Of a stretch of DNA of 64,000 bases, positions 1 to 64,000 are shown in pieces (position 1 is the first letter of the stretch; every line of letters begins with the position of its first letter). This stretch comes from Perkinsus chesapeaki ATCC PRA-425 (lineage: Eukaryota > Protista > Perkinsozoa). A model generated the notes under the pieces. The model made no database searches. It saw only the letters and a list, made by a program, of their open reading frames with translations, and was not told the DNA's origin. The translations under genes were made by a program, and so were the position numbers. The stretch is from NCBI GenBank assembly GCA_013115145.1, contig JAAPAO010000002.1, positions 186,001 to 250,000 of the forward strand, read 5' to 3'.

Positions 1-54
1 ACACCATTCAACGGCAAATCGTAATTGGCATCCGGTGGAAATTCTCCTTGTCAG

Positions 55-112
55 GAAACTCACTCCGTCAGAGATCGATGAGCATCTGAATGCGATCGCC
101 GAGAAAGACTAG
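55..112 (+). CDS. PSMA6: Proteasome subunit alpha type-6 (alpha1), last exon; gene begins upstream of the window
   Basis: After the acceptor ttctccttgtcag the exon reads KLTPSEIDEHLNAIAEKD*, matching the alpha1 C-terminus (human ILTEAEIDAHLVALAERD). Confidence 0.75.
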
Positions 113-601
113 GGGGTTAATGATATGATTGTTGGTTATTTTCACTGCGGAAGTGTTTCGAATATGCAATCAACTTGTGTTTTGTAGTGGGGTCCCATGG
201 TGTCCTCGGTCGCAAACTGCTTCGGCATCGTTTGACAAAATAGTCGCAGCCAACGGTGGTTTTGTGATTACGCCATTGGCACTGATTATAGCTAAAAATG
301 TTTGCCGAGCTTTGCAAGTAATCAGCGTCGTTGATATCATTCCCGAATGCAACGAATTTCGCTCACACATTCAAAGCCTTCAGACGCAAGTACGTAAAAG
401 GTCTGCCAAGTATGATGAAGGACAATGGTTTAATTGGACCAATTCACTGCAAATGCGTCTGACATGTCATTGCCAATACCAACTGCATTCAATGTAACTC
501 AAGTAAAGCTTTCAGCTTGAATTGAAACACAGTGCACTTAACGAGTATAACAAGAGAACAGTGGTATTTCCTGTTTCGCAGTTCGCAGTGCGCGACAAAC
601 T

Positions 602-2905
602 CTACTCGGTAACAACGATCGCTTCAGCTTCGAAAGCCTGCGCTTTTCCTCTTCTGCGGATCTCATCGGCCTCGGCTTGACATTTAGCGTAGCGTCTCTT
701 CAAAGCCTTGAACTGCTTCTTTGAAGCAGCGAAATCACCATAGCCGGCGAGCTCGAGCCAGTCTGGAGACGGGCCGTAACCAACCTACCAGGCAAGACAG
801 TACAGATCTAAACGTACCAATCCTCCTCCCATACCTTGGTGTAGCCCCAATCAGTATAGCCATTCTGGTACTTTCCGAGCAGGGTAAACGTGAGATCAAA
901 CCAACGATTGGTGAGATCCTCGCAGAAAGCGGGCATTGCGGCCTCGAGCTCTGATAGACAAACCTCCTGTTTAGAACTCATGAGCTAGCCGAAGATGATA
1001 CCTTCGTCAGACTTCTCTAATACCATCATATCAAGCTCGCTCTCTACAGCCACTTGAGCTTTTCGAACATCTTCAATCATGTAGCGGTACTTCAAGTCCA
1101 TCACGTTCGAAACCGACAATACGGCCCACCACAAGGAACTGCGGTTGAACTCACCCTGCCATGCGTACTCCAGAGCCGGTATTGAAGTCTGATAAAGAGG
1201 CAACGATAAAATGCATACCCATATCAAAAGACCAATGAATTACCACAGCTTGCTGGGGTTTCACAACAATGGGGACATAAACGCTGGCATGAGGAGTACC
1301 TAAGAGAGATACTCCCGTAACACAGTGGGGTTTGCCGGACCATACCAGGAGCAAAGTAAATAACATTGGACTTGTTCTGGTAGGATACTGCAAAGTAGGA
1401 ATACTGTGTGCGATACAGTGAAATAGCACGCTCCCAGCCGCCGTACTTGAAGGAACTCTCAGCATCAGCACCATCGTACCTACAGCGCACGTTCCTCAGC
1501 ACAGAGAGCGGTGTAACTTACTACCTGTTGGGGGTGTTGAAAGCACCGCCGGCGATAGAGTTTTTGGTGAGATCATAAGGGGTCCCTTCGTAATGGTCCC
1601 GATAGAGACGCTTGAGGAAGTCTATGGTAACAGGCTCATCAGGCTCCACAGAGAAGGGATAGGTAGCTCTGTCCCATTCAACACCAAGCTCGGGATCTAG
1701 TTCGAGCGAAGGAGCGAACAGGGAAAGGCCTCTCCAGAGACGACGACCGGCATAGTACGGATGATCATACCTGCCGCAAGAATTCCTTCCACTCATCTAC
1801 AGTCGGCACTTACTCGCTCACGCTATAGACCCTGACGAAGTCTAGTTTGCCAGTTCCATCCCACCAGCCAAGTCTGAGAACACGCAATCTTTTTAAGAAC
1901 CGAACAAGCTTTTAATGTCTCCCCTATTACCTCTTCGCCACGTCGAAAATATTCTTAGAGAACATGAAGTTTTCAGAGTCATCGGCATCGATCTCGCGGA
2001 TTACGAAGACATTAGGTACCATCGTAGCGTGGCCCTTGGGAACCTTCTGGGCAGCCCACACCGCTCCCTTGCCAGTATCATCAGCCAGTATATGGAAGAC
2101 CCAGGCCTCGGTCTTGTCGGCAATGGTCAAAGCCTCTCCGGCTTCATTAATAGTGGTGGTGCCGTAGAAACCGTACTCCTCGGCAAGACCACCCATTGTC
2201 TCGATGGCACACCTAGCGGTAGCGCAGCGCTCCATAGCAATATCGGTGAGCTCGCCAACCCAGAGGAGTGCGCCATCAGTGTCCGATGTATCCTCTGAAG
2301 AAACAAAATTTTGGAGTCCCAAATAATCGTCCCTCGCTACTTCGGGGCTCAGCAGCCAAGCGGCCACTACAGCTGCTCTCTCCCATTGATAAACCAGCTT
2401 CATTCATAACACCATAAGCTGCATCCCAATAACCATAAGTGGTACCCTCAGGCATATCAATATATCCAATGGGTACACTAGGCTGTTGATCAGGAGATGC
2501 TGGAGCATAACTTGGTGCTCTGGAAGCATCCACAATCCTGGGGTAGTCGTCAGTCTGTTTGTAGACTGCTCTCTTCTCGCCCGCGGCGAACGTCTTGGGA
2601 GGTACATACCTGAGATTCCTGAGATCCTCCAGAAGAATCAAATCATCATAGCTTACACCATCCTAAAGTCAATCGGGCTGCCGTCCGCGCTGGTGCCGGA
2701 GATGCAACCTCCATCAATAGTAGCTGCACAATCAACAGCCATAGCAGTGCAGTGATCATGATCTTGGCGCACACGCTCTCTAGGAACCTGAAGGATACGT
2801 TGTGTGTATGGACTGGATATCGGTGGGCGCTTACGCTACCTCTAGGGTGGATCCTAAGGCCAACCCGAGTCCACTCAGAATAAGTGAAGAAATTCTGCGC
2901 ATCAT
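602..2905 (-). CDS. Peptidase family C69 (dipeptidase/secernin-like Ntn hydrolase), copy 1, signal peptide, about 9 introns
   Basis: Spliced reading MMRRISSLILSGLGLALGSTLE|VPRERVRQDHDHCTAMAVDC...GESSCSGRL...EAGEALTIAD...AVWAAQKVPKGH...WERAISLYRT...LLGKYQNGY...VVTE*. Collinear with the intronless copy at 9343-11103. Confidence 0.88.
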
Positions 2906-3324
2906 GGTCAAAGGGAAAAAGGTACTGAAGAGATGTTACACATAAAACTTCAGCACTGACACGACGATGGAGCAGTCGTCTTCGAACGAAGTCGTACTAG
3001 CCACGGGTGATTGCAGTCGCACAAATGTACCACTTGGATAAGCTAGCTGATAGCTGGTGGTTTAATTATAATGAGATCGGTCGTGTGATATTCCGAATAA
3101 TATCTGGTGAGTTTTGGGGGACAACTGTACACAAGATTCTCTAGCCAAAGATCCGACCATGCACAGACGAAAACTATACCCAGAGGCGAGCTACCACAAT
3201 GCAATTCCGGCGTAGAAATACTGAAATACAGTAACTGTATAGCATAGGAAAGTCTAAAATTGGTAAATGAAGGTTCGGTTGAACTACCGTTCTTTAAGAA
3301 ACAATTGCGAGCATTCTGCGATAT

Positions 3325-5445
3325 TTATTCGTCTCTATGACGGATGGCATCGGCCACTCCCTGAGCCTTAACATAGCGCTCCCTTAGGCCGTCGAACTGT
3401 TGCTTAGTAGCGTCAAACTTGTCGAAGCAGGCTGCCTTCAACCAGCCAGTTCCGGGGCCGTAGCCGGCCTGAGAATGAACATCACTGGATTCCGAAACAA
3501 GAACACTAATCTACTTTAGCATAGCCCCAGTCGGTGTATCCATTCTGATATTTGCCTAAGAGCGTATAGTGAAGCTTGAACCAGCGGCGGGTGAGGTCGT
3601 CGCATATCGCGGGGGTTTCCTTTTCGACCTCTGAGAACAGCCGAGATGACGACCGATTACTGAAATAACAGCAATAACCTTCAGGCGATTTTGTCTTCAT
3701 CATCTTGTCGAGTTCGTCTTCAGCTTCCTTCTGAGCTTTCTGAACATCCTTCACCATGTAGCACCATTTCAAGTCCATGGTATTGGACACGCTCAGAACT
3801 GCCCACCATAAGGACTTTTCGTTGAACTCACCCTGCCAGGTATTCTCTAGTGCTGGAATAGAAGTCTAAAAATGGTATGAGGAATCGATGAGGATTAGCA
3901 TGAAACTTACCACAGTTGGATTGGGCATTACAACAATAGGGACGAAGACGCTTGCGTGAGGGGCACCTGACCGTTGCGCTGATACGAATGGAAGAGTTTA
4001 CGCCTACCAATGGCGAAATGAAGGACGCCGGGCTTTCCCTTGTATGCAACAGCGATGTAGGCATACTGCGTCCGGAATAGAGATATCGCTCTCTCCCAGG
4101 CACCGTACTTCACGGAGTTTTCAGCCTCAGATTCAGCGTATCTAGTAGAGGTTAAAGATGCAAATGAAGCAATAGTCCGGCATACCTGTTGGGAGTTCTG
4201 AACGGGCCACCAGAAGTCACGTGGTTGGTAAGGTCATATTTGGTACCCTCCATATGATCACGGTACAGATGCCTCATCTGGTCCAAGGTGATCGGCTTAT
4301 CGGGCTTCACAGAGAAGGGATAGGTCGGACAATCGACTTCAACGCCAAGCTTAGGATCGAAGTTTTGTGAAGGTGCCCATAGGGAGAAGGCCCTCCACAA
4401 ACGACGTCCTGCGTAGTAAGGATGGTTGTACCTACCAGGAAGCTTGGGTGGATGGGACTGGAGCAAGACCGCGTACTCGCCAACGCTGAATGTCCTGGTA
4501 AAGTCCAGTAGACCGATACCATCCCACCAGCCCAATCTGAAAGGAGGTCAGTCCTTGTGTATCGAAAGAGCATCCGAGCCCACCTGTTAGCAACATCGTA
4601 CATGTTCTTTGAGAATATAAAATTCTCGCTATCCTTGGGGTCGATACCACGAATAACGAAAACGTTAGGCACAATAGTGGCGTGACCCTTCGGAACCTTC
4701 TCGGCAGCCCAGACAGCCCCCTTTCCGGTATCGTCAGCAAGCACATGGAAGACCCATGCCTCGTCGCCGTCAGCGACGGTCAACGCTTCACCAGCTTCCT
4801 CAACTTCAGTGGTGCCATAGAAGCCATGTTCTTCGGCTAAGCGGCCCATGGTCTCGATGGCCCCACGGGCAGTACTGCATAGCTCTAGTGCAACACTGGC
4901 GAGTTCTCCGATCCAGAAGAGCGCACCATTGGCGTCTTCATCTGAACGAAGTAGACATGTCAGAGCCAACGTTTCGGCTTCTGGTATACTTACCCACAGG
5001 AAGGGAAGTCAAGCGACCACTGCAGCTGCTTTCACCCATACACACGCCTGCTTCGTTCATCAGGCCATATGCGGCTTCCCAGTAACCATAGGTCTTCCCC
5101 TCAGGCATGTCGATATACCCTATGGGCTTGCTGAGCTCCTGCTTCGGGTTGGCAGGGGCATAACTAGGGGCCCTCTCAGGATCGACGATCCGAGGGTACG
5201 ACTGGAACTGCTTGTAGATCGCTCTTCTCCCGTTAGGGCCATAAGTCTTAGGAGGTATATACCTGGCAAAGGGAACTCACAGCACTCCTCTACATGATTG
5301 ATGCCATAACATACACTAAGCGAAAATCCATGGGAGTGCCATCGGCACTAGTAGCCGCGATGCAGCCCCCGTCTGCAGTGGCCGATCCATCTACAGCTGT
5401 AGCGGTACAGTGGCCTCTTTGTAAAAAGTCACCAGAAACACTCAT
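3325..5445 (-). CDS. Peptidase family C69, copy 2, no signal peptide, about 8 introns
   Basis: Exon 1 MSVSGDFLQRGHCTATAVDGSATADGGCIAATSADGTPMDFRL (5315-5445), then YIPPKTYG...GESSCSGRL...WERAISLFRT...LLGKYQNGY...IRHRDE*. An in-frame TGA lies just upstream of the ATG. Confidence 0.88.
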
Positions 5446-5592
5446 TTTTCAAGATTACAGGAACTAGATAGAACTGAGCGAGAATTCCCTCTGGTACTGC
5501 GCAAGGACTTCGGCGAATTCGACGGAGGTGTAGAATGCTGGGGCGATACACTTGTTACTTATATTGATGTAACACATGCCCCAAAAGCCTAC

Positions 5593-5723
5593 ACCAAACG
5601 ATTATCCAAGGGACTGCCATCAGCGCTAGTGGCAGCTATGCAGCCACCATCGGCGGTCGCCGCACAGTCGACAGCGACTGCTGTGCAATTGCCGCTTTGC
5701 AAAAAATTTGAGGACTTTGCCAT
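5593..5723 (-). other. Duplicated/alternative first exon (1a) of C69 copy 2, or an orphan exon
   Basis: MAKSSNFLQSGNCTAVAVDCAATADGGCIAATSADGSPLDNRL+GT|gtaggc. It is 131 nt, the same length and phase as exon 5315-5445. Confidence 0.8.
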
Positions 5724-6003
5724 TCCGAAAGAGCGAAGATAACTTCTGAAGAAATGACAGTAGGATGTCGCGGACTAATTCCCATTAGGATTAGCGGTGC
5801 TCGCGAAGCAGGGGACAGCCGACACAAAGAGTGACTAATTTGTTTTAATGTCGCACAACCATTGGACTTGTCGATAATATCACGTTTTGTATGTTTTGGC
5901 CATTCATAAAGACGATGGGGATAGTGCGTTGCCCAGTGAACACAAAAGTCTGTTACAATATGTACAAGAAAGCGTGAAATAAAGATATGCATGAGTAGCA
6001 AAA

Positions 6004-9000
6004 TCAGCGTGTCATGGTATACTTTATGTTCTTCGGGGCTTCAGGTAGCTCCCAAAGAGGGTCTAGGCCGCCGGAAGGTGCCTTCAGGGAGCCCTCCATC
6101 GAGGGACTGCTGTGGTGGCTGCTATACTCCGATGAAGTTGAAAGATGCGACTGAAATGAGTACGATGAAAATTGTATGAAGCATTGTGTAGCCGCTACTT
6201 GGCAATCCATTCGATGGGAAGTTACTCCTTGAGGAACGATTTCGGTTTTAGAACATGTCACTAGTGAATAGTCTCCCCGGGTGCCGATAGCCGAAGAAGT
6301 TGCAGCCTTCAGCATATCAGGAGGCAGAGAGATCAGCGGGGTTGACAAGTCCACATTTCCGAGATCCGATACGCTGCTTTGGCTTGTGAGTAACGAGGAA
6401 AGTTTCTCGGACAATTCTGCATCAGCGCCAGCCTAAGAAGGAGGATCAGCCAAGCAAAGCGTTTTGACTGACAGCAAACTACCAGAGTATCCATAACATG
6501 TGTTATGAGTTCGGACTCGGAGTCGAAGGAAACATCAAGAGCACGACGGTGTTTTTTAGTTAGAGCTCGCATCGCGGGAAGGGCTTCAATATAGGCCTGA
6601 TGTCTCACCATGCCTATGGAGCAAAAGAGCGACACTCCAGGCATACCCGAGCCGTCTCCTCTGAGGCTTGCATTTTCTCATTATTTGTCATGAAATATAG
6701 AACTGACCATATACCGTCGAGGGTAAGATCAGGCCGAGAACAAGCAAGCTGAAACCAAGTTTCCAACATCCTTCTACTCTACAAAAACTGTGATGCATAC
6801 CTCAATGATGGGCTTCGTTGTTGCCAACGTGCCATTTCCCTCGGAAGAATCATGGCCCGCAGTGGAATACTTGGCAACAATCCACATGGTGCAACGTAGA
6901 AAATGTGGGCAAGATAAGGCCCAATTTTGCACAGATTCGACGGTCTAATACCACAGTGACGTATTATAAGCAGCAAGTTGTCAGTACCTCGGAATATTCT
7001 GGGAAGAAAGCGCCTTGGGAGCCCCTAGTCGAGGACGCAGCGGACTTTAGTATTGATACAGCCAGCTTCACGCCATACGCACGTACCTATGTTTCCGAAT
7101 ATAATTTGGTATCTTATGGATAGGGTGCCTCCTCCACGCTGTCGCATATGTCCATGAATTGCCTTGCTATTTCTTTGCCAGTTTCCTCGTAACCAGCTGC
7201 CTTTGCTCCGCATTTAACGAGAGTGAGTAAATACCAACCAAAGTCCTCAACTAGAGCGTACCGGTCTCTCGAGCACAACTGTCGGGAGGGAGCTGTGTAA
7301 GCCGTAGTATGTCTGCACTCACTTCGAGGATCGTCTTAACAAAGTCATCTTTCATCTCATCGCGTGTTCCTTCAGTGTCGCTGAGCTCGGCACCTGAGGT
7401 AACGTTTCTACTGGCCAAAGCAAGCACATGGTGCTCTCCTGGCCAACTACTCATTTTATCGATCCGGGAAAGGAGAGAATCGACTATTGCCTGGAGATTC
7501 TCGCCAGAGATGATTAGGTTTAGGATTCTTAAGCATATGCGCCTGTCAAAGTGAAGACACTCACACGTTAACCGTTGACTGTGAAGCTTGACCACCTGAT
7601 AGACTTGTCGTAAACATCTTGCAGCCCTTCTACGATGAAGGGGTGCCAGAGACCTTCCTGAGATTTTATGTCACCGCCACTCCGGCATCTCTGGAGGTAT
7701 CTGGCGACCGAAGCATTCACGTGGAAATCAAGATCGGACTAGCCTACGTTTCCAACATGCGAAGACCGAGAAAACGCAGGTTGCGATCGACGCTTGTCAG
7801 CAAGTCCTTAAGTCTAGGAAGGCACTCCTTATCGAGAGCCTCGTGGTCAAGGGGTAAGAACTGGAGTCCCGTGCTCATGCATTCGACTTCAACGGATTTC
7901 GCCTTCGTGTTTTGCAGCAAGTTGAGCAGAGGTTTCACCTAGAACATGCATGCAAGAGGAAGCCTGCTCGTTTGACACCAGTTTCCCGGGTAGCCTTTCC
8001 TCAACGGGGCACAACAGCTGGAACAACTTTAGAAGCTTTATAGTCAGCCAGTTGTTTCGGGTGTTAACCAGAAGATGCCAAAGCTGTGGTACAAGAATCT
8101 ACCAGAATCAAAACCGTCTACTTCGCCTCGTTGCAGAAGTGACTGGCTACGAGACAATTCCTCGGGCTCCTCGCAGCAATTTCAGTCACGGCTGTCACAG
8201 TCGCAGTGAGAACGCCTTGGTCTTCATCAGCAAGCAGATCTCTAAGCAAAGTAGTGTGCTTCCGAGTAGCAAGCCCTATTTAACACCTGAACTTCGGAAA
8301 GGCAGCGTGTAGGAGCTGGGGGTATTTCTCGCATAGCCGGAACAGGCATAGGACCACCTTCTTCCTTAGATAGGGATTAGGTGTAGCTAGCAGTTTCATA
8401 ACCTGCGAATTGCTCGACACTCCATACAGGGAACACAAGTGCAACTTCGTGTTCGCCAACGTCTCTGGCCATGTCCTGTGTGGCTATGCAGGAAAGGGTC
8501 GAGACGTAAACACCTTTCTCAACTGCGGAAGATCGCGGATTAGACAGACCCTGCTGGGGCACCGGTAGTGTAGTTGTGTGAATACTAGTTACCTTCTTAA
8601 ACAGGTTAACAGCTAGCAATGCGGCATCGGTATTCGAGTCGAAAGAAATGCACGCGCAAAGAAATCCTGGCCGCTTCACTTGTAGAGAATTCGCAGACAT
8701 GACCTGTGACGAACACAGTAAACAGGAAAAACAGACCACACGTACCTCAAGCGCTTCGAATGCCAGTGATGATAGGTCGTAACCTTGGGAGCAGAGCTGG
8801 ACAGAACCCAGTCAACATTCGGTTGATATCTGCCCCCAATGCCTACATATGCAGCTTTGAGAACTGCAGTGCTCTTCACAGCCATGTCCTGTTGTTGCAC
8901 TTCCATCTGGACTTCCCCAATGCACTGAGTTATGAACGTCTTGTCGCCTCCAGCCGCCCCCTGCTGTCGGGCCCTGATACCTTTGACCATGGTGGTCAAA

Positions 9001-9017
9001 TCTTTCTGTTGGAACAT
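6004..9017 (-). CDS. AP3D1: AP-3 complex subunit delta (multi-exon; 3' end approximate)
   Basis: N-terminus MFQQKDLTTMVKGIRARQQ...FITQCIGEVQMEVQQQDMAVKSTAVLKAAY matches delta-adaptin; later exons LLAVNLFKK, CIATQDMARD, CLPRLKDLL, MKPLLNLLQNTKAKSVEVEC. Confidence 0.88.
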
Positions 9018-9342
9018 GTTGTAGCAAGCTATCAATAGCTACATTTACCGTTCATTGCATCTACACCTGCTCCCACTAAGAACAACGCGACACTTTCGAC
9101 TACGCTTAGGAGCGGGAGCTCCTACTAAGCAAGGATCTTGTCCAAACCAATATTTGGCGTATAACATAGTGAAAGTGAGAGACAGCGCCTAGTCGGCGCA
9201 AAGAAGCACTGCTCAGAAGCAGTTGGCTATTCGAGGAGCGATCCATTAGGATCATCACTAAATGACTCAGAAATAGATAAGTATCACATAAGTGTTACAT
9301 CTTATAGCTAAAGATCAGAATAAACAATACAGCAAAACATTT

Positions 9343-11103
9343 TTACGCGCCAATAGCGGCGACACGAATTTCATCGGCTTCCTTCTGAGTCTCCGTGTAA
9401 CGATGCCTGAGTTCAGCAAACTGCTCAGGGGTAGCGTTGAAGTCTTGGAATCCGGCAGCACGTAGCCACTCAGATGAAGGGCCATAGCCGACCTGCGTGT
9501 AGCCCCAGTCAGAGTAGCCATTCTGGTACTTGCCGAGCAGAGTGTAGTGCAGATTTAGCCACTTCTCAGTAACGTAGTCTCCGAACTCGGCCGTTTGGGC
9601 CTCGACTTCATCAGGGGTTTGAGTAGCCATCATCACATCGACTTGGTGTTCGATCTCGTACTGGGCCTTCCTGACATCGTTAATCATATACATGTACTTG
9701 AGATCCATAACATTAGAGACGGTCTCACTCGCCCACCAGAGAGACTTACTGCTGAACTCTCCTTGCCAAGCATTTTCGAGCGCAGGGATCGACTGCACCG
9801 TCGGATTATGCTTGACGATAATAGGGATGTAGACGCTAGCATGGGGAGTCATGGGAGCAAAGTAGATAACATTGTAGTCTTTGTACGTAACAGCAATGTA
9901 AGAATACATAGTACGATAGAGAGAAATTGCTCGTTCCCAAGCACCGTGTTGGAAAGTAGCTTCAGCTCGACCGCCGGCATACCTATTAGGGGTCTTGAAC
10001 GGACCACCAGCAACGACATGACGGGTAAGGTCGTAGTCAGTGCCTTCCATGTGATCTCTATAGAGACGCTTCATGAAGTCGATGGTTACGGGCTCATCGG
10101 GCTGCACTGAGAACGGATAAGTAGGATGGTCCCACTCAACACCTAAGGTAGGGTCGAGATTGAGAGAAGGGGCAAATAGTGAGAGGCCTCTCCACACACG
10201 ACGACCAGAGTAGTAGGGGTTGTTGTACTCGCTGACACTGTACGTGGCTGCGAAGTCGAGAAGACCTTCACCATTCCACCAGCCAAGTCTCAAAGCAATA
10301 TCGAAGATGTTGTCGGAGAACATGAAGTTGTCGCCATCTGTAGGATCGATTTCCCGGATAACGAAGACGTTCGGGACGATAGTGGCATGGCCCTTAGGGA
10401 CTCGCTCAGCAGCCCAAACGGCTCCTTCAGCGGTATCATCTCCCAAAATATGGAACACCCAGACTTCGGTGCCATCGGCAATAGTGAGAGCTTCGCCGGC
10501 TTCCTTCACGCCAACAGAGCCATAGAAACCGTGCTCCTCAGCAAGCTTGCCCATAGTCTGGATAGCACATCTAGCGGTGGAACATACTTCAAGAGCAATA
10601 TCTGATAACTCGCCGACCCAGAACAATGCACCGCTGCCGTTGGGGCCATCTCCTTTAGGAACGGAGCTCAAGCGGCCACTACAGCTGCTCTCTCCCATTG
10701 ATAAGCCAGCTTCATTCATAACACCATAAGCTGCATCCCAATAACCATAAGTGGTACCCTCAGGCATATCAATATATCCAATAGGTACACTAGGCTGTTG
10801 ATCAGGGGATGCTGGAGCATAACTTGGTGCTCTGGAAGCATCCACAATCCTCGGGTAGTCCTGGTTCTGCTTGTAGACAGCTCTCTTCTCGCCAGGACCA
10901 TAAGTCTTGGGAGGAACATACACCATCCGGAAATCCAAGGGGCTTCCATCAGCACTAGTTGCTGCTATGCAACCACCATCAGCAGTAGCAGCACAGTCGA
11001 CGGCAGTAGCCGTACAGTGGTCATGATCTAAACGGTCACGAGGGGGTTCTATGGCGGCACTGAGACCTGCCGACGCCAAAAGAGCTAGTGTGAATGGGAG
11101 CAT
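9343..11103 (-). CDS. Peptidase family C69, copy 3, intronless, signal peptide, 586 aa
   Basis: Single ORF. The likely start is MLPFTLALLASAGLSAAIEPPRDRLDHDHCTATAVDC, directly after the pyrimidine tract/AG cttctttttattttccacag. Confidence 0.92.
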   Translation of the reverse strand: MLPFTLALLASAGLSAAIEPPRDRLDHDHCTATAVDCAATADGGCIAATSADGSPLDFRMVYVPPKTYGPGEKRAVYKQNQDYPRIVDASRAPSYAPASPDQQPSVPIGYIDMPEGTTYGYWDAAYGVMNEAGLSMGESSCSGRLSSVPKGDGPNGSGALFWVGELSDIALEVCSTARCAIQTMGKLAEEHGFYGSVGVKEAGEALTIADGTEVWVFHILGDDTAEGAVWAAERVPKGHATIVPNVFVIREIDPTDGDNFMFSDNIFDIALRLGWWNGEGLLDFAATYSVSEYNNPYYSGRRVWRGLSLFAPSLNLDPTLGVEWDHPTYPFSVQPDEPVTIDFMKRLYRDHMEGTDYDLTRHVVAGGPFKTPNRYAGGRAEATFQHGAWERAISLYRTMYSYIAVTYKDYNVIYFAPMTPHASVYIPIIVKHNPTVQSIPALENAWQGEFSSKSLWWASETVSNVMDLKYMYMINDVRKAQYEIEHQVDVMMATQTPDEVEAQTAEFGDYVTEKWLNLHYTLLGKYQNGYSDWGYTQVGYGPSSEWLRAAGFQDFNATPEQFAELRHRYTETQKEADEIRVAAIGA

Positions 11104-11674
11104 GCTGTGGAAAATAAAAAGAAGCTGAAGAAAGGTCTTACATATACGGGATGAAAATCCTCCTGAAGGTACCCTAATAACGATGACTTGTAATCCGGTA
11201 TCCGAAGCTAGTCTCCCTAGCCGGCCAGAGCTGCGGCCCCAGAGCTTTGCGCCAAGGGACACGCGATGATTCCACTGTGGAATGTCCCCGTACTAGTCTA
11301 TTCTGTCGTTATATGTAACACGATTAGAGACGGCCAGGAATAAGAAAGCCACAATTTGTGGCCCACAAACCGAAGTTGAAGATGCGTTACGCGTTCCTTC
11401 GGTGACACCGAGTTGGCGTAAATTCGCGAGTGTCGACATTGATAGCTATGCAAGGTAACGCGGTATATGTGTTGCAGAATGGATGGACCCCTCCACCAAA
11501 AAACAGAATAAGCTCTTAACTTAGAACGCAACGTAGTGGAATGAGAAATCGCATTGATCTCGGTTCATGGAAAAAGTCGGCCACTGCCAGACTACACACT
11601 CGATATGACTACACAGCTCACATCGTGACAAATAGGTCATGTATAAAGAAAATTTCTAACTGATAGGGACTATA

Positions 11675-13220
11675 CTAGGGGAAGTGCCTGCTATATAGCA
11701 CTGGCTTCCATTCTGAGACCGACTCGATCCTCCTCGGTGGGCTCCAGCCATCCATTCTGCGAGAGTCTCGAGATTGCTCACGGTTACGGTACAACATGGG
11801 CTTCCAAGCTTTCAGCCGGTGTGGTTTCGCTATACCACTGTCAGGCAGCCGACCATGCGACCGTTCGACAAGCCGGACAGTCCTGTCGATCCGAGCGATC
11901 ATTGTATCCATCTTCGCCAGCAGAACATCGGGAGATCTTTCGCAATGACCGCGGAATCCGCATTTGGACACTTTCCTGATTCAAGAGGCGCGGGCCTACA
12001 AGCTGGGTTCAAAGTACTCGTTCCGGTTACCTGGGAGCTAACTCCTTCGTGTCCGGGAAAACAACATCGAGCATCTCTAGTTGATGACAGTTGGTGATCT
12101 CAGGTGCAGTAGAAATGGAGCACACCTAAGCACGCAGGCCGCAGCTGCATTTTTGGAGGGCGCCAAACTACCTCGTATTGTTCAACACTGTCGTTAAGTA
12201 GCGGCTCCTTCAGATCCATGGGTCCTGTGATTGGTGGACCCGAGTTCAGGATAGCCAATACTTCTGCAACAACGAACGGCTTTCCGCAGGAGCTCGCCTT
12301 CTACACGAGGCCTTACCCCGTTCTGCCCTGTGCCTTTCCGTAACATTCAAGGTAGGCTTCAAGTCCGTCACCACTTTCAGTATTCGGACAAGCTGCTCCT
12401 CTCGTACTCGTTGCGTTTCTCTGTCAAACAAAGTAGAAATGAATATGGGGTGTTGAAGCTCTATAGTACCGTGCTGTAGATAAAAGATGTTCAAGCTTTG
12501 TAACCTTATCAGCGAGCCTACAGTATTCTACGTAATTGTCGTCAACCTAATGGATACCCATTAGTTCATTGCATGTAGGAGATATACTGACTTCAGGGAT
12601 AAGCTGCCTACATCCATGCCTTAGTTTACTTTCTTCGAGCTTCTGCAGGAGCATTTCGTTTCGTATCCGCAACCTGACAGATGCTGTTGGTTAGTAGATG
12701 CCAAATTTAAGGGGCATCGGAGGGTGCTCAGGAGTCATGATGGGGAGCCGTACTGTAATCGAACCCGCTATCCCTATATAGTGTATTGGGAATTGCAATG
12801 TCACTGCAAGGAACTGCAGGCAGACGACACAGGCTGCCCTGAACTGGCAGCTGGCTTACTCGCCATTGTAGCGCTGCAGTGCCATGCACTCTCTCATTAT
12901 TTCATCACTGTCCATGCAGTACTCCTCTTCTGAACAGTCACTGCCAAACTTGGGTGTTGAAACCAGTCGTTTCAATTTCGCATCTGTCATCATCGAAAAT
13001 CCTTTCCGGGTCAACGGGCCGGAACAAGGAACACGTGGAAATAACGGGGATACTTTTGCCACAAAACATTTCTTACAGCCCTCTGGGAAAAGGTTCTCAA
13101 ATCTGTTACCCCTCTTACCGTTACGTTGGTCACAGAATAGGCCAGCACGCAAATCTTGAGAAGCAGCGTTAAGTAATTGCAAGACCTCTAAGTCGCTCAA
13201 GATTCATCAGTCTTCTTCAT
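11675..13220 (-). CDS. Hypothetical protein (multi-exon)
   Basis: Coding-like segments MKKTDESLSDLEVLQLL...MALQRYNG, IELQHPIFISTLFDRETQRVREEQLVRILKVV and DTMIARIDRTVRLVERSHG...RHFP*. No family recognised. Confidence 0.5.
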
Positions 13221-13248
13221 CGAATTGTACCGTCGACGTGCTTTTACA

Positions 13249-14046
13249 ATGGCTCTTCGAGGCGCTGCCTTACTTCGCCGTTCCAGATATCTTATGGAGC
13301 AGGTGAGCGTCTGTGCGCTTCGGGTATAGGTGTATCACCCTCTATCATAGTCTTTGGCTATTTTCGGCCTTTGGAGTCGCTTCGATCAGGTCCCTGATGT
13401 CTTTGCGACATTCGGGTGGGAGAGGCGTTTAACCGTTATCCACCACCCTGGTGTGATGGCTATCTCTAAGCTCCTAGATCAAAGAACCATCGTTAGACCA
13501 AGAGCGACCTTCAACCAGGTATGCCCCGGCAATGGTGTTCTTCAGTAACTACTGTACATCAGGAGCTCGTGGAAGAAATCGGAGATTATGATGAGGACCT
13601 CCAGAGGAAGGCTCAGGTGGGCGCTTCAGGTTAGAACGTCTTTTCACTCTTTTCTTTGAATAGGTTGCTCTTGACCACGGGCTGGCGATAGAGTGGCGCG
13701 TGCTCGATTTCATCGATGATGAGCTGCCTCGCCTTCTTGCCGAGAAAAAAGAGATTGAGAAGGCCCGAGAACAGGTACCCAAAGAGGCTAACTTCTGCTT
13801 TCATCTCTGCTTGCTGGACAGGTCATGAGCAAGGCACCCGGCGATTACACTCAACCCGTCTTCGACTCTACTGTGGTCGTCCCGACCCCGGCGAATCTTG
13901 GCCGTAACTACCCGACACTCAACGTGCCTGATGGAGATCCGACCGAGACCGCCCCTTTGAACGTCGGTGAGCAAGGCAAACCAGAGGTACACCCGTTAGC
14001 TCGATATTCAACACGTCAATTGCTTGATTCTCAGGTTACAGCATAA
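13249..14046 (+). CDS. Probable mitochondrion-targeted protein of unknown function (about 190 aa, multi-exon)
   Basis: Arg-rich presequence-like MALRGAALLRRSRYLMEQ, followed by clean GT-AG exons VPDVFATFGWERRLTVIHHPG...RATFNQ|ELVEEIGDYDEDLQRKAQ|VALDHGLAIEWRVLDF...|VMSKAPGDYTQP...QVTA*. Confidence 0.7.
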
Positions 14047-14349
14047 AGATGAACACTTTTCACATTTGATATCCCAATCGTACAGGCCGTGCCTATATGG
14101 CTAGGCCAATATAAGATGAAGGTTCAGTAGAATTTTGACAGTGGCGCTGGATGGACTTTTGCCTTATTTGTTAATAAATCGCAGAGTTGCGTTGGGGAGT
14201 AGTATCAAATATCCAGAAGCATAAGGCCAGTCGATTACCCTCCGTTCAGAAAGGATAGGAAAGTACGCTTCGGCGGTTGTCTAGTCGACCCAGTAGGCTA
14301 CGCGCGAGCGTTATTGGGAATCGGGATGCGCTGACAGTTTGAGTTTTAA

Positions 14350-16522
14350 ATGAGTTTGAGTTTGCAGCGGAGCAAGCGTCAGTCGAATGTGTCCTCCAGC
14401 TCGCAGTCACCCACACCAGGATCAGCTCAGCGTCGAGGAGGGAGTTCTGGCGGTCTCTTTAGCAGACTGGGGAACTACTTGACCGGTGGGGCTAGCAGCC
14501 ACCATTTAGCAGCGGAAGCCACTGCCAGTCGGCCCGCCAAGATGCTGACCCGCTCGGGCACGGGCTCGCTGGTAAGTGATATTGGTGTGCTCTTGAAAAC
14601 TGCTATTGCTCAGGCGTTCCCATCAGACTCTGAGATGGGCAGCAAATTGCCGTCTGCTGGAAGCAATCCGGTCAGGGTAGTACTCGGGGGTTATGAGGGC
14701 GAAAGCCATGGGAGTTTGATGCAGATATCGAAACTACGGCGTTTGATGGATAGCGACCAGGTGGATCTGGATGAGCTCAAGAAGCTCCTGTGGTCGGGCT
14801 GCCCCTTTGACTCTGATTTTGATGTACTATACAGGACATTACTGCGCATCTTGTTTCCGGGGTATGTTTTGTACCCTTCAAAAGGTACGAGTGAAAGCGT
14901 GGAAACTAGCATTAGGATATTTGCCGCCCAGGAAAGACCGGCAGAAAAGTACAATAGAACGCAAAAGGCGAGAGTATAAGGTACAGCGGAGGAGCTACGC
15001 ATATGCCCTGTGGATCTCCAATACTTAGACTTTAACAAAAGAGTTTGCTGACATGTTTTCATTGTCTACGGATGACATGCAACCTGCCTCGGCGACTGCG
15101 GCACAGCAACAGCAGTACGCATCTTTGCGGCAAATACGGGTAATGTAGGCCGAGCAGGCAGGTTAGTAGAGACCCTTGGCGCTGGATAGGCTAGCTCTCG
15201 CGAGTCACGTGGTTGGAGAATTCGTTTTCAGGTGGATATACCTCGAACGTTCTCAGAGCTGGACATTTTCTCATCTGAGCGGATACAGAAGATGATGGAA
15301 CGCATATTATATATCTGGGCAGTTCGGAACCCGGCATCTGGCTACGTACAGGTAGCTCTTCGAGGCTCTCCTTTACTCTTGATGCTACTCTGATCGATGT
15401 TACATAAGCACTAGTCGTAGTTATATTCGCAGTACCTGTAGGCTTTGCGAATCACTTGACGCGTGTGAGCGTATGTTTTGTATTTTTTCAGGGTATCAAT
15501 GATTTGCTCACGCCGTTCGTCGTGATACTACTCCAAGCCAAGGTCGGGATGCCAATAAAAGATATAGAAGTTGATGATGAGAAAATACTGAGCGACGCTG
15601 ACCTCGCGGAGGTTGAGTCGGACGCGTACTGGATGCTCTCACGGGTATCTGCTGAGGCTCCATGACGGAAGGTCACAGTTCGGCGCTGTTAGGTACTATC
15701 GGACATACAAGATCACTACACCTTTGGGCAGCCGGGTATACAGCGTTTGATTTTGCGGTTGAAGGACATTGTCAAACGCGTTGACGAGAAGTTAGCCCAC
15801 CACTTGGAGGATGAGATGGTAGTGCCATCATTCCAAGGGCTCCCCGGACAGGTTTCCCTTTTTAGATTGACTACTTACAAATAGCGTTCCGATGGTTCAA
15901 CTGCTTGATGCTTCGAGAGCTGCCGTTACAATGTGAGAGAGGATCCTCCTAAGCAACAACCTTTCCTGTTATGACTTCGCTAACCCGAGCACATTTACTG
16001 TGAAAAATTCTTTGAATTCAAAAGATTTAAATTGGGCATGACAAAATCATATTTCCACGAAGTGGTTTATTTTTGTAATTGGGGTCTTTTTTCACCGTTT
16101 GACCTGAAACTTGTTGACTTGGTATGTTAGCAATATTCGGAAGAGGATGATTATTTCTTAAGTGTCTACTAGACTACTGCCGCTCTCCACGTTACTGTAG
16201 GCACTCTGCGGCTGTGGGACACATGCATAGCTGAAAATGATGGGTTTTCAACTTACATGGTTTACATATGCGCAGCCTTCCTAGTCCATTGGGGACCGCA
16301 GCTGGAGCAGATGGATTTCTCAGAGATCATGCTATTCGTAGGGCATGCTTAGTGCGCCGAAGATACACTTTTCTCTATTTCCAGTTCCAAAAGGCGCCGA
16401 CTTCGCGATGGACAGAAGCCGACATTGAGACGCTGCTGGCTGAAGCTTTCGTTCTGAAGTCGTTGTTCGATAATGCACCAAGTCATCTCCAAAATCAGGA
16501 CTCCACGATTAATCCTGTATAA
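14350..16522 (+). CDS. TBC1D22: TBC-domain Rab GTPase-activating protein (TBC1D22/Gyp1 type)
   Basis: LLWSGCP...AWKLALGYLP, VDIPRT (Arg finger), NPASGYVQGINDL (Gln finger), AFRWFNCLMLREL, LRLWDT. Confidence 0.92.
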
Positions 16523-16743
16523 TAGATGCATTTCATCGACAGTTCAAGTTAGTAGCTTGAAGTAGTTACCATTGTGTTTGAGGGACTACCGCAGTCGTGG
16601 TTATTATGACCTTCTCGATAGTCCATATCACTGTTATATACTTTAACCATTCATTCCGTTACGGAGCTCCGTTCTTTAGTAGTCAATTCGGCCACGAGGT
16701 ATTCCAGGAGTACAAGAGTAACCTGTTCCTGAGGGGGTGATAG

Positions 16744-19700
16744 ATGAGCATGCTATTGGCTGATCTGTTTTGGGTGCGACTGAAAAATGCCCCCTACACC
16801 GCCGAGAAGTGCCAGTCGGACAGGCTGGTCCGTGTCGGTTGCTCCTTCAAGGTCCTTTGGAGAGGGTACGAACTGTACTGTTCAAATCCGAGGCTGTACT
16901 TGCATAACTTTTTTCAGAATCTGCTAATGAGGATTTCGGACTTGTAGACGCTTTCACGGGACTAGACGATACTGACACGCTCGCCTCCGAAACCGCAGCC
17001 GTAACATAATAATGCCTCTTACTTGCTTGCTATCAAGAGTTTAAAGTTTCAGGGTGATGCTATGGTCCGTCGGAGACTCCGAGTGAGAACAACAAGCATT
17101 CCTGGTGGTCGGGTACTACCATTTATCACTTGAAACTCCGGCACACTTACAAATATAGATTGACGTATCCGCTTTAAGACAACCACAAGGGGATCGCGCG
17201 AGTCTAGGCCAGGCTGCCACTTTGAATGGTAGCACAATGCGGTACGCCAATAGCAGTATGTTACTGGTAAACCCATTATTGCCTTCGCTGGACAGAGCAG
17301 ACTCCCTCAGGCACGCAGTAATGTCCTGCAAGTAGAAGTCTATGGGGGTCAGTGGGTAACGAATGAGTGATCTACAGATGCAGATACTTCTGTCAGAATA
17401 TTCCTCTCCCTTCTGCTAGCGCAGTGGTGCAGTTCGTGGTCGTCGCGGTCTGCATCACCTCACAGTTTATTCTCTTCGATGACAGTGTGTACGGACAGCT
17501 CGCAGTGTGGTATTCATGATTGTCCGCAGTTACCAGCTGCTTATGCTAGCCGTGTGTTTGGGCGTCCAGGCTGTGATGCTCTTCTTCTTACACAGTGTTC
17601 TCCACTTGCGACAACAAGCTGCTGCCAGGTGCTCATCTGTGGATGCTCACAATCCATCTTATACTGGGGTTGTTAAGATACTCGACTCTGCACGGTATCG
17701 GAAAAGAGCAGGAACATTTTGGACGACCAAAAAGTAAAGTTATTAGTAGAGCTCTGCACGCCGTATGTTTCAGTTCGTGGCCAAAAAGCCTCTTCGCGAC
17801 GATACTACGTAAGCTCAGTCGGCAAATAGTGTGATTTGCTCTCTGTAATTGTCAGGACCCTCCGCGCTCGAGATCCCAGCAGTGGAATCCCTTCTTTGAG
17901 GGGCATGGTCCGCCCTTCTCGGCAGTCTGTATTATTACAATTGCTTGATTCTTAGCTGACTCTTTCCGAACACTTGGTGGTAGCAACTGGCGAGGTATTT
18001 GGTCCGAGTTTATGTCCCTTGTTACTTCTGGGAATTTGATAGAGATACTGAGTGTACTGGACCACACGTGTACCTCTCTAAGAATCCCCTGCTGGTTCTC
18101 AGGCGTTGGTAGAGTCTAAGGCCTTCCTGTTACAGCGGCTTCTCATTACAGTGTGCTGGTGCGCTCTTTACGTGCAGTTCACGAAGTATCTTTATAGGGA
18201 TGAGGTGCCTCCTGCTACCATTATACTCCATATCCACCTTGTTTTGCTGCAGGTATGTGATCGCGATAGTTATGAGACCACCTTTATTCATGACTTAATA
18301 GGCTACGAATGGAGATGCAAGTGGCTGACAGACAAGGTAGCGGAGTCGTCTTGCTTGAGTAGGTCTATTGCAGATACCAGCTTGGCATACACCCGTCGAG
18401 AGGGTTTTCTTATGGATTGTCAACATGGACTTCTGCTTATCACTGATTACTGCCAGGGAGAAGATCAAATGGATGAAGGTTTGTTGTTTTACTTCGAAGG
18501 ATTTCGGAGGTCATCTTGTAGCGCCTTTCCACGGTTCTGGACATTTTCACCATGCCCCCATTCATGCTTTTAGTGCAGTGGGGTCTCGCGATCAACCCTG
18601 AGGATTATCTATCACTGTGAGCTCCTCATCTAGCTCTACTCCAACGTTTTCGAGAATAATGACAGGTATGGCTACATGAGGTTTATGCGTCTCTATGGAC
18701 TCCACCGCACTCTGGCAAGAATAGCAACTTCAACCTCCAAGATTACTCTCAAGATCGTCTCGATCTCCCTCGGCGTGCTAGGCATTATTTTCACCTTCTC
18801 TGGTGCTATGTTCAATGAAGAAGCCCCAGCTGGAGTCAAAGGATCGGAGTTCGACTCGTACCTCCACATGAGCCTCTCTTATCCCAGCAATGTGGTTCAG
18901 ATTCGCAGACTATGTATACTTCTTCGTCGTCACGCTGTCCACTGTCGGCTACGGTGATTTCGCCCCAGGTAAGGTGCCGCCAGTAGCCATTGGTCGACAG
19001 CAGGCTTGCCGAATGCGTGACCCACCAGTGTGCAATCCTTAGTAACTGGTTTTGGCCGTCTACTATGTATTAATGCAATCGGTATAGTGGTTATATTTAT
19101 TCCTGCCCAAATTCGTGAACTAGGATACCTAATACGTCAGCCTCGAGGACAGATAGGTAATCCAGATAGCGCTTCCGGAAATCCGAACCGTGGGGCAGGC
19201 TGTCTACCGTAGGTGTTATCCCATCGCGGAAGACCCTGGGTGTCGACGGCAAGTTCGTGCTTGTACTAGCCGGAGGGCTTTCTGCTGACGAGCTGGACAC
19301 GTTTATTTGGGAGCTTGCGCATGGCCGTAGGCGGAGCGCTCTCTTTCTCTCGCGAGACCCAGATGGCAATGATTGACCGGCCAGATACGCTTTATTGTCA
19401 TCACGTCGTAGTTTATACAACAACACCTGTTAAGGAATTTGAAGAGGTCGTCCTGGATTCCTTGTCAAAGTTTGGTAGCTCTCCACTTTACGACACTCAT
19501 TACCTCGGTCTCAGGAATACGCTTATGCATCAAGGCAGGGGACACTGCCAGCGGTGTATCGCAAGAGTTGTGCAAGCTTCGCTGGAATGCTGTTGGTGCA
19601 GTTTTCGTTCTAAGCGATCGCCGTTGTGGTAGAGAGGACTCCCAAGTCAGTCTGGCGACACAGTACGTCGCATATTGTGAGATACTGCTTTTAGAATGCG

Positions 19701-22700
19701 ACCCCTCCAACTGCCGAAAAGGTCGCGGAAGATTATCGAAGCGTTGTGAGATGTCTACATGCTCGGAAGTTCTGGAATCAAATGTTCGCCCTTTCTTGTC
19801 ATCTCTTAACAGCGAGTAGGATTGCATCCTTCTGCTCTTGCAATGTAGCGGGGTATTACTGAGGACAATTTTCAGCCGCATCTAGGCAAATCCTAGATAT
19901 GGGAGCCGAGCAGGTGACCAGTAGGCACGATCTCATGCTGAAAATAATGGCTAAGAACTGTTGTGGATGCCCTGGGTGAGGCAAACATTTCCCGACTAAG
20001 TGTCAATGGATTTTCAGGTTTACCACGCTGTTCTGCAACCTATTCAAGTCTCTTGCTCTCCCAGTAGGGGTGCCATCCCACAAGGTGCTAAGCGAACTAC
20101 CGTGGGTAGTTAAGTGGCAAAAGTCCGTAGCTATAAGCCGCTTGTTCATTCCTTTCCGGTGTAGTATTGTAGGACTCAGGTATGAGGCGGACATTCGAGC
20201 CAATGTTCCAGGCAAACCCCTCCGGTCACCATTGTTCCCAGGCTTCAAAGAGTGAGTTCACTTGCAGTATACTGTGCTACAAACGAAACTCGAGGTATCT
20301 CCACGGTGCATTCATGTGTGTTTATCGCATAAATTGCCCGCCGTTTGTGGTCATGGCTATGCAGTCCTATAAGTACGAGGAGCTGGTTCTGCTTATGGCC
20401 GAGTTTTCACGGGTTTGTGTGCTCGGGATTGACCGGATGAACTCCGGAGGTTATTCCCAGAACTCCGCTCTGCAGTTACCAGTCTCCGTTTAGGGCAAAT
20501 GTTACTTAATCCTCTTGGCTATGAACCAAGGACCACTGATGGACTGATCATTCTCACATCAAGCGCGAAGAAGGCGATTGAGATCCAGGCGTGGGGTGAG
20601 CATAGAGGCCATCTGCTCAGCCATAAACCTCAAATACAAACATAATACTGGATTTAGAAAGTCCTCCTTGGAGCGAGTTAGATCGAGACCGAATTAGACT
20701 ATTCCTACCGGCTTTCGCTCGTCGGCAACAGACAGGCGATAACGTGACAGGGTAGCTCTTCTCCTCGCTCTCTACTCAAAAGGGTGTATGGCTACTTTCA
20801 GCGGGTCGGGCAGCCGAATATTGCGCAACAGCACCCTTGAATCTGATGAAGTAAGTGATTAGTGTACTAGAAGGGTAGAATTCCGTTTGTTATCAGGCTC
20901 GCTCACGATCTCCGGAGAGGCATCATTCGGACACGGCTAGCCTTCGTAAGCGTGCGGTGGGGGTTCTCGGTATGCATCCCTCAGGTGGGAACCGAAACCT
21001 CGTACTCGAGACTGGTAGAGATGGCCCTATTCGATTCCCGTAAGCATACTGGAACATCGTGTTCCATCCTGAATTGACATCTCTTAGGATCCCAGGGGTA
21101 CCTGAAAGCGTCTCTGAAGCCTCAGAGGCAGAGACTGAAGGGAAAACAAGAAGACGATCGGTGAGAGGGTCGAGAGGCGTTCCAAAAATTTTCGCCTTCA
21201 TGCAGGCTAGCGCGGGAGCTGCAGTCACAAGGGATATGACAGAACGGCTCTCTGAAATGGGTGAACGAGATGACATGTCTTTACTGAGGAACTCCATGTT
21301 GCTGCAGGTCTTATGGATGACCATCCCGGCGCTTCTAGAGGCACCAACAAGATGAGGGGTATATTGAGCGATTTTTTGCCAAGTTTCCCGATCGTGTTGT
21401 AGGCCTTGTGAGGCAGAATACAGTCTTCACTACAGGCAGGAGAGCAATGAAGGCCGTCAGGTCGATTGGGAGCGTAAGTGATGCTTTTGACCAGTGTTCG
21501 AGTACGCATCAGATATTTGGTTCATCACCACACTCTACTTCGGGATCATCATCCAGACGACCCTCGCGACCAGACGGTGGGTGGAGTCGACATTGGCTAA
21601 GCGCAAGTCAGCTCGATTTTCTCAGGTGGTATATCGCCCTCTAGAGCCTTCCGAAGTGAGTTCCGCGTACTAGGCGGGAGCAGCAACCTTTCAGGCTCTA
21701 TCGTTAAGCAGTCGCGGGACGGTCAATCTACGGGCCCATTCCCCTCCCGAGCGTCCATTGACAGAAGTTCTGGTGGAGGGGATCGTGCGGGGGATAGCGA
21801 CCCTAGAAGAAGTGTAATTTCGCTTGCGTTTATTACGAGGATTCGATACCGTATTTCAGTTCGTTATGGGCGCCACCAGACTGAGATTGCAGCCTACCGC
21901 GAAGGTTGACGAATCACGTATTATTTTCGATGACTTCCTTTTGGCATTTCCCGAGCTGTCCGACTCGCCGGAGTTCCGAGCAGGAAAAAGTCGAGAGTAC
22001 GCATTACAGATGACCAGCATCTACCTGAACTATCCCTGCTCAGTCCCTGGCGGAACACGTCTGAGGCTTCTAACCCTTCAGTATTGCCTACGAAAAGGCC
22101 GAGCTTTGTCGTTGTAGTCGGTTGGCCCAGCGGCCTGCCATCGTTCCTAAGAATACTCTTCAGTAACTTGAGCCCGTATCCTACATGATGCTGAATTCGC
22201 TTTAGATAGCAAAAAGGGTTCCAACCTGAGATGTGTGGTTTTATCTCCGACGCCGGGCGGAGGAGCTACAGGAGAGATTTACGAATTCGCGGGAAAAGTT
22301 GCCTGGGTGAAGCGCAGCATAAGCATCAACACTGTCAAGCGGAGTTTATTTAGGTTGTAGGCAGCCCCACGTCGCGCGAGGATCTCGCCCGTGCCGGCGT
22401 TGGAGCTGCTGATGTAGTCGTTGTTCTCACCAGCCTCTCGTGCTCGAATAATCGCCATGGTAGATGAAGCGGAGACTGCGTAAAAATGATATGGCAACGA
22501 GGTTATTTTGTCAGATTGCCCTTTGATGACAGATTCTAAAGGAGCCAGTATTGTCTTTGTGTAGGGGTCTTGTAGCCTCTATCTCAGGCACAAGCAAGTA
22601 CTCCACACCTCAAGACTTCATCTCAGTGCTCACTACACATGAAATAAGACACGTTAAAGACAAAGTGAAGTAGGGGAGCACTGTTCCAATATGGATCAGC

Positions 22701-23769
22701 AGCTCTTCTCGGACAGGAGCTCCGGGCGGTGTAGCTCCGAGAACTTGGATGCGAGTCTAGACGGCACGGCGAGGCGATGCTCGGTCGCGTCAATGTTCAG
22801 CGAAGACGGTACTGAGAAGGTTAGAGTTAGCCGCGTAAGAAGTTCCATGGCTCTGGCAATTTCGGCACGGCCTTCCATCTCAGTCGATAATAACATGCTT
22901 ACACGACGTCACATCTTTGCCATTCGTGGACAAGAGTACATGGTGGCCTTCCGACGGGGTCAAGTAATTTTTTGCATGCCGACCATTGCTACGATTTTCT
23001 TCAGGAGCAATCTTTTTCACCTGGACTCTCCCGAGTTTGCCATGGGAAACGTGGTTTCCGAATCCATTCTATTTCCAGCTATCTGCAGGTATCCTTGGCG
23101 GCATTTCCACGTTGTGTTATGCATATTCGGCAGGTCGCCAGTTCTTTCTGACATACTCGTCGACGCTGAAATCCTCGCGTCTCTTATGATCGACGGAGGT
23201 ATGGCAGTGTGAGCGAACCCATAAGCCCTTCATCAGGGAAGGATTTCTACGGCGACCAACCGAGCAGGGAAATCCAACCTTGCGTCGAGTTAGTCGAGAT
23301 CAGCGAAACCTGGATCAACGAGCGTCTTGTGAGCGAACGCCATCATTTGAGCGGAAGCCCAACTTTTCAGGAAGCATTCTTCGCCAAGAACAATATACCG
23401 CGCGAAACGCGCGAGCAAATCATTGCAACGAGCGACCCACTGCGAGCTGCAGGAGCGACCTTTGGTGACCTCCTGAAACACCTGGTTAGCGGCGGGTAAT
23501 CACGGCAATGCCGCATAGTATTATTGGTAGCATCAGATGCGTACCCCTCGGGTTATATCGGAATCAACCTCACGGCGCCAAGGATCTGCCGTTAGTGGGC
23601 GATCCAAATTCAGCGAGGTCTGTCAATCCAGAGTGAGTCTCGGCCTATTGACTACGTGGAACCGAGTTACTTCAGATCATACGTGTTCACATTCCCACCG
23701 ATGTCCACAATATTAAATTCGGATGATCGAGTGTTTATCATTACATGTCCATCCAAGTTTCATGAATAG
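16744..23769 (+). CDS. Large Slo/BK-type (RCK-domain) potassium channel; 5' end uncertain
   Basis: TM segments RLLITVCWCALYVQF, S4-like YMRFMRLYGLHR, pore VTLSTVGYGDFAP, RCK motifs AVFVLSDR and GSPTSREDLARAGVGAADVVVVL, LDSPEFAMGNVVSESIL, C-terminus YVFTFPPMSTILNSDDRVFII. Confidence 0.8.
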
Positions 23770-24266
23770 TTTGCCGTTGCTGAACTTATATATGAAGTGT
23801 CGTGAAAAGGATTGAGTGTTGTATTTAAGATAATGCAAGTGTTTCGTTCGTTCAGCACACAGCCGATAAGATCGGTTTCACCAAAAGTTAACTTATTGAC
23901 CTTGAACCCCGAAACCAAGCGTAGAAAGCCCCTTATGTGTAATGATGTGCATCTGCGCCTTATCTCTGTTTTATACGAACGTGTGTTACCGGATATGCTC
24001 ATCTTGCTACGATGAAACTCAAGTGGCGGAGTACTTCAATGAGAAACACTTGAATGAACAGTAATTTACATCATATCCAAAGTCGATTGGATAACTCCAG
24101 ATGTGTATCTACAAAACGGAGATTCACTAAGAGACGACTGCACTTTTTTCTACTCTTTTTCCTTTTCATCCTCCGGCGTGATGGCTAACTTCGCAAATTG
24201 CATGAGGGCCCGACCTTCGGGAGGGGCAAGCATATAGCGAGAAACATCGCACGTGAGGTGAAGTAG

Positions 24267-25505
24267 CTAAGATCCAGGTGTAATGTCAGACACTCCGGAA
24301 TAGTGGCTCACTAAACGCTGGTGTTGTCGAGCCGCTTCCTCTCTCTTCTCTGCCCATGCTTTGAACTCTTCCAATCTGCCAGACTGGTCAACATCGGGCT
24401 TCTCTAAAGGACCGTCGGCCGGTCCCAAACCACGCAGCTGAGTGTCGAATAGTTGCGCAGCGGCTTCATGGTTTGCCATGGCTTGTGGGGAGAACGAGCG
24501 AGACCCAGCCATCAGACGAGATATGTACCTGTATAGATATTCGCTTCTAGACTGCTATGCTCCACCCACTGATTACGTCTGCAGAACTGCGCCACTCTTG
24601 CCGAGCATGATTCGCGACGGGTAAGAACGGCCCAAGAGTTGATAATCTCTTGTGGGGGCGGGACAGGCATCGCCAAACGAAAGCGATGTGCGGCACATTT
24701 TGATGACTGCGGGCAAAGCGACATATACACTCCGTGAGTAGCAAAATATTCATATCACCTTGCTGGATTCGGTTGTAATGCTCCTTGCAAATTGGCAACC
24801 AGAACTTCTCACCTTCCGACTCGAGGATTTCGTGAATGAGCTCAGGCTTACACATAGCCATTCCAGAAGCTGAAGAGAACAAACGTGCGAGTGCATTGGA
24901 GACCTTGTCGATTGAGAACCGGTCAACTACAAAATCTTGCCACCTGAGGTGTTAGCCTCTCTCTCTTCCTCAGTTAATCCTTGATCGAAACCTTCACCAT
25001 CCATGGCTAGTTTAATAGCCTCTTGCCTTTCGGCTGATGAGAACCTAAGCGGAGATACCCCGAAACAGACCAAGGCTGAGCAAGCTAACGCCACTGAGAT
25101 AAACGCGTTCCGATGCCCCACAAGTTGCATGTCACAACTAGCAATCATTTCACCCCGCGCATTCCAGTGAAGCCCAGATATTACCGGTAGATAAGATACG
25201 CCCTCTCACTGGCTTGTTTGGCCATAAACTCCTCGACGCCCATATTGAGACGCTTAGCTTGGGGCTCTGCAAGCTTGGCAGCTCCCGTGATATCCCCTGA
25301 AGATTCGGTACCCCTCTGCATCCTATTTGTTCTCAATACCTTCCATCATCAGTTGGAAAAAGTTCTGCGCGGTTTCCATCTCTTCCTGAGTATAAAACCT
25401 CGGTGCTGAGGTGCTTAAGGTCCTAATACTGTTGCCGAGGGCCACAGCGGCTCTGCTAGGAATGCTAAGACCCACAGCTCGAGCTGACAGTGAGCTGACT
25501 GACAT
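24267..25505 (-). CDS. Hypothetical protein with a mitochondrial-type presequence (multi-exon)
   Basis: MSVSSLSARAVGLSIPSRAAVALGNSIRTLSTSAPRF presequence-like start; further exons WQDFVVDRFSIDKVSNALARLF...EHYNRIQQ and ...RLEEFKAWAEKREEAARQHQRL...*. Confidence 0.55.
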
Positions 25506-25630
25506 GCTGATGGCGAAGGGAAGCTGGACAGTACTGAGAAAACAGTCGAGCGCTGTGTGCTAACGCGGGGGCAGTTTAACACAATGACGCCTTTCGCAGA
25601 AACAATACTCATGAAATCCTCATAAATTGT

Positions 25631-25965
25631 TCATATGTACTGCCTTCTTTTCTTTATACGAATCCTCCTATCGCGAAACCACCGCCACCACCTATGCACC
25701 ACCTTCGCGTCCAAACGAAAGCATATGCTATTACTCCCCTAGAGGCCCGCAATCAGCCTTCTGAGGGTTCTGCAGCCCCTTGATCTTCTCTTTTATTTGC
25801 TGTTGTCGCATAAAGTGCTTCTTATAACCTAAGACATGAAATGCCCGGAGCTTCAACTTGTGCTGTGAAGTTTTTCTCACAAAAAATGGTTAATGGTGCC
25901 GGATCTGGCGGTGCAACGATCCGCTTAGCCACGGTGGTAGATACCCGCTGGGCCAGAGTCGACAT
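25631..25965 (-). CDS. Small basic protein (about 75 aa, 3 exons), probably mitochondrial
   Basis: MSTLAQRVSTTVAKRIVAPPDPAPLTIF|CYKKHFMRQQQIKEKIKGLQNPQK|VVHRWWRWFRDRRIRIKKRRQYI*. The last join needs a GC-AG intron (25703-25757). Confidence 0.55.
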
Positions 25966-26136
25966 GGCAACGACGTAACCTACACAGATCTTCGGCTGAG
26001 CATCACACTGAAACTTGTGAATCTTGTAACACAATTTTGGCGAAGCGGCGCACAAAAAACGTAAATGTTTTTGTCGGACTTTGTGACGAATTCACAGCAG
26101 TTGATTGCAGTTATCGAATAAATTATCTGTACTATA

Positions 26137-26840
26137 ATGCCAAGTCGTCCTTCTACCCAAATTCCTATGCTGCAGCCCGCCGATGTTCTCTGCAACTCTC
26201 CCAGCCATGTCGACGAGACCTTGCACTATCTGCTGTTACAAGCGCCTTCTCGACCAGTACCAATGCCACTGAGAGGATACTCGATATTCCTGGTCGTACT
26301 GGGAATTGCATTGGCAATCGGGTAGTACCGCAGGCGCTGGGGTTTACGTTGTGCGTTATCGCTACATGAAGTGAGCGTTCTGTGAGCTGCGCTAAACACT
26401 TGTATGTCGTAGATTGTCGCAAAACAGGGTGATTTGCAGCAAGCGAAGTTTCTCGCGTAATAACGAAATCGGCTTCCTTTTCAGGGCAATTGTATTGGAT
26501 GCGTCACTGGCCTTCCCGCACCAACAGCTGATACGAAACTCGGCTCTCATTACTGCAGCGTTTCTTCTAGCAACAGGAGCCGATGGCATGTTGGCAGGCG
26601 GGTCTCTTTATGAGGCAAAGCGCTTCTATGTGATGTTCTTATTTTCCCATGTAGTAAACCCACGCTTCGACATTCTGGACGCATCACTTTCGATCTCAGG
26701 TTCTAGCAGTATCCGAACTTCTTACAGGCGCTATTTTCCTCGGAAGAGATGAGGGGGCCACCTTCACCTCTCTTTGTGTTGTCGCAGCACTGATAGGCCT
26801 CTGCGGAATCATCAGCGTCGGCCACATAGCGAAAGGGTAG
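26137..26840 (+). CDS. Hypothetical multi-pass membrane protein
   Basis: Hydrophobic segments YSIFLVVLGIALAIG, SALITAAFLLATGA and VLAVSELLTGAIFLG...SLCVVAALIGLCGIISVG, linked by short GT-AG introns. Confidence 0.5.
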
Positions 26841-27611
26841 TAACTGGTGGAAGTATTGCCTCGTATTCGAAAATTGGTCTTTATTTAATGAATAGTTATG
26901 TTGCGAATCATGAAGTTCGCGAAAATTTGTGTGGAATTTTGAATACATTCATTGTAATGATTTTTGCCCCACTGTCAGGTATGTGCGTTCATGTGAAGCA
27001 AACTTCTATGAAGGAAGCTGTAGCATCTGAGTTATCTTGGAACCATCTGCATGTTGTCTTAACGCGTGGATCGGATTTAAGGCGTTTTCGACTCTCGCTT
27101 GCATGCAGAGGAGATTACCATTCGACTGTTATATACTTGAATTGCTATGTGTATTGGTCATTCATATTTTCCTGCCTACTTGCAGCTATTCTCTAAAGGC
27201 ACCACCAACGCCCAGGAGCAGCTGTGGTGTGCAAGGCTGGTATCAGCTATTTTTCAATCTACATCCCAGCGCCTCTGCCCTATAGTCGGGATCAGCGATG
27301 ATGCTAGCTGCAAGGGACACGTAGCCTTCACTTTTTGTTGTGTTATATTGTCATCAATGGGGGGGTCCGCGCTCTGGGAAGACTGTTACAGGCTTTGCGT
27401 GGAAGCATTTCCAACTAAGTAACCTCGACTATGTCATCGGAATCCTCAAGCTCGTCGTCTCTTGAAGATCGTATTAGTGGGTGCTGTATAGAAGGCTGTG
27501 AGACGAAGAATGGTTCAGTCGATGGGGTAGTATGGTTTTGGATGGAGGCTCCATCATGAAGCGCATGAGTTGTACTGTCAGATAGAGCGGCGCAAACACC
27601 GAAAGCGGCAA

Positions 27612-29751
27612 ATGAAGGGCCCACGAGTGGCAATGGTGTCCGACTTCTTCTACCCGGGACTTGGTAGTAGTGGGTCATGGATTGAGTTCCACAGTCTGAT
27701 TCTCACACAAATCGATACGCTTGATACCATCCAAAGGAGGTTGAGTTTCTCGTTTCAGGAGGAGTGGAAATGCACATTTACCAGCTGAGTCAGTGTCTGA
27801 TGGAACTAGGTTTCTACGTCATAGTTATTACCCACTACAGAGGCGATAGGATGGGAGTAAGCATCATAGGAGGCTCGCTTAACTACTCTGAGTCCGCGCA
27901 TAGTACTATAGTGAATTAGCAGTTGTGTAGGATTGCGTAACCTAATCACCCTATGCCATGGCTTGCTCAGATCCGATACATGACAAACGGATTGAAAGTA
28001 TACTACCTCCCGTACAAGACGTTTGTAGATCAATGTAAGTCGCAATCCTGGCAATTTCTGGACGATTTTCTCAGGCACACCTCCTGCTTTTATAACGTAC
28101 TTTGCCTTAATGCGTCAGATTTTAATTCGTGAACGAATCGATATAGTGAGGCAGCCTTTTACGCAGTACTAAGCCATTAACTCCTAGGTGCACGGACACC
28201 AAGCAACTTCTGCACTGTGCCAAGAAATGTGCTTTCACGCCCGGACTATGGGCTACAAGACCGTGAGAAGTCTTGGACGGACCAAGATTTTCCGAAGGCT
28301 CTCCCACTGTAGGTATATACGGATCACAGCCTTTTTGGCTTTGGGGATGCATCATGTATAGCTATCAACAAGGTGCTCAAAGTCTTTCTTACAGACGTAA
28401 TGCTGAGCGATTCTTCGACCGCTGAAATATACCTATATACAGGTGCATCACTGTATTTGTGTCTCCCACACGAACAAAGAGAACCTGATTCTTCGAGCAG
28501 CGATCCGACCGGATGACGTCAGTGTAATGCATATCGTGTGAAGACTATGCTCTCATGGATATCCTCGGCAGGTTATTCCCAATGCGGTTGATGCGTCTCG
28601 CTTCACTCCGAACCCTTCGCCTAGAGTCGGGCCATTGCAGCACAATTCGGTACTCGCTTCTTGAGTTGGAGTCCCAAGAACTATTAGCTCGATCAGGTAT
28701 CTATCGTAGTAGTATCGCGGCTGACTTTCCGCAAAGGGATTGATATACTCATCGACGTGATGCCGGAAATAAGTCGTCGATTCCCTTACGTAATTTCCTC
28801 TCACTCGGTTTGGATGATCTGATGCTCGCCTTTCAAAGGTCCACTGGATTATTGCGGGCGACGGTCCGAAGCGTATGGATATCGAACAGATGCTTGAGCG
28901 ACATAAATTACACGATAGGACCGAGCTCCTGGGGAAGGTAGCGCCGCTACTCAATAGCTCCCTCCCGACCGTGGGTGCACAGGTTCCTCACTCGCAAGTG
29001 CGTGACGTTCTTCTCCGAGGAGATATTTTTCTGAATTGCAGTCTGACTGAGGCGTTCTGTATTGCTATTGTCGAGGCAGCCAGTTGCGGTCTCTGCGTAG
29101 GGTTGGGTGTTCTCAACCCCTATTTTGGCATATCACTCGGGTGCTCCTAGGTTGTTTCCACCGATGTTGGTGGTGTCCCAGAGGTCTTACCACCCTCTAT
29201 GATCCGGTTATGCCCTCCCAACGCAGAGAAGTTCGTAGAAGCCGTTTCAGAAACCATCACGGAGGACGTTCCCTATAGGGATCGGTGGGACCAGCATCGG
29301 AGGGTGCGGCTCTTCTTTGTCGCAGTCGATAAAACGTTTCCTGCCAGGTAAGCGAAATGTACAGCTGGGACGACGTGGCTCGACGTACAGCCGATGTCTA
29401 TAAGAAAGTGATGGATACACCAGACATGACTTTGAAGCAACGAATTCGCCTCTTACATACTACCGGACCGGCCCTTGGCAAGGTAGGCAACGTTCCCGCT
29501 TGGGGACGAAGATATCTGGTTTTCATTTACGGACGTTTTTCAGATATGTGTGCTGATGGTGGTGTTCTCTCGGATGATGTGCATTTTCTTCAATTGGTTG
29601 TATCCGGTTAAGAGGATCGAAAAATCTGTAGATTTCCCTTTCAAGGCATACAGGAAGCATGAGCGTCTCGGCACCCACCACCACCGTTGAGCAGGCAATC
29701 GCTATTTCCCTTGATCTTGCACGCTGTGGTGTTCCGGAGACAGTCGAATAA
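27612..29751 (+). CDS. PIGA: Phosphatidylinositol N-acetylglucosaminyltransferase subunit A (GPI anchor biosynthesis)
   Basis: [86 protein letters not shown]. Confidence 0.95.
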
Positions 29752-29759
29752 ATTAATCC

Positions 29760-30763
29760 CATGAAGCACAGAGAGATGCTCGGTTGGCATCACTTCAATT
29801 GCCGGAATAACCGAACTGGCTGATATCGGCAAGATCGATTCTAAAGAAAGGTCACAGTCATGCTGATAGCTTCTGCCGCTACGCTCGTAGTTCAGAAGAG
29901 CTGCGTTCGAGTGGCAACTCGCGAGATCCCTCCTTACAACAGACCCATGAATCATGAGCCATGATGCTATCCGTCCAAAAGGGATTATACCCGATACGAT
30001 TGGGTCTAAAAATGACTAACTACGTTCAAGAGGCATCAACGAGGATTGCTTTCAAACTTTTCACGCTATCATCTAATGAGAGGTATTTCTGATGCACATC
30101 AGTCACCTTTCTGTTTTGGATGCACGTCAAGCTGCTCGTTTTTCCTAATCAATCAATGATGCTAGTCGCGCTTGGTTGATTCGGGTAGGTAAGAGGCCAT
30201 CACTAATGGCCAAGGCTACCTGATAGCTCAAATTGGGCTGCGCAACGGCATAATTAATCTATCCCGTGCACTAGAAGGCCGAGGGCTCACGAAAACAACA
30301 AGCAGTTAGGCAGAAACGAGCATAAACGTATCATGAACTAACTGTGGAGCTGCCCGAAAATGCAGTTTCTCCTCCTCGACTTTGTGTTCGCCATACCCAT
30401 TTTCCGTCTGACCGAATACACCGTACGACCCGCACTCATTAAGGGTTAGCTTCACTACCTTCCCTTTTTTCGGTAATTAGGCTTCCCGCCTGTGTATATC
30501 TGCAACGGTGGAGCCTCGTGGAAAGATAACTCGTTCAACTGAGACTTGGCCACTCCTGGAAGAACATTTCTTGTGTGAGCTACAGGAAAAGACTCACGTG
30601 ACGGGTGCGTCACAAGCTGCAAGGTAGATGCTGCTCGCCAACATAGAGATGACGATAAAGAACTGGCCGTTCGGTAGGCCACGGATATCATTAGACCGAA
30701 ACACAAACTGCGCACATCACTATTGCAATCCAGAAACTGAATTGAGGACTCAGAACCCGACAC
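29760..30763 (-). CDS. Hypothetical protein (boundaries approximate)
   Basis: ORF MSGSESSIQFLDC...LSFHEAPPLQIYTG plus downstream coding-like segments; no family recognised. Confidence 0.35.
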
Positions 30764-30855
30764 TAACTATTAAAGCTATTACACATTCCTCCTGGGAGTG
30801 ACGAGGAAACTAGATGCTACAACCTTACCGGCGAACAATAAATGTGAAATGTGTC

Positions 30856-33538
30856 TCATATCATCGGCGTCTCACAGCGTCGGCCATGCAACATAAAGAG
30901 CACCTCGCCCGCACGTTCCAACAAAGGATCGAGTACATGGACTGCGAAAGAAACCGCCCTATCGTGGGCACAGTTGACCGTCTAGGGCCGACATAGCATT
31001 GTTGAGGGCTCGCAGTGCATACGTTAGTTCCACAACGCGACGGGCTGAAATACAAGCTGAATCCAAAGGTGCATTTGTACATGTGTAAACTAACCTTGGA
31101 AAATAAGATAAACGTAGTCTGCCATCTCCCACAACTCCAACTGTTCGATTTTCATAAATCGACCAAAATCAGCCTTAGAGAACCGTTCAGGGTAGCATAC
31201 CAGCTTTTTGAGCACAACCTTCTGTAGCAACGTGAGAAACTGACCATGCCCACCGTTCCGATGATCCAGATTCAGAATACTACCTTGTTTTGCTGTGTGT
31301 AGTCATAATCGTGATGTGCAATACCGTACATCTGATGCACGTACACGAGTATGGCCTGCCGCAGCGGAAGCGTGCTAGGAACGCTCCGAGGCCCGATGTG
31401 ATCGGTAGCAGATTCCAACGCTTCCATATACCTGAGCAGAAATAGAGGATTTCGGCCGTGCGACAGTAAACCTACTCTCTGTCGATAGAGTCGGTAAGAG
31501 ACCCATCAAGCAGGAGATGATTCATGAGGACGCGGGCCTGTTCATCCCATGAAAACTGCGAGTCCCACGGTATGCCCTTAGAGCCTCGAACGTCAAAATC
31601 AAAGTAGTGCAGCGGTTTCCCGCATTGTCCACTGAAAAGGAAGTATCTCGGGATTATGACCGTACGCTCATACCAATCTTCCATCTCCCCCACATTGTCC
31701 TGAGGCGAGTGGGGTGGGTGCCGGAACCTGAAGCGAGCATAACAAAGTGACCACCGCAGCCAGCAGTACCGTCTGCAACTTGGTGCTCGAACACGAGGAT
31801 ATGCATTCATAACTAGGCTTAAATTAGACTTTTTCCCTTCCGACAGACGAATGGCTGACGTCGACGATGCTTGCGAAGATGGCTCTGCCTGAAGGACGGC
31901 GAATAGTCCAAGAGGGACGGAGAGATTTATGTTTACTGATTGCTGCTGTTTTCCTCCAGTATGACGCGTTTTTGAGTGAGACGATGACGAGACGGGCCGG
32001 GATCCCTAAGTGGCAGTGGGAGCGCCGCAGCGTGACCTGCTGTACTACATCGTTCTCCCTTGACTTAGGCGAGGAACCGAACATCCAGTAATGTTCCGAT
32101 AATTTCCCGAAAGAGGGATGCGAGTCTTCCCGCGTTATCGGGTCTTTCGTAAGATACTCTACACATCACAGTTAGAATCCCAGCCTCTACTACAACAACG
32201 GTACCAATCGATGGGTGGCTCTCTGACTCATCGTCTGATCCCCTATCAGCATGTTCTATGAGCCGCTGTGCTGTAAAAGGCACGGACCCTGTATTATCCA
32301 GGAAACAACTGAAGGTACTCCAAACTCCGAACCGACATGAGACCTCTAGAACCACCTCGGCATCCTTTCCATGTCGGGATCATAAGGAGGATCGTCGAAA
32401 AAGATTTCGCCCGGCTCCAGCCGCAGATCTGGTTCGACCTCCAATCCGAGGCCGAACGCTACAACTGGGAGAGTATGGAAGGTACTAAAAATGACAGTAA
32501 AACGCAGCATTAATGAGAGATCTATCCAAGTTTTCACCTCAGTATGGCTAGGGCCACTACAAGATCCGCTTTCGACCACACCTGAGGATGGACATGCCGG
32601 AAACTTGAGCGGGTTGAAATCCCACTACCTGGAGTAAGTCCTCCATGTGCCGCTGCGTCAGGTCCCATGGTTTGTGACAGAGGATGAGATTGACGTCCTG
32701 CAACTAAGTCATCTTCAAAGACAGATCGATCCTACATGAAGTGCCCTCAGCTGCTTTGGTACGCTCGTTGGATCCGTCAGCCAGTTGATATCCCCGCCCG
32801 ACGCCCTACAATATCGCATCTTCCGAGTCACATATCTGATAGGTCTCACAGGAAAAGCTCTATCTGGTTACGAACCAGGTATTCGCAGTTGTGCCGTGAG
32901 GCTGCCATCATAGCTATAAAGTGCCTGAGATGCGTCAGCGACAGGTGGATATTTCGAAGTTGGAATCTGAACTACCTCCAGTGAAGCTGCAAACCCCCTT
33001 CGTGGAACATGAGAACGTCCATAGTTCTCGAATAGTTAACGAAGAAGCGAGGGACAGTCGAAAGGGCCCAGTCCTGTCAGAGCTTTCCAGCTATGCAAGG
33101 ATAAGAATTGCTTACTAGGTGAGTTATCCTAGCAGCTGAGCTCGAATCAAATAACGACCAATCCACAGGAGGCACCGATATGAGATGGGGATCTGAGGGC
33201 GGTCAATACGAAATGCAGCGCGCAATAGCAGCTTACTTTTCGAGAACCTGCTGACCTCTGTATCGATATATCTGGCTGCTACAGCAATTCCGGAATTCCT
33301 TTGAGCTGCCAAGAAGTTCTGACAAACGGAATAGATCCCCAATGATGATTGTGTTGACTTGTCTCACGTCGGCTGCGTTCCGGATGTCCGGAAATCGGCA
33401 GGTATATTTTAGACGGAGCAAGATCCTAATGGCTTGGTCGAGCTCTGCATGAGCAGAGCCTGTAGTGCGACGAGCATTAGCGAGCGAACGCAACCACGAT
33501 GTGATATCTTGGAAGGCCTCAAGTCTGAAGATAATCAT
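30856..33538 (-). CDS. Large hypothetical multi-exon protein
   Basis: Series of minus-strand ORF fragments from MIIFRLEAFQDITSWLRSL through WDEQARVLMNHLLLDG to VLDPLLERAGEVLFMLHGRRCETPMI*, separated by short introns. Confidence 0.5.
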
Positions 33539-34290
33539 GCGCGACCAGAGAAGTTATTTTGATCCGTTCCCCCTTTAGTACCTTGCTCTAGGGGCATCAA
33601 TAGCTAGTTGCAGATCCCGAAGCCTCTGCACGGTTACACGGATAGCAGCTACATCAGTGTTGGACATTATGGGTGACCTGAAAGAAAATATAAAGGGGAC
33701 GATTCGTTGCTCAACAGGCACGCCTATGAAATTCGGAATTCTTATCAGGCTTGTCTAGGGTCTAATGAACACCAACAACCGCTTCCATTGTATTTCTTCT
33801 ATTTTCCGGCAGCACCACCGAGTTGCGCCTAGCTGTCTAATTGTTGCCACTGGGTACAGTGCGATGATGCCCATCCGATCCTCCCTTACTCATCCTGCGA
33901 CATCAGGTGAAACACGTCCTTTACGCAGTAGTGTGGCACAAGCTCCTGGCGGACTAGATCACACAGAGAACCACCAAACTGAAAGGGTAACAGTGCATAA
34001 TGCTCTCCTGTCACTTAATCCTGATTCATGAATAGAAATCTCTGGGCGAGCGCTATATCGACTGCGCAAGTTGACCAATGACAAGTGTCGATTAGAATGA
34101 CGGGCGCTGAAGATGGCGAGCATGCGTTCTCAATAGCTGGGTGGGAGAAGTCCTTGCGGGCAGTTATGACGTTGACAGCCCTTGGGCGTGAGGCTGTGTT
34201 ATCTTGTGTGTTTTATTAATCTCTTAAAACATGCTTTTGACTCGACACTTCTGTTTAACAGGTGATTATTAATATTTAACTAGTAAGCGA

Positions 34291-36108
34291 ATGTTCCTCC
34301 TCCAGCAGCCTTCCAGCGCTGTGATCTCGAGGACCACCAACAAATACGGTCACGAAGACCACAACTCCTACAAGACGGATGTCCCTTTCCAGTATGTCCA
34401 TGCCACGGGCCACAGAGGTTGGTCTCACTACCAATTACCCCAGATTCACGGCTATCAAGATGCCCCTCTTCGTGATATTGCTGGTGATATCATCTCCAGG
34501 GGAATGCGCGAGCCGTCTGGTTCCACTTCTACTAAGTATATGGCTGATATGCCCATGATGTCGCCAACTTCAATTTCTAACACGACTACTGGAGTTCGCA
34601 GAGGTTCTAAGAAGCACAATCGTCGCTTATCTCAGGATATTCAGAGCAGCAACGTGAATCCCAATCTGAAGGTTCACATTGGAACTTTCCCCACTAAGCG
34701 CATTGATAAGACTCCACTCCCTGATGATGCTACGGTTAGCCCATTCGACGATGAGTTCCCAATTCTTCAGAGTCACAAGATGAGCAACGTCAATCCCAAT
34801 CTGACGGTTAGTGTTGGCAGCATGCCAAGCAAGAAGATTGGTCTGGCACCTATCTCCGAAGACTTTGCTGTGAGCCCGTTCGACGACATGTGGGATGTCT
34901 TGACTGACCATAAGACTTTAACCCAAAGCAATATCAATAAGAACTTGCATGTGAGAAGCAATACCTTCCCTACGGTTCATGCCGACATCACGCCACAGCC
35001 GGAGGACAACTCCGTAAGCCCTTTTGACGAAGAGTGGCCCATCCCAGTGGACGAGAATCGGCTTCAGCACATTGCCACTAGCAACGTCAACCCTACTTTA
35101 CCAGTGGCTCACAGCACTCTCCCGACTAAGAATATTGACAAGAGACCGCTACCTACGGATGATAGCGTTAGCCCGTTCGACGAGCACTTCCCACTGCCAA
35201 GCTCTTACTGGGAGAGCAATATTAATCCGACATTGCGTGCTAAGGAGGGCACGATGCCGACTAAGAAGATCGACACGCGGCCCCTGCCTCAAGATGATAC
35301 GGAGAGCCCATTTGATGAGGAGTTCCCTCACTTGAAAGGTTATTGCCAGAGCAATGTAAACCCTGATCTCACCGTTAACATGGGCACCTTTCCGACTAAG
35401 AACGTTGACTACTCTCCCTTGCCAGAGGACCCTTCTATTAGTCCATTCGATGACAACTTCCCCCACTTGCAGAATGTAGATATTCCATCGAAGACGTGGG
35501 TGCAAAGTAACGTTAATCCGGGTTTGAGGGCGAGAGTTGGCAGCTTCCCTGTCGCTGAGCAACTCGACAAGTCTGCTCTACCGGATGACACCACTATAAG
35601 CCCTTTCGAAGAGGAATTCCCGAGGTTCATGGGGCAGGAAAGCATTCACGACTTCAGGACCTATTCGCCTTTCGAGGATGAGTTCAATTCTGTTGCCAAT
35701 TGGCCCGTGGCTCGTTCCCGTAGCGAATCTTATTCTAAGCAGCGTCGAGTCACTCAGGTGAAGCAAGGCTTGAAGGAAGTACTGATCCGTCTTGGATCTC
35801 AAGAGAAGTATGGTAACGTGAAGGCCACTCACTGGCATCTCGACAAACAAACTCAGCCTTATGAAGAAATAGATCAGTCAGCCACTAGCATGCCGACTGA
35901 CTGGCTATCAGCCGTTGGGGTGACTCCACTAGCTCGAGCACCAGGGCAGACTGCCTTCCCAAGAATGACCCCGAAAGCTACAGATATGCAGCCTCGGCAG
36001 AAGACTGGTCGTATAGGAACGACTGGAATTATTGCCAGTCAACCGTCATACATTGCGGGTCATTTCCAGTCCACTCAACGTCAGCAACAACAACCTGGTG
36101 GTGTTTAA
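34291..36108 (+). CDS. Intronless 605-aa protein with seven tandem SNVNP...SPFDDEFP repeats; function unknown
   Basis: Single long ORF with obvious internal repeats. Confidence 0.85.
   Translation: MFLLQQPSSAVISRTTNKYGHEDHNSYKTDVPFQYVHATGHRGWSHYQLPQIHGYQDAPLRDIAGDIISRGMREPSGSTSTKYMADMPMMSPTSISNTTTGVRRGSKKHNRRLSQDIQSSNVNPNLKVHIGTFPTKRIDKTPLPDDATVSPFDDEFPILQSHKMSNVNPNLTVSVGSMPSKKIGLAPISEDFAVSPFDDMWDVLTDHKTLTQSNINKNLHVRSNTFPTVHADITPQPEDNSVSPFDEEWPIPVDENRLQHIATSNVNPTLPVAHSTLPTKNIDKRPLPTDDSVSPFDEHFPLPSSYWESNINPTLRAKEGTMPTKKIDTRPLPQDDTESPFDEEFPHLKGYCQSNVNPDLTVNMGTFPTKNVDYSPLPEDPSISPFDDNFPHLQNVDIPSKTWVQSNVNPGLRARVGSFPVAEQLDKSALPDDTTISPFEEEFPRFMGQESIHDFRTYSPFEDEFNSVANWPVARSRSESYSKQRRVTQVKQGLKEVLIRLGSQEKYGNVKATHWHLDKQTQPYEEIDQSATSMPTDWLSAVGVTPLARAPGQTAFPRMTPKATDMQPRQKTGRIGTTGIIASQPSYIAGHFQSTQRQQQQPGGV
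34648..35690 (+). repeat. Seven copies (plus a partial eighth) of a 45-52 aa coding repeat
   Basis: Consensus SN[VI]NPxLxVxxG[TS][FM]PTKxIDxxPLPxDx[ST][VI]SPF[DE][DE]xFP; the DNA repeats are diverged at third codon positions. Confidence 0.95.
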
Positions 36109-36561
36109 AATGTATCTTAGATTGTTTAGATCATCGGTTGCTCCAGGAATCTTTGTTATCTGATATGATTTCACAGTTATGATTAATAATAATACTACTT
36201 TTCAAGTCGTCGATGTACGCGTCTTCAAGACGCTTAGCTCAGATTCATTTCGTATTTAGGAAGTTGCGTTTGCTCGAGTGGTGAATTACAAACCAGACAG
36301 GTTTTTCGGTACTTAATGATTGATAACTGAATCACTCCGTTACAATTTGGACTAGCAATAATCGTTGAATCCCGAGCAAGCGCCCAAGCCGCCAGCCCGG
36401 TTGCACACAGTGCTCTGGATTGAAAATATTGTCTCCATCAGAGAAGAACCCAAGTCAATGAACTTCAGGAAATCGAGCGCAATGTCATACTAGTCAGAAG
36501 GTAAAAATGCTTCTGCAACTACTTGGAAATCCACTGCTCCGGTGCATGTTAAATGTATATT

Positions 36562-37817
36562 TCAATTCGCTCTTCCACTGAGCCTGTAAAACATCAAATA
36601 CGGAGCAGATATGATTGACTTCGACGTACCAGAGACTAAAGAGGTAGCTGGTACCTCGTCACATCGGTTGAACGGAAGAGAGCGCGCCTCACTATATCCA
36701 ACGTAGAGCTGATCTTCAGTATGGTTGAACTTGCAGAAGAGTTGGTCGACTGGAAGCCAGGAGCGAAATACGCCCAGAACAGGAATCGTCATTACGTCCG
36801 AAAGGCATGAGCACTTGTCTGAGGCAATCTTCTTCTTTCCGTAGCTCAGGGAAAAGGATCATCCCAGAAGTCTCATTGTACTGAGCAAGGCAACAGCGTC
36901 GAGGCTTCGCGAAAATTCAAGCACCAACATCGTATTTCTCCCCCTCACAGTGCAGTAGCATTCCATATGAAACACCGCTTAGGTCGGCATGAACACCATC
37001 GAAAGAGATTCTCCCATTACGCAACGCATCTAAATACAGTCCACGATCGACCTCATAAGGATCGCATAGGATAGTAGTATCTTATCCTACCGCTGGCGTT
37101 AGCACAAAATTCGCCAGTAAACTTCGTTTCGTGCACAACTAAGAAGCACAAATACCAACAAATGCTTTTGTGGAGTTCGCCCTACCGGGGAAGGTCTCTA
37201 GTCCAAAGTCCAGTAGGTCATCAGTAGCTCCGCATTGCATCATCGTTGCGTTGACCCTGCAAACCGAGAGCCACGCTTGTGTAGTTTGTTGCAGATGAGA
37301 ACATTCTTACTTTTGGTTCACTTCAAGCGTTAGCACGTCCGTCTTATCATTGTAGTAGAACAATATCGAACTGAGTTTAACTGAATTGGAAGAAATGTTG
37401 GACAAAAAAATAAGATCAGATTCCAGAAGTCCTGATTCGGCGTTCATGACCTCCAAACTCGGCGAGCTTCCTGTTGATGCAGTCGTCTGGCTCTTGCCAC
37501 CTTGTCAAGTGCCCAATTCCGGTGGTTGGATCGTACTAGGGCAGGCTGGTAGGGAAGGGAGCGATCATGAGTACAGATACCTTGTATTCCTCATCCTTGC
37601 AGTCTAGCTCTTGGAAGAACACTTCCAAGTAAATCTCGAAATGTGTGTCATCCTGGATTGTGACATTGCCGTTTTTAACCTAAAGCGCACCCGTTCACAA
37701 AAACTTTCAAGAGATTGCGAATACCAGTTCTTTGTATTCTCCACAGTAGGACCCGTGTGGTTTATTCTCTGCGGCAACAGGGGAGAGGAGAGAAATAATG
37801 AGTAAAATTAATACCAT
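36562..37817 (-). CDS. Secreted protein with two tandem copies of a small Cys-containing domain
   Basis: Signal peptide MVLILLIISLLSPVAAE. Domain 1: KPHGSYC...CKDEEYK|YDPTTG...EPDDCI. Domain 2: KFTGEFC...CEGEKY|YNETSG...EEDCL...RCDE. Confidence 0.65.
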
Positions 37818-37916
37818 ATTGCGAACCACTGGACTGATAGATGACCTTTGATTAATAACGAAAACACTCATGCTTCATGACCTAATTCTTCATATACACA
37901 TCAAATTGGATGGTGT

Positions 37917-39410
37917 TCACAGTTCGTCCTCAGATGAGAGATCCGCAAATGGATCAGCTGGTGTGAACTCCGCGCCGACGTTTACCTAAGCACACGTGCC
38001 AGCCGGATGACGCAGAGCAAAGGTAAAACTTACATTCTCACATCGGACAAAACAGCCGTACCCTGGCCTGAGGAAGGCGACAATAGGAACGAAGACCAAA
38101 CTAGAGGTTACCCATTGGGGCAGGTAAAATATTCTTTACCATCTGGACCTGTACCATCCGACTTTCCCTGAGGCTCGTCCAAGCGAACCCCAATCCATGT
38201 GCCTGGCATATCATGTAAATAACGAGCTGGAAAAGTGTGGTCGCCCGGAATAGCAATCCAATTATCTGCGCCATATACCAGCGCTTTTCGTGTCAGACGA
38301 AAAGGGACACGAGTCGTGTCTACTTTATATTCGCTCATTCACGCGTAACTACATGTGGGCTTGCAATTTCCCTACCATGTCGCCTCGGAGGCAAGCTCAC
38401 GTCGTTTTACACATACACCGGGTCCTCGTACGCGTATTCCTCCCCAACCCCCCCAGGAGATACAAGCTTACCCTTAGGGAGGCCTCGAACAGGTCCAAAA
38501 TATGCCACTTCTCCACGGCGGCCTCCAGGGTTCACTTCGCAGCGTGATCCAACCGTGTACCTGCCAGTTACCATGTAACATTTACAAAAACACTTTCCTT
38601 TTCTTTTTTACGTTTCCTGAGCATTAGTTGGCGTAGGCGGCCTCTCCGGGACAGTAGCATTCTGGCTTTCTGAAGTAACACGAATACCAACGGCTGCTCT
38701 GGTACGAGCACGGTAGGTACCGTTCTCAGTTTGCTGAGGCCCGAACTTGAGCTTGAAGTCAGGGTTTACTTTCCTTTTCTCTCGAATGTAGTGTCTCAAG
38801 GTGTTGGTACGCTTATCATAGGTCTCGTCGTCCATGACGTATTTATCAACCTACGCACTTGCCTTGGGTGAGGCGCAGTCAGCCTGGAGGCCCATACGAG
38901 ATCTAAGTTTTCCAGGGCACCCCCAGCTGAAACACTATATGGATCAGTGTCCTTAATGTGGATCGAGTCGCCGTTCTGAGCCCCGAAATCTCTGACGGAA
39001 GCATCCGAGGAATAACCCGACGCCAACGGCTTTTGCTACCTCAGAGTGAGCTTGTCATCGTAGAGGAATATTGAACTGCCATCTCCGCGTCTTAGAAAGA
39101 GCTGCATGTGTTCAACAGTGGTACCATTCCTTCGGTATAGCTTTTGCTTCACCGAACCTGAAGCGAGCAGTGCCTGCCTGCATTAGTGAAACTGCCGAAA
39201 GTACTGATAGGCGCATCCACGCATAATGTGGCATCGTGGACTCGAGCTTGCAGATTACTGTGAGTAACATCCACGCGAATGAAGCCATCAGCTAAACCAT
39301 CGTATCTGTGCGTTGGTAACCGTGCTACGGAGAATTACTGGAGATCACCTTGTATGATCGGCAGCTGTGACGTAGTCTCTCAAGCCACTTGTGAGGGGGT
39401 GCATAGTCAT
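37917..39410 (-). CDS. TBCB: Tubulin-folding cofactor B (UBL + CAP-Gly)
   Basis: RVDVTHSNL, SVKQKLYRRNGTTVEHMQL, IHIKDTDPYS, KYVMDDETYDKRTNTLR, WIGVRLDEPQGKSDG...YFTCP, acidic end SEDEL*. Confidence 0.93.
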
Positions 39411-39573
39411 TTTTATAATGCTGTACTACTGGAACCATCTTGCACCGCTTGCAGAACGCAAGGCTGGTCTGGAGAGAATACTTCAATTCGCCGGCATGAC
39501 GATATTGTGAACATAGCCGAAAAGCACACACAGAACTGTGACAACTCGAATGTTACACTCGGTGTGATCTGCC

Positions 39574-42207
<2,634 letters not shown>

Positions 42208-42259
42208 GCCGCAAGTAGATGCGGTAGATGACTAACTCAGCACCCCATGGTGTAGAAAG

Positions 42260-43258
42260 AGGAATCAATTCTCTATGTTAAGCAGTCTACATGCCTGTTG
42301 TTCATCGCATGTCAACTCCACCGATATAGTCCCATCAACTGAGTCTGTGGATTGCACTGAACGATCACCACGACCTGCTAAAGACGCCATCCTTTCTCGG
42401 AACATCTTGATCAACGGCTTGTAACTGCTCGAAAGCCTAGTGGCTGGAAATGCTAAGAAGGGGTATCTACTTTAATAGAACATCCATTCTCTCGAAAATA
42501 ACTCGGTCGGGTTCTGTCTTCTTCCACTTGCTTAGTTTCACTGATACTCCCACAAGCTCAGCTACCATAAATCTTAGGAATTGCTCCAGAATGTCCAAGC
42601 CTGGCTCGTTACAGTCCATCTCCCACCGCACCTCCGGTAACGACGCACCCACAACATCATCCAAGCCGTTTCGGGAGCTCCTGGGAACGTCCACGAGTAC
42701 AGGACAGCAGTACCCATGAATTACAAATGTTGCCCGAAGCCCGTAGGAGTACCTGGCCGACCCCAAAACTGACGTAGGATCCACTGCCAAAATCCAACCG
42801 ACCACCCAGCGAGAATCAAGTAATCGGAGGCCATTGAGGGATACGATTAGGGCATCCACCTCACACGTTTCGGAAGACCCACACTCATTGGTCAGGAACC
42901 GCTCGCTGCCAACCGACAGTTTCTCAGCAGAAATGCATGGATAGGCGTTATGGGCCACCTCTGCAGGTCCCAACCACCAAGACTCAACACTGGTCCCGTG
43001 CTTGAGTACGCTTAACGAAGAGTTCCTTTTGCTAACCACCAAAGAGCTTCCAACTAGTGCAGATCCAGGAAAGGAATCGACGAATTCGGTGAAACTTTCT
43101 GTAGTTCTCTCTGGTCCTTCGAGCAAACTATGATGTGCTAAGGTTAAAGCATCTTCCCTTTCTGAAACGGCAGAGTACAAGCACTGTGAACGGTCTTGTG
43201 CCATCATAAAACAAACTACACTACCGGGCCTGCGCAAATCTGCACGCATGCGCATCAT
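42260..43258 (-). CDS. Hypothetical protein
   Basis: 263-aa ORF 42467-43258 plus a probable downstream exon; the true start may be MMAQDR near 43207. No family recognised. Confidence 0.6.
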
Positions 43259-43345
43259 CGCAAACGACCGCCGCGCGGCACATGCTCAATGAGCATGTGC
43301 ATGAGCATCGCTCATGGAAAAAATTTTCAATGAAAAATCCATATA
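43231..43345. promoter_or_regulatory. Palindrome-rich divergent promoter region
   Basis: Inverted repeat gcacatgctca-a-tgagcatgtgc (43278-43300), atgagc-atc-gctcat, ccgcgcgg and GCATGC, all lying between divergent genes. Confidence 0.5.
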
Positions 43346-43541
43346 ATCTACACTGGCCGGTCCCGCAGTATATAGCCACGTGACTTGGCAATATACCTCA
43401 CCCTAATTCGGGGAAAACCAACTCATTTTAGCACTCAAACGCTAACACCGATTGGTAGACAGATTGCACAATCTGCTAGCTAAGCAATTCAGCTAAACCC
43501 AAACAAACATTTCCATCAAACATACTCGAGATATTCTCATT

Positions 43542-44036
43542 ATGGTACGTATCGTAGCTGTCACCGTCGCTTCGGCTCTTGCTATTGCTTTGAGTGGATG
43601 CAGCTCTGACTCTACCTCCAGCAACGATTCTACTGCGGCATCGCCGACAACGCCATCAGCAACGGGAGCTGGTCCTTACGACCCTCAGTACCCTGACTAC
43701 CCTGTGGTCACTACAACTCAATCTCCTTGCCCAATCGGAGACGCCTTCTGTCAGTCCCAAACCGTAAATGGTGGCGACTTCAGTAATTCCTTCTGTAAAT
43801 ATTGGCTCACCAATCAGGCCTTCTGCCAGGGTCCCCCAGGCTCGACTGATCCCCAGCAGTTAAATGTTCCTTGCGAATGCCCTAGCTTGGTGACTTCTAC
43901 TGTAACAACAACTACGGTTCCTACCACTAGCTCTTCGACGGAGCAAACGACTTCGTCACCACGCACTGAAGTAAGCACTTCCTCACCCTCAACGAGTTCC
44001 TCTACTGAAGCAGCAAAGTCTGCGGGTCAATTCTAA
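43542..44036 (+). CDS. Intronless surface/secreted protein: lipobox-like signal (LSGC), 6-Cys domain, Ser/Thr mucin-like stalks
   Basis: MVRIVAVTVASALAIALSGC; domain CPIGDAFCQS...SFCKYW...FCQG...PCEC; flanked by S/T/P-rich tracts. Confidence 0.85.
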   Translation: MVRIVAVTVASALAIALSGCSSDSTSSNDSTAASPTTPSATGAGPYDPQYPDYPVVTTTQSPCPIGDAFCQSQTVNGGDFSNSFCKYWLTNQAFCQGPPGSTDPQQLNVPCECPSLVTSTVTTTTVPTTSSSTEQTTSSPRTEVSTSSPSTSSSTEAAKSAGQF

Positions 44037-44149
44037 GACGTTTCAACTGTCGCTGATAGTCTCTTGTTGTGTCAGCATTCACAGTCGAGTGGGATATCAG
44101 GCATTCTTGAGGGCATTAAGTCAACTCAGCACACTACTTACAGACAATA

Positions 44150-45693
44150 CTACGTTAATAGCTCGACAGTAGGGGGCAGTGATGGGAAGTCATTCAAAGA
44201 AAAGTCGGCCTTCTTGTAGGCCGCTATGTCATTGTCAGAGAGGCCTGCTGTCGGTCTGATCTCCGGAATGAGACTTAGAGATGCCTGCGGAATCCATGCT
44301 GGCATCTTGCTCATGAGCATGCCAGGGCGAGATACTAGGTTGTCTGGCCATGGCAAGTCAGGGACAGGAGGCGCTTGCCTGGAGCCAAACGGGCCTTCTT
44401 TGATTGCCCCAAATGGCGTCGGCTTCCCGCCTGTTGAGCCGCCGAATTGCCCGAAGGGACTCGGACCAGTTACTGCGGTGCCGCCAAATCCACCAAACGG
44501 TGATGTCGATGACGAAATAGATGATGGTACACCCCCAAACGGTGAAGGCTTGTTGGTCGCCGTGCCACCGAATGGTGAAGGCTTGGACCCTTCGAAAGGG
44601 GACGGCTTAACTTGGCTCGTCGCTGCGCCGAACGGCGATGGGGCAGTAGTCCCGGCACCGAACGGTGAGGTAGACTTCGAACCTCCATTGATTCCAAAGT
44701 ACTTCGACAAAGAAGGCTTAGGGACGATCTTCTCGAGGCTCGCTTCTGTCTTAGCTATCGTCTCCCTTAAATGCTCGTTCTGAGGATCCTGGAACCGAAG
44801 CTCCTCGAAACTCAGGTCAATTCCAGGAGGCGTCAGATTCCCTTGACCATCAGGTCCGAACGAAGACAACGGGTAGAGGTCGCCCTTGTTGAATGCAGCT
44901 CCAATATTCTGGAAAGCAACAATCCGCAGCCTGCATCAATGAACACCTTACTTCCCTTATTTTCCGGTTACTTTCATCGGGTGCCAGTGTCCCGCCAACT
45001 TTCGCTGCCGCGAAGGTTCCAGATGGTGGCTTAACCACTCCAGTCGAAATGCTGGCACTGGAAGTACCAGCAAATGTGCTACCGGAGCCGAACGTTACAG
45101 GCGCGCCTGCCTGTCCGAAGGGCGATGGCGTTGAAGCCGAACTACGTGCAGTGGCCCCAAAGGCACTGGGGGTTGTACTGGTTGCCGTGCTTCCGAAAGG
45201 GCTCGGAGCGGCATTCGAGGTTCCTCCAAACGGGGAAGGTTGACTGCCAGCGAATCCCCCTGAGGATGCGGCCCCACCGAAGGGAGATGGTTTGGTTCCC
45301 CCGAAAGCGCTAACCCCAGAACCTTGGCCACCGCCGAATGGAGAAGGGGAGGGCGCAGCACCGCCTCCAAAGGGGGACGGCGTAGGCGTGGCCGCTGATC
45401 CGAAAGGTGAGGCCGATACGTGGCCGGCGGGCGCACTTCCGCCGAATGGGGATGCCGAGGCTGTACCTTGAAGGGAAGCATTCGGACTGTTCATCCCATC
45501 TGCTTCAACCTTACCTCCGAAAGGATTGGATACTGATACTCCTTTTCGCTGAGCATGCACAAACTTACAGGAATCTCCGTACCGGCAGGTACCCTGAAAG
45601 ACGTCATAGGTGGTGCGCTACTTGAGTTATTCTGGCAATGCTTACGGTTTCCTCCCAACTACGGCACGGTTTATTATGATGCTTCGAGGGCAT
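44150..45693 (-). CDS. NUP42: FG nucleoporin NUP42/NUPL2 (CCCH finger, SPFG repeats, Gle1-binding C-terminus)
   Basis: Spliced N-terminus MPSKHHNKPCRSWEET|GTCRYGDSCKFVH (C-x8-C-x5-C-x3-H); many SPFG repeats; IDLSFEELR; C-terminus LSDNDIAAYKKADFSLNDFPSLPPTVELLT resembles human [30 protein letters not shown]. Confidence 0.85.
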
Positions 45694-45956
45694 CGGGAAA
45701 GCAACTAGAAACACAGTACGCGCCAACTGAACGCTACAGAACTAGTTTTAGTATTTTGATAGCAAATATGACGCGACGAAGCATCAAATGCATTGAGCAA
45801 ACAAATATGGCTATCGTTTAATTGTATAGTCAATTCCAAGAGTCAAACTCAGAACATCGAGTATGCCGTGAGCACGGATCGGGTCGACGGTTTTGGGGCA
45901 CTGCAATCTATAAAAGATTAAACCAAAATCAGAATTAAAAATGTAACGTACTATCC

Positions 45957-47048
45957 TCAGCTAAGCTTCCTCGGTTTCTGCTTCAAACTAAACGGCTTAT
46001 CGTACTCGAGGCACATATCCACTTTGTCTATTCCTTGACCACAGGCTTGAAAGTACACAGTGTGCCCTGCCCAAACTAGATTTGGACACCAAGGCGTCTG
46101 TAACCAAGCAACTGAGATCACAACCTCGCCTCTGTTGAGGTCAACTACCTCGAATCGTGCGAGATAAAATACTTCAGATTCGGCATGCCAACTGTGTGAG
46201 CTATGGCGAACAATGGCCAGAAGCGGCGGAGCATTTTCATCGTGGTATCGGAATTGTTCGTCGAGCTGCGAGCTCTGAACCACAGCCATTTGCCGTACTT
46301 GTCCGCGGAGCTTCATATTACGCCATCCTTCGCTTTCTTCATTTGTCGTCCGCAACAAGAGCGTTTCCCCAACACAAACAACCGTGCAAAGATTCTGAGG
46401 CCTCTCCATGAAAGCCTCTAACAACATACGTCTGAAATTCAACGCAGCTTGGATTTCTTTCGAGAAGTCCAGGCATGCGACCGATACCGTATGTCCTCGG
46501 ACAGTCAGGATGGTTATGCCGGAGCATTGTTTCGCCGAATCTTGAGGTAGAGAACCGAACACAATATGGCTTCCTCGGCTCACCATAAATCCCGGCGGCC
46601 GCAAATAGTCGGGTACACTCCATAGTGTGTGAAAGTAGTAAGGAGACTCTCGATGGCGGATGCAAAAAATCTGGCGGCCACGAAATGCAAAGACACACCC
46701 AAGAGTGGAGTTGATACAGAACGCGTCGACAGGGTCAGCGCTAACCATTCCAAGGCCTTCACCTTCTCTATATTTATACAGCCCACCACGTTGGGCGTCA
46801 TTCTGGAATGTAATCAAGATAGAATTATCCCAATCGTCGACGCAGAAGTGTCTCACCCACAAACCGGCTTGCGCAGAGACTTCAAGCCTTCGCGGTGACT
46901 CGACGGTTTCGTCAACCAACTGAACCGTACCAGCCTCACGGAGAAAGCACCATACGCCTCGGTGGAGGACTTCCGGTAAATCATGTGGTGCAATCCGATG
47001 AAGCGAAGATAAATACATAGCTAAGCGGTCTGTCATTATAACCCGCAA
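45957..47048 (-). CDS. Intronless 363-aa hypothetical protein, possibly an F-box-like helix plus beta-propeller
   Basis: Single ORF; LPEVLHRGVWCFLRE resembles an F-box helix and the remainder has short beta-strand-like segments. Confidence 0.65.
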   Translation of the reverse strand: MRVIMTDRLAMYLSSLHRIAPHDLPEVLHRGVWCFLREAGTVQLVDETVESPRRLEVSAQAGLWVRHFCVDDWDNSILITFQNDAQRGGLYKYREGEGLGMVSADPVDAFCINSTLGCVFAFRGRQIFCIRHRESPYYFHTLWSVPDYLRPPGFMVSRGSHIVFGSLPQDSAKQCSGITILTVRGHTVSVACLDFSKEIQAALNFRRMLLEAFMERPQNLCTVVCVGETLLLRTTNEESEGWRNMKLRGQVRQMAVVQSSQLDEQFRYHDENAPPLLAIVRHSSHSWHAESEVFYLARFEVVDLNRGEVVISVAWLQTPWCPNLVWAGHTVYFQACGQGIDKVDMCLEYDKPFSLKQKPRKLS

Positions 47049-47238
47049 TAGAAGCAGGGTAGGAAGTGTAAATAGTCAGAACTAAGCAAACCATTGCCAC
47101 AGCTGGAGGCCCTTTCGGTTCCTTTCTTCATCTGGAGGTGTTACTCGTGCGGTACGAGCCGTGTCCAAAATGGAAATGATCGACAACATGGCTCAATACG
47201 AATAAAGGAAACTGTCAGTTAGTCGTGTCAGTTTGGCC

Positions 47239-49737
47239 TCACATAGTGAAGATGTTAGAGAGATGCGTCCGGGCGAACCGTTCGCACTCTTCTTGGCAGC
47301 GAACCAATGGCATCGCCGGCTTGGCAAGCATCAAGTAAAACTCCCGATTCAAGGGGGAAGCCTTAGCGCATACCCATCCCTGAGGCAAAGCAATCAAACC
47401 TGAAAACCGGCTCCCTGGTAATTACGTTTTCGGGCGACTTGTAGCAAATTTCACGGCAGCGGCTTCCCCGGCATAATCCAGGAGCATCTAGCGACTGTTC
47501 GTCATTCACCTGGACAACGGATCAGATTATATTAGCAAATGCCACAATTATACCATAATCTGGCGCAGCGTGCTGAACAGCACTAAATCCTCCGGGCTTG
47601 ATTCGTTTCCGATCAGAGCCGTTGGAGCATCATCGCTCAGTGACGCAGCCCCATCATTCGACACTCGCAGTGCGTGATTGGTATTGTTTGCATATACGAA
47701 CCTTGAGCAGAGGGACAGTTGGTTAAATAGCCATAGGTCATAAGGTTTACTTGGAGTCATCGGGTACGCTCATTGCTTGATCAAATTGCTGCCGCACCAG
47801 GTGAGCGACCTGGCTCACGCTCTTGGACTCTGACACCCACTGCTGTAACGCAGCGAACAGCTCGGCATCCGATTCCTAAAGAGCGTATACGCGATAGAAG
47901 ATAGAAGGAGGCTTACTTTTGAAGGGGTAGGACTCAAAACTAGCACAAACATAAGTCCATGGTATAAAAGAGAAACTAGTCGACCTCGCCCAAGGGAGGG
48001 AAGATGGACCATCGGGATGTAGCCGCCGTCAGCCGAACCTCTATCTGGGCCGAAGAGATACCTGCGGTGCATGAGGAGCGAAAATTCAAGTGTACGAAGA
48101 AAGCTGGCTTAAGTTACGTTCCTGCTTCACCATCTGCCATGTCTTCTGTGACGTAGTTCGACTTGGCAAAGCACTTAGAGCGTTCGTCGCTTCCCTCATA
48201 AGGTGGCTCACACAGTTTTGTAGATGACACAATTGTAGTAGGGGTGTCAGAACGGAAGCTAAGTAAATCCGTAAGAGAGAAGAGCTAAGATGCCTGCTTA
48301 CCCAATTATGCTGGTGGAGACAATGTACGAGTAGAGAATCTTCATATCTTCTAGAGGGATCGAAGAGTGCAGCAAATGTGCATCGAACAGTACCTGACGA
48401 ACTTGTCCATATAACATCCTGGATGAGCCTAAAATGTCCACTGAGCTTACGGCGGATGCTATGATATCCGGATGCTTTTCCTTCAGCGATAGCAACATTG
48501 CTTGAATCAAGACTAACGTATTACGCTCGACCGGAGCTAAGACAAGTATCCTATAACTCAACTAATGCATCGAAATGTTACATACCATAGCTAAAGCCCG
48601 TCAGTTCATTGAAGAGTCCCAAAGGGCCGTAGCCAACCACCTCCATATATCTGCGTTCACAGCGTACATCATACTCAACTTTATTTTACTCACGATGGTA
48701 TGAAGTCATCCATGAGACCGACCAGTGCACTTATTGAACTAGCGCGATCATTTCCCACATCCAGGAACCTAATATACCGTTATCACACCTTCAAGTCGCT
48801 CAGATGGCTACTCTCTCATGGGTCCATGCAGCAAAGTAAAAACTTCATGAGCATTCGACAAAACCGCTTGCAGTAATGGTCCAGAAAGATGAGGATCCTC
48901 ATCAATCTCGTGTGACTGGACACATCGTGTCTGGTGTTGACGCTGAGTCTCCGCGTTGGAAGCCCCTTCGGGAGAGGAAGGTATGGATTGACCTGCCACG
49001 GATATTTTTAGATAAAACGTGGAAGTTTTTCTCACTCGAATCCGCTCCGCGTAAAGGACACCGTTGGACGACCAGCGTGAACCATATATCCTTCTCTACC
49101 TGATTACAAGCGAGTCGCGACATGGCTCAAATGAGCGCCAACAAATGATACACATACCTGTTTCACAGAAATCGCGAGGTCGCGGGTGGTTATCAAATCC
49201 ACGTCATCGTCCTCGTCCCCATCGTTCCGAAATGCCTGCGCGAAATGGACAACACCTTCGATCAGTGAGGCCTGGGTCCGTTGCTCGATGGCTGAGTGTT
49301 CTCGCGATGGACTGAAATGCGTCAAGTGGGCCAGCACGGCCAATGCATATCGCGTACTAGTAATAAATGAGCTTCGCTTGAGCTGTGCGGGAATCGTCGT
49401 CCTCAGCCGAGGCAAGAAACTCTTCACTTCGGTCCTTCACTTCCAACACAGGGCTGTACACAAAGAATGATCTAAGAGAGCAACCAAAGGGCATCGCATA
49501 ACCGATAAAGCAGCTGACGCACTTCACACTTTATCGTTGGCCCTCCACAAGCGTCGATAGACTCGACACTACTCCTCTCGTCGTTCTGCGCGGAAAACCA
49601 CCGCCGCATTTCAAAAGAAAGCTGCTAAAGGCCATCTGTTGCGCGGGGTGACTAGTGCAAATCGAAAGATCGCCCACTGGAATATCTTCCGTACTCCTCA
49701 GCTCGACTGTTTCTCCACCAGATTCCATACAGTTCAT
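47239..49737 (-). CDS. CCZ1: Vacuolar fusion protein CCZ1 (Mon1-Ccz1 Rab7 GEF subunit)
   Basis: SFFVYSPVL...AKLIYY|YPSREH...SLIEGVVHFAQAF, EVEKDIWFTLVV, LLQAVLSNAHEVFTLLHG, end EECERFARTHLSNIFTM*. Confidence 0.78.
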
Positions 49738-49773
49738 AACACGACAGTATGGGTAAACAGAAATCGCTACTAT

Positions 49774-50384
49774 TTAAGAAATGAGAGTTATGGGCCGGGT
49801 GATAAGTACAGACACTATTATATGACTTGAATAACTACACAACCTATTTACAAGCTTCCCAGCAATTACAGTCAAGGTCCCAAACATACGTTCACGGCTT
49901 GGCTCGCCAATTCGTGGCAGCAGATACAAAAGAGTAAAAGTGGAACCACAAGTAATAACTCTGGCTCGCGTATATACACCTGTGACCGCGAAACAACGCA
50001 CACTTTGCCCTCAAAAAGCAGATGACCTAAGTCTACATATGACTACCTACGGCAAGTGTGCGAGTAATGTAACATTCTTCCAACGAAGACGGTGATCACA
50101 ATGTGCACAGACGAGACTCGAAAAAGGAGAAGAAAGACGCAGGCTCGGGTGGTACCAAGACACCAAGCGACCGACGCCCATAATATCTCCTCACAGACGG
50201 ACATGAAGAAATAGAACGAACGACCTGGCAAGATGCGTCGGAAGCCCGCTATGCTCTTGCATGACAAGGTTGAAACAAAGCATAGAAGCATGAGTTCCTC
50301 AAAATATGAATACAATAGCCTAGTAAACGGCGGGTAACAACCAGCAATATAGCTCGAAGTACGGGCCGGATACAACAATGGCAC
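49774..50384 (-). CDS. Possible small hydrophobic/membrane protein
   Basis: Hydrophobic ORF 50043-50384 and a possible second exon; support is weak. Confidence 0.3.
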
Positions 50385-50401
50385 AGAAATAGTTTCTTGT
50401 T

Positions 50402-51154
50402 TTAGGCAGAGATATTCATCTCCCGCTCCTCTTCGAAACCGAAACGAATTGGTCGAAGCCGCCGACTCGGCTGATACAAAGCCGTCGAGTCACCGATAGC
50501 TTCAACCCTACCGATTGTATTAGAGCTAACAGCATCAGCTTGGCCAGAAGCATCGTGGACTGTAGGGGGGCAGCTCATACGTTCCGCCAAGTTGAGCAAA
50601 TCTTCAACAGAGTCAAACTCCCTGACGACGCCATCTCTGGCGCTGTCCAGAGCAGAACAGCCGTCGAATGTTTTGGTAGGTATAGTAGTGTGTAGGACTT
50701 CTCCTACGGGAGACGTTACATGGTAAAATGAAATTTCTTTGCAGCCGTCAAAGGAAACGCTCCGAGAGGCGGCCCTCTGCTCATAGCTCACCGAATCATC
50801 AACTGAGATCCCAATAGATGTGTCAGCTGACATAGTAGAACACAGTCTTTGGTTTCTAGCAGCATTGAGAGAAGCTCGTCGCAGCCATCCCTCCTCATCC
50901 TTAGGGGTAGGATCGGACACTATCTCGGGTGAGAGGGTCATCCTCACGGGCGCAGAACAGGCACGACTGTTACATCCAAATGCAGGAATTGGTAGCAAAC
51001 TTTTGATACCGCTGCACTCATCCGGTGACTGAGAATTAACAGGACGAGATTCGAGTGTGGGGACTGCATCGGCCGTGGACAACGGAGTCGGATCAGCACT
51101 GTTGTAGTCAAAGGATTGAGAAGATCTGCGGGGAGTCAGAGGTAGAAATAGCAT
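50402..51154 (-). CDS. Intronless 250-aa Ser/Pro-rich protein with RVxF-like motifs
   Basis: Single ORF, largely low-complexity; contains RSVSF and RPIRF. Confidence 0.7.
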   Translation of the reverse strand: MLFLPLTPRRSSQSFDYNSADPTPLSTADAVPTLESRPVNSQSPDECSGIKSLLPIPAFGCNSRACSAPVRMTLSPEIVSDPTPKDEEGWLRRASLNAARNQRLCSTMSADTSIGISVDDSVSYEQRAASRSVSFDGCKEISFYHVTSPVGEVLHTTIPTKTFDGCSALDSARDGVVREFDSVEDLLNLAERMSCPPTVHDASGQADAVSSNTIGRVEAIGDSTALYQPSRRLRPIRFGFEEEREMNISA

Positions 51155-51526
51155 GGCGGGATCAATAGAGTGAATAATACGCTGCGAAAGATGCTTCTAG
51201 GAGAACGCACGAGTTCTGATAGAGCCAAACGAAAATCAGAGCATTAGAGAGGAGAAAGTCGTTAATCACTTTTGGCACGACAGACAGGTACAGACTCTCA
51301 GTGACGGAAGCACAAAGCTGTTCGCTGACTATGATAGGCATTGAGCATAAGCATTCGAAATGGAGCCGCGGCATCATGCTCGGTCACTGTGCGTAGAGTA
51401 TAAGTGCACAAAGACGCTCTTTCCCCAACCGTCTCAAGTTCAACGGGATTGTAGGGAGCATAAAGGGTCTTCGAGCAATGACCAGACAGGCTCTTTACAG
51501 GAGTTTAATGAAGCATAAAAGAATCA

Positions 51527-53161
51527 TTACATGTGGAGCAGCCAATCCGAAAGCTCTCTGCAACGTCTCTCCCGGCCTACCTGAGACAACACAGCAACTC
51601 CAAACACGATATATCTGAAGTGAATCCAGCAGCTCGCACCCAAGCTATCGGGGAGATCCAATCATGGCTTATGAGATCAGTCGCCGTAGGACGCTGCAAT
51701 GGGTTCCTAGTGAGTGCGCCTTCAACGAAGCTACAAACGTGTTTCGGGAATCTGAACAGTGAACAGCGCTTCATAGGTACGTTCGACCCGAATGGACCCG
51801 GGCATTCCACAATGAATTAAACTTTACATAATATCACTGAAAATGTAGGGGCTTTCATACTTGCTCTTATCCAAATGCGGTGCAGGCTGATGACAGAGTG
51901 AATCATACAGGACGATGAATCCACGACTAGCTGAGAATGGATTAACGCCAGTAAGTAACTCGTATGCGACTACTCCAAGAGACCTATAAAAACTTTAAAG
52001 ACAATACAAGACATACTCATAACCGCACCAGATGTCCGCAGAGTAGGTGTAGTCTTCACCCGCAGCTCGTTCAGGGGACATATACAGTGCTGTGCCTAAG
52101 AAAATTACAAGCGCTCGAAGACTTCATATAAGGAATGCACAAACCAATGAACGTGGTGCAAATTCCAACGGTTGATGTGAGGTCCTTGGAAATTCCAAGA
52201 TCCGTCAATTTAACCTAAGGTCAATAACTCCAAACTCCCTCAGTTAACAGCAAGTACTTCTCCAGCAGAGTTCACTAGGATGTTCTCCGGTTTGATATCT
52301 CGGTGGACAGAGTGATTCGAGTGGAGGAACCTATTAACGTAGCATAAGCCTAGAGTTGCTGCCACAGCGATAATGGAACATTACTTCAGACCCTCTAGAA
52401 CCTGCCATACGACGATGGCGGTATTAGACTCAGGCCAAACTTTCCCAGGTAGATGTTTGGTTATGTCCGCTAGAGAGCCCTTATCCATGAGTTCCATGGC
52501 AACATTGACCTATCGGAGTGGGCAGTTTGCAGCGACATCCGCGTCGAAGCTAGTATTACATAGACACTACCAGGAAGCGAGTACGCCGCAAACAAACGAA
52601 CAATGTAATCGCAGCTTTGTGCACGCAAAAGCGCCTGAAACAGGTATATGAATACATCAGTATCATTGAAGCGTTAATGACCCTTAAATCATTCATAACC
52701 TGGTCTCTCCGGGTTTTGTCGTCAGTTCTAACAGTCTTGATTGCTAACAATGTATCTGTCAAGCCTTTACCTATTCGCTAATAGCTACATTTCCATGAGA
52801 AGTAGTACCCGAAGGCCTGTGTACTCCCTTGATGACAACCCCAGATGCCCCCCGCCCAAGCAGGGGTTCCGAATCATCTGTCTGAGCAACGTTTAACAGA
52901 TACCCTTGCAACAAGGAGCTCTTATGAAATCACCTCGATTTCTCTCGGGTCTATAGTAAGCGTGTCATCAGAGCCAGGCAATCCAGCTATATCGATGTTC
53001 AATCCAGTAGCTTCGTGATGAATAGATCCGTTCTTGTCCCTGATTGAGCCCAGCTGGTCATGCTCTCGTCCCGCTAGCTATCACTACACACGCCAAGTTG
53101 TTGATAAAGCATCTGCCAATGTGGTGTCATCGAGTTGAGGGATAACCGGGCGGCGAGGCAT
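51527..53161 (-). CDS. STE7-family MAP kinase kinase (multi-exon)
   Basis: Docking site MPRRPVIPQL, GRGASGVV, IKTV, ELMDKGSL, HRDIKPENIL, VKLTDLGISKDLTSTVGICTTFIGT, YMSPER, SADIW, NPLQRPTATDLISHDWI. Confidence 0.88.
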
Positions 53162-53408
53162 ATGAGCTGCTGGTGAGATGGCACAATCAATAAACACACA
53201 ATCTGAAAGGCAAGGCGCTATAGCCACACTGGCACCATACCGAAGAAAAGATAGAAGCTAAAACGTGCAAAACCGCCGATTCGACGCGAAGACGTGAAAA
53301 GCTGATACAACGAATAACGAAACAGAGGAAGAAGGCGCAACTTAAGAAACTCAATTATATCAATGTGAGGTAGCTCAATACTATACGCAAAAATAGTCTA
53401 GCAGCATT

Positions 53409-56038
53409 TCAAACAAGTTCCTGCGGGATATCCGCCAAATCGCGGTCAGCGCTCGCCCAGTCTGAATCTTCTTCGTAGTCGCCCGTGCTGGCGCGTTCCT
53501 TGACTTTGAACAGAGGCGCCCTTTCACTAGAATACCTAAGAATCCTGGCTATATTACAAAGAGGACTCCAAAGCATCATTACCGGTGGTCAAAATCTCCC
53601 CCATCATCTGTAGTGGGTTCATAGTTATGCAGTTCTGAGCCCCCTCTATGCAAGGCTACCATCCTGTACTGTGATGGCCGCCCTGCCTCAATATCAGCTT
53701 GGTTCGCTCGCCGAAGCCGTTCCCGGTGTAAGAGTTTGCGTCCCTAGTATTCATGCTGAAAGCGTCGACAACACAAGTGAGGGTGTGTTACCTCCTCCAC
53801 AGTCGTCGCGTCCGCTTGAAGACCACTCCCTTCAAACTCGAACGTGGAGGACAAGCCGAGAGCCCGAACGAGACGATGATACGTGTTGGTCAGTTGAAGA
53901 AGAGAGAAAACCTACCAAATGAAAAAATTACGAGCTTTGGGTAAGCCGCTAGCGCACCATAACAAGGAGAGGGAAGTATGTGACGAATTGCTGGCCAATT
54001 ATTGGTGCTGCTGATATAGGTGTTCCAAACATCCGACCTGAATAAGAGAATATTTCGTGTTATTTGCAGCGGTATTTACCAAACGATGTGGCAGAGTCCG
54101 GAATCCGCAGCAGTTTGAGATAGTTATAGGCGACAGGGAAGCCAAGCCGCGTGACCATGGAGGCGCACCAAAGCAACGACGCACTGGAGAATCACAAAGA
54201 GTTGTACGAGCAAGCCTACGCAGGGTAGTAAATTTACCTATCAGTATGGTTGTGGGTGTATAAGCCATACGTCCCTGCCACCTTGACTTTAAATAAGGAC
54301 CAGTAACAACAGCCAGCTACGTAAAGGAGAGGAAGACCAACCCCGATCTGCCCTAATGCTGCGATATACACGGGAGGGACATAACCATCTGACTAGCCAT
54401 AACAAAACTTTCTTCTCATCCCAATACCTTTTTGAACTATACCAAGGGCCCATAACAGCTCATTATAACCAACAGCGAGCAAACTCGACCACTTTGAGTC
54501 CCAAAACATGGTGGCCTGATGAAGACAACGAAGTTCCCGTAGAAGTCACGGCTACTGATGAGAGAGAGATCCTATTGAACACGCACCTGGCCAATGACGA
54601 TCCCTATACTCATAACAGCGCACATGAACGCAGCCACGCGTGCCAGATACGATCCCAATGAGTGGCCAGAAAGCACCTACTCGATAAGTTGAAAGGCTTG
54701 GTACTATTGACGAACAAAGGAATGCTTCAGTCGTTGCATAACGCCATGCTGGACTGGATAGTCTGTGCTGTGAAGCGCCATACGGTCTTCCAGAGCACAT
54801 CCTGTGTCAACCAGATCTGACCACCTAAATTTGAGGCATAGCTAGTTGTGGTTACAGTACGATATCCTCGACGCGATAGTTCTCGCTATAGCTAATACGA
54901 CCCTACCTGTGCTGACTCCTTCTCGCCTCCGCTAGGGCCTGCGATAGCTCTAGATCCTCTTTTGAAGGGACTGAGCTCACCAGCGCTAGATTCATTGGTA
55001 TCAATGGTGTGCCTGTCTTCCGCATTAGCAGTACGATTCGCCACTGCCGAACGGCATACCTTCCGTATCACCATCTGCAAACTCGGAGACAACCTCGTCA
55101 TGCCCATCTTCGAAATTTACAGCAACTCCGAGAAATTCCCCAGCCTCCCGGATCTGAAAGAGCACGCAGAGCTACTGGGAAGCGAAAAGATAGATCATTC
55201 CTCCATTTGTAATCAAATATACTACAATTGAAACTCATTAACACTTAGCTATATGATTTTACGCGTCGCACAGCTCCCACAATTAGTGATAACTCTATAT
55301 CCCCGATGAGGTATGTTTTATTACTAGCTCTTTTGAAGCACCTCCTCCCGTTCTTTGGACTTCGCTACGATAGTGATTAAAAACATCCATCAACTCGAAC
55401 TTGGCCGAAAGTCTTGCCTGACACAGCAACGAGATTTCACACCGAAATTTTCATCCCCCAACTACGTCTTCCGCAGCGACCGCCTGAGCATAGATAGCCT
55501 CCAAATGTCGTCTGTCATATGACAGCACATTTAGCCATTGCGGAACAGCTACCAAGCCATATCCCAGCAGCAAAGTGACTAGTACCAAACCCCAAGCATT
55601 GGAAGCAGCATAAACAAATCCAACAATTGCCTCTAGACCGAGCCGTTGCTCGTACCATAGATAGACCAGCACCAAGAGACCCGCAATGGCATATGCCAGA
55701 TACCAGAGCGCATTGTTCCGAAGGGCCTTCTTAAGGGAATGTGTAGATTCGTATTCAATCATGATTGGATAGGCAACCCAGCAGAGACAGAAGGAGACCC
55801 AGTAAACCCTGCTCCAAGACTCCGAAAGAGTTTCTGTGTGTTCGTTCGTTCTGGAATAGCAAATATCATAGGGAAGTAAAACCAATGTCACAACTACTAG
55901 GGCCATACCGCAGTAGACTGCAATGAACTGGAATAAACTTGTCCTTTTGCTTGCATAGTTACATAGGGCCCTGAAACCCCACAAAAGAGATACTCCCAGT
56001 ATACTAAGTGGGAGAATTAAGGACTGCTCCACTGCCAT
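53409..56038 (-). CDS. LMBRD2: LMBR1-domain membrane protein (LMBRD2 type); 3' end approximate
   Basis: LVLLPYDI, WSRVYWVSFCLCWVAYPIMIEY, KKALRNNALWY, AASNAWGLVLVTLLLGYGLVAVP, SASLLWCASMVTRLGFPVAYNYL. Confidence 0.85.
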
Positions 56039-56077
56039 TAGCCAAAGAGGAGAGTCAAAAACATGCTATCACCGAAA

Positions 56078-56131
56078 TCATGAACGGGCACTTGCCATAA
56101 CACTTATCATGACGTCATGACTCATGACTCG
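56078..56131. promoter_or_regulatory. TCATGA(C) repeats with a 14-bp palindrome containing CRE/AP-1-like cores
   Basis: tcatgacgtcatga (56107-56120) includes TGACGTCA and is followed by TGACTCA; it lies just upstream of the LMBRD2 ATG. Confidence 0.35.
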
Positions 56132-56792
56132 TGGAAGCTATGAAAAGGGGATATCCCGGTCACAGAATAGGCAACCCTTGTCACGAAGTTTAGGTGGCCT
56201 AAATTGAACGTTCCCAGTTTTATAACAGTCCCCTAAGGCTACGTAAAGACTTATCCCCAGCTACAGGCGCCAAGACGGCTTCGAACAATAATAACGGCAA
56301 CATTCAATTCAAGGACCGTCCGCGTCGAGATATCGAATTCGCATCTTACCTGTATCGCTCCGCCGACCTCCGATGCATGTTTCGCACATTTCAATCCAGG
56401 TGTGGATCCGCAACAATCAGAAGAGGGATATAAGTCCAGCGTGGCAGTGAAGAGTTGCCCACATTTTGGGCCCCACAAATCAGTGACGATAAAGCGTGGT
56501 CCACGCTGCGTGGATTAGTTTCGAGTATTAATGTCACCCGGCGAGATGTTGTGCCACCTTTATTATTGCTAATTCACTACCGTTTATTCTGGGTCGGTTC
56601 CAGGCGAAATTCCCGCTGCGGCTGTGGATGCAGACCGGACCGAAGTTGCTCGAAACTTGAGTCTCAATCTTACGAGAACAAATTTCCGAGCAAAATTGTA
56701 TGGAGCACAAAGAACTGTGCGGATTGTGTGGAACCGCGTCGTTGTTTGTAGATTTGGGTATTCCGCCTATAGCCGAGGATTTGTCTACACTA

Positions 56793-59700
56793 ATGCCATT
56801 CGGCTTGTGGTCCAAATCAAGCTCATCTGTGTCGTCGGCGTCATCGTCGAGCGGATCACACCACCATCACCGGCATCATGGGTCCAAGAGTCATCGCCAT
56901 AACCGATCTCAGAGCTATCCGTCTGCCAACGATGGAGAGGTCCAAGAGAGGGGAATGAAGGCCGCGGATAACAATAATAAAGAGAACGAAGAAGACGCCG
57001 TGCTTTCGAAAATTGATCCCAAAGCTAAGAAAGGAAGTAATGCAGGGCTGGTTTACGAGATCCGTTGGGAACGTTTGGGTTACCCGGTACCACTGGAACC
57101 CAGACGCCGGATTTTTGTCAGTGTGTGATCCTGAGATCTATGGAGTTCTACATTGTGTGGCTTCGTTGAGTAGACATTGTACAGAAAGACTATTCTTGCC
57201 GGAATTGCATCCTCTCTTATCTCGGGTTATCGCATCATGACACAGAGGCGTCGTAGGTACAGTGGTAGAGTCTGACTCCGACGAACTTTACGAAAAGGAG
57301 TATCTTAACTCATTGAAGCATAAATCTAGTCGCGCCAGTAAGAACAAGAGGATCTGTATCTTTGTATCGTTAACAATAGGCTATGTCGGTGGAGCTGCCA
57401 CTGGAGCCGCTGCTGCAGTTGGAACGTTCGTGGTACTAAAGAGCGCCGCGCTCGTTGATGCAAAAGAATACAGTATAGTGTTTTGCGTCGCAGGTATTTG
57501 CTTCACCTCTGGCCGTGGCGGGAGCTGCCGCCATCGGGGCTGGTGGTGCTTGGAAACTCCTCCGGGATAAAGGGAAGCGAGAAGTTAAAGCGGTACAGCG
57601 CCGGTGTGTTTCTCTGTCTAAGGATGCGTACTTAGGCGGAAGGAACTATGAAGTCAGGAGACCACTCGGTTGATGTCACTCAGACTATGCTGGGCGCATC
57701 TGGCAGCGAAGCTGCGGGTAAATCCCAGAGTAATAAACAGGAATTTTTATGGGATTCTAGCGATGACGGACGTTCGCAGGTTACTTCACACTTTCTGGCA
57801 AATCTGCCAATGAGCTTGACGAGTTCCTTGCTGGAGGGAAACCAAGTAGGATCAGTTTCGGTACTTTTGAGAGGCATTGTTGTTATCAGGCCTCAAGCGA
57901 CTCAAGTTCTTGGTTTCGTGGGCGCGATTACAGGTCGAGGATTCTCTGCCTACCATGGAATCGGCTCGTAGGTTCCACGGGGACTTCTACACTTCCTATG
58001 AACGCACAGGAATTCGGTTTCTTAGTCAATTCTGGCGACAGCGCTCGCATAAGTACTCAATGTGCGAAGTTAATGGCAGCGTTGGACGAGGTCATAGGGT
58101 CGTTTTCTCCATGGGTACAGCAACAATACGTTGCGCGAGCTGAGAAGGATAAAGTAGTCAACGGCCGACTAACTTTGTCGGTAAATGTCTACGTCAGGGC
58201 AAACGTCATCGAGAGTTTACGCTGATTTGCCTCCATGTAAACCCGCTTTACAGGTTCCTTGCGCATGATTCAGTCAACAAGGTAGGTTTACCTATTTCTT
58301 ACGATACATTCGATCATTCTGACTTTCAGGCATTTACTTTCTGTAATACAGAATTTTTGGAACAGTGGGATAACGGGACGGTGGATCCCGAAGTGATGAT
58401 TCAGAGGTGAGTCGTTGACCTAGGACCCGGTTAGTCGGATATTTCGTAATAGGTGCCGTGGAACATTTCCAACCATAGTCGAAACTGTCGGTCTAATTCG
58501 CAGTCATCCAGTCACAAAAGGTACCAATCTTCAGAAAGCCGTTAAATTGAGATGCTTTTCGCCTGTAGGTCAAAAAGACACGGAACTGATGACATCTTCG
58601 GAGCAAGGAGAGCACAGGCTCACCGCCACAGTGTTCTGGATATCACAATTCTTGAGAAGGTATTTTTTTAGTAGAGGGGCTCCAACTTTGCCACTTTCAG
58701 ACCTGATGTCCAGGAGTTCCTATCCGGTGCCATGATGCGAAACACCCGTACGATGGCTTCTCGGAGGAAGACGTCGATGAAGGGTGAGCAATCAGGTTGG
58801 CACCGTCAGCATCGCAGTGGTTACTGTAGCAGGCTCAGTGTCCCAGTCCTCACGCGCTGAAGCTGTGAAGGATGCGGACCAAGCCAACGTCTCACCTGAA
58901 GGGAACGTAGTCAGCGAGGCTCCCACTACACCCGAGAGCTCAGAGGAAGAGGGCACCTCAACGATAGAGTTCCCGCCTCTAGGTAATACACGCAAGTCGT
59001 ATAATCGTACTCGTCGAAATGCTAACTTAGCATTGCTAAGCAGCATAAACTTCCGTCTTAATCGCTCCTTGCGATGCCTTTGGCCTTTTTCGTAGGCGCT
59101 GAACTCGAAATGGATGAGGATGCGTTCTACTCGGCATCAGAGGGAGAGTCGTCGGACGAAGCAGGTAGCAGACTCGCTGGAAAGGGGAAAGTATTGCGGA
59201 AAAAACTTGATAGTGGTAACACTTGCTGGTGGATAGTTACCCTCCTATTGCCGTACTTCATTTCAGTCGAAGCACAGCCGCCAGCAGGACTGGGCCTGGA
59301 GTTATATGGCGCGTCCACAAGGGACTCTGTTATGAGCGACAAGATTCGTCCAATTTACAGTACGGACGAGAACGAGATTAACTCTTGGTAGTGGAGTGTA
59401 TTGCAGGGTGATTAGGGCTCTGCTGGGGGTTATCGCGTTTTTTCTTCAGGAGTGAGATTGATTGCACGGAATTTAAAGTGAGAGGTCATACGTACCTAAC
59501 AGACAAGGTGAAACATCCTAGCGAGTCGGCTTTGATGGAGACCGGTACTAGTCGGGGGAGGTATGATGTGAAATCACTGTCCGAAGCGGATTCAAAGTAC
59601 CTATTCGCGGGCTACCATTTTTGACTTGGATATATTTGGGCGGTCACGGGTATTGTTCAGTAGAATGGGTAGTGCTGCAGTGTATCGATTTCTTGTATCT

Positions 59701-60734
59701 CGGGAGAAATCGCATGTTGTTCGAGCATTCAACTGAGTTCCTACACTCTCGTTTGTTAGTCTCATTTGAACTGTTCTTCTGCGATGACGGTGAAGTGGTA
59801 TGTGCTTCTACGGAACCCCACTGCAAGGCCTACTGGTTGCTGAAGGAGAATCCTAATTGGTAGGGCTTTGGACTCCTTCCTGCCAGTAATATCTCCTCCA
59901 GCTTCTTCTTTACTGTTAACTGGAGGATGGCGCCGTTCCATTGCACCAATACTTTCATGGTCAACAAGAACGCGCCGTGGCTGCAGTCTGAGACGGATGA
60001 AGTAATGATAATGGGAGGCTCCTCGTTGATTAGTTCCTTCCGAGTGTGATTGTTTCAAGTCGACGATCCGCGAAATAACGTGTGTGAGAAGATAGCTTGA
60101 GTGGGTATATCCCACGGGAGAACTCTTAGAACTAGAAATTTCTCTTAGAAGGCTTTCAAAAGTCTTTCATTTGATTTTCAGCCCTATGGAATCCTCATGC
60201 AGCGGTTCTTGGGTATGGATGATGAGGAGCGCAACGGTCGTCTGAAGGTTATCCCTTCCGTGGCTGAGGGTCCGTGGATCGTTAAGAAGGTAGTCTATTG
60301 GAAGGTTTACGTAAGCAGGCAAGGCATTCTGACTTGTATTTAGGCAGTGGGGCAAACTCCTGCTATCATCGGCCGAAAGCTTACTACAACACATTTCACT
60401 GGCGACCGTTTCGTTGAAGTATCGGTCGACGTTTTCTCGAGTGCTGCAGCTAGGCACATGATGTCACTGGTCCGTAACTTATGCCTCTTTCAAAATGACT
60501 ACTTCTGTTAGGTTGTCGGTGCTGCCAAGAAGCTTGTAATTGATGTCGGGTTCGTGCTGGAAGGCCATTCCGAGGTACTTGTCTGGGTTCAACGGTCTTT
60601 TCATGTATCTTACTTAGGACGAGCTTCCGGAGCGGCTGTTGGGCGGATTCCGCCTGAGAAAGGCAGACCTCGTAACGTGTCGACGATTCAAGCGAGAAGA
60701 GACGGAGAGCGACGCCAGTCGGAACTCGGCATGA
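56793..60734 (+). CDS. Protein with an EDR2 C-terminal domain (DUF1336) and an FFAT-like motif; the upstream part may be the same or a separate gene
   Basis: C-terminal exons RNLKVRGHTYLTDKVKHPS, KPAIIGRKL, FVEVSVDVFSSAAAR, KLVIDVGFVLEG..DELPERLLG match EDR2_C. His/Ser-rich start MPFGLWSKSSSS...HHHHRHH. Confidence 0.7.
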
Positions 60735-61016
60735 TTCATCATATTGCATTGTTAGCCTGTTTGGCAGTGGCCGGTTTGTTATGCCAGTGTCACGTTTTTT
60801 CAAGGCGTTTGTTCTTCTCCCTTGAGGGTCTTTTGCCGCTTTTGAGTTTGCTGTGCGCTCGTTTGTGTAAACATCATACTGTATGCATTTGTCTGTCCAC
60901 CGGGGATTCCATACAAAATTGCCTTTCTCTCAAAGCGGGTATGCTTGCGTTTGAGTGCTAAAGAATGGCCTCTGAGTGATCCGAGCTAGGGTTTGCCCAC
61001 AGGGTCGTATCTTCCC

Positions 61017-62872
61017 ATGTCTTCGCCTTCCACCGACCCCAGCGAGATTCCCACCGATCTCGAACAGAACGAGGAACCGTCGGTTATCACACAGGTAACC
61101 TGAGTCCAGCTGCAGATATATTGATCTAGTTTTATAAGGTCGAAGGAGTCTTCACCACGAAACTGCCGGAGCAGTACCACATACCTGATGATCCCATCGT
61201 ACTCGAAGGATCCCTGTCGCGCTCTGGTATATGTCTTTCTTCCAATATACGTTCGCAATTGTCGTTGCTATGTAGGTCTCTCGTCTATGTTGAATGATCT
61301 CCTGTCATTGGACGAGCCAGCTGTTTTCGACTTCATTGTCAACGGGCAGTTCCTGCGGACTAGCCTTGCCGACTTCTACAGCCAGAACGGTCTCTCCAGT
61401 GAAGTCGCATGCAAGATAGAGTGCGCTGGAGTTAACCTTACTATCTGGAACTTGACGAACTTCACTTCAGATATGTTCTCGCTATGCCCGAGCCGGAGAC
61501 CTCTGAGGTCACTCAAGAGGAGGAATGGCTCTCGTGCGTTGAGATTGTTGGAGGGGCGGATTCTCGGTTCTATGCTACTGGGTCAATGAAAGGTAGGAAT
61601 AAAACACCGTCCAATCGTGCCCAGCCTTTCCATAGGTTCCTGGAGCTTGTACGCTGGTGAAGGTCATCATAAGCTCTTTGGGCAGCGGGACTCCGACGCG
61701 TCAGTGCTGTCCCTCGCTGGGCTTGACGATGTTATTGCTACTGGTACACATACTTGGGAGTCCCACATTTCCGCACTTGCTTCTGCCTTAGGCAGCCGGG
61801 ATGGCCTAGTTCGATTCTACTCTCTTGCGGATAACAAGAAGTCATCGAAGCTCATGTCCAGTGCGAATAACGGGATTAAAGGAGGGTAACTATCACTGCA
61901 GTTAACATAGCCATTGATGAGAACTGTGCTCTCTAGGATCGCGGCTGTGACGGCGCTCACCATTTCATCTGATGGAAGTATCGTGGTGGCTGGTGATGCC
62001 GGGGGTCTCCTAGCCTTGTATAACGTTCCCAGCGGTAAGTGCAAAAGCACTCGGTTCTCATACTGCAGTGCATTCCGTTCTTTCAGATTCGTCTCGTGAT
62101 ATTACTGGGCCTAGGGCCGTTTTTGCCGATCACCACATGGAAGACTGTGGAGTGACTAGGTATGCGATGATAAATTGCCCAGCTCGCTATCTTGGTGGCA
62201 CTTAGATTGGTCAAGCTTGATGCAGAGACCGTCATGTCATCTTCCCTTGATAACACGTTGGCTCTCTGGGATATCTTAGCAGTTAAGCGCAAGGCAGTTC
62301 TTCCCTGTGCAAGGTAAGCGTATCGAATTGTCGGTGACGAAGTCAACGGTACCGCGGCGTTTGATACCTTTGCGATTTTGGCGTTCGTAAGGTATCGACC
62401 TTTTTAGAGCCGCCACCGCCCTAGCGGTATCCAACAACAAGAAGGTAGTCTGCACTGGCCATGATGATGGTCGTGTCGCTTACTGGGACCTACGTACTGC
62501 CCGAGAGGAGCTTGAACTCATACAGCAGTATAGGACACATGAGCGTCTAATTACGGGGGTTGGTTGCTATGGCAAATTGATGATTGATTGCGTCTCTGTT
62601 AGGTATCATGGAACCCGTCAAGTGCTTACTTGGTGGCTACTAGTTCTCTCGATGGCACTGTGCGTCTCTACGATTCGCGCTCAGCCCGCCTCCCGCTTCA
62701 GCGCTGTGACATGCCCCAAGATGTAGCAGTAACCGGATGCGCCTGGCTCGATGACAAGGTACATGAAACTTCGATCAGTTCATGCTTCATTCTTCCTTCT
62801 TAGGTTATCCTATCCTCTGGCTCGGATGGTAAAGTGAGGACACACATGATCAACCCCTCCTTGGTTGACTAG
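61017..62872 (+). CDS. WDR12: Ribosome biogenesis protein WDR12/Ytm1 (NLE + WD40)
   Basis: TKLPEQYHIPDDPI, GLSSMLNDLL, FDFIVNGQFLRTSL, followed by WD40 exons (TGHDDGRVAYWDLR, SLDGTVRLYDSRS, SSGSDGKVR). Confidence 0.92.
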
Positions 62873-62988
62873 TCGACAAGGTGGTGCCGATGGAAGGCAT
62901 AACGTCATTCAAACGTACATTCCTGGATTACCAAAGGAGGTTTCTTATCAATTTCCCAACTGCTTAGTTTGTTCAGTATTACAGAGAT

Positions 62989-64000
62989 ATGGCGAGGGAA
63001 TGGGATGAGTAACTTAGTACTATATTGAGCCTTTTATGGAAACAACAGCCTTCAGGGATTTTGAGTGCGCCTTCGATGAGACAGACGTTATTGTCTTAGA
63101 TAGCGGGTCCGGGTTTACCAAGGCCGGCTTTAGTGGTTGTGAGGTCCCAGCTCGAGTTGTGCCAACGATTGCATTTCACGATACGATTCCTCGGGGGGGT
63201 AAGCTCGCCTCCTAGGCAGGCTTGAGGTTTCCTATCAGATTCTTTCGATGCCAACGTAGGAGTTAGTGCGCATACGAATATTAGTAGCCGGGCAAGCACT
63301 GCTAACGACCAACGCGTGAAACTCTACGGCAACGATGCCTTGGAAGCCTTCACCAGCAGTAACCAGGCGCAACCTATCAGGTTCGCCCGTCTCAAAATCG
63401 GATCATATTCTCGGTTCCTAGACCGGTATTGCGCGGAGAAATAGTGGACAAGGAAGACTTGGAGGGGTTATGGAGCCACATTCTGAAGAAAATAGTTAGG
63501 GGCTCCAAATGGGGCCGTGACGGTAAACTTTTCCCCGGTCGCTGGTACATATAACTGGCTGTATGAAGGTGAGGTATCACTAGAAGGTTTTCCAGTATTG
63601 CTGGCGGATTGCCCCTCGAGCTCAGCTGTTGCAACGGCTAGTAACCAGCCTCTAGTGGGGGTTGGTGGCAATAGCTTCACGCGAGCGTGGATGGCGGAAG
63701 TAATTGCAGAGAATAGGGCCGGTATCAAAGAGCATGTTCTTCATAGGTTATGTTTGAGAAGTTTAGGGCACCGGCTGTAGCTGTTGTCAACACAGCGGCA
63801 CTATCTCTTTTCTCAACGGGCGTGCCCACTGGACTGGTCATTGATATTGGTGAAGGGGTAGCTAAACCTCACTAAGGCTCATTTATCGCTTTGGAACTCC
63901 AGGTTACACATGCCACGCCCGTTTTCCAAGGATTTGCTATCCCCCATGCAACCTTCCGATTGGACAGAGCGGGTAATATTCTTGAATCGAGTATTCGGTT
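62989..64000 (+). CDS. Actin-related/actin-like protein, 5' part (runs off the window)
   Basis: [87 protein letters not shown]. Confidence 0.88.

Follow-up and report, generated by a model that had tools for sequence, protein, structure and literature searches.

Gene B and its two first coding exons

The window, a stretch of 64,000 nucleotides of Perkinsus chesapeaki ATCC PRA-425 (contig JAAPAO010000002.1, positions 186,001 to 250,000), was taken from a parasite of shellfish. On its minus strand lies gene B, a ten-exon gene of the C69 (Ntn-hydrolase) family which belongs to a tandem trio of dipeptidase-type C69 genes (A, B and C) in P. chesapeaki and which has two first exons, 1a and 1b, each of them compatible with exon 2. 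The features of the gene are as follows, in window coordinates and in the direction of the gene.

5746-5757, minus strand: candidate spliced leader (SL) or 5' UTR acceptor of the 1a form, read from the sequence as a pyrimidine tract with AG 5747-5746, 22 nt 5' of the 1a ATG
5593-5723, minus strand: exon 1a, alternative first coding exon of 131 nt with ATG, Cys13 and a phase-2 end
5587-5592, minus strand: donor of exon 1a, GTAGGC, the same hexamer as the donor of intron 6 (4002-4007)
5446-5592, minus strand: spacer between 1a and 1b, presumably the 5' part of a 330-nt intron in the 1a form or outron/5' UTR in the 1b form
AG 5475-5474 and AG 5465-5464, minus strand: candidate SL acceptors for 1b within the spacer, from sequence reading
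5315-5445, minus strand: exon 1b, alternative first coding exon of 131 nt with ATG, 12-residue propeptide, nucleophile Cys13 and a phase-2 end
5263-5314, minus strand: intron 1 in the 1b form, GTATGT...CCAG, 52 nt long and ending at the shared acceptor
4994-5262, minus strand: exon 2, first shared exon, whose first base finishes the Val codon opened by 1a or 1b
3325-4941, minus strand: exons 3-10, the shared C69 body, with introns of 41-48 nt, from exon alignment to paralog A
4584-4941, 4477-4536, 4186-4431 and 4008-4141, minus strand: exons 3-6
3911-3966, 3679-3865, 3515-3630 and 3325-3468, minus strand: exons 7-10, the last including the stop

An exon-by-exon check gave a frame of 1701 nt, 566 codons and ten exons with either 1a or 1b, and GT-AG borders for all introns of the gene. 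Exon 1a is predicted to encode a 12-residue propeptide, the nucleophile Cys13, beta strands 1 and 2 and the invariant Asp35, while in-frame stops are found directly 5' of the exon 1b ATG. In P. chesapeaki, the two exons share 67% of their DNA sequence and 30 of 43 residues, and a search of the P. chesapeaki genome with the 1a peptide retrieved 1b at E=1.6e-14, so that their resemblance is one of homology and not of chance. Conserved positions distinguish the two predicted isoforms, 1a having Asn and 1b His at -1, Val and Thr respectively at +3, Cys20 and Gly20, and Asn/Ile and Phe at position 41.

An earlier note on this DNA had described two first exons of 131 nt with Cys at residue 13, ending in the same phase with GT donors, and this description is confirmed here with the donors GTAGGC (1a) and GTATGT (1b). 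The pyrimidine/AG sites which it placed in front of both ATGs are also present, as listed above. Its joining of either exon to exon 2 in frame holds as well, but position 5263, which it gave as the acceptor, is the last base of the intron (AG 5264-5263), exon 2 starting at 5262.

Family membership and fold

In gene B, the PF03577 profile matches exon 3 with 50.6 bits and the exon 4/5 stretch with 24.0 bits (cut-off 23), whereas the 43-residue first exons, too short on their own, have no Pfam match. The intronless paralog A, with 72-75% identity to gene B across the individual exons, matches PF03577 with 117.5 bits over profile positions 2-400; position 2 of the profile aligns with Cys30 of paralog A, and residue 13 of both 1a and 1b aligns to this same Cys30. 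The profile score above the cut-off, together with the presence of Cys-Thr and of the invariant Gly and Asp, places gene B in the C69 family on sequence grounds. The ORF L004, one of the paralogs, has the same sequence as FOL47_004592 of P. chesapeaki at NCBI.

The fold was assessed on the intronless paralog A as a proxy for gene B. Its AlphaFold model (pLDDT 88, pTM 0.86) has 5IMG and 5IAU (C69 dipeptidase) as best PDB matches, with E about 1e-23 (2e-23 for 5IAU), followed by bile-salt hydrolases and penicillin V acylases, and the predicted structure is that of the alpha-beta-beta-alpha fold of Ntn hydrolases. The first-exon segment corresponds to the nucleophile and strands 1-2 of the fold. 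Gene B has in common with the C69 dipeptidase of Lactobacillus farciminis (5IAU) and with secernins the PF03577 match and a domain that begins with Cys-Thr, and the spacing of 22 residues between its Cys and the invariant Asp is that of C9/D31, the residues mutated in 5IMG and 5IMH. A signal peptide is present in the neighbours A and C but absent from the Perkinsus B type. To our knowledge, no C69 gene with two alternative nucleophile-bearing first exons has been known. C69 transcripts occur among the ESTs of P. marinus trophozoites (PMC2868825).

Conservation of both first exons between species

The comparison covered P. chesapeaki, the P. marinus ortholog L012 and the 95%-identical Logan contig L011, that is, two species lineages. 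In L012 and L011, both first exons have the length of 131 nt, the ATG, the Cys13 and the phase-2 GT donor found in P. chesapeaki, the 1a orthologs being intact at L012:7257-7387 and L011:5105-5235 and the 1b orthologs located at L012:7568-7698, L011:5422-5552 and, in a second P. marinus copy of the region, L010:9689-9819. Start loss, frameshift, stop or a neutral pattern was found in 1a only in this second copy, with none of them in P. chesapeaki, L012 and L011. Because nearly all comparisons have saturated synonymous sites, dN/dS ratios were avoided in favor of pS, pN and the number of differences at each codon position. Between P. chesapeaki and P. marinus, exon 1a has 38 differences distributed 5/4/29 over codon positions 1/2/3 (chi-square p=1.4e-7), with pS 0.83 and pN 0.13, and exon 1b has 5/5/25, with pS 0.77 and pN 0.11. 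Both exons align without gaps between the species at 71% (1a) and 73% (1b) DNA identity, whereas outside the exons identity is 36% in the upstream flank, 33% in the spacer (aligned columns) and 43% in intron 1, and in global alignment the similarity of the spacer to P. marinus is at shuffle level. Exon 2 has an amino-acid identity of 81-82% to L012 and L011. The DNA divergence of 29% excludes L012 and L011 as P. chesapeaki contamination or a product of recent introgression.

Constraint on the first exons was also compared with that of the family, for which 36 distant members served as the reference for invariant or near-invariant residues. C13, T14, A22, G26, D35, D40 and R42 are kept in both 1a and 1b of P. 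chesapeaki, and the interspecies changes in 1a are confined to the less conserved family sites (mean conservation 0.42 vs 0.60, one-sided p=0.03). A DNA search of the 41.7-Mb genome with 1a gave no match besides itself; for the nearest paralog, identity is 76% and synonymous sites are saturated. Gene conversion was considered as the source of the good state of 1a and rejected, the genome holding no donor.

These comparisons indicate that 1a has been a selected coding exon throughout the divergence of P. chesapeaki and P. marinus, and that selection has maintained both first exons from a time before the two species split. The proposal of the earlier note, that either of two functional first exons can serve one enzyme body, is strongly supported by comparative evidence, both exons being intact and under equal purifying selection in randomised surroundings.

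Predicted splicing of exon 1a to exon 2

In both species, the exon-2 acceptor is the sole AG 3' of 1a yielding a full-length frame, and it has the strongest pyrimidine tract among the AGs 3' of 1a. Directly after 1a, a motif made of GTAGG, one variable base, A or T, and TTGGG is conserved in the three genomes. The intron predicted between 1a and exon 2 would measure 330 nt in P. chesapeaki and 364 nt in P. marinus, about seven times the length of the nine other introns of gene B (41-52 nt); Perkinsus introns range from 39 to 1622 bp (PMC3101222; PMC2868825). AGs nearer to 1a could capture its donor and lead to a truncated frame, and from every AG of the P. chesapeaki spacer the 1a frame runs into a stop ahead of the 1b ATG. 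Splicing of 1a to exon 2 across 1b is plausible, judging from these signals and frames.

Protein word searches with paralog A, P0006 and exon 2 as queries yielded models derived from genomes and a single genomic Logan contig, with no gene B transcript and no P. olseni ortholog among them. The public P. marinus gene models use neither first exon and, because they are without the catalytic Cys altogether, are uninformative on exon choice.

Alternative explanations for exon 1a

Exon 1a could be a conserved uORF or micropeptide gene, encoding 44 residues when unspliced or slightly more after a short splice and never joined to exon 2, whose peptide would regulate translation of the main ORF from 1b or act on the enzyme. 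Such a role would be in line with the GTG TAG at the donor, which ends the unspliced frame as a 44-codon ORF in P. chesapeaki, L012 and L011, with the stops which nearer AGs bring shortly 5' of the 1b ATG in P. chesapeaki, and with a productive intron unusually long for gene B. The TAG overlaps the donor consensus, however, and its conservation is therefore not independent evidence. Moreover, the constraint on 1a tracks the profile of the enzyme family, with invariant residues kept and changes at variable sites only, which fits a core strand of the Ntn fold and not a regulatory peptide, and the phase-2 end, the exact length of 131 nt and the donor context are conserved too, making this explanation unlikely.

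Less probable still is that 1a is a relic without function, left by a partial duplication of the 5' end or by a truncated fourth paralog, which has stayed open by chance. The stretch following 1a at first seemed to resemble intron 1 and a decayed exon 2, but the supposed exon-2 relic is not conserved, the spacer being at shuffle level, and tblastn found no exon-2 remnant in it, so that this candidate was rejected. The other point in favor of a relic is the broken 1a homolog of L010, the second P. marinus copy, reached via P0006, in which 1a has no ATG and 43 nt are deleted. In this copy, exon 2 also carries a frameshifting deletion of 19 nt and gene C is missing. L010 was accordingly rejected as proof that 1a is dispensable: with exon 2 frameshifted, the whole duplicate is decaying and is uninformative about 1a specifically, the retained ortholog being L012. 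It rather appears as a case of neutral decay, indicating that unselected copies break on such a time scale. The earlier note would have taken decay of 1a in related strains as the mark of a relic; such decay is found solely in L010, where exon 2 is broken too, and 1a is intact in L012. In the three other sequences, neutral surroundings have been randomised, yet 1a keeps its ATG and donor, has no indel and shows the codon-position pattern and low pN given above, with no possible donor for a recent conversion. The codon-position bias, the randomised flanks, the family-invariant residues kept and the lack of a genomic match all speak against a relic, which appears close to refuted by the codon-position pattern and the flank comparison.

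Equally hard to credit is a single mRNA with both exons. In it, 1a would join an AG some 31 nt ahead of the 1b start codon and, with the linker, form a long propeptide self-cleaved at the 1b Cys. In P. marinus L012 this join is in frame and open through 1b, and the aligned acceptor sequence of L011 is identical, but the P. chesapeaki join stops after 2 codons and the other spacer AGs also lead to stops before 1b. Such a splice cannot account for selection on 1a in the two species alike, and a propeptide need not keep a nucleophile and fold-invariant residues. The same frames bear on the argument of the earlier note that the two exons are mutually exclusive because joining 1a to the acceptors before 1b gives an immediate stop, which is correct for P. 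chesapeaki (stop after 2 and 6 codons) and does not extend to P. marinus.

Two probable enzyme forms on one shared body

Taken together, the sequence comparisons make it probable that gene B has two alternative first coding exons giving two enzyme forms on one shared body. An old tandem exon duplication would have produced 1a and 1b, each with its start codon, propeptide, nucleophile Cys, two strands and Asp. In one form, the mRNA would start from 1b and the 52-nt intron 1 would be removed; in the other, the mRNA would start from 1a, whose donor (5593|5592) would be joined to the exon-2 acceptor with the loss of 1b within the 330-nt intron. The products would be two enzymes of 566 residues differing in the propeptide and in the isoform-specific positions near the nucleophile. 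As for the choice between them, it would probably depend on the position of SL addition, with cis-splicing from 1a in competition with trans-splicing at an acceptor 5' of 1b, or alternatively on two transcription starts.

SL trans-splicing is documented in Perkinsus (PMC3101222, PMC2868825, PMC9399869). In the P. chesapeaki genome, the SL exon sequence has 30 matches, 16 of them exact, against 0 for a reversed control, and the presence of SL genes makes a choice of first exon by SL addition plausible. An AG lies about 17-22 nt 5' of the 1a ATG in P. chesapeaki, L012 and L011, and another about 31 nt 5' of the 1b ATG in both species; these are consensus matches only. A more tentative possibility is that an RNA-level contest between SL trans-splicing before 1b and cis-splicing of 1a selects the module, and that the two modules differ in self-activation or in the substrate pocket and might serve different life stages. 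A difference in self-activation would then come from Asn vs His just before the scissile bond, and a difference in the pocket from Val vs Thr at +3 and from Asn/Ile vs Phe adjoining the conserved Arg.

Alternative SL trans-splicing is reported to alter the N-terminus of aminoacyl-tRNA synthetases in trypanosomatids (PMC8319005) and of sma-9 in C. elegans (PMC2904332), and a further report argues that such N-terminal changes are not widespread in trypanosomes (PMC6821157). These reported cases resemble the proposal for gene B in having one gene, two SL acceptor positions and two N-termini, the acceptors being candidates here. They expose a longer or shorter N-terminus, usually a targeting signal, whereas gene B would exchange a homologous catalytic module and, unlike them, needs an additional cis-splice across the other exon.

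Comparison with known exon arrays and significance

Arrays of variable first exons spliced to shared constant exons are present in the vertebrate UGT1A and clustered protocadherin loci. Gene B is similar to these in its tandem homologous first coding exons with their own start codons, in the predicted joining of each to common downstream exons with removal of the downstream alternative in the intron, and in the variable exon being a functional N-terminal module. It differs in having just two such exons of 131 nt each, which encode the nucleophile and propeptide of an Ntn hydrolase and not a substrate- or ligand-binding domain. Furthermore, since Perkinsus trans-splices a leader onto its mRNAs, the choice in gene B may be made at RNA processing and not by separate promoters.

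The exon pairs of Dscam, ion channels and pyruvate kinase M are mutually exclusive exons which arose by tandem exon duplication; they are internal, and the choice between them rests on competition of splice sites, steric hindrance or RNA pairing. With these, gene B shares equal length, equal phase, homology and purifying selection on both copies, and in P. chesapeaki also the breaking of the frame when both copies are included, which is absent in P. marinus. No special exclusion mechanism is needed in gene B, because both exons are first exons with their own ATG. In homology, length, phase, start codon and purifying selection, 1a and 1b have the features expected from sequence of tandem-duplicated alternative first exons.

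If both forms are expressed, gene B would be a clean example, of ancient evolutionary origin, of isoform diversity in the perkinsids, a lineage whose alternative splicing has hardly been mapped, and the part exchanged would be the nucleophile and propeptide segment of a self-activating Ntn hydrolase and not a targeting signal. The gene also offers a simple natural test of the competition between leader trans-splicing and cis-splicing on one pre-mRNA, and its junctions are easily counted, as it has two alternative exons, a common acceptor and very short constitutive introns. Finally, the public P. marinus models of gene B need correction, as the catalytic exon is absent from them.

Structure of gene B and its two first exons

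Peptidase family C69 (PF03577) is represented by three tandem genes within 11 kb of the window, all on its minus strand, the gene under study (gene B) having two candidate alternative first exons, 1a and 1b.

9346-11103, minus strand: paralog A, intronless, signal peptide present
3325-5723, minus strand: gene B, ten exons, without signal peptide
5593-5723, minus strand: exon 1a, 131 nt, ATG start, Cys at codon 13
5315-5445, minus strand: exon 1b, 131 nt, ATG start, Cys at codon 13
about 593 to 2905, minus strand: paralog C, about ten tiny introns, separate signal-peptide exon at 2840-2905

The anatomy of the two first exons described in the earlier note was confirmed, all of its coordinates and phase statements (131 nt each, Cys13, common phase into exon 2) being correct. 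Exons 1a and 1b are homologous, and both end with two bases of a Val codon whose third is the opening base of exon 2 (5262). The nine shared exons (E2-E10) have GT-AG borders with introns of 41-52 nt and, with frames checked exon by exon, the coding length with either first exon is 1701 nt, or 566 residues. Both first exons share a propeptide pattern of Met followed by Phe-Leu-Gln, one intervening residue, Gly, and Asn or His in front of the Cys, and both lack a signal peptide, which marks them as duplicates of each other inside the B lineage. This duplication is older than the split between P. chesapeaki and P. marinus.

Conservation of exons 1a and 1b

Intact versions of 1a and 1b (131 nt, ATG, Cys13, phase-2 GT donor) are also present at 7257-7387 and 7568-7698 of the P. 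marinus reference locus L012, and at 5105-5235 and 5422-5552 of L011, a 95%-identical Logan genomic contig that a search with exon 2 brought up. The species comparison covers two lineages, P. chesapeaki and P. marinus.

Conservation between P. chesapeaki and P. marinus across the first exons of gene B
Upstream flank: identity 36%
Exon 1a: identity 71%, no gaps; differences at codon positions 1/2/3, 5/4/29 (chi-square p=1.4e-7); pS 0.83; pN 0.13
Spacer 1a-1b: identity 33%
Exon 1b: identity 73%, no gaps; differences at codon positions 1/2/3, 5/5/25; pS 0.77; pN 0.11
Intron 1: identity 43%

In global alignment the spacer between the exons was near the shuffle mean which, together with the low identity of the flank and of intron 1, indicates that neutral DNA has been randomised between the two species. 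Exons 1a and 1b thus appear as coding islands under equal constraint amid randomised sequence. The residues C13, T14, A22, G26, D35, D40 and R42, invariant or nearly so among 36 distant family members, are all present in 1a, and the changes in 1a between species are confined to sites less conserved across the family. Recent gene conversion was rejected as the cause of an intact 1a, its DNA having no other match in its own genome and its closest paralog being 76% identical with saturated synonymous sites.

The core of the earlier proposal, two interchangeable first exons, both under selection, is supported by their integrity in all three genomes, third-position-biased change and low pN. Tandem-duplicated alternative first exons are a known type; the setting, the nucleophile module of an Ntn hydrolase in an alveolate that trans-splices a leader, is unusual.

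Proposed splicing and choice of the first exon

Of all the AGs that follow the 1a donor, the exon-2 acceptor alone yields a full-length reading frame in P. chesapeaki as well as in P. marinus, and its pyrimidine tract is the best. GTAGGC, the hexamer at the 1a donor, recurs as the intron 6 donor of gene B, and the intronic continuation of the 1a donor is conserved in P. chesapeaki, L012 and L011. From these features we infer two mRNA forms: 1b would be joined to exon 2 by removal of a 52-nt intron, and 1a by removal of a 330-nt intron containing 1b. Because the nucleophile and fold-invariant residues of 1a are selected, 1a should have to join a peptidase fold, for which the gene B body is the sole candidate. 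For gene B, word-based protein searches gave only genome-derived models, with neither a transcript-derived product nor a P. olseni ortholog.

It is possible, on the other hand, that 1a is a conserved 44-codon upstream ORF, as its unspliced frame terminates at a TAG within the donor in all three genomes; this leaves unexplained why the constraint on 1a mirrors the enzyme family profile. A tandem reading, with 1a, linker and 1b in one product, is open only in P. marinus, where splicing from the 1a donor into the AG located 31 nt ahead of the start codon of 1b (L012:7388-7568 and its L011 equivalent) gives one open frame through 1b; the corresponding join in P. chesapeaki meets a stop after two codons. 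The immediate stop that the earlier note expected when 1a is joined to the acceptors before 1b thus holds in P. chesapeaki (after 2 and 6 codons) and fails in P. marinus. Consequently, it is not a conserved basis of exclusivity.

As for the choice between the two candidate first exons, spliced-leader (SL) trans-splicing is documented in the genus Perkinsus, where introns are frequent and 39-1622 bp in size (PMC3101222; PMC2868825; PMC9399869). The 21-nt Perkinsus SL exon has 30 matches in the genome, 16 exact and 14 with one mismatch, against none for the reversed control. Copies lie on contigs C8, C135, C411, C1631 and others, several being paired about 6 kb apart within one contig, which suggests repeated SL RNA gene units. 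In P. chesapeaki, AGs with pyrimidine tracts precede the two start codons, by 22 nt in the case of 1a and about 31 nt in that of 1b; P. marinus also has AGs at similar distances. A reasonable model is that the leader would be added at the 1a-side or 1b-side acceptor, in competition with cis-splicing out of exon 1a; a pair of transcription start sites would serve equally well.

The P. marinus loci and the relic reading

In P. marinus this chromosomal region exists as two diverged copies that have lost genes reciprocally. L012 retains genes B and C, followed by a proteasome gene, in the same order as P. chesapeaki, and lacks the adaptin-like and RabGAP neighbours. The other P. marinus reference locus, L010 (9460-10120, compared with L012:7250-8030), retains these neighbours, has lost gene C and contains a decaying gene B copy, in which the 1a homolog lacks its ATG, has a deletion of 43 nt and includes a stop, and exon 2 has a 19-nt frameshifting deletion. 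Decay of 1a in relatives, which the earlier note took as the mark of a relic, is found in L010 only, where exon 2 is frameshifted too. The reading of 1a as a relic of partial duplication, which this broken copy seemed to support, is contradicted by the intact L012 and L011 exons, and the codon-position pattern comes close to excluding a neutral relic.

The catalytic-Cys exon is absent from both public P. marinus gene models (L010:10001-11692, protein P0006; L012:7732-9711), the former starting at a Met inside exon 2 and the latter at an ATG within intron 1.

Differences between the two predicted forms

Several differences are fixed within each exon type: Asn (1a) versus His (1b) immediately before the Cys, Val versus Thr at +3, Cys versus Gly at position 20, and also positions 21 and 39. 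Position 41, adjoining the conserved Arg, is Asn or Ile in 1a and Phe in 1b. Intronless paralog A was the proxy for gene B in family and fold tests; its AlphaFold model has pLDDT 88 and shows a disordered propeptide, the Cys beginning strand 31-35 and a second strand, 45-52, terminating at the invariant Asp. Matches to this model are the C69 dipeptidase of Lactobacillus farciminis (5IAU, 5IMG, 5IMH), then other Ntn hydrolases, and the Cys-to-Asp spacing equals that of C9-D31 in the dipeptidase, residues mutated in its PDB entries. Taken together, the isoform-specific residues, this fold and the spacing make it plausible, purely by inference, that the forms differ in self-activation or substrate pocket.

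Other features of the C69 genes

The gene structures of the three paralogs differ greatly despite their proximity, and an adaptin-like gene sits between paralog A and gene B. One further paralog ORF, L004 of the P. chesapeaki genome, has the same sequence as that species' NCBI protein FOL47_004592. Two cysteines kept in the secreted paralogs A, C and L004 are missing from gene B: the Cys seven residues past the nucleophile, which 1b has lost at codon 20 (about 5386-5388) and 1a retains, and, in exon 3 (around 4860), the latter cysteine of a Cys-4 residues-Cys motif. These losses may reflect disulfides lost after a shift to the cytosol. Intron 4 of gene B (4432-4476, minus strand) is 45 nt long, stop-free and in frame, so that its retention would add 15 residues to an unbroken protein; its L011 and L012 counterparts contain a stop.
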